64,000 nt of DNA from Amoeboaphelidium protococcarum X5. Its lineage: Eukaryota > Fungi > Aphelidiomycota. Location: contig JALDTO010000235.1 in assembly GCA_023515725.1 (NCBI GenBank), positions 170,371 through 234,370 of the forward strand. Direction: 5' to 3'. This document shows, one piece after another, positions 1 to 64,000 of the stretch (within the stretch, counting starts at the first letter, position 1; each line of letters opens with the position of its first letter). The notes under the pieces are model-generated. The model ran no database searches. It was not told the origin of the DNA and was given only the letters and a program-made list of their open reading frames with translations. A program made the translations under genes and the position numbers.

Positions 1-1130
1 GTTCGATTGATATCAGTGTTGTTGTGTATTGCTTCGGCTGTGGTATTTTAATCATTGATGACGCTGTTGGAGCACTTGGGGACCGTTCTTTCGATTTACA
101 GCGATTACGCGCAATCCGGACATTATAATGACATTTGAGTCATTGTATTAGACAGATCTGATATCATACGATCATATACCACACAATGGGAACAAATACA
201 TGATGATGTCATTAATTGCTTTAGTCAGTTTATCTGGCTATTCGCGTTGTAAAAGAAAGAAGAGTAGTATGTTGCTGAAGATCTGATTACGGTAATTCAT
301 GGTTCGGATTAATGTAGAAGCAGTTGCAGAGAGATTATCGCACTACTGTTAATTTGGGATAGACGCGAAAACTCGTCCTTCGCCAACATTATGAATATGT
401 TGCATTTGGCTTAACGGTACAACAGTTATGATAGAAATGTCACTACAATGATTACGTGGGCAGATAATACCGGTAAATCACTAAGTATTGATAATAGTGT
501 AATTTCTACTGCAGTCATAAAGTCGACTATTCAAGAAATGCAGAACAACCTTACGCGTCTTATTGGACAGCTTACCTGTGGATATCATCTAGGCGCGATA
601 TAGACTGCCAGAGTAAAAGACACGAGTAGCTCGAAGCGTAATTATTGATTAAAATGATCATTTACTACAATTGCAGCGAGAATTGGTGCAGGAGATGATG
701 GGAAATAGACTGGCACGATTACGGAAACAATCATTTATTCTCTGTATAAGTGACTCTATATATCCAACGTTATCGGCAAAGTTGCGAAACATACACCAGA
801 CTATCTATTGCAAGTACAATCTGTAACTAATGACGAACGTGAAACTGTAATTTATTTAGTATTTGTTGACAAATCATCCTCAGGATATGTTGGATTCCGT
901 ACTATACCATGAATCCATCTGATGATCTTTTAAATGGTGCCACTCAGCGTTCTGTCCATCAAAACATGAATACTACTTAACTGATTGAGTTGATGCCACA
1001 GTGTTCGAGTAGAGTACCATACGATGGTTGCGTAAAACTGCTGTCATATGCATGAGCCTGGATTCTCTCGCACGTATTCTAACTTTGAGACGGTGAGAAG
1101 TATTTGCATGATGATATGGCAGTTCTGAAT
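1..1130 (+). pseudogene. Degraded coding relic, possibly mobile-element or telomere-linked-helicase related
   Basis: Frame 1 reads as protein-like (ITWADNTGKSLSIDNSVISTAVIKSTIQEMQ) but is broken by TGA stops (136-138, ~646) and frame changes. The family guess is weak. Confidence 0.25.
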
Positions 1131-2069
1131 GTTTTACGGATGCCATCCTTAGCAAGTTGTAAGAGAATAACATTTAAGCAGTATGCGGACTGACTGCACT
1201 AGATTCAATTATGCAATGACGGTCTACATGTAATGCTGGACTCATTAGTGAACAAGAAGAAGGTCTTTGCAGCCAAACCTTACGTCAAGAATTAGGATAT
1301 GAAGATTGGATAACTTTGACCCCTAGTACCAGCTGAATTGCACGTTATAAAGTTGTTTGAATTACTTCCAAAATATTATAAACAGTGACAATGGGAAAGA
1401 GTTTGTAAATAAAGTTGTTGTTCTGTTAAAGACTGTCTTTAAGTTCAAGATGGTGAATGGCAAGCCTTTCAATCCCTTGACTCGGGGTGTTGTGGAAATA
1501 TCATATAAGACTATTGATTAACAAGTATTGGGTCCTTTAAGAGTCTAGAGGACGAGAGTTTATATGGTCAGACAATTCAATGTTTGCCTCAGCTGTAATC
1601 GGACTGTGTGAGTGTAGAGATGTTCAGTATAAATTCAATTTGGCCTTGCTTTAGTGTAAATTCGTTACGATTTGCCTCTAGATCTTCTGTGCTAAAATTT
1701 TAGTTCAAAGCAATCCAATCTAGTCCTCAAAATGTAAAATTAGACTCACGTACTATTAAATATACTTGATATACTTTAAGAAGATAGAATGTAATTAGAC
1801 TGTAACAATTAAGTATTCATATAATTCAACTAAAAGTGTACCCGTCAAGTGATAATACTATGACTAATTCAGTTGTCGAGTGGACAGCGCGTAAAGTGCT
1901 CTCCCATAATGCAAAAGTAAGGTGATGCCAGCGCAATGCTGACCGTGATACCATTTTACTATGATACCTCCACTGTAACTGATTAGCCAACATACTTCTC
2001 CTTCAAAGACTTGGAAAGCTGCTAAATGACTTTCTTCAGTCCAAAATCAGCCAAGTTATTATATGGCTT

Positions 2070-2750
2070 TCACTGCGTATTCTTTGTAGAAATCACTTTA
2101 CCATTGCACTCGAGCCAGATTTTGACCGCTCCGCCTGTGTAGTAAACAACGAATATTCTTACGCCATAACTCATAGCATTCTGTGCGATATCCTTGAAAT
2201 CAATATAATCTAATGCTAACGCGAGCGCTACAGAAGACGACACTGTACCATAAACCTGACTCATTAATTCATTCTGCATCTCAAAATACTTTTTAACTTT
2301 CGACAGCAAAGAGGTGCATGCAGAGACTGGACTTTCTGGTAGTTGAATGTTAAAGAAGTCCAGCGCATTGACCAAACGTTCTTGGCCAGCAATATCCTCA
2401 TCAAAGTTAAAGAGCTGCAGCCTAGACGGTTCTGAAATCATTGACATGATCATATTAACATCGCTGGCATTAAATTGATCAGTATCGACATTCAAATCTA
2501 TGGGAGGGAGCGAAGATTTTTTAGAGGAACCTTCAAAGAGAGTCTCCGCCATCGTCAACAGTACATTGCCATGACCTAGCTATTTCAATGCATCGCCAGT
2601 GAATTAAAACTACTATGAGTCTCCTCCATCGCCGCAGTTGATAAAAGCAAATGCCGTTTTGTCAAAATGGGACCCTTTCAGCGAAGCATCAATGGTTAGA
2701 TCGGTTCCTTTGCCACCCGTCTACTCGTACTCGTTTTGCGGCACAGTCAT
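2070..2750 (-). CDS. BTB/POZ-like (KCTD-type) domain protein, 226 aa
   Basis: Table-6 ORF from ATG 2750 to TGA 2070. FINCGDGG..QFQFTGDALKQL..VLLTMAE and RLVNALDFFNIQLP resemble the ends of a BTB fold. Confidence 0.5.
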
Positions 2751-2961
2751 ACTAATTACGAGTACGAATTATTATAACCTGTAGAAGATTTTGATTTCAA
2801 TAAACAAAGATATATGATATGAACAAAATCTAGTGTATATATTCACACGGAAGATATAAATGCGGATGATTACATTTTAAATACGCGTCTAATCTTCTAC
2901 TATAACTTTATCAATAAAAAAAATTCAACAATACAATACAAAACTTATATTCATCAACAGA

Positions 2962-3945
2962 TCACTTTCTCTTAGGTGGCGGAGGAGGAGGAACTTGGCT
3001 GTACTGCCTTCCTCGGGATGGAAGCAAGCTTTATGGCTCACGAGATTTAGCCTATACTCTCTCCACGTCTGCCTACTCAATAGATTTCTACTATTCAGCA
3101 TCACCAACACCTTAGGCAAAGTATTCGTTCAAATCTTATTCGCTCCTACTCTAAGAGAGTATGGACTACACAGCTGGAAGTTGTTAATTCTCAACGAGAT
3201 GCTTAACAAATCGAGCTTGAATCTGCGCCAAATCATTCTACTCATCTTCTTCATCCAACACGTCATCAGGTGCCCATTTGACTATAATGACTTCCTTCAA
3301 ATCCAAAGATTGTTCTTACATGGCTTCCTTGGCAAATTCAGCATTCAATCTACAAGAGAATTTCACAATCGCAGCCTGTTTATGAGGAAGCGATTTAATC
3401 TTGACAATGTCTCCGTATTAACTGAAATTCTTCCGGATGACGCGCTCATAATCGTCAGCATCATATGCACCAAGCCGCAACACAGTCAGAGCGCGACACT
3501 CCCTCTCAAATGATCCAACGCCCATATAATCCTGACGGTCAGCCTTGTGCTTCTACCGACCAAAACAATCAAATGTCCTCTCTATATACTCCTCATCTTC
3601 TTAAGTTGGCACTCGATGCAGATACCGACATTACCATCCTTTGCCACACTGACCTTTGGCAAAGTAGATACAGAAAAATGCATCCCTGGCACCATTCAAA
3701 TCTGCCTTGGTCAGTCCTGAATCCTTCGCAGGATTGCATCTGGTAATAGCTTTTTAATCAGGATTAGCCAGACCGCCATACTTATCTTTACCTTCAGTGT
3801 ACCATTTATCGAACCAGACATTATACAGCGACGCATCTCCCAGATTAATAGGCAACTATCTCTGCTTCGACGCCATGTCTTCAAAAGAAATCTGCAGCGG
3901 TGCTTTATGTCGATACTTTGGCCTCTACTTAAATCTTTCAGGCAT
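2962..3945 (-). CDS. CWC2: Pre-mRNA splicing factor Cwc2 (torus/CCCH + RRM), 327 aa
   Basis: YNVWFDKW, TRCNPAKDSGLTKAD, FCIYFAKGQCGKGWQCRYLHRVP, DCFGRQKH, MGVGSF. Continuous in table 6. Confidence 0.92.
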
Positions 3946-4188
3946 AATTATTAATTCCTAATTCTTATCCGTAATCGATGTCATTCTCTAACTATAAATT
4001 TAAATGTATTAATGAATTGCAAATACAGAGACTATTGAGGGATAATCGCAATGATCAAAGGAGGACAAAGCTCGTTTTCCAGTCTAAAAGGAAAAGGAAA
4101 GAGAAAGCGTGTCAGGGATCTAAGAAACGCGCATTTCCAACAAATCATTTGACAAACGCAGTATTAATAGAAAATTGAATGAAATTAA

Positions 4189-4996
4189 TCATCCTTTACG
4201 ATAAGTCAATGTGTAGAAATGTACAGTCTACCGCACATCGACATCGCCAGGGTCTTCAGTGAACATCTCAGGCATCTTGACTTGCGTGTAATCAGCAATT
4301 GTGAAACGGAATTCGTCAGACTGAGCGAGCGCGATAAATTCCATGTCCCGATCGGCCAGCCACGGACGGTGATGAGTGAACGCACACAGTACAATTCCTC
4401 CCTTGTTCTACAGTGCTCTCTGACACGACACGAGCATATTCCGATGCTGATTATGATTGAATATGAGATCACACAGAATTACAACATCAAACGTACCATC
4501 CAGCCACACCTCATCTTTTCCCCACAAATGTCCAGTAACTTAATATTACCCAGTGTTTACTTTAAGATTAGATTAAACATTCTCCGACAATTGCTGAATC
4601 AGTTCAATGTCCGGGTAATCAGTCACAACAACTGACGACGCGTTGTTCAAAGCAGATACAATGGACGGGAATGCCGCACCAGCGCCGAGTTCCAGCACTT
4701 TTTGGCCTCGCACCACATTCGGATTACTATCAATGTATTTAGCCATATGAATTCCAGCATTCCAAGCATAATGCGCCCACAAGCTGTGATATCCGACGAG
4801 ACTGACCACCAGCTGCGATCCATCAAATCGATCAAAAACACTTCGCTTTGCCTTTGGACTCTCTGGTCTAAAATCGGCAGGCTCCTACATAATATTATTT
4901 TTAATCAGAATAATAACCATCAACGCATTATGATATTCAACTAATAATTACCTAAAACATATCATTGAGACTTTCCAACTGATCGTCTTACGTCAT
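4189..4996 (-). CDS. EFM7: Protein N-terminal/lysine methyltransferase Efm7/Nnt1; intron 4885-4951
   Basis: LVGYHSLWAHYAWNAG, VLELGAGAAFPSIV, VVVTDYPD. A GT-AG intron of 67 nt joins MFQ to EPADFRP. Confidence 0.88.
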
Positions 4997-5135
4997 TGTG
5001 CCTTTGCGTTTTACTTTTTCGTTTTCTTCTCTCTTTTGTTCAAGTTCAGAATAGAATAGAATAATTTTTGAACATATTTTATTATCTGCTTTATTAATAC
5101 TATCATTTGAGAATATTATAACAAGAGTATAAGAT

Positions 5136-8100
5136 ATGGGAAGAGATAAGAGTACAGCTGTTTAGTAAAAGAAAAATGTTGTAAGTTCTGATAGTTCCCG
5201 GGCTGCTGAACTGCTTGGTGGTAATGTTGCTAATATCAACGTATTTACTGGGTTTAGTGCATTCAGTCAGTAGAGTGGTGCCAGTTCCATCTCTGCCTCT
5301 AATCTCGTAGACTCTCAATATGATTAATTAAAGCCAGAGTTATCCGTTTTATTAAAGAAGTTGTCTAAGCGTGATTCGATCACAAAGCAAAAGGCTGTCG
5401 ATGAACTGAATGTAATGGTTGATTCACTGACGGATGAAGAAGTTTTATCTCTTATGCCAGTCTGGCCAAACGTCTACTACAAGTTGAGTATCGATTCAGA
5501 TAGAAAGATTCGACTGTCTATCAACTAGATACACGCGTCTCTTGTCTTGCGACTCAAGAGTAAAGTCGGTCCTCAGTTGAGAGATCTGATGGGCCCATCG
5601 CTTAATTCCACATTTGACTTGAATCGTGAGGTGGCAGCGGTTGCATCAAAGGCTCTTCACGAACTGTTTCCTACCCATGAGAAACTTTAGAATGCATTGT
5701 TATTTACCATGGAGTAGATTTCACAATACACTGTTGATCATTTACTGGTGAAGACGGAGCAGACTATCAGTGATCCACGTTACATGTCAGTGGAGGAAAT
5801 AGCCAGTAGATATTCTCATGTGGTGAGCGGATGTCTTAAAAGTATATCTTATTTACTTGAATATTCAGAGTCTGTTAGATCAAAATGTCTGTAGAGTCCA
5901 CTACTGTTGAATTAACTAGTGGTAAATGATAAGCTCTGGAATAAGTTGGTTCATTCAGATCCTTATATCAGATCTGCTGCGTATCAATTACTTTGTACTA
6001 TGGCTACAGTTAAAGCTGATTTGGTTCTTTAACAATCTGAATATGTTCAAAAGTATTTTATCAAGAATTTATTCGCCGATAAAGATGTATTGACGCACAA
6101 AGAGATGTGGGATGCAGTGTTGATGGTGAATAAGCATTGCGCATCCTTGTATGGTGATGGTAAGATGGACAAGTAGATTGCTAAATAGTTTCTCACGTTC
6201 GTAAGACAGTGCTGCTATGGATCTGTTCAGCTATCCTTTCCATGTCTTGTGGTTTATATCGCGACAGTGCCGTTGACATCTCTTAAGAGGTTGATATCTG
6301 CAGATTTTGCGAATCAGATTTGGGCCAGTTTAAGTTCTGAGCATTTGAATTTACGCAACTTTAAATATTTTGTGGATGCTTACGCCGATTATATTGTATT
6401 TATGAATAGCGATCAGCCTGAAGCCGTTCCGTAATTGCTATAGAATGCGTAGTCTCTTTCTCTTTGTCCTCATTAATGGAAGCATTTGGCTGACAAGTTG
6501 GATGCGAAATATCTATCTACCAAGATGTGGTCGATACTATTTCGTTTTAATCGCGTTCAGGATATAGTTTGCGATAATGTTTAAACTTTGATTTGCGAAA
6601 ATAGGGATTTTGCGTCTGGAAATTTACTATCTCCTGATGAATTTGCTGCTGTTGTCGATAGAGTTATCGTTTTTGTGGAATGTTGCGAAGATGCTTCAGT
6701 GTAGCGGAGTATTTACACTGATGCTGTGAGTAATGTGATTGTTGGTGCTAAAGAAGCGAATAATTTTTCTAAATCCTATCTGAAGTTGCTGCTCAAGATG
6801 GTGAATTCGGATGTAACTCTAGCCAATGATAGGTCTATATTTGCTGATATTATTAAAGCGAACATTAAAGATCCGAATAACACTGATTTACTGGCCAAGT
6901 TGACTAGTTTAATAATGTAGAAATTTGATGCAAAATCTATTTTAGACGAGGTGCTTTCTGTAGTTGACATTGAGAGTCATTTGCTATTCCTTGTGCAAGT
7001 TATGGAGGAAACAAAAGATTTGTAGATGGTGCATTCCGAACACGTCGTTAAATATGGCCTGGAATTAGCTAAAGCTATGGAGTGGAATGATATTCAGTAA
7101 CGCTTTCTATTATCTTTATTATTACGCGGTAATAGCATAATGAATGTAGAAGAATACTAGAAATTGACAGACAGAGTGGCAGAATCTCTCCTTAAGCATG
7201 CAGATTCTATTATGCAACAGTAGTAGATCTTAGACGCTGTTCCTTTGACTCTTGTTGATCAGTGTTGGACATAGAACGGTTTACCTTAGAATTTGAAATG
7301 CTCTCTGCTTGTTGTTCATTAAGCTCTATTGACTCATGATGATAAGTTTATTGGAAAGATCAGCTGGTCTATGAGCTCCGACTTCATTAGTAAGTTGTTT
7401 GATGTGCTTCATGCCCGTTTGGCTGATGGCTTTGGATATTGGCCTGTTCAATCTCTTTGCGATATCATGATTGATGGTCTGAAAGTTGTAAATTAGGACT
7501 TTATTCTTAAGCTTGTATAGGATGAGAAAATACTATTTAAGCTGTAATCTATAGCTGATAATATTTCTGTACGATTGCCTGAACAGTAGCAGGTCAGCTT
7601 GCTGTACGATTCGCAATATGACACTCAACTGCCGCAGCAACCTTCGTATTATGCTGATGATTCATTGTCAGTGGTTGGCCGTTAAATAATGTTATATCTG
7701 ACTCTGATCTCCTGCTTGAAGGATGGTGAATTGAAGTTGGAGTTTGCTCAAGATTTGTTGAAGATATCGGTACAACTGGTACACCGTATTCAAGTGCTGG
7801 ATATGGTCAATATGGCGCAAGTCTTGAAGTCTAGTGATAATGACGGGCGCCAGAATAATGTATATGCAAAGTATGAGAAGTTGCTTGGTGATATTTGTTC
7901 TACATGCTGTGTCGTTTTGTTTAAGAAAGCAGAGCAGATTAGCGATGTAGTTGACTGGATGCAGGTGGTGTTTGATAGTCTCGTTGAGCTCTATGCTGCT
8001 GCTTGTATATTGTCGTTGAACAGTTCTGAAGATAGGTTGCAACTTATTGTGGATTATTTGGTTTAGAAAGCTGACATCTCTTTGAAAGATGCAACTGTCA

Positions 8101-9845
8101 TAGTAGCGTTGAAATCAATGACTAATAAGTCTATATTGAATTCGCGCTTGTTGGAATGGATGGAAAATTTACAAATGCCCAACGTGGATTAGCTAAGAAC
8201 TATAAACCTTCTATTAAATGCCAAGGAAACTTCTTATCAATTAACGGGCACTAGAGATGTCGACGCGGATCTACTAATGTTAAGTCTTCCCACATTATTC
8301 CAGATTAATGAGCTCGATATTGTGTTCCCTGAGGTGGAATCTATTTTGATGAAGATTTAAATCTTGACTGCTGCGGCTGATGATCTATTAGAGTAGCAGT
8401 GTGAGAGGATTCTATTTTACTCTAGGAATCTGTTAACATCATTCCTCGATATGGGAAGGCATTACATGTATTTGAATTTGGAGTTGTTTAGCATTTTGAT
8501 GGATAAGGCTTACATATTCGAACCATATCCTCAGTAGTTGGAGATCTGGGAATCGTTGATATAGGGAATGTCTAATGAAGTAGTAAGCATATTCCTCGAG
8601 ATGCACAGTTACGATCAGTTGAAGGGAATTTACTTGTCAGCGTTGCATAATCTGGTGGCTCAGATTGTTGCCAAACTTCCGCTTACTGCAATTAAAAGAG
8701 AGTGGCCGTACGAGCAAATTTTGAAGTTGATATCTGGCAGTAATCCTTTTGTGCAAAAGAGTTCATATCTTTTGCTAAGGCAGCTTACTTATGAGCAGGT
8801 GGAGGCCATGTCTTAAGCAGTGGAACTCTCGTCTAATGAATAGTTGGATGAAGCTTAGAAACCGCAGCTTCCTCAAGAGTTAATAAACCTTGTCAGTGAT
8901 ATTCCTTAGTCACTTTTGGATCGCGTTGATGTCGGTAGTTAGCCTCTATCTGAGAATCCGGATCTATTTGCCTTCTTGTTATTGTGGATGCTTCTTATGG
9001 ATAATCTAGAGCATGCGAACTTTAAGCTCAAAGCGGCTTATGCTGAGCATTTGCGGGATTCTGCTGGACTGATCAATGTGCTCATGGCGTGTTGTTGTCA
9101 TGTATTATTTATTGGAGAGTCTAGCGTGACGAGGAAGTAATTGGATTTCCACAAATATCAGTTTGATGAGCTTGCAATAGAGCATCTGGATAGTGACAGT
9201 TCTGTGACTACTCAAGTATTGACAGCTAGCTTGCTCTCTCGCGCCTTGAAAAGTATACCATCAGTTGTGAGAGGATGGCATTACGATAATAATGATCGAT
9301 AGCTAAGTATTGCATTTACAGAATTTATCAGATAGTACGTGTGTCCACTCATAGTAGAGCAGGAGCTATCTGTTCTGTCATCATTGGGAAAGACTAATGC
9401 GATGGAGAACTTTTAAGTGATGACCCAAAAGAGTTCCGAGGGGAGTGCAGTGAATGCAAAGTACAAGATTGACGATAACAATCTGGAAATGGTCATTGAA
9501 ATTCCTCCTATCTATCCGATAGCGCAAGTGAAATTAAACGGCGTGACGCGTGTCGGAATCACTGAGGAGCGATGGAGAAGGTGGTTGTTGAATGTGAACA
9601 CTGTAATGTCATCCTAGAATGGCTCACTTCTGGATGGACTGATGGTTTTCAAGAATGAAGCCGACAAGCATTTCAGTGGCGTTGAAGATTGCGCCATCTG
9701 CTACTGTGTAATCGGCTCTCTAGATCGCGCTCTGCCCACCAAGCGCTGCAAGACTTGTAAGAACAAGTTCCATCCGGCCTGTCTGTCCAAGTGGTTCAAA
9801 ACTAGCGGTAATTCCACCTGTCCACTCTGCAGAGGAACCTTTTGA
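5136..9845 (+). CDS. LTN1: E3 ubiquitin ligase listerin (ribosome quality control), 1569 aa
   Basis: N-terminal SSRAAELL and [14 protein letters not shown]; C-terminal RWD-like region and RING ([40 protein letters not shown]). All ORF-track fragments share one frame and are separated by TAA/TAG. Confidence 0.95.
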
Positions 9846-10081
9846 TCATTACGATAAAAAACTATAGACTAACTAATAAAGACTTTTTAATTTTTTCTTA
9901 CGGATCTTGTGTTCAATAATACTAAATCAAATCATATGCAACCTTCCTTCTTTGTATTGCTCATTCAGTCTTTACGATCATCGCCGTGAGATTTTGAAAT
10001 TTCTTCTTTGGAATCGATCAGTTTCAACCTTCATCTCAATTGAGAGACATCGTAAACATCTGTCTGTTTTTATTGGTAATA

Positions 10082-11374
10082 ATGTCAAGTGGTAGTGGAG
10101 GTAATTCTTAATACTAAGCCAAGCATCAGTCTCTGTATATTTAATCTAATAGTAGTAATACAAATTCTGGTTTTATTGCTGCACTTCCCAGAAAGACTTC
10201 TGCTCCAGATTTGAATAAACCTGCATCAGTCTCCAATAAATTAAAGTCCACAGCTGTCCTGCCATCCAGTAATAGTTCAACTAATCAACTCATTAATTCT
10301 TCGTCTCTGTTTGGTACCTCTATGATGCAGTAGAAATTGGACCAGATACACTCATTGTAGAATGTATCCTAGTAGTCATAGTATCAGCAGCGATTAAGCC
10401 CTGAAGAAGTATCTGCTATCTGGTCAGAGATTGAACTCAAGGTTATGCCTCTATACAATGGTGAAGGATTAAAGTGTCCAATTGAGGACTTGAATTTGCA
10501 GGTGCGGAAATTGATTAATCCAACGTATGAATCTGTATATCATCTGGTTGACTTGATATATAATTTGATCAAGATTGGTGCCAAACAGTTGAGTAATAGA
10601 TTAAAGTTGACCATTTCTAGCTCTCAATTGAACGCTGGTAATTTATCCATCACCTCTCCGACTAGCACTAGTAACAGTAACAGTAACAATAATAATAACA
10701 GTACGGGATCATCAAGTTAATTACTGGATGATGTCAAACTCGCCACTAGAGTTATTGAAATTTGGACATTCTACTTGCAGTCAATAGTTCCGTATGTAAA
10801 AGGATGCTTTCTACCACTATCTGTTAGAATAGAAGAGATTCTATTCAGTTCAGATGAGTATGATCATTTTGATGATGATCTCCAAGTGCGCGAAGATAAT
10901 CTTGAGGGTGGACAAGTGTTAAAGTAGAAGAAGCATCAATATCAGTAATAGCTAGACGTGTTTAGAAAGAAGTTTGATAATTTCTCGATATAAAATCTGT
11001 TAATGAAGGCGTATAGAGACTAGATTGTATTACCTAATATTGATAGAATTACGGAGGCTTGTGTGAAGGCTTTGTCTGATGCAGAAGATGCTAAACGCTC
11101 CCCTGATGCATTCCCAAAGATGCTCTAAATGTTGACTATTCTGCTCACTGTTTAGGATGATGATACTACAGGTGGTAGGGATGATGTTGATGAGGATAAT
11201 AATGTAGTAAATTATAGTGGTGTCGATAATGATTATAATAATAATGAATCTGGTGCCCAGCAGCGGTAAATCTAGCAGTGTTTGAGCAAGCTCAAAGTCG
11301 AGGCTAGTAAGTACGGACGCAATCCTCACGTTAACTATTCTGAAGATAAACTGAACTAATCCAGCTTGTTATGA
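10082..11374 (+). CDS. HbrB-family protein (TORC2 subunit Bit61/Protor-like), 430 aa
   Basis: IWSEIELKVMPLYNGEGLKCPIEDLN, RVIEIWTFYLQSIVPYVKGCFLPL, AYRDQIVLP, KMLQMLTIL. Confidence 0.78.
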
Positions 11375-11630
11375 TACTTTATGAGTTTGAGTAACATGAA
11401 TAAGTGTCTCTCTTGAATACCTCCTTTCTGTATTTTAATAACCTGTTTGCCTTTTGATCTTTTAGTTTCTCTCTCTCTCTTTCATCTTTGTTATTGATGA
11501 TAGAACCGTTAATTAATACTGCACTTTGGCTGGAATAAACCGCTTTATTGACATCGATTAATCAAGATTTACTTTATTTTAACTAATAAACTCTATATCC
11601 TGTTTGAGCATAATTATCGAGAGAGTAACA

Positions 11631-11937
11631 ATGATCAATTCGCTGTTGAAAGTTGCCAAGAGTATCGATGAAGAGATGAGCAATTCCATAAAGGACAAGA
11701 ATTCTGCTTCATAAACTTCTTAGGTGTAATCATCATCTTCTCCATCCAAACTGGCGCCCATTGCATACTCAAGAAATGAAAATAATAATAATAATAATGA
11801 TAAGGGTGATGTCTCTGTAATATAAAGTCAAGATGTTTAAAGTACATAGTAGATTAGAGGTGGCAGTTCCGCAGAGGATAGTAGTAGCAATAATAAGATG
11901 ATATCTTCATCTAAAACTTCCAACTCTGCTGATAATA

Positions 11938-11978
<41 letters not shown>

Positions 11979-13274
11979 TCCACTGCAAGTACTCATCATG
12001 ATTTGAAAGCTCAAGTTGTCAATTTATAATCTCTGTGTGATTAGTATTAGAATGATATTGCGCAGATGAGTCGAATCAACTCGGAGAAGATTGCCAAGGT
12101 GAAGTAGGTGCTTGCTGCCAATTAGAAGACTATTGCTGATTTAAAAGAGTAGGTTTCGGTCAAGAATCAGGAATTGAATCAAGTCAATGGTAAGTATTAG
12201 CAGTTGGAAAAGGACTTGAGTGATAATCGTGCTCTTGTCAATTAATTACAATCCCAGCTTGATTACTCTAAATAGTAGACTGTGATGAGAGATCAGGAGA
12301 TTGAGTAGACAATTCTAGAGTTGAATAATCGTATTCAGAGTTTACAGGCGGAGTATTAGACTTATAAGAAATAGGCGCAGGCTTTGATACAGTAGAACTA
12401 ATCTCAGTCTGGATCTGCAGATTCTGAAGCTTAATAAATATTGGTAATTCAAGAGTTGGAATTGCAGATGGATAATCTTCATGATGAAAATACACAATTG
12501 TCATCAAAGTTGAAGAGGCAAGATGTTAAGTTGAATGAATAGAAGCTCAGTTTAGAGTAAATGCGGTAATAGTTGATGGATAGAGAGTAAAATAACAATG
12601 CTTTGTAAAAGTAGTTGACAAGTAAAGATAAGTAATTGGTCGATTTGAACCATTTGCTTAGTAGTACTTAGTAGTCTTTTGATGACTAAAGCAGAAAAGT
12701 CAAAGAACTTCAGATTTTGAATGAATAATATTTAAAGTCTATCAGGGATTAAGATTAAAAGATTAATGTCCTAAAGTAGGAGAATGTGGAAGAAGTATAA
12801 CGATTGCGGTTCGAAATTGAGTCAAAGCACTCTACTTAAGTGCAGTAACTGACTGATAAAATTAGAGAGCTTGAAATCCAAGTGCAGACAAGTTAGCGGA
12901 AATCATCATAGTCTTCACTGCGTGATTAGAACTCTCCTGGTACTCTTAATTCTCCTTTGGAATAGTTAAAACTAGGCGGTAATATGTTAGTTGACGCAGA
13001 TGAGGTTAATCATCTTCGTACTTAGATGACATTCCTCCAATAAGAGTTGAGGAAACTGGAAGAGTTTAAATCTAGACCGGAAGTGGTGAACACGGAGTAT
13101 CTAAAGACTGTAATCTTGAAGTTTGCTGAAGATCCCAATGAGTCGCTAGTTTAGGTGTTGACTAAAATATTGCTTCTCCAACCTGCGGAGATGTAGAAAT
13201 TGAGATAATCAGTAGCTCGGCGATAAGGTTCAGTGGATATATGGTCATACCTACCCTCTCTCACACAACAATGA
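11631..13274 (+). CDS. Coiled-coil golgin with C-terminal GRIP domain, 547 aa
   Basis: Long Q/E/K heptad region followed by VNTEYLKTVILKF..LVQVLTKILLLQPAE. Confidence 0.82.
11943..11978 (+). repeat. (AAT)n microsatellite encoding poly-Asn in the golgin
   Basis: About 12 tandem AAT units, in frame. Confidence 0.9.
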
Positions 13275-13369
13275 TGAGCATAGTATTTAATAAACGGAAT
13301 AGAATCAAATATTTATTAGCGACCTTCTATCTGCTGCAAATCAAATTACTTTCATGACGATAATAATAT

Positions 13370-14680
13370 TCACTCTTCAATGTCTGGGCGGGCTCTGTTT
13401 AGAGACAGAAACTTGCTGATTGCTTCAATCCACTGGTTCATCTCATGTTCGCTATTGGCCTTGATCAAATACTTGACTTCTTTCTCAGCGTTCTTTGACT
13501 GAAATAGACCGCCTTTAGGCTCAGGTACAATGATATCGATGCAGTTGACATTGATCAGCGACTGCATGATGTTGATGCGAGGTGTGCGCAAGTAAATCGA
13601 GTACTTGATATTCGACGGGTCGGATTTGATCTCATCCAAATACTTATTATCCAGCGTGGAGGAGCTCTTCACCTTGAAGCAGTGCAGAAATCCATTTTCA
13701 GTAAGCACAAAATATGATGGACGGAAATGGCTAGTCTTTACAGAGCCAGGACGCTCGAGTACTCCATCCAGAAGAACCTTGTTCTGCTCCTGTTCCTTCA
13801 ACTGCTGCGGCCATGGAAATGACTCTATGGTCAAATCTGGCTTAAAACACGCCGCGTCAATAAGCTACTGCTTACGACAATACTCGTCAAAGACATGACC
13901 ATCTTCAGCTCCTTGGAGAACATTTTCCACATTGGCCAAGTGCTTCTTCATCTCTCCCAGATGCACACTTTGAACAGATAAGAACGCGTGCATCAACTTT
14001 TTGAACTCTGCCAGCAGACTGACATCTAGCATGCGGGCCTCGGAGTGCAGTGCGTGCAACTTTAATCTGCTCTCATTCTCAAATTGAACAATCTAACGGA
14101 CCTCATGCTTCACCGTAGCTTCAGTAAGCCATGGATCAACAACTGCCTTGTCGGAGGTCTTATTGACTTTAACTTGCTGGCACTGCTGGATGTGCGATTG
14201 CATAGTCTTCAATGCCTTCTTGCGCTCCTTGGTCATGGATTCTAATAATTTAGTGATTTTAAGTCTCAACTCTTTGGTATCATTTAAATGCTTAGCTTAT
14301 AGCTGCTTGCACTGATCTACTAGCTGCACCTGGATATTGCGCGCCGTCTGATCATTCTGATTTGCCACAGCATCAACAAATACCTGCAATGGGCTTGACA
14401 ATTCAACAGCATCTAGAGGCGTGTTCTTTAGATTGGCAAACAACTTCGCACCCAATTTCTTGGTCTCCTTGTTCATGGTGGAATAGGACTACTCAAATGA
14501 CTAAAAGTAGCTGATCAATTGATCAAACAGCGGCTTCCATGCAATTAATCTCACCAGAAGCTCTTTGCACTTCTCTCTCTACTCTCCTTCGTAAGGCCAT
14601 AATTTCGCGTGTAGATTACCGTTGAACGCGTTCACAGACTCCAAGCTCTCGTGTGCAGACTCTGCTTTATTCTACTCCAT
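13370..14680 (-). CDS. Slm1-like BAR-PH domain protein, 436 aa
   Basis: LLVRLIAWKPLFDQLISYF helical N-terminus, DPWL motif, and a C-terminal PH domain (YFVLTENGFLHCFK..IKANSEHEMNQWIEAI). Confidence 0.75.
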
Positions 14681-16021
14681 GCCAGATTATATATATTTTA
14701 TTTTCGTATGGTACCACTGCTATATTTCTTGTAAGCGGATAACGTGAAAGCTGAAATTGAATCTGATATTTGCCGTTGCCGTAATGTGTTAAGGGGTTCA
14801 GTTGCAATCATCCTGCGCACATATTGAATCAATGAACGTCTACTGCAAGGCCGTTGAGACTGATATGAAAGCAATTTAAGCCGTAGAGAAGGTATAAAAT
14901 ATATATGTTTAATGCTAAAGAAATGTCTAGCTCCATTATATTTTATAGATCTGAACTAATCTGAGCTAGATCTTGTGTCAATAGACCGTAAGTCGTGGCT
15001 TATAGCTCTTATTATGGCTGTCACTTTGCACGTCATAACTCATTCTTTAAATATATATTATTAGAATCACTCTTCATTCTGATAAAATCAAAATAAAGAT
15101 TATCGTTAAAAGTCTGTGTAAGAGTCAACAACGTGAAATATACTCAATGAGGCCGAGTCCAAGAAAGTCAAATGATTTGTGCCGAGACTCTATTGGCCTA
15201 GAATCCAAGACGACGAAAAAAGGTCGCTTAGTAACCAGGATCATTGACACCTTAAACATCAACACCTAGGTAGCTGTCTCCATTTACAATGTGCTAACTC
15301 ATTAACGTTTTAGTGTTACCAATTAAGAAGAACAACAAGAATTCCACCAAATGACTTATGACGCATCAACCAATATTGAGGCGCTGACGCATGATCATCA
15401 TACTCACCATCTTGTAAGCCATGTGATTTACAAAACCGCAGATTAAATGACTCCGACCAGGGTGACTATAATCACCAAATTACCGATAATGACAGACAAT
15501 AGGTGGAACTAGTATAGAAATAACAGGACCCAAAACTGATACTAAACAAAATTTTAAACTAGCTATACATTACCCACACGCCATCTGGTGATCTCATGAA
15601 GAGCCGACAGTCAAACAATGAGAGCCTAGATCTTGAGATCGTTTGATGAGAAATCGGCCCGCGCAGATTTATGAATGGCCCCTTTCGGCCTCAGCGAAAC
15701 AACTCATTACTCACACTCAGTTCAAAGCCCCGATCATTATTTTACTGATCACATTCACTCACTCATCTCCGACGCATAAATAATAATTCCATTCTCATCT
15801 CGCCGCAATATTCCGCCGGCATTACGTCAACGTTATCTATCATCTGCTGCAATTGATCTCTTGTACTCGCATCTTTTGCTATAATCATTTACATATATTT
15901 GCGTATATCATCAAGCTATCTATCTACCTATCTCTGGTTAGATTGTTGTTTTTGTATTCACGTCTGAAATAGTTAGTTGCCACAGTGGAAATCGATATCT
16001 TAATATCTAAGCACCATATAA

Positions 16022-17284
16022 ATGATGCATCTGGTTAGTTCGCGGCACTGCTAGTAGTAATAGCCGCCAAGTTGTGTTACTGTAACCCGCCCTTCTGTTG
16101 GTGATGGCAAGCAGCGATAGGTTGTTCTTGATGGTGGCTCTTACGGTCAGTTTGGCAATGGGAGATCGCTTGCGTCAAAGAAGTCTCTCATCACTGCACC
16201 ACCTTCTCCTATAGCTACACCGCCTGCTTAGTAATAACAACAGCAGCAGCAGTTGTAGTATCATGTCAAGGTGCATGGAATGCCATTTAGTTAGCTGATT
16301 GATATGCCTCTATCGCTCATCATGAAGTACACATGTATGTCCATCATCGGCTCGGGAGGATCTGGAAAAGTTTACAAGGCTATTCGTAATACTGATGGAA
16401 TGAAAGTGGCCATCAAGTGTATTCCGCGCAATAAAGTGCCTGATCATCGGATGGTCATAGATCCTACCCTTGTAGCTGGCCAGCAGAGCATTGTGCCTAT
16501 TGAGGTGTATATTCTGCGTCGTCTAAACCATCCGAATGTTATCCAGTTGGTTGATTACATCTGCGACTCTAACGCGCATTACATCGTGATGGAGCATTTT
16601 GGTCATTAATGGTCTTCTTCTCATGGCGGCACTTAATCTAATGGAGCGTAATTTTAGACAAAGTAGTAGTAGCAGTAGCAGTAGCAATAAAGTAACAATA
16701 AAGTGGATGATATCAGGCCTGGTGACCTGTTTGAGTGCATTGAGTAACGTGGTCCTCTCACTGAACAAGTGGCGGCTTATGTTATGCGATAGGTACATGA
16801 TGCCTGCGTTTATTTGAAGAGTATGAATGTGTATCATATGGATCTCAAAGACGAGAATATTTCTATTGATTAGAATTACCATGTAAAGATTATAGATTTT
16901 GGAAGCGCGCTTATCTTGCCGGCAGTGACGGAGCAGAAGTTGACGAGATTTTATGGCACCCTGAAATATGCACCACCTGAAGTTCTACTTGGTCAGGCCT
17001 ACTCGCCAGATAAAGCTGAGGCTTGGTGTCTTGGGGTGATTTTGTACACCTGCCTCAATGGTCATCCGCCATTCAAGACGCCAGTCGATACTTTGAATAG
17101 GGAATACCATTCACCGCGGAAAGATCTGTCTCTTCCTATTCTCAGATTGTTGAGTGGATTGCTGAATAAAGATCCTGCTCTGCGGTGGACAATCTAGATG
17201 GCTGGCTCTATTCTGAGTGCCACTTCGTCTGCTGGTATCGTTAGTGGTGCCTCATATATATCGTCAATAAAGTGTGGTTTGTGA
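16022..17284 (+). CDS. Ser/Thr protein kinase (PAS-kinase/Pim-like CAMK group), 420 aa
   Basis: IGSGGSGKV, VAIKCI, VPIEVYIL, GDLFECIE, YHMDLKDENI, IIDFG, FYGTLKYAPPE. Confidence 0.9.
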
Positions 17285-17449
17285 ATGTATACTTGCTCTA
17301 ATGTCTACTGTAGAAATAATAAACTGATTGTAACTAAGCTTACATTACATTTCATTATTATTTATTTTCAATAATATTCATATTTTATTCAGCAATATCT
17401 CCTCAGCAATATCTCTTCTCAGATTAGATAGCTAATAGGACAACTATAA

Positions 17450-20323
17450 TCAAACATTAGGCATTTAACTGACAGCATTCTTTGCAGATTCAATAACCTT
17501 TTCAGTCTTATCTTGGTCACCCAAAGTTTGGGTCAACCATTTTTCAGACTTTTTCACGACCAGTTCCCATTCATCTTTGAATGAAGTCAGCTTGATGGTG
17601 AAGAATGCAATAACAAATGCGGTGACAGTGACAGACTTTTGGACATCCTCGTCAACACTTGATTATGCAGTCAATTTCTAGACTTCTTGGAATAATGCTG
17701 AAGACATGAAATCAAATCCGCCAACAATATTCTAAACATTACCCGCAACCGCGCCTGGATAGCTGCCATTAAATACTTGCAACCTAACAATCTGAGTGAG
17801 AACAGAGCGAGGATCAGCCTCCTCTTTAACCTGAACTTTACCCGAGCCAAAACGCATAGAGGATTCAGCCATTGGCACATCTTGCTCATACATTCTATCA
17901 TCAAAAGCGTCAGATGGACAATAACTCTCACATTCTGCCTCTTCCTAGTCTTGAACTGCAACCTACTTCTTACGCGAACTCTTCTTCATTGGCGCAGAAA
18001 ATTTAGCATTACGGGCTGATTCAAATTATACTGGCTATGGAGCACCAGCTGGCATGGATTTTGCAGATGGTGGCGGAGCAGCTACAGGCATCGCCATAGA
18101 CATTAACATTGGGGCAGCCCCTCCGAATGAAGTTGGCGGCGGCGGGGATGGTTGAGCAGGAGCAGCAGCAAATGCCATCATCACCGGTCCGGAAGCAGCA
18201 CTACGAGATGAAAAAAATCTATTCTGTCCGCCATTCAGATCATTACGAGTAGGCACGACTATCTTTTGCAATGCACCATGAGATAAAACAGTCTGACTAT
18301 GATCGACAGCAACAAACGAGGTATATCTTGACATGAGTTGAAACGACACGCCAAGATGGACAATTTCCTGCTTCAGCTGGTTCAGAGTAGGAGGCTTTGC
18401 AACTGGCTCATTAAAGAACACAACACCTGACTTATTGTGCTTATAATGAGCAAATGACTTTTCATTCTCCAGATCTTAAATCAACTTCCTAGCAGCCAAT
18501 GCATGAATAACAGCAGGCTGATTTTCCTTTAGCTTGACCACTTTAGACTGATCAACTGGCAGCTCGAGCTCGATAGGTCCTTCAATGCTCGTGCCTGACA
18601 GCTTTATGCTCTTGGATAATGACTGCGGGCTCTTGACAAAACAAAAGATTAAGAATCTCTTGCCAGGCAACAGCTAAGGAATCGCCGCAGGAGCTTGTTG
18701 GATCACAGCAGCTTCCAATTCCTGATCACTACTTGGGCGGGAATGGGTATCCGGATTGATTGCCTTACTGAAAAATGACATAACACCACCCTTCTTCTGC
18801 TCTTAGCCGCCACCAGTCTTTTTCTCGCCTTCTCCAGAGTTACCGACAACCACTTGCAAATCCTCCTTCTTAATCCACTCCACCTTCAAATCTTTCAACA
18901 GAGGGACCATGCTCATCTTCAGCTGCTTCAAAATCTTCTTTTCCAAACGTTCATTTTCCATGGCGTATTCTGCATTACCATGTCCACCAAGTGCAATGCC
19001 ATCAACAAGTTCATGAGATACAGAGTTGCCAATGCCCAAACTATAAACGCAAGTATCCTTACTCTTACACTAATTTGTAACTAGCTGCTTGATTTCATCA
19101 GTATTACCAACCTCTCCATCAGTAAGCACGAAAATACGTCTGTTGAAACCAGAAATCTTCGGACACGTCTACAGAGCAAACTCTAAAGGCTATCTAAGCT
19201 CAGTGCCACCAAGATCAGCTCTGACAGTTCGTACATGACCCATGGCCTCATTCAAACTAGTCTCTGAGTAATGTCTAGACTCTGAGAACAGAGACTGATA
19301 ACTAGAGCCAAAGCCAATGATGTTGAAGTAACTATTCTCAGGCAGAGACTTCAAAAAGAGCTCCAGTGCTTACTTCACCATCTCAATCTTAAAGCCCTCC
19401 ATAGAACCGGATCTATCAGCCACAAAGATAAACTCACAAGGCAACTCATCCAACTTAAATCTAGGAACCATGGTAATTAGCATTGCATGCGTGCCAGTCT
19501 TCTCATTATACTCCACCAAAACTCTAGGATCAGAAAAATTCTCAGTCTTTACAACTAGCACAAAGTCCTTGTCGAGGAAGGTGTCTTTCCAAGCCAAGCT
19601 AACCTTAGAACTGCGCGGATTACTGCTATCCTTGGTGATATTAACAGGATGGGATGGAGATTCTACCGATAGAATAGTATCGTTCATTAGAATGTTAACA
19701 TCAACAGAAAGCTTGTAGTTAGCAGCAGCATCATTGATGTTAGAGCTATTATCCCCAGAGCCAGACTAAAGACCAGTGGCATCCGTGAAAGCATTACCAG
19801 AATCTTACCCAGCAGGAATATATCTCGGACTGATGGTGGTTGGCAGAACAAAACGCAGCTTATCACACTCATCATCACCCAGAACGTCAGACACATAGCC
19901 GATGGTGAGTTCAATAGTCTCATTCACGTCCAAGTTACCCAAAGTAATTGTGAAAATATCCGCTTTGGCCTCTTCAAGCAATGCAGCACGGTGACCCTGA
20001 CTCACGGCCTACTTGTACTCTTTGGCAGCTTCATCTTTCTCCTTCACCACACCGACAATGGTGCGCGGTTCAGATCCATCAGCAGGAAAGATCTTGGCCT
20101 GAAACTTGTTAACGGCAGAATTGAATGCTAGAGGAAATTTATATACAACTTCAGCGCGAGTACTGGTACTATTGTGATACTTTTAGGTAATCTAGACATG
20201 ACTGACTGTATCTAGAATATCGACTGCGGCATGGACATGCTTCAGTGGCACACTAACATTGCCACTTTCTTCCACCCCAACAGGACACAGAAACAATCCA
20301 TAAACAGGCAGTAATTCAGGCAT
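17450..20323 (-). CDS. VIT + vWA domain protein (VWA5A-like), 957 aa
   Basis: VIT (VVYKFPL, IVGVVKEKDEAAKEY, IFTITLGNL), MIDAS DRSGSM, LTDGEV, GIGNSVS, SRYTSFVAVD. Confidence 0.92.
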
Positions 20324-20747
20324 AATGATCTAATTCTAAACGATTTCCGTTCTGTAACTTAAACTAAATAAAAGGCTGAATATATACCAAATAACAACTG
20401 CACTTCAGTATGCACAGAGTGAGTGAGTAATTGTTGTAAAACAAACAGAAGAAAAGAAACAACAATGTGAAGTCGAGAAGAAATCCCGAAACAAACTGCC
20501 AAGACAGAATATTCCCAAGGGTCAATTTACACACTAGTGGCAAGTGACGCGACTGAAGGTAGAGATGGTGTGAGAAAATGTCAAGTGGCGAAACACTTCA
20601 CACGTCACCAGAGTTTCATTTACAAAGCCTGTTTGCATCACTACCCAGTAAAGCATTAAAGTGTGATCAAAGTCTAGGCAATTCAAAGATGCGAATTCTT
20701 TAATCATAGCGACTTAAAGCCTATTTTATAATTTCAAATAAGTCACA

Positions 20748-22684
20748 TCAATATTATATAAATTAGTAAGAGGAATTATTTTGAACTTCCAGCTTCTCAA
20801 CAAACGTTCTTATGGCGGATTTGAACTTTGACTAGTTTCTACTCTGCGGCGATACTACAGCCGCCTGCTATTCCTGATAACTTGTAGGCCCGATCTATTA
20901 CGCATTACCATCTGCCGTCTTGCTCTGCTGCAGATTGGCGTAATTGTACCATGCAATAAAAGTCTCCTGACTAAATTACGACTCACTGATCAATATGGAC
21001 GCGATAGAGGTTGAGTAAGTTTAAGTGAACGCCAACGTCCAATAATTATCTATAAACTCATTCAAAGCACTCATAAATGCAAAAGATTAAAGCACGGATG
21101 GCGAGACGAGCGCTTTAACTATGGGAACTGCCTAACGGAATAGAGCAGCTGGATCAGAAGAACGACCAATAGAAATCTGACCATCAACGCTCTAGCGTAG
21201 GATACAACCAATCAGGACACTATGAAACTCATCGCGAGGTATCCCTTAAACAAAGGGCTTCAATGCAGAAATGATCTAGTTTTCACCGGATTGTATGGAT
21301 TGCAACAGCTAATCTACTACAGCTTACAGCTATCCCACAGATTTCCCAATTTTTGAAGATGGCATAAATCCAGATGTCATACTCAGAGGACTCTTAATCA
21401 CGGATGGGGCAGCTACAGATGTAGAGAACCCCGAGGATGACCAGATGCTTGCACGCACATTATTAGCCGAGGAAGTTGGCGCATTGCCACAAGAAAAACT
21501 ATCACTCTTACTGCTATCGAAGAGCGCGTTGGTGGACAGGCCATCCGTGAACTTTCCAAACTCTTCCGACTGCATAGGTGCATCACATGAGCTGATGGAA
21601 CGTTCTACGGCGACAAAACCAGGTGCGGTGGGAGATGGTAGGCGCAGCTCTTGTTCACCATGAGCAAAAGTACATTTACTACCATACGGACAGAATCCTG
21701 TCACAAGCCACTTGTCGCACATTCTGGTCTTAAACTTGTTATTGGAAGGTTTCTACATCTCTGTAAATCTGAGATTAGATGTGAGCGGAGGCTATGGCGA
21801 TGACACAGATCTACTTCTAATCAAAGTATTAATGTCCGACGTGGCAGAGTCCAAATTCAACGACGTTGGAAACTGCTTCGTGATATCAAAATCATCACTC
21901 ACTGCAGAAGCTAAAGAAACACGTCTCAGCTCGGCCTAGCCATGAGCGAAATGGCAACGAGATCCATATGGACAATCACCCTCCAATTCAAATGTACGGC
22001 AGATCTTTGTCTTGTACAACTTATTGTCCACCAACTTGGCCGGATTGATGTTGGTATTAATCATCGCCGGAAGATTCTGTCGATAGGCATGATTCACATC
22101 GTTGAAATGACGAATCTAAACGCTGGGCTCAAAGGGCGAAAACTACACCGGACTCTACTAAGACATAGTGCTATATGCCTACATCTTAGTAGCATTACAC
22201 TTGGCCAAAATATGATCATGCGCTTATGATAGCAACTACTACTCCGTCTCGTGCTTCAACAATCCACAGCATTCTTCAAGTGAGAGCCACGTTCCACCGA
22301 TCATCGGAGGTCCCTTGAACTAGCCAACCAAGTACAAAGTGCTCACCGGTTTCCCATTTTCATCATTAATCAGCTTAGCATGAAATCCATTATCCAAAGC
22401 AACTTGGGCTTCGACGATTCCACACGAAATTCTTAATCTATGCATAAGCTCACTACCATACACATTAGGCGATCACAATTATGGATGAAACAGTCAAATA
22501 AATCTTACGGCAAATGAGACTGAGGATTGTATGGATCAACTCTAGTAAAGCAGAACCACCAGTCAGAGTTTTCCTGCACAAACAGGTATCTAACAGTCGG
22601 ATGGCCTTGACTATTAATACCATCGTGAGAGTTGATCAAATTGTACAAGATGATTCCCACGTAACCAATGTCGCTGTGCTCCAT
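20748..22684 (-). CDS. Tandem CCCH (TTP/Tis11-type) zinc-finger protein with Nudix-like N-terminus and W2-like C-terminus, 626 aa; intron 22453-22508
   Basis: [27 protein letters not shown] and [27 protein letters not shown] 56-nt GTAAGA..CTAAT..TAG intron restores the frame. Flanking domain calls are by resemblance only. Confidence 0.8.
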
Positions 22685-23255
22685 GTTCTTTCTTGGATAA
22701 TAATACAAAATTTATAGAACTATAAAAGCCAAAAAAGGCTGTAAAGATTTGTAAGAAATAAATACACAGTATATATAGCGCTTTATTTACGATAACGATC
22801 TGGTCAATAGTAACTCTGGTACGAACAATAACAACAAACACAAATTTCAAGATCGGAGAGGGGACAGGAGACGAAACGTTGCCAGGCCGAGCGCGACTTG
22901 TCCATGAAAACATTATCGCCATGCGAAACGTTTCACCAACACTTCATTATCCCTTCAATACCGTTTCAGATGGGAAAATCTTAAAGCCACGCGCTCGGTA
23001 TAATTTTAGTTTAAGTTCAGGTAGTAGCTGTTGAAACACTATCATGGTTTGACAAACTCCAAACTGTAGGTAGAAAGCTACCATCGTCCAGCACTCGTCG
23101 GTTGGCAAGCATCACACTGATGATCAAACAAACGCTTGCACCTCAAGTAAACCGTTCGGCATGAACAATTATCATCTCCTTGGTTTTCTATTTTACTTTT
23201 CAAACATTACTGTAAGATAGTGCGACATCTATATCAATTCGATACAAGTAGCGAA

Positions 23256-24149
23256 ATGACTACGCTTAGGGATGCTGTCAAGCGATTGTAGATCATCTAC
23301 AATGAATGCAATCCGCAATCTAAGGAGAGAAGATAACAGGAGTAGAACATGGATGAATTTACAAAACTGAAGAAATTGCTGCATCAGGATGTGAAACAAG
23401 TCCGAATCATGTTGAAGGAGAGAGAAGAGCTTCTTAATACAAAGCCCGGATCGAAGGATGCAGCAGAGGCATCTCACAGGATCAGAGCAAGGATCAAGCA
23501 GATTAAAGAAGATGCTATGAAGTTCTAAACTGTGTAGAAGCAGGAGGAGAAGAAGATCTTGAAGAAGGGCGAGAACACGAAAGGCAAAGATTAAACTGGT
23601 CAATCACCTTAGGAGATTGTTAAGCAGCGTGAAGAGACTGTGTAACTGGTATTAAAGCATATTGAAGAAATTGAGACGATGGAGAAGAAGCGATACACTG
23701 ATAAAACATCTGCAGATCGCGCTGCATTGTTTGATGGTGCCACATCCGCTAAACTCGATTTTGTGGCTTTTGATAGTAAGCCTGCTGGTAAGGCTGCGTT
23801 TTAAACCAATTTACCAGATATTGATGACGATCCAGAAGTTGGAGCCGGTCTGCAGATGCTACAGGAGAATAATAGAGCCATTGATTAGGATCTTGACACT
23901 ATCCGGTAGAATGTGGGCGTGCTCAAAGAGATTGCCATCAACATGGACCAGGAAATTCAGAAGTAGAACGCCATGCTTGATGTCATTGATACTAAAGTTG
24001 ATAAGGCGCAAGTTCATCTTGATAAGGTGAATATGAAGATGAAATAGGCTCTGGATGGCGTGATGAAGGGGGATAAGTTTTTAGTCAACTGTATTCTATT
24101 GTGTGTGCTACTGAGTTTGGCCGGTTTCATTGCAAGTTACTACCTATGA
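23256..24149 (+). CDS. Qc-SNARE, Syp7-like syntaxin, 297 aa
   Basis: MDEFTKLKK helical N-terminus, SNARE heptads (IDQDLDTIRQNVGVLKEIAINMDQEIQKQNAMLDVIDTKVDK) and a C-terminal TM anchor. Confidence 0.8.
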
Positions 24150-24205
24150 TGATGAAGTTTTAGATTGATTAGATATTGATTTATTTTTACATGTTTATCT
24201 ATTGT

Positions 24206-25189
24206 TCATTCTTGCAAGGAGCATTCCCATAACTATATAGAATGATCGTAGAATGAGCAAGTTACAATCAGTGCCTATTGACTGTCAACTTATCGAATGA
24301 TTTTCTAACCATATGCGATCGACTAATGCCCATTATACGCCATTTATACGCACTAGTCCTCTATGTTGACCACCTTGAAACCTTCATACATGCATGCACA
24401 TAGAATCAAATCCAAATTGTAATCAAAAAAGTCGATACGCCATATTCCGCCTCCAATCTATATTGTCTACCTTACACTTAAATCGCACTTGTTCCAAATC
24501 TTACAAGTCTCATCATAGCTCCCAGTGAGAACTATGAATGAATCTGACGGGTGGAACGTTATGGCTGTGACGCCCGCATCGTGAGATCTACGGTTATGTG
24601 TTATCTGAAGCGACATTTAAGATGTATCAATCCGACAGAACGAGCAATCATCTCCACCAGAGTAAAGGATTTGAGAATCGCGATGATCAATATTACAAAT
24701 CCAAGCTTCAAATTGATGAACCTTCTTTTGATCTTCAACTACAAGGTTAGAATCACATTAATTAAGCAATACGATATCTCCATTTGACATTGAAACTGCA
24801 ATTAAATCTTGGCATACGCTCATCGACAAACATAAAGCATTTTCAGCAATTATCTGGCGCTTAATAAAGGTCAACTCTCCAGTTTCCTGGCATTGATTAA
24901 ATAAAGATATTCCTCCTTTAGCATCGCATACATAGATTTACGAATCATCAACCAGTTCTATACCCAGAATAGCTCCAAAGTATTCATCATTTTCAACAGT
25001 ATGACACAACGAAAGCCTCTTACCGTTTTCCGTCAAACGATATACAAGCAAGCGGCCTTTACGCGTATAAATATCGTGTTGAGTGTCGTTGTCTACTTAA
25101 TATGTCCCACAGATTATAAAATTGCGCGTCGCGACAATACAGTCTGCACTATAAAAAGTATCTTAAGAATCAAGTGCAGAATAATGCAT
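24206..25189 (-). CDS. DPH7: Diphthine methylesterase Dph7/WDR85, 327 aa
   Basis: SADC..CGTYQ, HQFEAWI, LYSGGDD, HDAGVT, TGSYDE, GGGIWR, ACMYEGF, HQSIAYG, TCSFYDH. Confidence 0.93.
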
Positions 25190-26340
25190 CAATTTTAATG
25201 TTATTATTCACGCGTAGAATATTACTTGGATTAACTTGATGAATCTTTCGATTGGTCGGTACTTTATCCAGATGAAAAATTGTCAACATGAAGCCTGATT
25301 TGCGACTCAAGGGGAACATCATTCGTATCAAGCTCTCCACTAGCCTCAACATGTTAATATTACTTTCGCTTCGTATCACTGGGATCTCCAGAGACTTTAA
25401 GATATGCATATGCCGCACTACCGGCAACAACAAAGATAATTCCAGCCATTCTTCCAGCTGTAATGACATCATTAAACACGATGACAGCTAGAATCGTCTG
25501 CAAAACTCCTCGCAGAGCACTTGACACCATGTGCGTGAGTGGAGATGTCAGTTTAATTTACAAGAACCCACTCAGATTAAGAAGAGTGCCAACAATACCA
25601 GTGACAATGGTACCATGTACTAGAATATTAAAACTAGGGATGGAGGCATAACTGTCAATCTCGCTTGTAAATACGAATATAATAGGCGCCAGCGCAATTG
25701 ACGATAAGAAATTATTGTACCAAACCAACTTCAGCGTATCACCCTTGACAGCTTCAACGGCCCCTTTGATTATAATAGCATGAGCTGCAGTGGTAATACT
25801 CGATAATACTCCAAAGAGGACACCAAGAAATTGACTACTAACGAGCGATACTTCACTACGAGCCTATGCCACATCCAGCTAAATAGTACCCAGTAGAAAT
25901 CCCAAGCATATTACACCACAGCAGATCAATACATTTTTAGACGCGGTCTTTTACAAATAAAATTTCTCAAATAGCACAGTGAACGGCAGAATGAGTGATC
26001 GAGCAACTTGATACACGCTAGCGTCAATGTACTTTAGACATAGAGTATTCAATGACAGTCCTACAACATTTATCGCAATCAGAGGATACAACTTTTTAAT
26101 TATTCCTTTATCAAGGATTGACGTTCCCAGATTAATAATTCTAGTAAGGTGCAGAATTAGCATCATCAGAGCAGCGAAGATTAATTGTAGTTCGAGCACT
26201 GTCAGAGGTAGATCGGGGAGGTTGTTGAGCATCAGCTTATTAGCAATCACCATCGAAATTGAGGTGATTATATAAAACAGAATAGCTCCACATACCTTGA
26301 GCTAATCCTTTGAAACTGCATACTATTAATATTAAGGCAT
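25189..26340 (-). CDS. Nucleotide-sugar transporter (GDP-fucose transporter SLC35C1-like), 383 aa
   Basis: SISMVIANK, LCLKYIDASVYQVARSLILPFTV, QIKLTSPLTHMVSSALRGVLQT; multi-TM. Stop TGA at 25191-25189. Confidence 0.85.
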
Positions 26341-26523
26341 TAAACTTTGGATATACATACGGGCTCAAATTGATAATAGTAATACTAGCAGTAGCGATAA
26401 AACGCGCGAGTGAATTCTGGAAAAATCAAGAAGAAAATCGATGAAAAATAATTCGGCAGATCATCCCGCTGTGATTCTCTCTTTCCTGTTATCACGAATA
26501 TCATTGCATCACTATAATACAAA

Positions 26524-26988
26524 ATGGCCAGTTCATCGTGGATTGACGCGGAAAATATTGAGAATAATTAGACTATTGAAATGGGTTGGGCTATCAAAGC
26601 CTCTATCCATGCCGAGACGTACATTAGTCTGCTGAAGAGTAACGGAGATAATTCTGAAATGCGATTGACTCCTCATGATGATATGCTTTACGAGTCGTTC
26701 AAGTCTGATTTCCCTGAGCTGCATAACACTGATGTCCTGTAGAGTATCAGCGAAGATAATCATTTAAAGAGTCCGCAGATGAAAGAGCGCTGGCGAAATT
26801 GGTGTATGAAGTATGAGAAGAATGTTGAAGATTACAATTTTGGCACCTTGTTGCGCGTTAACGCACGTGATCCTAAAACTAATACGCTGGCTGATTATGA
26901 ACAAGACACTTCTGTATTGGTGACGCGCGTTTAGTTTTATGCTATCGAAATTGCTCGCAATAGACTTGGATTGAACAATGTGGCCTGA
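26524..26988 (+). CDS. PBDC1: PBDC1/YPL225W-family protein, 154 aa
   Basis: IEMGWAIKA, LTPHDD..FKSDFPE, KERWRNW, EDYNFGTLLR, RVQFYAIEIARNRLGLN. Confidence 0.92.
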
Positions 26989-27063
26989 TTTAATGAGATT
27001 AATGAATTTTCATTAGTGTTCACGCCATAGTTTTCTAATCAATTAGGACTTACGGAGAGTGCT

Positions 27064-27780
27064 TCATTGAAATATCTCTTGAAACTCCCCATTTTCAATC
27101 ATCTCCTTGCAAATGTCAAGTCCACCGACAAACTCACCATTAACATACAATTATGGATACGTGGGCCAGCTGGAGTACTCTTTTAATCCTTGGCGAACCT
27201 TTTCATCTTCCAGGATGTCAAAGGTAGATAGTTGAGACTTATAATCTTGAGGTAGATTAGAGTTTAGTAAAGAAATAATTGTACGCGAGAAACCACACTT
27301 TGGAACATCAGGATTTCCCTTCATGAATAAAACGACCTTTGACTGGCTGGTAAGACGCTTTAGTTTATCATCAAGTGATTCTGCAGCAGTAGATAATCCA
27401 GATAGTTCAGCGACCGAAGCAACAGAAAGCAGTGCCTTTTCAAGACTCTACTGCAGCTACTAAGGAGAGTATCCGACGACCGAGTCAATCTTGCTCAAAG
27501 AACCAGACGCGTCAATCTTGCCAATGACAACTGTAGGCACTAACTCAACACCAAACTGAAGTGTCAAATCCTCAGCTTCTTCAGCATCAATAACTAATAC
27601 TATTACTTTACCAGAATACTTCTCTTCCGATACGCGTAATACCTCCATCATCAGCTTTGACTCGTCTGCCCACTCAGCATGAAACATAGCAAGAATAATC
27701 TAAGCCGATTCTGCCTCTTACAGCGCTTACTTATATTATGAAAGACTTTTAATGATTGTGCCTGCAATATAATTTGTCAT
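27064..27780 (-). CDS. GLRX3: Monothiol glutaredoxin Grx3/4 (Trx + Grx domains), 238 aa
   Basis: [51 protein letters not shown]; N-terminal Trx-like domain. Confidence 0.93.
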
Positions 27781-27937
27781 TTTAATTAAATTCGACTCCA
27801 ATAATAAATCGGTTGAGGTAGAAGAAAGAAAATCGCTGTATTGGGAGTTAAAAAAAGGATCGGGCCCCTCTTCATTCATTATTTCTACCTGTTTTCGATC
27901 CGATTTTCTCAATTATAATTGTCACGTCATCATCAGT

Positions 27938-28828
27938 ATGAGGGATAAAATGCCTTAAGCCCCGGAGACTATTCTGTTACTTCATGCTATTGCTTAATAT
28001 ACATAGAGTATATGCGATCAATAATAATTTGACAGAAAGATTACCAATTCCGCTCTGGGTGGACTATAGAAATTGATTGATTAGCTGGAATTAGACACCG
28101 ATTAGAGTGTGACTGACGAGCATAGCATTTAATTTATTTAGTATTGTTAGAAGCTTGGTAATACTATGGGCATATCTGCACCTGTTCTTCCGCTTTTGGA
28201 ATAGCATCGATTATGCTCCCCAGACGAGAAGGTTATGGAATAGCTCAATGCCAACATTAATGAAGGTTGTTACCGTCAGTACACCAAGCGCGTTATTATA
28301 GAGCCTACCACGACTTCCGTCAATGATGCAGATGAAAGCGAGGAAATAAAAGATGTTCATCCAGAAGTCTCTGAGTATCTCAATGCTGCAAAGACTGCTG
28401 CTATACAACGGAATGAAATGGCGCTTGAAAATAATCAGCAGCATCCGAGCGGATCTACCAGAGTAGCGACCAGATCAGCTAGAACTGCAGCCATCAAAGA
28501 AGAATACTTTTAAAGTAGTTGCGTTGTAGACTATCCCAATTTGGAAGAGTTCACCGCTCTGGATGAAGATTCGGAAGTGGCTGGAGATGCATCTTCTAAT
28601 TCACTGGTGCAGGGAGTCAGGTAGAGAATCGAAGAGCTGGAAGAATTTATCTCCGGCAGCCATCGCGATGCACTGCTTGGCGCCAAACGGTAGAAGATCA
28701 AACGAGAAAGAGATGAGCTGGCCGCTCTGTTGCAACGAGTGAAGAGCATTGAGGATCTCGTCTCGCGTATTGAGAAAGATGATCCTCAACTGGCCAAGAA
28801 GTATTTTGCCGTGTACATTGGACATTGA
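27938..28828 (+). CDS. Hypothetical protein with MBIP-like C-terminal coiled coil, 296 aa
   Basis: Intact table-6 ORF. GVRQRIEELEEFI..LLQRVKSIEDLVSRIEKDDP resembles the MBIP C-terminus. Confidence 0.5.
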
Positions 28829-28925
28829 TTATTAACAGTGATATAATTTTGATAATTTTATAAATATAAAGATATTAATAAAGCATATTATACATAAAGA
28901 GAATAATACCATTTATTAGTGAAAA

Positions 28926-29294
28926 TCAACCACCGTGAAGAGTGCTGATGAATAGTATCGTGTCATTGTCGGCAATTTCATAATCAGTCGTGTCCAAGAG
29001 CTCCCAATCCACATCATTTACAAGCACAAGTACTCCAGGTCGCACGGTGTCTTTGAGCATGAATAACTACGTGCTAGCATCTTTAGCCACCATGTAAGTA
29101 TCTCGGAGATATGGCAATAAATCTTTCATTTTCACAATTTTATCAGGTAAAGTCACGTCAATTGAACGCTGATCATTAAATAGCATTTCCATTCCACCAC
29201 TACACAGACTAAGAATTAATTGAATTATTAATTTAGATTTTATATGAATACATTCTCACCTAAATTCAACGGTTATAGATTTACTCACCGTCAT
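28926..29294 (-). CDS. URM1: Ubiquitin-related modifier 1, 102 aa; intron 29200-29259
   Basis: [35 protein letters not shown]-stop. Confidence 0.96.
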
Positions 29295-29440
29295 TCCACA
29301 ACTATTTAAATTTCGCGTTTATCGTTTCTCTGTTGTTTTTTTTCAATCGTTTCAACACAGAAGAACTACCTACTGTAAGTGGAGAACTAACTCCTCTAAG
29401 CATATCATAAAGAGAAAGTATCTGATTGTCGGTGCTAGCC

Positions 29441-31186
29441 ATGTAGTAGAACAATGATATTAATAAGTTTTAGAATAAGCAATTAACTCTGCCTGTTCAT
29501 TTATTGAATAAATTGAATCCTTAGTTGAAGAGCTCGTTCTTACTGCCGAAAGTGTCACGATAATAGCTGCCCGTTAGAAGATAGTCAAATGCTGTAGACT
29601 GCTTAACAGCTATCAATACTGACATATCGATAGTACCGTCCTCTAATAAATCGGAAATGCAATATGAGCCTCGTGATCCTGTTTCTATGGCAAATGATGT
29701 GGAGAGTGTTGTCAAATCTAGCATATCAGCCAGGATGTTACAATTGGCTTCATCCTCTCCCGCTGCTGTTCCACCGTCTGTCACTGAAATCGCTGCCCTT
29801 GAAACGTCGCCTCATCACTTTGACAAGGAGAATCAACACGATAGTTTACATGGTGATGGTAAATCAAACATTTAGCCCATCTAATTGATGAAGAAGCCTT
29901 TAAAGAGATTGTCTGGTGAACGCGTGGTTGGAAAATCCAGGAAGTCTAAACAACCTCCTAGTGTGTCATAGCGCAAGAGCAGTAGAAAGAAAAAGGCATA
30001 GTAAAAGTATTCATTGTCATCTGATAGCGATTTTGAATCAATGGTGAAAAGTCGCAAATCTGGTCAATCATCTGTGTAGAATTCATCAGTGAAAACGAGT
30101 AAGAGTAGGAAATCGTCTGATTATATTAAATCGCTGATCAAAACGGCGTCTTCATCACTGAACAATTAAACTCCTCGCAAGAATGTCATAAAATCCGATC
30201 CTAATGATGACTATTTTGATGCTCATCCCGAAGAGTAGACTATTGCTATAAAGACTGTTGATTCTTAACCAGCTTGCGTGCAATGGTCTGTCGCTGAAGT
30301 CAAACTATTGATGGATCTAGTGTTTAGACACAGGCAGTAGCTGAAGCAGGAAGATTTTTGGGATTTAATATCTGCTGATATGGGATCCAGATCTGCGGAA
30401 GAATGTTTTATCAAGTACTTGGCGCTCTTTGATGATTCCCCTCAATCTAAACGATTATCTGGTGGTAAGCGCAATTCTTTGTTAAATCTAGTCAATGGCT
30501 CCGATAGTGATGATGATAGACCTAAAAATATCAACGGCATGGACAAGGAAAAGGATCAAAGTCCAACTGGTATTATGCCTAAAGAGCCTTAAGTGTTTCA
30601 GCCTATGGAGATTACAGCCAGAAAGGGCACTTTAGCTAGAAAGCGACAGCTGAGACAACTCATAGAGTAACGAAAAGTGCTTCAAGAAGTGCCTGTCAAT
30701 GATTACTTTGCAGACGAAAAGGATGGTAATACTCTGGACGCCGCTACCTTATAAACTCCTGCTAGACAGTGCTACCTCAAAACTTCATTTACACCTCTTT
30801 CAGTAAAGTTTGGCGATTATGATAATGATGTAAGTCCTGGGATTTTGAGATCATTCGATCCGTAAGAGATTGACGCGTATGTTCATAATTTAAGAAATGC
30901 CAAAAAGAAGTAGGGTGCCAATGGTAAAGCTTATGATGATGATACCAGTCAAATATCGCTTAATGCATCGATAAGACGAGAGTTGAAGCAAGTATCGTAT
31001 AAAGGAGATAAAATTGTCTAAAAGTTTGTAAATGAGGTTCTCAATGGGCGAAAGACAGTCTTTGTAAATCAGTTCGATCATCAGGGAGACGATGAAGAAC
31101 GCTCAGATTCTGAGAATATGGATCACAACTTATAAGCGAATGATGGAATTAGCCAGACATTGGACTCTCTGTAGTATTATGAATGA
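29441..31186 (+). CDS. SANT/Myb protein resembling the C-terminal part of M18BP1/KNL2, 581 aa
   Basis: WSVAEVKLL..FWDLISADMGSRSAEECFIKY, ITARKGTLARKRQLRQLIEQ..DYF, SPGILRSFDPQEIDAYV. Confidence 0.7.
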
Positions 31187-31311
31187 AAGTGATGAATAAT
31201 GAAGAAAAGTCTCATGTTTATATCAGAGTTGTATTCTCTGATACTTTTTTCACTCGTTTGAGATCGGTGGCTGATCTTCTCATCACTCAAAAAGCGGGCG
31301 ATTGTTTTGAA

Positions 31312-32037
31312 ATGACGAAATAGTATTTATCAGTTGGCGTCCTGGCTCTATAAGGTGCTTATAAAGAACACTTTGATCTAGTTACGTAAATCGCTCTGGA
31401 ACTGAAATATACTTCTAACCATCATGTAGAAATAATTCCAAAGTTTATCAGAACTGCTGCAGATATCTTTCGCGATGGCCAACTACTTATTGATGGACTA
31501 ATTCTAGGTGGTGGAGAGTCTACTACCATGCGTATTGTATCACATCATGACAATCAAGATTTGATTGAAGTTCTGAGACTGGCAATTAGGGAACATTAAT
31601 TGCCCGTTCTGGGAACATGTGCTGGTTTGATCTTGCTCTCGGACCACATTCTGGATGATAGTAGTAATAATGGTCAGATCGGAGATCATGATAAGTAATC
31701 TATTGGTGGATTAGATGTTCAGGTGCGTAGGAATTTCTATGGCCCTCAAAAGTTTTCATTCATGGGAGAAATAGAGCTATGTGACCGGGATGTCAACTTA
31801 TCCACTGCGACAGAAGCAATACGATGCGCGTTTATCCGTGCGCCGGGAATCGTAAGAGTTACTACTGAAAAGGTTAAAGTTCTCGCAACTATCAAAGATA
31901 GTAATGGAATTGATTATCCTGTGGCAGTGTAGTAAGACAATTTAATCGGCCTAACTTTCCATCCAGAGCTTACTAAATAGGCGATATTTCATCGTAAATT
32001 TATCGATTTGTTACTGCAATAAAGTGACGCGCTCTGA
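31312..32037 (+). CDS. PDX2: Pyridoxal-phosphate synthase glutaminase subunit Pdx2/Sno, 241 aa
   Basis: VGVLALQGAYKEH, GGESTTM, GTCAGLILL, RRNFYGPQ, FIRAP, FHPELT. Confidence 0.94.
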
Positions 32038-32122
32038 TCGTCTCTCTTCTCATTGGATTTGAGGTGTTGAAATATATTGTATTTGTTCGACTTGAATATA
32101 TATTTATAAGATCTTTCAGGCA

Positions 32123-32850
32123 ATGGATGAAGGTAAATTAAATTTAATACCTTTTCGTTATACAACACTAAACTAAATAATTTCCCATTCTATTGAGTAG
32201 ATACTTTGATCAAGGATAAACTATTATCAGAGGAAAAGATCTTTAAGAAATCATATAAAACTCTTGCAGGTGTACTCAACTCGGAATACTACAAAGCTAG
32301 TGGAGATCCAGATTTGGCACAAGATGATGCCTCTTTATAACAGAAGGCAATGTTGAAGGAGAAATTGACTCTTGAATGGTGTTTATTGGAGCAGAATGTA
32401 TAGAAACAGTTGGCGATGTAGTAAATGCTTGTCAAGCAGACATTATTGACTCAGCAAGAACATTAGAATACTCAAGAGTCATGCGAAAGTGTACAATCTG
32501 ATATAAACTATTGTAAAAGTGAAATAGAACGCGTCAAGTAAGTTGCTCTATAAAGACAAGAGTACGATACCCTGGCTGAATATTTGCAAACTTTACCATC
32601 GCGCGATAATTTGTAAGCTTAAATTGGTCAGGTTGTGGATGAAGTAGTTTAAATTCAGAATTAAATCTCAAGCAAAATGGATGTGTTTAATAGGAAGAAA
32701 GATGATATTATTGCTTTGTTAAGTCAAGTTTAATAGATGGGCGATAAGTCGGTTCAAGATCAAGAAGACATGGTCAAGGATGTGAACACGGCCACTGACG
32801 ATGTTTTATCCACAGATAACGCGTAAATCCTTGACCGGAACGAAAGATGA
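32123..32850 (+). CDS. THOC7: THO complex subunit 7; intron 32133-32200
   Basis: MDEDTLIKDKLL N-terminus, coiled coil, RQEYDTLAEYLQTLPSR. Confidence 0.72.
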
Positions 32851-33143
32851 TGATGAATATTTACTGTATATCAAATTAATACTATTGTGCTTTTAATCTT
32901 ACAGCCCGTAGTATTGAGCTGTGTTTATGCGATGTTGAAAGGTGACCACTATGACAGCCATAATGTCGCGTGAAGGAACGCCTCTTTATGATGGATCTAT
33001 CGGCCACTCACTCAATCATTGTCGCAACACTGTTAAGCCACGCGAGAGGCTTTTTATAGGCAAGACTTCTGTAAGGTTCTCACCTTTTTCTATTGTCTCA
33101 ATCTATTCAATTCTGCTGTTTTATTATTACTTCTAAAATTAGA

Positions 33144-35294
33144 ATGTAAGGCCAGCTATTGTGGGTGATTGTGGTATCGCTGTTGGTACTTGATCAAGTC
33201 CATTCCATGTTTGGACACAGCAAGAGAAAAGCACGCAGAATCTAGAGTTAAAACAAGTATTACGACGCTCCGATGAAGCCATGGTACTCTAGATTCTATA
33301 CAAAGATGAAGTAGACTATGCTGTGCGCTGATCAATTTCCAAACGAGTTTACAGGTATTTGCCACCCTTCAACAACGTATGTTATCAAGTAATTTCCATC
33401 ATTCATCGCAGAGTAATGTAGAAGGTCCCAATCAGTTCCGACCGAATATTGATCAAATGTCGCAGTATATGCAGAGACTGGACGACACGCATGAATCCTT
33501 TATACGCTCAGAGATGCGAAAGATCAGTAATTCTGCTTTATTCTAATTAAATTCAATCGTTATAATCTCGCTAATTAATTGCCTCATTTGTTTGTAGACA
33601 AGCTGCTTATTATTGCCCCAACTACTGCCTCTGATCAATATCGTACCATAACTCTCTCCCAAGACTCCACGCTCAATCCTGAATTATACAATGGCTAGCG
33701 GTACTCTATCGCTTTCCAAATTGGTGATTTATATCCTCCCGAGTATCCATACCTCTCAGTGTACCTTACTGTCTGCAGACGTCCTCACAAATCTGCCAAA
33801 ACCTCCGATATGATCCATCTAAAAACTATGTTTGTCGATTATGCGACAGGGGCTGTTCTGGAACATCCTCCTGGAATTGATACGTCTCACTGGCATCCGG
33901 CAACATCATCCGCGTCTGATGTATTCACCACATTGGATTAGACACACATATTCGAGTGGACTGTCCCTGATGGCTAAGACCTGTTTCCACATGAGACCTA
34001 CTGCCTCTACTTTGATATGACCTCATTCAATCCTGCCGAATCATTTATATATAAGTCCAAATACCAGGATTATGATACTAAACTCAAGCAGGGACATATG
34101 AATCTGAAATACATTAAGCCAAGTTATCACATGCTGTCTGCCATAGCCATGTCTAACCTGCATCAACATCAGCTGAGTGCCTTGTTCCCCATTACTCAGC
34201 CACCGTCTCCATTTACTGAACGCTGGTTCGTTAATCAGTTTGGCGGTGTGGACCTCGAACGATTGGTAGGTGGCAGCCTGGTATCTTTTAAGCAGTTCGA
34301 GAAAGTATTCAATCTTGGTCATGATCCGGGATGGCCAGCTGATCTTGTCAAGGAGATGACCGTGCGAAAAGCTGAGACATTGGCCGAGTGGTACTGGAAT
34401 GCAATGATGTAGAATACTGCCAACTGGAGAGAGACTTGTGGTGGTTAGATGCGGCCGGCATATATGAATACAGGATACGGTCTGATGGAAGATCGACGCC
34501 GTGCTCAGTAGATTGCATCAGGTCTTTTATTTCATCCACATGGACGTAAAGTTTTGAGTAAGATTGGCGACATATTCCTTCAAGTAGCTGCCGAATATGA
34601 GGAGGACATCAGTTCATATAGTGGACCTAATAACATGTGGCGCCAGGTATCTCAGAGATTCGTTCGTTTATGGACTACCAAGTTGGGCGGATTTAAAATG
34701 GCTCGGTCCCGATTGGTCAGTAATACTCTACTGATGAAGAAGATGTCTAACATCATGCCATCTGATGAATGGCTTTAGCATTTCAGGGACGACTGGATTA
34801 GGAATTAGAAGGGTGGACTTCGAGAGCCTATCACTGGAAAATGGCTCAAGCATCCAGCAGTTGTGGAGAGGAATATCATTGTCGCTGTGCGCGATATGAT
34901 GATGTATGAGATCTCACTTACTATTCTAGCGATGGGGCGAGTTCTACTGGAGCGAAAGGGCAGGATGCAGAACTTTTTGGATGCGATTTTTCATCTGGGA
35001 GATTATGAAGGCGCCAAATTTGCCGCTGTTGCCACCACTATGAAGTTGTACGGCTCAAAGTTTAAAAGTATGTCCAAAAGTTATTCCAAGTATCCACTCC
35101 CTTCCAATTCAGTATTTAACGGCTAAAGCAACTATTAGTTATGGGCTGATGATTCCATAATATGGCCTAAAGATAGCGATCCCTTAGAAAGACCTCATTC
35201 GATTTTGTCTCAAGAGGACCGATAAATGTTGGACTAAATCAGTAAAACTCAAATAATCAAAGAAGCTGAAGTTGATCTTCCGAGCTTTGAATGA
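33144..35294 (+). CDS. Lineage-specific hypothetical protein, possibly secreted; 5' structure uncertain; probable intron ~33527-33597
   Basis: One open table-6 frame from ~33600 to TGA 35292-35294. The signal-peptide-like start MQGQLLWVIVVSLLVLDQVHS at 33144 does not join cleanly to the main frame. Confidence 0.5.
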
Positions 35295-35404
35295 TCCTAA
35301 AAGACACGTGTGTCAACATGCTTCAAAACGAATATGAAATTTAATTTCTCTATACTTTTCAGGAATATTCAACTTTCACTGTGAAAGACCCTATTTAAAT
35401 ATAC

Positions 35405-36832
35405 TCAAGCATTGAAGCCAAATTGGCGGTAAATCTTGTACAAGTCGGGAGCATGACGCGTATTACCCAGCAGAGTAAACGTTGGCTTGGTTGAACACAT
35501 GTCAATGACAGCCTTTTTAATGTCCTAAGCGGTCACTTGCTCGATCCTATCATTCAACTCATTAGGACTAATTCGAGTACCAATCAGCTGCACCTACCGC
35601 CCAATATCTTCAACTTAGACCATACGGGATTCCATATTGAGGAAGACCTGAGACTTTAGTTGATTCTTAGCCCGCTATAGTTCAATATCCAAAATAGGAG
35701 AGTCGATCACCTTCTAGATTTCCGTGCCAATTACCTTTAGAGCGTTCGTCACAGCATGATGAGGAACAGTAGCATGATACACAAATATTCCATTATCTGA
35801 ATAGCTGTGATTCTGTGCAGAAATGCTCTCCACCCAGTAATATTGATTGAGAACGTTCGTGTAAAGCCGCGAATACATGCCTTTACCAGGACCTCCAGCA
35901 CTGAACGAATCACCGCCACCTAGAAGCGTCTAAAGCACAGAGTAGGCATAAACATCCGATGAATTAAACCGCGGACTCTAAAATGCCAACTAGATATGTG
36001 TCAAATCCTTCAAGTTAGGCGGTAGATGACTAGGCGGAGTGTAAGACTTTATACACTGCCCGCCTACGTACTTTGAGGGAGCGACAGTCTCCGCGGTGAC
36101 CTTGCCGGTAGTAGAAGACGGCTTCCAATCACCCAAATACTTATTAGCCAGGTCCATAATCTATTGATGGTCACAGCCTACACCGGCAACAACAATATTC
36201 TAAGGCTTGAAGAAATGGTTGACATAATTGCGAAGACCATCCGCAAGCGAACCAAAAGGCATCCTGGACGCGTCAAAATACTACGAATTTCCCAATGTAT
36301 TCCTCCCAAATGCAGTCTAATGCGTCAATTAGAGTAGTCCGAATTCAGTAACTCTATCCTCTTGCTAAAACACTTCCCATTCAGCTGCAGCCACTGAATC
36401 TTCAACCACCTGATCATCGATAATAGGCGATCTAACATTATTGGCATACAGTTCAAAAAGACGCGGAATATGCTGCGCGAAGGTGGTTCCCTGATAGATT
36501 ATATTTTCCCTGGTAGATACTGAATTAATATTTCCACCCATCTCTTCCATCGCTGTGGACATGGACTCTCTCGATATATTCAGAGAGCCTTTGAAAGCCA
36601 ATTTCTCTGCCAAGTGCGAATATCCTCGCAGCTAATCACCAGATCCAATCGCGTCTTCGTACCTGGAGCCGGCTTTGATATACATACCAAGTCCGACAAA
36701 GTACCCAGATGTGTTGTCTGTAGCTACTGTGACGCCATTAGATAATTTGCTAACTTGCAGCGATTGAGACGCGCTAGATGGCGTCTTTACCGAGGCTGTT
36801 GATTTTAATCGTCTAATCATCATTTTCTGCAT
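35405..36832 (-). CDS. MAS2: Mitochondrial processing peptidase alpha subunit, 475 aa
   Basis: [26 protein letters not shown], glycine-rich loop [21 protein letters not shown]. Confidence 0.95.
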
Positions 36833-36946
36833 CTTTAGATTTTACTATCACAGTGAAGAGAAAGATTGAGATCTATTTCACTGAAAGATAGAATTTTTAA
36901 AAGTTGATGCAATAGAAGTATCTATTTAATAATGTTATCAATATAA

Positions 36947-38785
36947 TCAGTGGCTACGTTTAAAGTCGGATACTCTTTAAAGCAGTGAGTTGATAAGTTC
37001 AATAGAGACTGGCGGGAATAGATCCGATTGCTTGCGCAGTTACTTTAACTCCTTTTCCATCCGTTAATATAATTATCGCTAGCCTCTCATGGTTACAAAG
37101 TCCAGATACCACTGCAAGTCTTAGAATTCATCCAGGGCCACTTAAGAACCGTATTTTCGACCGAGTTTAATGAAATTGCCCATCACAACTGGCATGAGAG
37201 CATCTGATAGCCACAAATTGAAGTGTTCATCAAATATCGATGCGAATGTGATTCCAATGTTTTGCAAGGAGGTGTAACTTTCTAAAAGCTGATCCAGTAT
37301 GATCTCAAACTACTTCCGCCGCTCAGCCAATCCAGTTAGATGGCACCGCTTCATAATGACAGTCAGCATGTACTGGACATACGTCACAGCTCTACCGAAA
37401 TTGGCCTTCTCTATGTAATATTCAACCACTTTATTTAGAATGGCCATCGCATACAAACTAGGCGTTATAGTGACCAGCAAATCAAGCAATGAATAAATAC
37501 ATTAACCACCACATTTGAAATCACAATTGCCATACATCACTTGACCCAACACCGCTTTACAAAGAGTTAATACTTACTAATCAGTTAGTTACTCAATGAA
37601 AGGCAGCCAGACGTTGTGCCGTATTAATTCCATGAGAAGATACAGAGTGGGCATCAAGAACTCTTACTGAAGCATAAATTTTAGCAACTTTTATAGAAAA
37701 TCTAAATACTGCTCCTTCTCATCGAAGCCATATAACCGAGAAAGGATCATACAGATATGAGCCATGCTAGTTTCTGCAGTGATGTATTGGCTAAACTCTA
37801 CATCCATAAAATATAAAATATCTGTCCAGTTTATATACTATTAGAGCAGTTACAGCTCCCTAGAAGACAGCAGACACTAATGGGTATTCTGCTCAAAGCT
37901 ATGGGGATACACCTAGTCAAAGTGGGTGAGAAGCAATCGACGTGCATACAAATAATCATCCTAGGACTCGACAGTATCTTCAATAATCATCATAGTGGTC
38001 GATATATTGACAAACGGCTTCTCCAGAAGAACTTGCTTAATCAAATCGCGCAAACTAAACGAGAATACACGGGAGCTTTTATGAACAATCTTAAAGGCTT
38101 CCCGGTATCTATCAGACAGAGTAAGGGCGTTGACGCGTTGAATAAGACGCATTACTTTAATATAGTGCAGGCAATTCTATACAGTCAGACTATTAAGGAC
38201 TTGCAGCGTGTAAGGAGTGAGTGGAACATACCTATCTAGATCGACATACGTCAAATGCGTAATAACAATCTCCATATGATCACGACTGCCTTTACTCAGA
38301 ATCAGACCATCTTCAACAACCTTCTCTATTGGACAATACGAATAAAAACTTGGCCAGTAGTCTTGAGTTGCTACAATTTAGAATTACACCTCCCGATCAA
38401 GTTCACAATCTTCCAATTATTATAGAACATATTAAAACCAAGGATTATCATGCATCGTAAATTTAGTAGTTTCGTGTAAATAGACAAAGTTGAGCAGAGC
38501 TTTACATTTACACAATTCTGGGCATGCAAAATATTCATACAGCTACTTGGCAGTTCTAACTTTCATGTTGCCCATTTTGTACAAATATGTGTGGTCTTTA
38601 ATACGATACATTGCCAGAACTGAGCCATAATACCGCCGATATATGGTTCTGATCAATCTCAAATCGCTCACCATTATTTACCACACAGTCTTATTAGCGA
38701 AGCACAAATTAAACACATCTGTAGCTCTCAAATACTTAAAAACAGTATCCGGAAGATCAGGATGATTAAGCAGAGGCAAAAGCAT
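36947..38785 (-). CDS. Hypothetical protein with F-box-like N-terminus, 612 aa
   Basis: MLLPLLNHPDLPDTVFKYLRATDVFNLCFANK start; start, internal ORF-track fragment and TGA 36947 share one frame. Confidence 0.55.
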
Positions 38786-38947
38786 AATAAATAGTGCGTG
38801 GTGGCATAGGTAAGTGTCAAAATAGAAAATCACCTAACCAGTTAATGACTGATGTCACTGGAGGAAAAGAGAGAAAATCACAGCGACAAAATCAAACGCG
38901 ATCAAAGTACAATTCCAGAATTTATCGCGTTAGTTTCAATGGATAAT

Positions 38948-39264
38948 GGGCGCACCCGGCACCGTACGCCCAACCCTGGAGCCTTCCCTTACCTCGTAGG
39001 CTCACCCCATCTAGCTGATCGCTAGACAAAGCCTACAGTGACCAAGCCGAATCCAGAGGCCTTGGGTGCAGTCTTTAAAGGTGAGCAATAAGCATCTGGT
39101 ATGCCACTACGAGTAGGCGCTTATCTGCACGAGTAATCGGTGCAGAGAGCTAAAGGCTAGAGCCACCGGTAAAGGTGTCTCCGACGAGTTCCCAATCGTC
39201 TACGGGGAAGCCAACAGTAGTACCTGCCGACCGATTAATCGATTAGGGGTACCTACCTCCCCGG
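38948..39264 (-). ncRNA. Candidate structured RNA, family unidentified
   Basis: GC-rich island with many hairpins. Several stems close with G-U pairs only on the minus strand. Confidence 0.55.
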
Positions 39265-40003
39265 TTATGGACAATGTAATATATTATAACATGAGTATCA
39301 TTCAGAGTAGAGATGCAGAGCAATTATCAGATGTGGAGAGGCCAACAACCGTGGATTGGATCAGAGTGATTGCTCATTTAATTCGCATTTTGAAGTCGGC
39401 ATATCACAGAGTACTGATAGCAACTGTACCAATAATACACCATCTCAGAGCGCCGCATATAAGTCGTGCTATATAGGACTCATATAGGATACGCCAGAAT
39501 ACTGAAGAGTTTAAAAAGTGACTACTACAGTTATAGATAATATGAATTATGGTGAGATAGGAAAAAGTATTGTACTTACACAAATCTGCAGCAGTCATGT
39601 CATCATCAGAAGCCAAATCATAACTAAGCTCCGTTGTTTCATATGAAGATTCCAGTTAATGCTTGTAGCGCAAGGCTCCATAGGGAGATCCGAAAGAGGT
39701 GTATTATTAGTGAAACTCATTATATTACAACGCTATTCACAATCAAGAATAGAAGATTAACACGCAATACCGGCCTTTTATGCACAACAGCTCACACTTG
39801 AGTCACTGATCTCACACCTGTGACATGCTCAACGACACAAAAAAGAGAGAGAGACAGAGTCTAGAATACAAATTCATACCACTATTGCATCACCTCATCG
39901 CATCTTATCAGTCCGCACCGTCGCGGTGACACGTAATCTCTACGACTTATGACTGTCCCCGATGAACTTTCAGGTGTCTTTTAACTCTAAACTGGTCGTT
40001 TAC

Positions 40004-40695
40004 AATGCCGCCCAAAAGGAAAAGATAGATTGACGTTGGAAAGGCAAAAACCATACCAAAGGCATCTAAAGCTCTTGTGTAAAATAATTTCTATTTAACA
40101 CACTCTAACTCACATTATCTATATCTTTCTGTTCCAGCAGTCTTGTGGTTGACAGTAAAATAAGCCAGAGAATTCAGGCTCAGATAGGTGCAACGTCACA
40201 CGTTGTATGCAAACGTAGAGCGGCTTTCCAGTGGGCGCGGCTCATAGGGGAGTGCGCTATTTAGAAACTTTGTCAGGGCCTTTCCTTTTCTTACAGCCAT
40301 GCTGGATGAAATCTTCATCTTGAATTCCGTCCAGACAGCGTTTGGAGAGATTTGGTTCAACATTATCTTAGGATGGGGAGCTTTTTTCAATTTGATCGAA
40401 GTCTAGCTTCGCGATGTATGCGAGGTATGTTCTTTGAGATTCATTTTGACGGAGTGGCAGTGTTCAATGAGCATAAGATGAGTTTGAGATTTTTCAATGG
40501 GGACATCGGAGCATTTTAGGGTCAGATTACGAATATTGTTGATGAAGAATTAGTCGCAGTGCGAGATGATGCGATTTCTTTCTAGCCAGACAACTTCAAA
40601 GATTGCGGAGAGTAGGCAATCTGTACCATATAGAAACCATTCTACTAAAGCTCTTGTGTGATGTCTATGGATTGCAGTAGCCCAATAACCGCATG
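40004..40695 (+). pseudogene. Hypothetical gene with internal TGA
   Basis: MPPKRKRQID start, a probable short intron, then a protein-like frame interrupted by TGA near 40306. Confidence 0.35.
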
Positions 40696-40942
40696 AAAAA
40701 AATATATTTAGTAATTTACCACACTCTTTTAGTATTGAAAAAAGCTGTAAAGATATGATGTAAAGCAGAAATATAAAAATTGAAGTTGTAGAAGTATAAC
40801 AATTTGTCCTTATGTCTTGTACTCTACACGCTTCTGCGTGTATGCTAAGAATCCTTCCGCTCGCAATTCCGCTCTCGCGCTCGCTGTTTTCCGTTTTCCG
40901 CCTTGGCATCCAACGGCTACCTCCGTAATATATAGTAACAGA

Positions 40943-43900
40943 ATGGAGAACGTTGACATTACAAAAATTAGACATAACTTTAGCTCTTATGGCCATCTGT
41001 ATGACTAGGATTATGATTTCTCAGAGTTGGAGGGTGTCTAATTAAATACCATAATACAGGATTTGATTGAACTTTTGGAGGAAGATATCCTTAACTTGTT
41101 TGAATTCTACCATGATACTCCTGTGCATATTGCTATTGCATACTGTCTGAATCAATTCTCGCAAATGTCTAACAAGGAAAGAATTGGGATGTTTAATATG
41201 CTGACGAATTTACTGTCATTACTAAAAGAAGATAAATAGAACAATGTTATTGCCTTGTAACTGGCTACCATTTACTGTTATTGTTACTTGTCCAGCGGTG
41301 AGTCTTTGGCGCACACGACTTTGGCCGCGGGAAGTGAAACGGTTTTGAAATCTGCCAAGAAATCGCGAAAGACTGGCGTTCAATCTCAAGGCTAATAATC
41401 ATCATGGAATTGGGATGAGTAGAAAGTGGGTATGGTTGAAACTCTGCTCATACTTATCTAGTAGTCTAGCATCCACTTATCTACATCTGCTGCCATTGTA
41501 GCTTCTATGATCTGGGATATCGTCAAGTGTTTGATAAAGTTTGAACCTAATATTAAATCTACAGAGATCAAGAAGATTGTTAGCTCTATAATTGCATTTA
41601 TAGTTGACCGATTTGGTCAGTATAATAAAGTTGTGGATGTAATTATGGAGAATCTGCAGTTGAGTACCCATTTGAGCGAGTTTATGGCTGACGTTTTAAT
41701 CGCAATGGCTGATAGCTGTAATTCAGCCAATAAAGTGTATGAAAAGTTGTGCTTGGAATTTGGTTAGCTGAATTTAGAGGCGGAAGACAAGTCTGCGAAA
41801 GAGTATGCTAAATGTTTTGGGCGACTTGTCTTGCACGATGGGTCAGTTGAGATGTTAAGAGGTCACATTCATCAGATACAAACTCAAATAGATTCTGATT
41901 CTTATGTAATTCGCTGCTCAGTCATTGAAATATTAGGTTAGATGTTGTAGTTAGTTCCTAGCCAACCTAATGATTCTTATACTGATGATTGTATCCGTAT
42001 AAGTCTTCTCCTGGAGTAAAGAGTACATGACACCTCCTCTTATTGCCGTGCCAAAATTTTAAAGACGTTTGCGCTTTTGTGTCATGTTGCTGATAGTAGC
42101 TCTTTCAGAAATTGCATACCTCTCCCTAGAAGGAAGTTTGTAGTTGATCTGGCTATTGGCAGACTTGTGGATAAGTCGAGCATCGTTAGAAAAGAAGCTA
42201 TAAGATTCATTGCATGTGCTATCAAGTATCATCCGTTTTGGTTAGATGGAGGTGGCATTGATATTAAGCTCTTCAAGTAGAAATATGAGCATTTCAACGA
42301 ATAGTTGTATAAGGTATCAGAGTTGAGAAAAGATGAAAGTGGAGCTCAAGATATTATTGCCGAGTTGGAAGATGCTTTACCTTAATCCGCGAAAGAATTG
42401 CTTGCAGAGGATAGAAGGAAGAGTGCAATAAGTGGTGAGAGAGCTAATCAACCACTTTATTCTGAAGAAGAGATTACACAACTTTAAGTTTAGCGAAAGT
42501 ACTATGAGGACGCTGTTGATTTTGCTTTACAAGTACAGTAATCTTTAGAGATTGTCAGCTCTCTCTTGCATTCTAAAGTTAAAAGCGACGTGGTTGAATC
42601 TATTCACTGTATCGTAGATGCTGTGAGAGTTGATATTAAAGAGGCTGTTTTGTCGGTGAAAAAAGTCTTATATCTGGTTTGGTCCAAAGACACTGGTGAT
42701 ATGGAATCCAGAAGCATCAGGGAACATGTCTTGCAAGCTTTTCACAGTTTGTATTTCGATCTTGATGTGAATGATCCGGATTAAATGGAGCTGGGCATTG
42801 AGAGTTTGCTTCAACTAACAAAGAACATGTCGTTTGCAGGTCGCGAGTCTCTGGTTGAGATATTTGACGCATTGAGAAAGAAAGAGCTCGTTCCTGCTGA
42901 AATAGCGGAGCGCTTATGGAATAATGCTTTTGATCAGAATTTAGGCGATGCTATTAGAAGCAATTCTATTAGATCGTTCTATCTATTTGTAAAGTAGGAC
43001 GACAGTATAGCCATTACAAAGCTGGATCATTTATTGGATTATCTGACCTCGATGGAACCATCTTCTGATATGTCATTTACTTATTACGGCTTATCCATTC
43101 TGTTTGAGTTTAAATTGAAGGTCCAATCTATTTCACAAGGCTCCAAGAAAGGAACTAAACATGACAAGACGGTCAAGTTTCTAGAGGGGACTGATTCATT
43201 ACTTCAGTTCTGCAGCAGAGTGATTTTCTCCAATAATTTGAGTAGTATGTGGTTTGAAGTTGCATCTTTGATCTTGAAAGGAGTATTTGGTATTGCTGAT
43301 CGACCAGAGATTTTAGTCTCTTTTTGGATTCGAGAGTGCATCAAGTAAGCGTTTGGTGATGGATTATAACGTATGAGTGTATATGCTGCTAGTAAAGCAT
43401 TATTTATGATTGGAAATGCTGCGATTCATCTTATTGGTCATTTGCAAAAGGTGGAAAAGTTTTGTAAAGAGATAGAGTCCAGTTAATAATCTGCGCGTTC
43501 AAAGTCAGCAACTTCATCTAGTAGTCCTGGAGATACTATAGACGATGTCGTTGGAAATTCGGAAGATGCAATAGGCGATACTTTGTTAAGTATTAGGTAC
43601 GAATAGCTTTTGAATGGGCAAAATTCTCTACTCCGCCTTGGTTTGTAGTTAGTTTAGATGGTATTATAAGTGCTTGAAATCAACACTTTTGTCAGACGAT
43701 AGGCTCTCTTTGCTTTAGGAAATCTTATGCTTCTGTAGCCTCAATGTTGCTATCAGAATATAAAAATCCTTTGTCAGACTGCGCTTTAATCTCAGGATGG
43801 TGTTTCGCAGATTAATACAGTTTTGCTTCTTGGTGATCTATACGTGTGTCATTCGAATATTATGCATGACAATGTGGACTGGCTGTTCACATTTCTTACC

Positions 43901-44767
43901 AAAGGTGGACGCAAAGTCAAGCAGAATGTTCTCATGGTGCTCACTAATTTGGTATCTAAAGGGCTTTTAAAATCGAAGAATCATCTAAGCCAGATTGCCA
44001 TGTGTTTATAAGAGGAAGATTAAATTGTTCGAGACTTGGCCAAGGTTTTCTTTAGTAGCTTGGCGGAGAAAGATAATGCAGTTTACAATAATTTGTCTGA
44101 CATAATTGGTATTCTCTCCAGTCAAGATTAAAACTTGTAAATGCCAAAGTTTTAAGAGTTGATGAAGTATCTGTTTACATTTTTGGACAAGGAACGTCAA
44201 TATGAGAATATCATTGAGAGAATTTGCTAGAAAGGTTGCTTGTGTGAGGATCAAACTCAGCTCATGAAGTTGACTTTCTGCCTCACTCTGTTGCCTTACA
44301 ATACTGAGCGTTAATTCAAGAAGTTTGCAGATGGAATCAATTCTATGGCGGACAAGATGAAATCTTCCGAATCGAAAAAGCATGTTTCCATTGTATTGTA
44401 GAAATGTAGAAGGAATGTTAGCGCTGTATACCAATCGTAAATTGATGATTTAGAGAGACGTGTAAGTGAAGTGTTGGTGAAGAATGAACAAGACAGTTAA
44501 ACTGCTGATAATGCCGTATTGGCCGTCGACAATACTAATAGAAGTTCAGCTCATATGGTTGATCCATCAGTGGCTCTGCAGAAGCTTTCCTTGTCTCCCA
44601 CTAAATTGGATGTGTTGCAAAATGATTCCACTCTTGAGGTTAATGTTAATTAGAAGTCTACCAAGAAATCAAGAGTGAAGCACGTTGTATCTGTTAGCTC
44701 CGTCGTATCTGACGAAAACGTCCCAAATCGTTCGACCAGGTCAACAACACGAAGGACTGCGAAGTGA
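40943..44767 (+). CDS. NCAPD2: Condensin subunit CAP-D2/Cnd1/Ycs4, 1274 aa
   Basis: DSDSYVIRCSVIE, RVHDTSSYCRAKI, RLVDKSSIVRKEAI, LVWSKD, LAKVFFSSLAEKDNAVYN. Confidence 0.9.
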
Positions 44768-44870
44768 CACGTCATATGAATGAATGCTGTTATAAAACGT
44801 TAGTACTATGCGCTTCACTGACTTTTGAGATTTTAATTTGATACTATATTGTCTCATACTAGCTTTAAAC

Positions 44871-46040
44871 ATGCGAACGAGATCACGAAGTAAGAGTTTA
44901 AGCAAATCTTACAGTCCTCAGCCTCCGTTCTCCCCTGGTGAATAACAATCGTAAGATCAACATCAATAGTCCCTGGAAATCCACGAGAACTATGGCGATT
45001 AGTATGTTGAAGATTTAATAAGAGAGTCAATCAAAGACCACCTGCCAGAAGTTTGGCGTAAGCTTTTGGTAATTCATTTGAAAAAGTCCTATGACAAAGC
45101 CGGATCTTCGAGTGATGCCACTGAAGTTCTGATTGCCGATCATCTGCAGATCTCTCTTGACAAGGTTCGAGACTGTTTAGGACTTTATGAGCGTGATCCA
45201 GCTCACTTTGCTTCTTTATGCAACGCTGTGAATTCCAAGTAAAAAGTGCGCAAGAATGCGTTAAGAAAGCGTGATATCATTCATAATGAGCCACCGTTGC
45301 CTCCTCAGCGAAGAACTTGGTTGTTGGAAGAGTATCCAGAGTTGTTGAAGAGAGCGAAAGAGTGGGTGGCCACGATGACACGAGAATCGCTACTCAAAGA
45401 TGAGCATAAGCTGTTCAAGATCACTGATTTCATGGAGTTTATCAATTATGATCTACTGACCGGATTGTACGCTTCTAGCCAGGGTAGAATCAGGCCTATC
45501 AGTCACTCTACCGCTAGATCTTGGCTGAATCGACTCGGATATTACGATACTCTTAAAAAGGTGCAATTGGACCAGGAATAGCAGGAGGCTCTGTAGTCTA
45601 TCCCGGAGGTACTTGACAGGAGGAAGTCTAGTTAAGGTAGGAAGTTTGGGTAATAATAATCTCGCGCAAGATCTCAAACTTGGTCGTATCCAACACCAGT
45701 CCGAACCACACCAGGCATTCAATCTCAAGCGCACATGTCTCTCCTGCAATAGCTGCTTTAGAGTCCAAGTACGGATGAATATGAAATTGATTTACAAGAT
45801 CCATTAAGTTGTGCACCTCAACGCGTTAACGCTACTGCATCTAGTGAGAAGGATCAGTGCCGTCAGTAATCCATTAGTCCATAACTAGCCAATCTTTTAC
45901 ATAGTGATACAACACTGCCCCTAAATGTTGAATAGCTGTCATCATCAAACACTGGATGGGTAGATTAGCAATTGGACTGGTTCGCTAGTGTTGTATCACC
46001 AAGTCTATCTAATAAAGAGTTACACAAACCCAAAGATTGA
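44871..46040 (+). CDS. Protein with transposase-like (IS630/Tc1-type) HTH but no DDE domain, 389 aa
   Basis: Intact ORF. FMEFINYDLL..ISHSTARSWLNRLGY is followed by a Q/S/P-rich tail. Confidence 0.6.
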
Positions 46041-46376
46041 ATCAAAGTTCTGTTTGCTAGTTCCAGTGAAGAGAGATGTCTACGTGGCTGCATTTTGAAA
46101 GTGGAATTTTAATTGCATTAATCTAATTTAGCGAATAAAATACATCAATAATATACGATTAGTAGCATCTTAACTTCCTCTAACTAGAATAGATTTTAGC
46201 ACGTCTACAATTAATACCGCGCTAAAGGTCAGCATAAGATTGTTTCAGGTTGACGATCATATTTCTTCTATTTAGACGACACGCGCCTTTGTATCAAGTT
46301 CAACTTTGTACGTTACGTCTATAATTACCATATTCTAAGTCATCGCTCTTGTCATTCTATCTGTCATTTTTACACA

Positions 46377-48227
46377 ATGAATACCTGTAAAGATTGCTCT
46401 AGTCGTTCTAAAGATTCCCTTAAAGAAATAGAGTTGAAGCTGTATCCGAACGATTTGCGTCTTGATGAATGTCGCCGAATGCTGTGGAGAAATGGTCCTG
46501 TGCTGATACCTAAGCAATTGGCGGCTGAAATGAACTCTGATGATAAAGTCAATATTCATCTATAGGAATGTCTTTTATAAGAAGCGTAAAAGAGTATGGC
46601 TCGTTTATTTGGAATCGCTCTGGTTGAATCTCATACTTGTCGTGCTTCTAAAGCTATGAAATGTACAATCCCGTCTCTGAATTTTAATGGCAGACTACCA
46701 GGTGCTAATATTCTTAATGAGGAGCAATTTGATGCTGGATAATAGCACATGTAGAAGATTAAAGATTTATCCGACTTTTTAATTGGTGTCAAGATGGGTC
46801 TTTCATTCCAGCAAAATGGTAGAGTTATAGACATTCCATGGCTCTAATGCAACTCTGCTGGTTCTTCCTCTATGCTACAGGCTGGTGTTCTTTTAGGCGT
46901 TGGTATTAATGGGAATCTGACTGGAGTTTAGTAATATTCAATCTTTGAGTATCTAAACATGAAGCATGACTACACAACAAGTTCACTATTGCTTGGTCTC
47001 GCTGCATCTTAATAGCAGTCGATGGACAGTAAATTGACCAAGGTGCTATCTCTTCATATCAGCGACTTTTTGTTGCCTCAACATGGTCATAATTCTGATG
47101 GTTCACATCATCCACACTCTGGCTACAGTGCTTTCCACTCACCAGTGAATGTTAGCTCCCTTGTAGAGTCTGTTGCGTACATCAGTCTCGGGTTGTTGTA
47201 TGCTCAGAGTGGATCTATTGAGATCAGTCGTTAATGTTTGCAGGAAATGGGGCAGGTATAATATCGACAGCTTGATGGATAAAGCATCAGCAGGGAGGCG
47301 TTCTGCTTGAATGCTGCTTTTGCATTTGGCCTGATCAATTGTGGTAAGGAATTACTAAGTGGTGTCTCGCTTGGATAGAGAAATTCTCTGTCCGTGTTGT
47401 CTGATTATATCAACGGTACCGCTATAGTGAACGATGGCTCGTCGTATAAGGATCTTTCGACTGTGGAAGGGTGTAGATATATTGACGGCCATGGAGTGAA
47501 TACTGGAATAACAATGATTCCTGCCTTAATTGCATTGAGTTTGAGTTACTTGAATACTGGTGATAGTAAAGCCATCTCTATTATCAAGTTGCCGAATAAT
47601 CTGCATCATTATACTCATGAAGTGATATTTTACAAGGTGTTGGCTAAATGTCTTATACGCTTATATGATGTGGATGTAGTTCCTTTTAATGATTTAAATG
47701 ATCTCTACTAAATGTACTCGCATAGTGTGTCGACTGTATAAAGCATCTAGGTAGCACACTGCTATGCATTAGGATTAAAATATGCAGGCACCTGCAATAA
47801 GTAGGCGTCATTATATATATCAAATGTCGTCAATTAGCTGAAGGATCAACATAAAAAGGCGGCGACCATATCTCAAAAGTAGTAAAGACAGCGCATCCTG
47901 CAATGCATGAATGTTGCAATGATAGGACTTGCACTGGTTATGGCTGGTAGTGGTGATTTGAAAACGTTCAAAATGTTCAGGATTATATATGGGAAATACA
48001 TGCAGAATGGTGCATCTTATGGTGATCACTTGGCGGTGAGTTAATCTATTGGACTGCTATTTCTTTCAATAGGCTAGAGGAGCATCAAGTCCAATCCACT
48101 ATCCATCGCCATCCTACTGCTTTCTACTCTGCCGTCCTTCCCCAGGGATTACCTCGACAATGGCATCCACTTGTAAATGCTCAGATTCCTCATACCTCTA
48201 TGTAGTCATTTACGCGATCCTTAATGA
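46377..48227 (+). CDS. APC1: Anaphase-promoting complex subunit 1, PC-repeat portion only, 616 aa
   Basis: YPNDLRLDECRRML, AGVLLGVGINGNL, HDYTTSSLLLGLAAS, LGLKYAGT, LVMAGSGDL, YGDHLA, HLQMLRFL. Confidence 0.85.
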
Positions 48228-48517
48228 ATTCAGATGTATATTTTCATTAGCACTGCTTTTTTATAGTTTATTATGGCTTGTGCATTTCTTAACTCCATAA
48301 TAATTCATAACTTTAGTAGTTAAAGCATCACAGTTTTGTTATTACACTGCTTTCTTCGCGTTAATCTTCTCTCTCCTGCAGTCTCTCTTTCAGCGTACTG
48401 CCTGGAACGAGCGAGTGAACGAACGAACAGAGCGTTTCTCTCTTCTTCTTCTTCCTTACTGTCTTTGAAGTGTAAGATATACTGACTGTTTTTTTACACT
48501 TAAATTTTAGAGAAATT

Positions 48518-49400
48518 ATGCAAGCAGAAGCTGTGAAATTATTTGAGTAATTAAAGGCTGAGCTGGGAAAGCCTAATGCTTAGTTGAAATAGTGCCAAGA
48601 TGCTTATGTGAAGTTGAAGATGATGATTGCTTAAATTCAACTGCAGATGAACTCACCTTCAGCTACTGCAGACCCACAGTGGACCTTATTTAATAGTAGG
48701 ATATTTGATTTTTATTCAAGCAATACTCGATGTTAATAATTATGTAGGAGAAGTTTTGGAAGCGGGAGCAAATTTGGCTTTAAAGTTGAAGGATGTACCA
48801 GCTTTTGACCGTGCAATGTCTCAGTTGACCACTTTCTACTATGATACGAATGTTCAGCCAGGTACGAACAACAACAACAAGAGTTCTATTCCGCAATCTA
48901 CCAGAATGTATCCTCTGCTGGGATTGCATCTGTTGAGCTGTCTACTCCGATCTGACAACGCAGCCTTCCACCAGGCTGTCGAACGTCTTGATGCCGCTGA
49001 ATTATCCAACCCGAATCCGTATATCAAGATTGCCGTCCAGGTGGAGTAGTCGCTGATGGAGGGACGTTATGCGGCGGTTAAGAAGCTGAGATAGCAAGTG
49101 CCAGCCGAAGAGTACGGCTACTTCCTGGACCTGTTGATGGACAGTATCCGGGATGAGATTGCCGACTGTGCAGAGAAGGCGTATGATGAACTGCCTTTTA
49201 CCAGTGCCGCTGTATTGATGCAGCAGCAGTCATCGCAACAGGTGGTGAAGTAGATGGCGCAAGAACGCAACTGGAATCTAGTTGGAGATGTTATCAAGTT
49301 TGGCGATGGATCCTCGCAGTAGGAATTGGTCAACATTAACTCTATCGGACTGATGAAGAATGTCTTGCACTACGCCCGTGAGATTGAACGTATTGTATGA
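48518..49400 (+). CDS. RPN12: 26S proteasome lid subunit Rpn12; intron 48696-48747
   Basis: REVLEAGA, FDRAMSQL, LLGLHLL, EQSLMEGRY, IRDEIADCAEKAY, YAREIERIV-stop. Confidence 0.95.
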
Positions 49401-49539
49401 CTAATATTAAAAAGTCTGTTGTCTCGCTAGATTAGTTTCTTATTTTTATCAGTTATTGAACTGCCAAGTTACGTTTAGATAAAACAGTATAAAGGTGGCA
49501 CTTGGTAAAATGATATCACGTTAAAGACATTATAAGCAT

Positions 49540-50700
49540 TCACTCTTCCTTCTTTAGGGATCTGTTTCTGGTGTTGCTTCGAGTGCGCTTGATATTCAAA
49601 TATTCTTCATCCAATAGAACAGAAGATTCCTCATCAACTACTTCTTCATTAGAGGCGGTGATAGCCTTCTTTGCTTCTTGATCCGATTCAGAGAGTTTAA
49701 AATGATCCAAAATTTCGCTGGTCGGTACGCGAAAGCTGCCACAAAGCCAATCCCAGAATACAAAGTACTGACCATAGTTAACCTTGAAATACAAATGATG
49801 CATGCTGTGATGAGCTGCCCCATTCAGTCCCAAAAAGTGGAAAACTTTACGGAATATTCTAATTGGCGTGCTCTCTTTACCAGCCAGCTCTTCACCATCT
49901 CCGACCACGTACACATTGTCATGGATTGAGACTGTCCAAAAGTTGACAAAAATGAACATTCCCAAGTGGAGCACTTTCTACATTGGGAAGCAGAAGGCAT
50001 AAATGTGATATGGTATAGATTGCAGGTATCCGTCCAGTGGATGGAAAGCATGAGACGCAAAAGGTGATGGCACAATCCATCTGTGATGTGGTTTATGGAT
50101 TCTAGAGTACGCCAGTGGATGATGCAGACCGCGATGAATAAAGTAAATCAGCATATCAGTAAATAATAGAAACGTAACAGCAGACAAGACTAGAAACACA
50201 TAAGCGCCATACTACTAACCGTAATGGCTACCCATTATGCCATTGAACAGGTCGCCATATGTGCACTGATCTTGTTTCAACCACTGAAAGGGAGCAAAAC
50301 GCTAGATGACATTCAGAGGGAAAGTAGAAACCAGTTTGATCTAATTGATGTCTTCAATGCCACTATACAACTAGGACCATCCCCATACTTCACCCATAAA
50401 CCACGGCATAGTGTATAGAGTCATGAGACTGAAAGAGCTAGTAGACAGTGCAATCTCTTTACTAATCTACTACGGCAACCATCTAGGATGTTTCTTCAGA
50501 TCGTGATCAAAGAATAGGTAGTAGTTGGTACCAGCAAACAAGAAGTAGAATATGAATGCAGAGATATACACGGCCAAGTACACTGTCAGAGACTGACGTT
50601 TCCAATCCTGAGGATCATGCAGAAATTCAAGAGACTAAGGAGCAAAAGAGTACAGCTTATCAAAAGCCAGACCATCAGCCAAATCCAAAACTAAATCCAT
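49540..50700 (-). CDS. ERG3: C-5 sterol desaturase, 386 aa
   Basis: MDLVLD start; His boxes HRGLHH, HKPHHRW, HSMHH; PFASHAFHPLDG; NYGQYF. Confidence 0.95.
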
Positions 50701-51071
50701 AATTATACAGCTATTTTTTATAACGTTAAATACGAGAGTGCAGAATACAGTTTACAGAATAATAAAAGGAAGGACAGTATCAGCGTATGAGTGTAATACG
50801 TACGGGTGTGTGACGTGGCTTACGAAATGAAACGATGTGACAACTGAAACGGTGAGAAATGTCCAGGACGAGCTTGAGCCTCTTCGATCAAAAGTGAGTG
50901 AGTGAGTTGTTTCAGTCGGTCGTTTTAAAAACCATTTTAGAGGGACGCGTGTTCGTTTGTTTTGTTTTTTTATCTGTTTTTTGAAGCACGCGTCATATCC
51001 GACTTGATTCGCTTTCAAACTATTTGTCTGTTTTAGTGAACTTGAACTGTATTGTTCTTGGATGAGAGCGA

Positions 51072-51627
51072 ATGATGATGTCTCAACAATCTCAGTCATC
51101 CATTGACTATCAGAGTGCAGAATTTCTCTGTAGCAATGCTGACATTACTCCGTTTTCTTAACGCGTGTACTATTACACTAGTCTTGTATGATTTACTCTT
51201 ACTGAAATTATAGTAAATAGTTCATGGTTTTGTGTAGATTTCTAAGGGGAAAGTTTCGACATACAAGGAGATTGCTTAAGCTATTCTTAAAGAGCGCGGT
51301 GAGCAGGCAGGAGCGCAAGGCAGACTGTGTCAAGCGGTTGGTAATAGCTTGGCCCGGAATCCGTTCCCGAAACATTTGATACCATGCCATCGCGTTATAC
51401 CATCGAATGGTATTATTACCGGCTATCATGGGTAAAATATTGATATCCTTTGATTAATTTATGCTGTATAAATATAGGAATCATGTAGAAAGAGGACTTT
51501 GGAGGCGATAACGGAGCGTCTAAACATTTTGCAATGTGAAGGAGTAGACTTGTTCGAATTGCAATCCGTAAAGAGTAGTTCGCAGAGATTTAAACTTTTG
51601 GAGAAATTCATTACGCGTTTTGTATGA
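51072..51627 (+). CDS. MGMT: O6-alkylguanine-DNA alkyltransferase; introns 51186-51237 and 51432-51488
   Basis: TPFSQRVY, ISKGKVSTYKEIA, QAVGNSLARNP, active site IPCHRV, LQCEGV. Confidence 0.88.
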
Positions 51628-51899
51628 AATATATGTACTATCTAAACTAGAGATTTCGTTGTCTTTGCGATTGATCTACAGTACTAAATACAGGCAATCA
51701 ACTATATTAAAAGGACTATTGTTCGTGTTGATGTACACCGCCTGCGAAAAGTATAATGCTCCATCAGGCGCACTATAAGCTATTCAAGCGAAGAGCCATA
51801 AATGGAAGCTTTGTCTACTTAAAATGAATAAAATTTCATCTCTATTAAGTTCATAACACGATTCACAAACTTGGCGAATCAAATACGCAAGGCAGCTTC

Positions 51900-52345
51900 T
51901 CCAGAACATGCTATGTATCTTGTCGTTTGTCGCGCCAATGCAGAGCTTAACATTTACAGTTTGTTATAAATAGACCATAGAGCATGAGCATTCATCTGAC
52001 GGACGTCTGGCAGATTAGCAGCAACACAAATCTCCTTCAGTACATTGGAGGTGATCAGGATGTGCTTCTGCGTAAATCCATTTAAAGGCAACAACGCGTA
52101 AACGTTAAGCAGAGGACCTTCGTTGTTCAGCAGATACTCCTCCTCATACATTTCATGGTTATTTACAAAATAGACACTGGCAGAAAGATTTTTCTCAGTG
52201 TAGTTATAGACATTTGAGCGCAGTTGAAGCTATCTGGACTATACTGAAAGAACTAGTAAATGTACAGCTTCAAAAGCGCATTAGCATCAGAACATCCACA
52301 TTTCTTCTCAAAACATTGATAATTCGTTTCTCTGCTCTTGATTCA
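51900..52345 (-). pseudogene. Degraded ORF fragment, possibly a Fanzor1-like N-terminal relic
   Basis: VYALLPLNGFTQKHILITSNVLKEI..ALWSIY, flanked by frameshifts and TGA stops. No RuvC motif seen. Confidence 0.25.
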
Positions 52346-53834
52346 TATTGTCAATCTTTTTCAATGGCTGCTTGACAGTGTGACTCATAAGGGGCTCAGA
52401 GTTTCTAAAAAACAGTTTATTGTAAACGGTGAGAAAACTGCGAGCGAAAAATCGTCGCGCGGTGGATTTTATAACGCTAGGACGAGGAAATTATGCTGTC
52501 CGGGAAGACTGTGTTGTAATTCAATCCCGGCGGATTTTATTGGTGTCATCGATATTGGGAGAAGAAAGGATAATGTCGAGTCGCAGATTTGAAACGTCCA
52601 AATAGTTTGCGAACTTTGACGCGTTTCTTAACCGTTAGTTGAACTATCATTTTTTGGATTGAGCCCGATCGCGGCAACTTGCATTTTTTACATTAGTTTT
52701 GGAGCCACGTACATTAATGAGTAATTGATACACCTTGACGGTAGAAAAGTGTCTATCCGCTTCTGAAATCCGCGTATTAATGAGTGCTACCATGCAACCT
52801 ATCATGTTTTCGAAATCTAAATCTACAGCACACTATTTTTACCAAGACACCTTATTAATTATTGAATTAGTATAATAAAATCTTCCACGATTATTGTGAT
52901 GTTACAGTCTTTTACTCCTATGCACAATGTTGCTTTAAAGCATGTTTTCGGTAAAACAGAAAAATCTTATTGTTTGTAATATACTATGTCTTTCCAGAGA
53001 CTTTAATGTTAACGTAACACCTGATCATGAGGCTGATACCACATCTCGGTGCTGAGTGGCGTAGTGATCTTCCCACGCCTCATGCCGAAGTCGACGTTTC
53101 CCACGTCTTGAGTTATATATGCGGGTGTTTGATTACATCCTTCTTTAATGATCATCTTGTTCATATAGTCTTTACTTATTTACACGTTTCATCTGCTGCC
53201 TTGTCTAGAAATTCCGGTCCTCCATAATTGTCTGTATTTTGTACTTATTGCTTTTTTGCAATGGACATCTGATACTGCTGGTACTGTTTCTGTACTGGAT
53301 TATACTTTATTACTACTGATTGACTATTCCCTAAACCACTACCTGATAATGCACTTCTCCCTTGCAATAACCGGCCCCAGAGAATATCTATGACGCACTC
53401 TGCAGCCTTGATAACGCCAGCAATTGCTGCGCCACCGCTTTACGTCACCTCTCAACTCTGCACCTAATCAAGAGTCACCTTAACATCTTACGCGACCGTA
53501 TCAATTCTGATACTCTAGGCCAGACTATAAACACAATTGGAACAAACGTGAAGCTATATACAAAGATTAAGAGTCAAACAGAGACACCAACAAAAGTACA
53601 GGAAGATAAAATATGTTAATAAGATAAAAACTCTATTAACACGTTAAGTGGAAGAAATCAATGCTCATAAGTGGCGCGCAAATATACTGCAGATACTTGC
53701 CTATTCGAGACGTCAATGATGAGAGAGGCGCGCACTTGAAACAATGATGATCATCTAAGCCCCACAGAGTCAGTTGTTGATACTTGATCGACGCGTGTGC
53801 TAACAACTCATCGAAGTAAGGAATACCTAAAAAC

Positions 53835-53909
53835 GCCCGGTTAGCTCAGTTTCGGTAGAGCGATAGACTCTTAATCTACAGGTCAGCGGTTCGAGCCCGC
53901 TACTGGGCG
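53835..53909 (+). tRNA. tRNA-Lys(CTT)
   Basis: Acceptor GCCCGGT/ACTGGGC, D arm GCTC/GAGC, anticodon loop CTCTTAA, T arm AGCGG-TTCGAGC-CCGCT. Confidence 0.95.
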
Positions 53910-53913
53910 ATCC

Positions 53914-53918
53914 TTTTT
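53914..53918 (+). terminator. Pol III T-run terminator of the tRNA
   Basis: TTTTT begins 5 nt after the discriminator base. Confidence 0.65.
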
Positions 53919-54256
53919 GGTTTTATATAGTATACATTTGTATATGGTATCCTTTTTAATTTGTAGCTTTATTTTGAAAAAGGATCGCGTGTTATGATGG
54001 AACTGCGATCAACACAACTTTCTGATTGCCAAGGTGAAGTGTCTTTTTTATTGCGCGCCCGAAAATATTGATCATCCACAACACGTTAGAGGGGCTCCTT
54101 TATAGTCACCGCCATGGATGTTCTGTAATTACATTTTATAATCCGGGAAAAGATTTCCTCAGAGCGTGTTATGTCTGATGACTGACTGTTCAGTGAACTC
54201 GATTCTGTTCTAATCGCACATATCATTTACACTGAGAGATAAATGTCTATGTTCTA

Positions 54257-54298
54257 TCTTCTTCTACTTTTCTTCTTCTTTCTTCTTCTTTCTTCTTA
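54257..54298. repeat. Imperfect (TTC)n pyrimidine tract
   Basis: tcttcttctacttttcttcttctttcttcttctttcttctt. Confidence 0.7.
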
Positions 54299-54663
54299 TA
54301 AGTTCAAACGTTCACCTATTGTGACTACTAAAAATAGCTCGCCCGATTGATTGGCCCACCATTCCAAGGATTGGATCTAGGTAAATTATAGTCCAGTCAT
54401 CAATTTATGAGGCCTCATTGGTACCTGTTAATACTTTTTACTCTTTCCTCTTTCCACTACTATCATTGAAAATGAACCCAAGGTTAATTTTACGCCCATC
54501 ACTAGCTGTGGCTATTGTTATTGCAACCAAATGCCGAGCTTGATGCGATGAACCAGCTCATCGTAACGATGACAATGCAAACGATCACATTGTCGACTGA
54601 TATATGTCGCGTCGAATCAACTCTAATATCCACCACTCTTTAATACTTTCATTACCTAACACA

Positions 54664-57600
54664 ATGACAGTAAAAGGGGCGCATTTGTAGCGGTAGCTGT
54701 TTACAAACTCACGACCAATCGATCTACGTCGGTTGTATGAGATTGCGACAACATCGATAGGCGAAGGAGTGAAGATTCAGGTAGGTTTTTATGGCACTTT
54801 TTACAGGCAGTTGCGTCGCATATTTAAGCGAAGTAAGTCACCCATAGATGCATGTATCAATATGATAAAAGAAGCATTACCTCTTGACCAATAACTTTGC
54901 GCAGGAGAAAAAACTATCCCTTTGAAAGATGTGTTGACTTTGGTGTTTGATGGAGCGCCGTCGCGTGAACAAGCTAAAAACATAATTGAACAGAACCAAA
55001 TCTAGACTGAAACAGATTATGAAATTGCATGAGTTGCTGAATGGTTTGCCAAAAGACTCCAGAGTAAGCAGGTCGAAATGGTCTCAAATAAGAAAGTTGA
55101 AGTTATCACCGTGGCTACTGCACGATTCCGAATCGTCTTAGCTGCGTCAAAAGTTAAGCGACGCTGGCTACCGTGTCGACCTCGCTGCGGGTGAGGCCGA
55201 TGTCCACATTGCAAAGTTCTGCTAGCCCATCGTTGCCATAAGTTTTGATTCTGATTTATTCATGCACAAGAATATAAAGGTTGCTACTAAACCCACATTT
55301 AAATCAGGCTTGATGAAATATTTGGTGATGGAACGTAGTGCCGTGTGCTCAAAACTGAAGATCAGTAACGATTAGTGGGTTTCTCTGGCGATTGTATCTG
55401 GGAATGATTACTCCGATAATGTGTATGGCTTTGGTTTTGGGAAGAATCTGAATATTATCCGCTCTATCGACTTTGGTTATAATGTGAAGCAGATTGTCGC
55501 GTAGTATGCAAAGATTATGGATGCAGGATCGCAATTTGACTTGGCTTTGCAAGTGTTTGATAATTGTTACGAGTCTTTCAATATTTAGTCCCTTTATGAA
55601 GAAGGCCGTACTCATCAGTAAAATAGTACACTCAATTGCGTGGTTCAATAAATTTGCAGTGCTGAAGTTATTGAGTGGAATATGTTCTAGAATCTAGAGT
55701 AAATATCTGCATCTGCCGATTTATCATTCGATGAGCGTAATTGCCTGATGCTTAACGCGTTAAAATCATTATATGGCAGATGGATAAAGTATATGGAATA
55801 GCTGAAATATGATAAGACTCGGTTGTATTAAGAATGGAAGAAAAGTCGCCATCAAGTTGGCCATGACCGTGAGTCGGTTAAGTATTTGTAGTTGCCAAAG
55901 AAGTATTAGGGATATAATAGATTCTGTCCCCTGTTCGAGAAGAATGCTCTTGCTGAAGCTGGTAATATCTGCAGAAAGGGCCGATATCTATATAAAGCCG
56001 TTGATGTGAATCGTCCTTCCAAGTCTGAGATACCGCCGATAAAAGTGAGGAGAACGATAGAATAAGAGTCGAATCAGTAGAATGATGCTTATGGAAGCGC
56101 TGAAGATTTATAGCAGCCTGTTGCAAATAAAAGACACCGTAACAAGAGACGCCGTGAATCCAGTAAGTCTGATAAGGTGTAGCGCGGGAATTTATGTCAA
56201 AGTAGTGCCAAAACTCGCGATAAAGTGACTGCAATGCCTTCTGGTAAGAAGAGAACCAACAGTTAGGAGACACAGCTTTTTCGGTCACTTAACCGACGTC
56301 ATGCTATTTGCACTAAAGAAATTGGTCATATATAAAAGTCTTTGTCGAAAGGCCAAGCATCTGCTGCCTTGCAAATCTTGTTGAAGTATTCCATTGATAC
56401 TGTAGTGAAAGAGATGAATCTCCTTAAGAGAATGGCTTAGCTCGGGGCGCGGTGGTTTATTGATACCATTTTAAAGAATTTTCCTGACTAGATTTAACTG
56501 TTAGACAGCATCTGCTATGCTGATACTCCTGGACAAGGGGGTCGTAAATTTTGGCAGGGTATATTACGGATCTTGCGCAATGGAAAATCTACGCGCAGCC
56601 AGAAATGTGCTGCTGTGCTGAAGTTTGGATAGTTAATTAAAGATTAGTCAACGATTCTAGACAAGCTTTAAGGTTAGTTCGATAGAAGGATTACCGTTTC
56701 ATAGATCATTGATTAATTGGCTATAGTTTTAGATTCTGAGTTTGCTTCCCAAGTTATTGGTCGTATGGAGCTCCTTGCTGCCAAAGTTTTGGAGTTTGAT
56801 GAAAACAAGCGCGATTAAATAGCTGAGATTGATATGCTGGATTCAATTTTCTAAAAGTATGAGGTATTAAATTCTCTACTACCTGATGAAGAGCGATTTA
56901 CTTACTCTCTTTCGTCACTGTCAGAGTGTTATGTGACTTTTACTGAAAATTCGTGAATGCAGCTTATACAGAGTGTGATTACTAATTGCTGGGATGTCGC
57001 TGAGTAGCAGCTTATTCAGAACGGATTGAGTAATGTGTCTGCGTAAAGCTTACGCCTGGAGTTATATGAATGGTATCAAAATGGTAAACTAATGAAGCTG
57101 AAGGGAGAAACGTTGGCTGGCATTCTTGGCTTGAAGATGAATGGAGGTCTTCGATTGCTCAAAGACTATGATCCAATATCTACTAACAGCAAGATTCTTG
57201 GCTGTACTTTCATAACCAATGGGTTAGTGCTGAAGATTCATTGCATTAACACCAAGGAGTCAAAGCCAGTAGAACGTGTTTAAAGTAGTTCTCGCTCTTT
57301 GCTGCAAGGCGCTGAAGCTACTAGAGTGAAGATCCAAAAGAAGTTTTGGAGTCGGATTCGCGTGCCAGCAATTGAGCTATCTGACTACTGGATATGCTGC
57401 ATTGATATTGGGGAGAGGTATACAGTGGGCGCGGTGGCCAAGAAAGGAGCTGGCGAAAGTCGTCAATTGCGATCACTTACGATTAAGTCTGCTGCATTGA
57501 ACGAGCCAAATAGAAGATTTAGAAAGTGGTTTGGCGAGAGATCTCTTACGGTTTAGAATGCCGAACGCTCTCTGGAACGTCTATAGGCCGAGTCACTATT

Positions 57601-58165
57601 GGATTATTGGGTTCGTTATATAGCAATATATCTTGAACTTAGAGAGTTTTACTGCAGTAGTCGATGGAAAAGAACTTCATGGGATTAAAAGAAAGCGTAA
57701 AGAGCGGAATATGACCGGGCTACAAATGCCATTTTAAAAATGGTGGATGGTAAAATTAACCAGAAGTGTTACGGCAAAGTTATATTTGGTCTTGGTGATG
57801 CTTAGTTTGAGAGTAAGTAAACTACTCATTAATCTTTTGAAAAGTACTTCGTAGCAAAGGTCAAGAGTCTAGGATATCCTGTCATCTATCTAAATGAATA
57901 TCTCACCTCCTAAAAAGCTCCATGCTGCGGCCGAATGTGCGAAAGCTTTCGTTTGCGTGTAAAGTATTGTAGACAGTGTCATAAGTTTTTTCAACGTGAT
58001 ATCATGGCCGATGAAAATTTGGTGAACGTCGCAAAAGCTGTTTTAGCAGGGCTTGAAAACCCCCTTATCTGTGTAGCAAAGCTAGCAGCAACATCTAGAG
58101 GGAAGAAGGATCTATGCGGCTTGGCAAGCGCGCAATTCAGTTACAGACGATATCGTGAAGATTGA
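54664..58165 (+). pseudogene. XPG/FEN1-like PIN nuclease fused to Fanzor/TnpB-like RuvC nuclease (~1166 aa restored), disrupted by +1 nt at ~54970 and TGA at 56954-56956
   Basis: PIN motifs: MTVKG, LVFDGAPSREK, AGEADVHIA, SFDSDLF, SGNDYSDNVYGFGFGK. RuvC motifs: CIDIGE (D 57404), FGLGD, LNEYLTSQ (E 57896), PCCG..YCRQC zinc finger, QRDIMA.EN (D 57998). Confidence 0.88.
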
Positions 58166-58192
58166 GTTCTTGTAAAGTACAATTATTAATAT

Positions 58193-59122
58193 TCAAATGT
58201 CCATGTCTTCGTCATCTTGACTGGCAGCAACTTTATTCATATCAACATCTTTTGGAGACATCACTTGGGGAGATTTGGCCCCGGAGATTGCAGATTCATT
58301 CTTGAGATCATCAAGCAGCAAGTCTTTCAATTTTGGAAATTCTGCGTGTACATCTTTCGACTGAGGTGGAGCCTGCTGAGTGGCAATCTTATTCTCAACA
58401 AATCCACATAGTCTAATCAGCGATGTCAACTTGGCCTCCCTCTCAAGCGACTGACTGGACAACAGGGCAGCATTTAGTTCCGAGGCAACCTTGTGGCGTT
58501 AATTCATGGATAGCAAATATCCAACAGGATTTTTTTCATTTCCCTCCTGGTTCGGGTAAGCCAATAGAGTCATGGCTGCCTCAAGATGTTCGAGTAATGT
58601 CGGATTCTCAACAGCCTTTGGTACGCACTCTTCAGCGGCAAACTCCAATACTCTCTCAATATCACCATCGTTTCTCACCTATCTGATCATTTCAATTAGC
58701 ATTTGAATCATCAGGTGAAAATACAATTTGGGATCCTAATCTAAAATCTCTGGATCCAACTCATTAGTCAACTCAATAGCCTCCCTAATGTGTCCACTCT
58801 GAACCATGGAACGGATACTGGTGCGAGCATCGATCTAACTCAGCATCGAATCTTACACAGCGTTGAATCCAGATTCTTTCTAGAAATTAATCGCCGCATC
58901 CTTATATCCTTCAATAATTAGATAATTCAATACTAGAGCATTCATATCTTGCTTAGACACCTAGACAGACTTGATTTTGCTCAGCCATTCAGATTTAGAT
59001 ACAGCGGGCTTCTTTGATGGTTGTGCCTATGACTTACTGTTCACGCCATCATTATTCACATTATTATTATTATTAACCTGACTAGGCCTTCGATCTCTTC
59101 TAACTGTAGCAATAACCTCCAT
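58193..59122 (-). CDS. GID8: GID/CTLH complex subunit Gid8/TWA1 (LisH-CTLH-CRA), 309 aa
   Basis: EWLSKIKSVQVSKQDMNALVLNYLIIEGYKDAAINFQKESG, CTLH region, EAKLTSLIRL. Confidence 0.9.
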
Positions 59123-59409
59123 ATTTTAAATTCAAATAGTAATTCTACTGCTGTATCAAAGAACCACTAAAATATCAACGAAACAAAGAACGGATAAAGT
59201 GACGCTATGCTATGAGAACATCATCAAAGCGAGAAAACAATTTTTGAGCGAGAGAGAACGATCGCGCATGTTAAGATCAGAGATTTGCAAAAACTATGAA
59301 GAATCTTTACGGTGGGAGAACGATCTGCAAGTAAGATCTTTTAAAGAGGTGCGAATAGAAGGGCGATAATGATGATATTGAGTTTATAATTTATTCACCA
59401 TGTTCACGG

Positions 59410-61251
59410 TCAATATTTCTTCTATTACTATTATTATTATTACTAAGATTGAGATTCTTTTTGAGATAGATATTCTTGCCATCCCAGAGTCTCCAGGCGG
59501 TGAGCCTTGTCAACGACAGATTCAGTCATAGCCTTCTGATAAGTGAGCATCTTATCGTTGTACTTGCCGAGAATGCGCACGGCTAGCAACCCGGCATTCT
59601 CAGCATTGTTAATGGCCACAGTGGCACATGGAACACCCCTAGGCATCTACACAGTGCTGTACAGAGAATCAACACCATCCAAGTGTTTAAGAGCAATTGG
59701 AACTCCAATCACCGGCAGTGGAGTCATTGACGCGCACATACCAGCAAGATGAGCTGCGCCACCAGCACCTGCAATTATGACTTTAAACCCATTCTTATGG
59801 GCACTACGCGCAAACTGACTCAATCTATCAGATGTGCGGTGGGCAGATACTATAGTACACAGGTATGACACTCCAAAAGTATCCAAAATCTTGCAAGCAT
59901 CGCTCATTATAGGAAGATCAGAGTCACTTCCCATAATCACGGCGACATCATACTTGATCCGCACATATGATGAAAACGTTTACACCTTGTCCAATTGAAG
60001 ATGAGCTAAAATTGCGGATACATTATCGCCACACAATGTAATATGTCCCATTTTCCTTCCATTGGAACACTTTGACTTTCCGTACCAATGCACAGTGGCT
60101 CCAGGTACAGACATGAGACGTTGACAATCAGCAATCATCTACTCCATATCGCAATCAGCCGATCCGAGCATATTCTACATGACAGTGGCACCGACTTTCA
60201 AACCACACTAGCCAAGTGGGAGTCCTGACACTGCGCGCAGGTGCTACTAAAACTGACTGGTGTGGCATGCCTCAATCGTATGATGACCGGAATTATGCGG
60301 CCGTGGTGCAACTTCATTAAACAAGACGCGTCCATCTGCGCATCTAAACAGTTCTACGCCATAGACACCATTACCATGGAATGCAGATACAACTTTGACG
60401 GCAATATCACGAGCTTTCTGTAAAACTTCACTCGGAGAATCATCAGGACAAATCACCTAATGGCATACATTGTTCTTTTATACAGTATGGACGACAGGAT
60501 AAGCTACAACAGTGTCGTCTTACTTGCAAACCATCACGGCCAATTCACGATCAAAGTTGACAAATTTCTCGGCGTACAGATTGTCCAAGCGGTCAAAGCT
60601 ACCACCATTATTGCCGGTTAAACTCTAGACGCCAACTGAAAGATCCTCCTCGCTCTTGACTACAAAGTTGCCTTTACCATCGTATGCACCAACCTTGGTC
60701 TTTAGAAGGAAGGGATAACCAAACGCTGCAACGACACTCTTCAAGTCTTGCATAGAACATACCTCCATAAACTAGCTCATTGGGACCACCTGCTACAGAT
60801 GCAGCTTCTATTAATACTTATCCTGAATAATTTTGAGCGTCTTTGGGTCTGGATGAATCTGAATATCAGTAGCACCATTAGAATTACCACTACTACGCTC
60901 TTGATTGATGTGGCGTACGGCGACTTCCAGGGCATCGATATCAACGTGTTCAATCTCAAAAGTCACAACATCCACCAGCGCCTACTATTTCTCTTCGGCA
61001 TACTTGACATATTGATAGAATGGATTCTTCTGAATAGATTCCGCATCATCCAAAGAGCCAACATTCTTGAACGGAGCACAGTAATGGACGCGATTGATCT
61101 ACGCCGCAGGGCAGTCAGCACCGGGATCCATTGTACAGATCATCAGATGAGCATTCAATTTACTGTGCACATCCTCAACCATCATTCTAGCCAGCTGACC
61201 CCCACCGATAACAGCGACATGCTTTCTTTTGATATTCGGCTCCAATTTCAT
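59410..61251 (-). CDS. ADE2: Phosphoribosylaminoimidazole carboxylase (fused PurK-PurE), 613 aa
   Basis: [67 protein letters not shown]. Confidence 0.96.
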
Positions 61252-61469
61252 CTTATATTCCAACTACAGTATACGAAAGTGTATAACTAAACAGAAGATC
61301 AAAGAACTACGCGTGCCGACGATCATCCCCGTAATCAGAGAGAGATAAGGGATCGTTAAGGTGAGTAGAAGACGGTCTTGTAATGCACAGTCTAAAAGAA
61401 TAAAGTCATACATACCTTTATAAAATAATCGCAAATTTATTATTACAAGTTTCAAAGATTACATGAAAT

Positions 61470-62474
61470 TCAATATTGAATAATGGCAGTTGCATAAGAG
61501 ACACTACTATCGTTATTGTCATTACACTCGTTACTCTGGTCATAGTTGACAAACTTGACAGATATCGCAGCGAGATTGTCACTACTTTTCAACAGATTAA
61601 GCCAGCTAAGCAAGATGCAGATGGGATAACGCCCACAGATAGTATTCACAGTAGTATCAAGATAAGAAATAAAGCCATCCAAATCTTGATTTTCAATCAG
61701 TTTCATACCGTCATGATCCATTTGCACAATGTTTGAATGTATTCGCTCCTTAAATGGCGTATATCTAAATCGCTTACCATAATGGCAAAAGTCACTGCTG
61801 ACTATAACTCTAATTTGCTATGATTATAAAGACTATGCATTTAAATTGCACCTACTTAGTTCTTAAGCGTACGCATCCATGACTGACTTGTTATCCAGAT
61901 GTCCCACAACGATGGGAACTATGGACACATTCTCCAACACTCCATTAGCATCACACTTGTATCCAGCGCGTGTGCACGCCGCCACAATGTAAGGTAAATG
62001 CATCTCAATCGAGTGCTCTTCTTCATCTTGACTCTGCGATAATAGATCGAAATGTTTCGAACTGTAAAGTTATTCCTTAATCTCGGTATTTACACGCAGT
62101 GTTCCTAGTGGTGTTTTCAGTAGCTAACACTGAGTTAAGGCGCACCTATTCCGTAGATACAAGTAATGAGACGGACCGAGTATGTAGATTGTCAACGGTT
62201 TAATAGAATCTACACCACGACAAAACTGAGAATATCCATGAGACGCACATTGCCCAGAATAAGAATATCCTGCATGTGGTCCGATTAATCCAAGCGTATT
62301 AACATCTACGCCACTTCCGCTCACTCTCACTTCTGAGTTATTATTATTAGCACCAGCCACTTCAGATTTCTAATTATCCAACCAGCCATTCAACTATGAC
62401 GACAATGCATTCTAATCTTTCAAGTACCAACTACCAGAATGACCATCCTACCTAACGCGAGTACTCTAAGCCAT
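61470..62474 (-). CDS. MEMO1: MEMO1-family protein, 334 aa
   Basis: HSGSWY, PHAGYSYSG, ILGPSH, EHSIEMHLP, VSSDFCHYGKRFRY, NTICGRYPI, DSSVSYA. Confidence 0.95.
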
Positions 62475-62794
62475 TTTATTTAAATATTTTACTGGAGCCA
62501 ATTAAAAAATAGTCCTAATCGGGCGGCGGCAACGATTAAAACGACTAATAAGCGATCAAACGAGTGGTGATTGACTGGAAGAGATTCACCGCTAAAGTGA
62601 GAGTAAATTGAGTGTGTGTGAGAGAGAGAGAGAGAGCAGACCGCTGTGAGACGCCCGACTCTAAGCTTTTCTTTTCTCAAACCAACTGCCTGTGAGAACA
62701 CGGCCAGATAATCTGTTTTAGTTGTACCATTGTATATCATCTTTTAGTCCGTCTGAGCAGAATTTAAGATTATAAAAGTTTTTAAAATAAGATT

Positions 62795-64000
62795 ATGGAG
62801 AAAGATAATAGTACGGAAGATAATTAGTGGTGTTAGTGCGAGGATTCCGTGAGAGAGTTTAGAATGGAGAGTGACGGGTCGGGCGTTGACTGCAGACGGT
62901 GCGGATTGCCTATAGAGAAATTGGTCAAGATTGGGGAACATGTGTCATTATTAAAGCAGTAGGCTCAGTTGGACAGTTTGACTGCGAATCGTGTCAAGAT
63001 GGAGAATGATAAGCTGTAGAAATTGGTCAAGCAGTTGGAGAATGCTCTCATTAAAAAGACTGAAGAGTGTGACTAGCTTACGAAAGATTTGCATAATATG
63101 AGTGGCAAGCTGGTGCGTGAGATTGATCTTCGAGGCTAGTTGCAGGTGGAGAAGGATAAAGTGCAGGAGGAGGTTGAGGAGTTGACCAGGAATCTGTTTG
63201 AATAAGCTAATGGCATGGTGGCGGATGAGTCTAGGAAGAGGCATGAGGAGTAGTAGAAGCGATAGACTATAGAGACGGAGTTTGGCAAGATTGTGAATAA
63301 ATATGAAAAGGAGCGTCGAATCGGTGTGTCTCTGCGTCGTAAGATTTCAGATATTAACGTGTATAATAATGCATCGGCGGCTGGTGTTTAATAGTAATTG
63401 AGATCCGAGGTTACCGAGTCTCTGAGTATTAAAGTGCATGGCCTGTATAAATTGGATACTTTTGCAGCGCTTGGTCTTGACTCGATGACAGATGCCAGGA
63501 TGCTGGTGGATTTTTAGACTTTTGTTGAGCTGTGTCATAAGCATGCGGAAATTCTGGAATTTACTCCATATAAGTTGGCGCAATTGAGTCAGTTTATTAA
63601 ATTTGCCCTGGATGAGTTTGTTGAACCTGCTCTTAGAATTACGGGCGGTGCATATGCTGGTGGTAAATTGAGTTGGAAGAAGCTGTTGGATGGTATTGTC
63701 AATGAAACTCTTGTTATGGAGCAGGTGGATTACTCGGATGAAGAATACAACTCTGATAAGTCGAGTGAACCTGTCAAATATTAGTAATAGTAGGCAAGGT
63801 CGTCTATCAATCAAAAAGTGTCTTAATCTGTGGGTCATACGCCATAGGCTTCTATATCTTGGCCTAAGCGATCTGGATCTGCACTTGGTCTGGTGGATGC
63901 TTAGCAAAATTAGCAGATATAATAGTAACAGTCTTAGCATCGAACACCTTCTCCTGCACGATTATGGTAATCGTTCCTCAATTCATAATCATCCAGCAGT
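62795..64000 (+). CDS. SEC2: Rab GEF Sec2/Rabin8-like; runs off the window end
   Basis: Coiled coil with EVEELTRNLFEQANGMVA; downstream EFVEPALR..WKKLLDGIVNETLVME. Confidence 0.82.

Follow-up and report, generated by a model that had tools for sequence, protein, structure and literature searches.

Among the RNA-guided TnpB/Cas12 nucleases, Fanzors form the eukaryotic branch and, to our knowledge, have been described as single-nuclease proteins whose N-termini are variable and often disordered. In Chlamydomonas reinhardtii, the Fanzor1 genes of CRe-1, 2 and 3 are located on non-autonomous Helitron2 elements (Bao & Jurka 2013, PMC3627910). The motif common to TnpB and Fanzor proteins is D-X(125,275)-[TS]-[TS]-X-X-C4 zinc finger-X(5,50)-RD (PMC3627910). 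For ApmFz2, the Fanzor2 of Acanthamoeba polyphaga mimivirus, Glu467 and Asp501 were assigned as catalytic residues of an active site with a relocated Glu, which is typical of Fanzors (PMC11832414).

Here we analysed a 64-kb stretch of DNA (the window) from Amoeboaphelidium protococcarum, an aphelid that parasitises algae and reads TAA and TAG as Gln. The window contains a decayed gene in which, very probably, a complete FEN1/EXO1-type 5' nuclease was fused to a Fanzor; we hold both the identity of the halves and the reality of the fusion with high confidence. This is a new domain architecture for the Fanzor catalogue, and a literature search found no paper describing an XPG/FEN1-Fanzor fusion. 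The features of the locus are compiled in Table 1.

Table 1 Features of the fusion gene and its element. Positions are those of the window, counted from its first letter.
Feature	Position	Strand	Basis and remarks
Whole dispersed element, subfamily 1	54295-58174	+	3.9 kb, single gene; four ~95% identical copies
5' terminal region CTTATAAGTTCAAACGT...	54295-54367	+	Common to a Helitron in this genome that encodes RepHel
XPG/FEN1/EXO1-type 5' nuclease domain (predicted)	54664-55643	+	Ancestral codons 1-330, frameshifted; profile and AF2/Foldseek of a relative
Gly (GGT) in place of the first catalytic Asp	54784-54786	+	IQVGF in the window, IQVDF in C264a and C98
Surplus base (frameshift)	54970-54982	+	Four-copy alignment; within or beside an A-run; common to copy C264a
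Variable, partly low-complexity linker	55644-56272	+	Poor alignment, indel-rich across relatives except GYNRF.PL
Basic NLS-like stretch KRHRNKRRR	56129-56155	+	Read directly; putative NLS
Fanzor/TnpB-type module, ~630 codons	56273-58158	+	RuvC triad and zinc finger; Pfam, A2 profile
TGA nonsense codon	56954-56956	+	Window copy only; Leu in the other three copies
RuvC-I Asp (CIDIG)	57404-57406	+	Read directly; invariant D201 of A2
Relocated RuvC-II Glu (LNEYLTSQ)	57896-57898	+	Read directly; A2 alignment; PMC11832414
Cys4 zinc finger (CC..C...C..C)	57923-57979	+	Read directly; inside the Pfam TNB match
RuvC-III Asp (RD)	57998-58000	+	Read directly; A2 alignment
1-base deletion	58058	+	Window copy only; last ~35 codons out of frame
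18-nt GC-rich palindromic motif GCGGCTTGGCAAGCGCGC, then AGTTAC	58116-58133	+	Genome search
Ancestral stop TGA	58156-58158	+	Frame of the sibling copies
3' terminus CTTGTA	58169-58174	+	Same hexamer in the RepHel element after a GC-rich palindrome; CTAGTA in subfamily 2

Reading frames, lesions and relatives of the window copy

The locus had been recognised in a sequence-only reading, which took TAA and TAG as sense codons. This is borne out by the window, in which 34 ORFs of at least 300 aa are found when TGA is the only stop, versus none under the standard code. Standard pipelines miss such genes in genomes with reassigned stop codons. Frame 2 has open stretches at 54938-56953 and 56957-58162, with TGA codons at 56954-56956 and 58163-58165, and ATG 54664 sits in a different frame, the one that encodes ...LVFDGAPSRE. 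Comparison of the four copies of subfamily 1 yields an ancestral ORF in one frame that begins with ATG 54664, ends with TGA 58156 and counts 1167 codons. Direct reading found the FDG, EAD, DSD, GNDY and KRHRNKRRR motifs and the RuvC triad all correctly located in the sequence-only reading, which fared less well on the damage. Where it counted two lesions, the sibling copies reveal three disabling ones together with the exchange of the first catalytic Asp, a residue kept in the family consensus.

The first lesion, the surplus base near 54970, is real, but the alignment places it only within a short interval and not at one particular C; the protein of the copy on contig C179 aligns to 54664-54978 in one frame and to 54971-58063 in another. 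The second is the nonsense codon, close to which the Logan unitig contig listed over 56955 ends, 22 nt away from that position. The third, the deletion at 58058, had been overlooked. It is not an assembly slip, because the interval 57964-58117 is covered continuously by short-read unitigs, and the stop at 58165, formerly taken as the end of the gene, is therefore a stop of the shifted frame lying behind the ancestral one. In addition, comparison with the siblings revealed an in-frame gap of 9 bases at 54688. All four copies of subfamily 1 are broken, that on C98 by a single frameshift in 1167 codons, and the mobile-element gene within 54295-58174 is dead. The public gene model at this locus spans the lesions with invented introns.

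The two halves were once a single ORF, as the sequence-only reading had claimed, because 56954 starts a sense codon in three of the four subfamily-1 copies, an intact paralogue exists and uninterrupted relatives occur elsewhere. The search it had suggested, for intact fused copies in this genome and in early-diverging fungi, was successful on both counts. The paralogue on C179 is a TGA-free ORF of 1148 aa and belongs to a second subfamily, whose proteins are 50% identical to those of subfamily 1. Outside this genome, uninterrupted relatives of 1102-1281 aa were found in metagenomes and in Entomortierella, and fused loci in Linnemannia. Both halves are present in P0003, P0005, P0006, P0011, P0092 and P0107 (1102-1281 aa), and P0011 exceeds the Pfam cut-offs for XPG_I and Cas12f1-like_TNB alike. 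Two of the long relatives are single unbroken ORFs on metagenome contigs, in one metagenomic lineage the halves are joined across a pair of GT-AG introns (37 and 25 nt), and the Synchytrium locus is a shortened relic. The relatives thus do not always keep the halves separate around a conserved stop at the 56954 position but run through it; P0003 aligns across this TGA as one tblastn segment, and the residues flanking it are conserved in the family.

Between the C179 and C155 copies of subfamily 2, dN/dS was 0.27 in frame and 1.2-1.3 off frame; within subfamily 1 it was 0.32-0.49 in frame versus 0.53-1.22 off frame. As judged from such sequence comparisons, the fusion is the defining trait of a family under purifying selection whose members occur in Mortierellaceae, in Synchytrium and on environmental contigs.

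The two predicted nuclease halves

Domain tests were carried out with pieces of the window ORF, pieces of its siblings and intact relatives, rather than with the whole window protein. In the window, the N-terminal half shows FDG at 54946-54954, EAD at 55193-55201, DSD at 55247-55255 and GNDY from 55400. A 92-aa sibling piece compared with the PDB had FEN-1/Rad2 proteins as 19 of its 20 best matches. Furthermore, a family profile built from 55 relatives (A1) matched EXO1, Rad2, FEN1, XPG and GEN1 and no other PDB entries, the best match (E 2.9e-19) aligning profile positions 8-293 with residues 1-281 of EXO1. NCBIfam fen_arch was detected in six long relatives with E-values of 1e-5 to 1e-11. 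Matches to Pfam XPG_N and XPG_I, which the sequence-only reading had expected, were obtained in part: XPG_I was found in 28 of the 55 relatives (XPG_I_2 in 14 of 55), but the window itself reached only 19.1 bits at 55184-55408, under the XPG_I cut-off, and XPG_N stayed below its cut-off. A genome-wide search with XPG_N at E-values up to 10 recovered the canonical FEN1, EXO1 and XPG genes alone.

The structure of this half was modelled with AF2 on residues 1-345 of P0003, a relative 49% identical to the window copy in the core piece (pLDDT 93, pTM 0.89). The best 50 PDB matches of this model in Foldseek were all FEN1, EXO1, Rad2 or XPG, with FEN1 on top (E 9e-12, probability 1.00). Profile and model firmly identify the N-terminal half as a predicted 5' nuclease of the XPG/FEN1/EXO1 type, in agreement with what its motifs had indicated. 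Residues D95, E176, D178, D193, D195 and D246 (P0003 numbering) are invariant or at least 90% conserved across the family. The window copy keeps FDG, EAD, DSD and NDY and has lost the first Asp. In subfamily 2 the Asp of FDG is replaced by Glu (FEG), and nuclease activity of the intact C179 copy is therefore not assured.

Compared with FEN1, EXO1, Rad2-XPG and GEN1, the domain has the same PIN-like fold (Foldseek E 1e-11 to 1e-7, TM 0.5-0.63), keeps the acidic residues and the GxDY of the H3TH motif and is matched by profile over nearly its full length. However, it is just ~15-19% identical to FEN1 and EXO1, and the scores of the fusion family fall under the XPG_N cut-off, mostly under that of XPG_I and far under the NCBIfam FEN1 equivalog cut-off. 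The Fanzor-fused XPG-like domain forms a separate clade that differs from the FEN1, EXO1 and XPG genes of the host genome, the match to the host's own FEN1 having an E-value of 1e-4 or weaker.

For the C-terminal half, the window stretch 57830-58018 scored 31.2 bits with Pfam Cas12f1-like_TNB (cut-off 26.3), which was also above cut-off in P0003, P0006, P0011, P0092 and P0107. The D-...-TS-finger-RD arrangement is present in the window, with 166 residues from Asp to TS. The canonical RuvC-II position reads F.LG(D/N)A.F and holds no Glu. A second family profile (A2) found the mimivirus Fanzor2 structure 9b0l in the PDB (E 2.7e-6), and in the alignment the Glu in VNEYLTSQ, as the family reads, corresponds to Glu467 and the Asp in its HRD to Asp501. 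These data support the assignment, already made in the sequence-only reading from a Glu in an EYxTS motif, of a Fanzor/TnpB-type module with a relocated RuvC-II Glu. Its predicted function is probably that of an RNA-guided DNA cutter. ApmFz2 (L79, PDB 9b0l, PMC11832414) is the best solved-structure match of A2 and shares the relocated-Glu active site, but it has 520 aa without a second nuclease domain, and the A2 match spans just ~65 residues.

Profiles of bacterial TnpB and of PDB entries matched the zinc-finger/RuvC-III stretch alone, the bacterial guided_TnpB model being confined to the last ~55 residues. Residues 470-1102 of P0003 (633 residues) had a language-model score of 0.97 to TNB-bearing clusters of 620-700 aa from giant viruses and eukaryotes, which we treat as a lead only. 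An AF2 model of the Fanzor half from a six-sequence alignment was poor, with a pLDDT of 44, the ESM Atlas returned nothing informative for a 98-aa RuvC-I piece as query, and single stop-free pieces gave almost no matches in Pfam.

The surrounding element and its ends

The four copies of subfamily 1 are embedded in flanks that are unrelated on both sides, and unitigs exit the element at 58174/58176 into several distinct flanks. At the 5' end, window positions 54290-54325 match positions 3796-3831 of locus L041 of the same genome (92% over 36 nt, E 4e-8), with another 20 nt matching at 95%. In L041, the match precedes a RepHel ORF of 1490 codons (Helitron_like_N, 144 bits) by 1.4 kb. Over the 3' ~100 nt, no similarity to the RepHel element was seen past the terminal hexamer; the comparison of ends is one with a single RepHel element. 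Set against the Helitron pattern of 5'-TC...CTRR-3' termini and an A/T insertion site, with neither TSD nor TIR, the CTAG of subfamily 2 fits, subfamily 1 has CTTG, and the 5' end is CT, not TC. Neither terminal inverted repeats nor a Helitron2-type ATIR pairing were found at the element ends. The left flanking base is A in four of five copies and the right one T in all, and two copies show a possible flank repeat of 5-6 bp. Copies truncated at the 5' side are present, and the partial copies L030 and L031 have in common with the element only what lies beyond about 56910. The genome contains RepHel genes, among them that of the element at C179:635.8-641.7 kb, and no Y1 TnpA. The sequence-only reading had stated that Fanzors usually stand beside a transposase; none adjoins this element, which has Helitron-like ends instead. 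We regard the element as Helitron-like and non-autonomous; its RepHel would have to come from another locus.

The palindromic motif GCGGCTTGGCAAGCGCGC had 10 matches in the genome, compared to none for the reversed control, and all of them lie ~40-45 nt from 3' ends of this element family. It is coding in subfamily 1 and lies past the stop codon in subfamily 2, and is thus conserved regardless of its coding status. The motif is a candidate for either a piece of a guide-RNA scaffold or a 3' subterminal hairpin of the transposon. RNA folding of the 3' end and the 5' leader showed no excess structure (z +1.4 to -1.25).

A possible division of labour and its alternatives

We consider it probable that the locus is a decayed, non-autonomous Helitron-like element of 3.9 kb whose gene joined an XPG-type nuclease, a basic linker and a Fanzor, and a mechanism can be proposed on this basis. 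The Fanzor half, carrying a guide RNA from the 3' end of the element, would cut DNA that adjoins the element or does not contain it, and 5' strands or flaps at the cut would then be trimmed by the FEN1/EXO1-like half tethered to it. This trimming may direct repair to copying of the element by homology and away from end-joining. A coupling of guided cutting to 5' flap or exonuclease processing, for resection, homing or propagation of the element, had been suggested as a hypothesis in the sequence-only reading. We put forward this division of labour, with a cutting Fanzor, a processing XPG-like half and repair biased to copying, as a tentative proposal. With the same reserve, the gene might represent a natural two-nuclease RNA-guided system, in which resection or de-flapping by the tethered EXO1/FEN1-like half after a Fanzor break leads to homology-directed copying of the element. 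The fusion suggests how a break-and-copy element could bias repair where end-joining competes. If the proposal is true, it would establish a new functional class of Fanzors and provide a ready starting point for compact editors with a preference for homology-directed repair or for defined deletions.

The 5' nuclease might instead serve the movement of the element or act on RNA, by removing flaps during rolling-circle transfer or by trimming the guide RNA, which we think unlikely though worth serious consideration. In the FEN superfamily, relatives like XRN are active on RNA, and weak XRN_N matches were obtained for two members of the fusion family; the Helitron-like ends and the RepHel genes of the genome would likewise suit such a role. 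In every fusion, however, the partner is the Fanzor module rather than RepHel, which speaks against it.

Helitrons are known to capture fragments of host genes, and since the ends of this element are Helitron-like, an XPG-like host fragment could have been picked up upstream of the Fanzor and remained functionless. The pattern of constraint makes such an inert chimera improbable: dN/dS is alike across the N-terminal, middle and C-terminal thirds and lowest in the N-terminal third (0.18-0.56), and the acidic residues vary little or not at all among 55 relatives. Moreover, the fusion has been retained in lineages that are just 30-50% identical, and the N-terminal half stands as a separate clade, distant from FEN1, EXO1 and the host's own FEN1. 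A domesticated single-copy host gene, for which the intact and constrained C179 copy could be cited, is very improbable, as each subfamily has multiple copies whose edges are sharp and whose flanks are unrelated, the contigs C155 and C158 break inside copies and many copies are decayed. The least credible reading is that of two adjacent genes, an XPG-like one ending at TGA 56954 and a TnpB-like one starting at the ATG directly behind it (56957), whose 402 aa would be a typical TnpB size and whose extent resembles the stretch shared by L030 and L031. Against it, three of four copies have Leu at that codon, neither the C179 ORF nor any of six relatives from other organisms stops there, P0003 aligns across it without a break, and the flanking residues are conserved in the family.

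We compare the fused gene, read as part of a Helitron-like element, with the systems described so far. Like CRe-1, 2 and 3 (PMC3627910), the element contains a Fanzor/TnpB-type gene without a RepHel of its own, has a 5' end akin to RepHel Helitrons of the same genome, carries putative hairpins at the 3' side, lacks a TIR and has partial copies chiefly of its 3' part. Unlike these, it ends in CTTGTA or CTAGTA, ATIR pairing was not found at its ends, and its Fanzor is fused in frame to an XPG/FEN1-type nuclease of ~330 residues in an intronless ORF. Engineered fusions of Cas proteins with 5'-3' exonucleases are used in genome editing and follow the same concept, in which a cutter that can be programmed is linked to a nuclease that resects ends. 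Whereas those are man-made, the gene described here is a natural and conserved mobile-element gene with predicted activities, and would provide genome engineering with a case from nature of a cutter that has end processing built in.

A decayed element and its copies in the aphelid genome

Amoeboaphelidium protococcarum is a parasitic aphelid with green algae as hosts, and it is known to decode TAA and TAG as glutamine. With TGA as the sole stop, the window contains 34 open reading frames of at least 300 amino acids, compared to none under the standard code. On re-reading the window copy, all frames, stops and motif positions of the sequence-only reading were confirmed. Positions 54295-58174 form a dispersed repeat with sharp edges, and the assembly (23.6 Mb, 346 contigs) holds four near-full copies that are about 95% identical and have unrelated flanks: the window copy on contig C233, two on C264 (one of them termed C264a) and one on C98. 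The 3' 0.8-1.25 kb alone is present at three further loci. At 58174/58176 short-read unitigs diverge into several different flanks, one of which matches none of the retrieved copies. Sequencing runs containing the stretch comprise DNA runs of one organism, a biofilm metagenome and a freshwater metagenome, with no RNA run among those listed.

The frame set by the four copies gives an ancestral gene of 1167 codons, from ATG 54664 to TGA 58156. The window copy is a pseudogene, and at least one frameshift was found in each of the four copies, with C98 having just one. Pairwise dN/dS within this subfamily was 0.32-0.49 in frame compared to 0.53-1.22 in the other two frames, and was alike across the N-terminal, middle and C-terminal thirds. 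This indicates that much of the divergence predates the loss of selection on the whole fused ORF.

Lesions of the window copy in comparison to the other copies of its subfamily
Lesion	Window position	Occurrence	State in other copies
Surplus base	54970-54982	window copy	also in C264a
TGA	56954	private to window copy	Leu in other three copies
1-base deletion	58058	private to window copy	
First catalytic Asp to Gly		window copy	

The public A. protococcarum protein KAI3632336.1 shares 96% identity with part of a sibling copy. This 907-aa model, located at window 54664-58165, starts at an internal methionine and its predicted introns skip the TGA and the 3' frameshift; we regard it as a probable annotation artefact caused by the pseudogene state of the locus. 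The element also contains an antisense TGA-free ORF of 357 codons (55635-56705, minus strand), which is probably spurious. Two 3'-only partial copies (C264:1846433-1850607 and C214:25520-29771) are 80-86% identical from about window position 56910 on and are flanked on both sides by repeated Gly-rich ORFs (GGGGGGSLSISGGGG...).

Searching the genome with the relative protein P0003 revealed a second subfamily with 50% protein identity to the first. Its copy on C179 has an ORF of 1148 aa without TGA, starting with MGVKG, so that the intact fused copy sought in this genome was found. The ORF carries the XPG-type motifs (with FEG replacing FDG), the RuvC Asp, the NEY/DEH Glu, the zinc finger and HRD. 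It is 96.4% identical to the C155 copy, with a dN/dS of 0.27 in frame versus 1.2-1.3 off frame. Contigs C155 (at its end) and C158 (at its start) both terminate at an identical point, located 20 nt inside the ORF of subfamily 2. Their copies are 99% identical and oppositely oriented; the two may form a head-to-head pair, or the assembly may have broken at the repeat.

Two nuclease modules in a conserved family

The N-terminal domain is firmly of the XPG/FEN1/EXO1 type at the family level. The window alone reached 19.1 bits with Pfam XPG_I, and pieces of it also score weakly. A profile of 55 family members matched EXO1, Rad2, FEN1, XPG and GEN1 chains only, over almost the full length (best E 2.9e-19). 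XPG_I was matched by 28 of the 55 members, XPG_I_2 by 14, and NCBIfam fen_arch by all six long relatives. In a Foldseek search with an AF2 model of P0003 (residues 1-345; pLDDT 93), the 50 best matches were to FEN1, EXO1, Rad2 and XPG. Profile and model thus bear out the XPG-type match predicted from the sequence. The acidic residues of the domain are invariant or nearly so across the family. The domain is a separate clade, distinct from the genome's own FEN1, EXO1 and XPG.

In the C-terminal part of the window copy, the Pfam domain Cas12f1-like_TNB scored above cut-off, and the Fanzor/TnpB motif of Bao and Jurka (PMC3627910) is present. Mimivirus Fanzor2 was the best solved-structure match of the C-terminal family profile, and its catalytic Glu467 and Asp501 (PMC11832414) align with NEY and HRD of the family. 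Judging from this alignment, the relocated-glutamate site, a hallmark of Fanzors and their TnpB ancestors, is present, and the Fanzor/TnpB match predicted earlier is supported at the sequence level. Conservation among relatives begins about 630 residues before the C-terminus, and this stretch of P0003 resembles TNB-bearing clusters of 620-700 aa from giant viruses and eukaryotes. Both observations indicate a Fanzor module of about 630 residues, and TGA 56954 lies inside the module and not at a domain border. We infer that the two nucleases may cooperate.

The fusion is a real, conserved family found in an aphelid and other early-diverging fungi. A stop-free 92-aa piece of the C98 copy (DSD to H3TH) matched 103 cluster representatives among 1.84 billion (E<=1e-3). 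Six long relatives (1102-1281 aa) combine an XPG-like region at residues ~150-280 with Cas12f1-like_TNB near the C-terminus, and P0011 exceeds the curated cut-offs of both XPG_I and Cas12f1-like_TNB. The long relatives derive from metagenome contigs of 4-5.5 kb and from Entomortierella parvispora (GJJ76480.1, annotated as 'putative transposase'). All three parts are present at a Linnemannia zychae locus, where the gene model ends early, and Synchytrium endobioticum retains a shortened relic of the fusion. In one metagenomic lineage (locus L046) the three parts lie in three frames, which candidate GT-AG introns at 1137-1173 (37 nt) and 1749-1773 (25 nt), each 1 modulo 3, would join. Accordingly, a match of 250-380 aa may in many cases represent just a first exon or a piece of a contig. 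The possibility that homologues are always split, with a conserved stop at 56954, does not hold: P0003 and P0006 are each one uninterrupted standard-code ORF, a single tblastn segment of P0003 (1066 residues, 34% identity, E 9e-137) spans this TGA, and the three siblings encode leucine there.

No paper treating Fanzor and XPG together was found in a search of the main texts of freely available papers. Co-mentions of Fanzor with 'flap endonuclease' or FEN1 were limited to reviews or engineering papers, and those of TnpB with XPG yielded nothing relevant. An exonuclease fusion is not mentioned in the main texts of the chief Fanzor surveys (Bao & Jurka 2013; Saito 2023; Jiang 2023; Yoon 2023).

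An 85-aa relic of another Fanzor element (51915-52169, minus strand), lying 2 kb upstream of the fusion element, shares 79% identity with the major Fanzor family of this genome. This family (G000:C154:217828-220989 and others; L006-L009) has at least 12 near-identical copies, with ORFs of at least 581 aa that extend off the loci and the motif PEYRTSQRCSNCE...HRDVNAARNI. Its TNB domain lies in an open frame of 114 codons that contains no TAA or TAG, compared to about one per 25-30 codons in the XPG-Fanzor genes; the family may have been acquired recently from a source with the standard code, e.g. a giant virus.

Element ends and proposed mode of transposition

The sequence GCGGCTTGGCAAGCGCGC occurs ten times in 23.6 Mb and not in a reversed control, always within fusion-family elements, ~40-45 nt short of their 3' terminus. 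It is the same in both subfamilies, being coding (MRLGKRA) in one and located past the stop codon in the other, which argues for selection at the nucleic-acid level. The motif may belong to a guide-RNA scaffold or form a subterminal hairpin used in transposition; folding statistics of the 3' end showed no excess structure. Further decayed family pieces lie at C98:1559068-1559085, C98:1541898-1542413, C162:500061-501748 and C303:6-887, among them a further copy of this 18-nt motif with one mismatch.

Genes for the Helitron Rep-helicase protein (RepHel) are present in the genome, and no Y1 TnpA was found in it. The first ~75 nt of the fusion element match sequence located 5' of a RepHel ORF of 1490 codons on C179 (92% over 36 nt, E 4e-8, and 95% over 20 nt). 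At the 3' end of that RepHel element, CTTGTA follows a GC-rich palindrome; the fusion elements end in CTTGTA in the window's subfamily and CTAGTA in subfamily 2. A search for terminal inverted repeats in the element found none. In most cases the left flank is A and the right flank T, and some copies are truncated at the 5' end. The RepHel element itself (C179:632000-651999, about 3796-9790) comprises a 363-codon ORF, the RepHel ORF and the palindrome CCGCGCGCGCACGCGCGCGCGG and is apparently an autonomous Helitron; three more RepHel loci exist. A (CTT)n microsatellite lies immediately 5' of three independent elements, namely the window copy (54271-54294), C264a and the RepHel element (left flanks of L027 and L041); it represents a favoured target or else belongs to the elements as a variable 5' terminus.

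The fusion-bearing element fits a non-autonomous, Helitron-like element, with the canonical TC...CTRR ends partly present. In carrying a Fanzor gene within such an element, it resembles the Fanzor1-bearing Helitrons of Chlamydomonas (PMC3627910).
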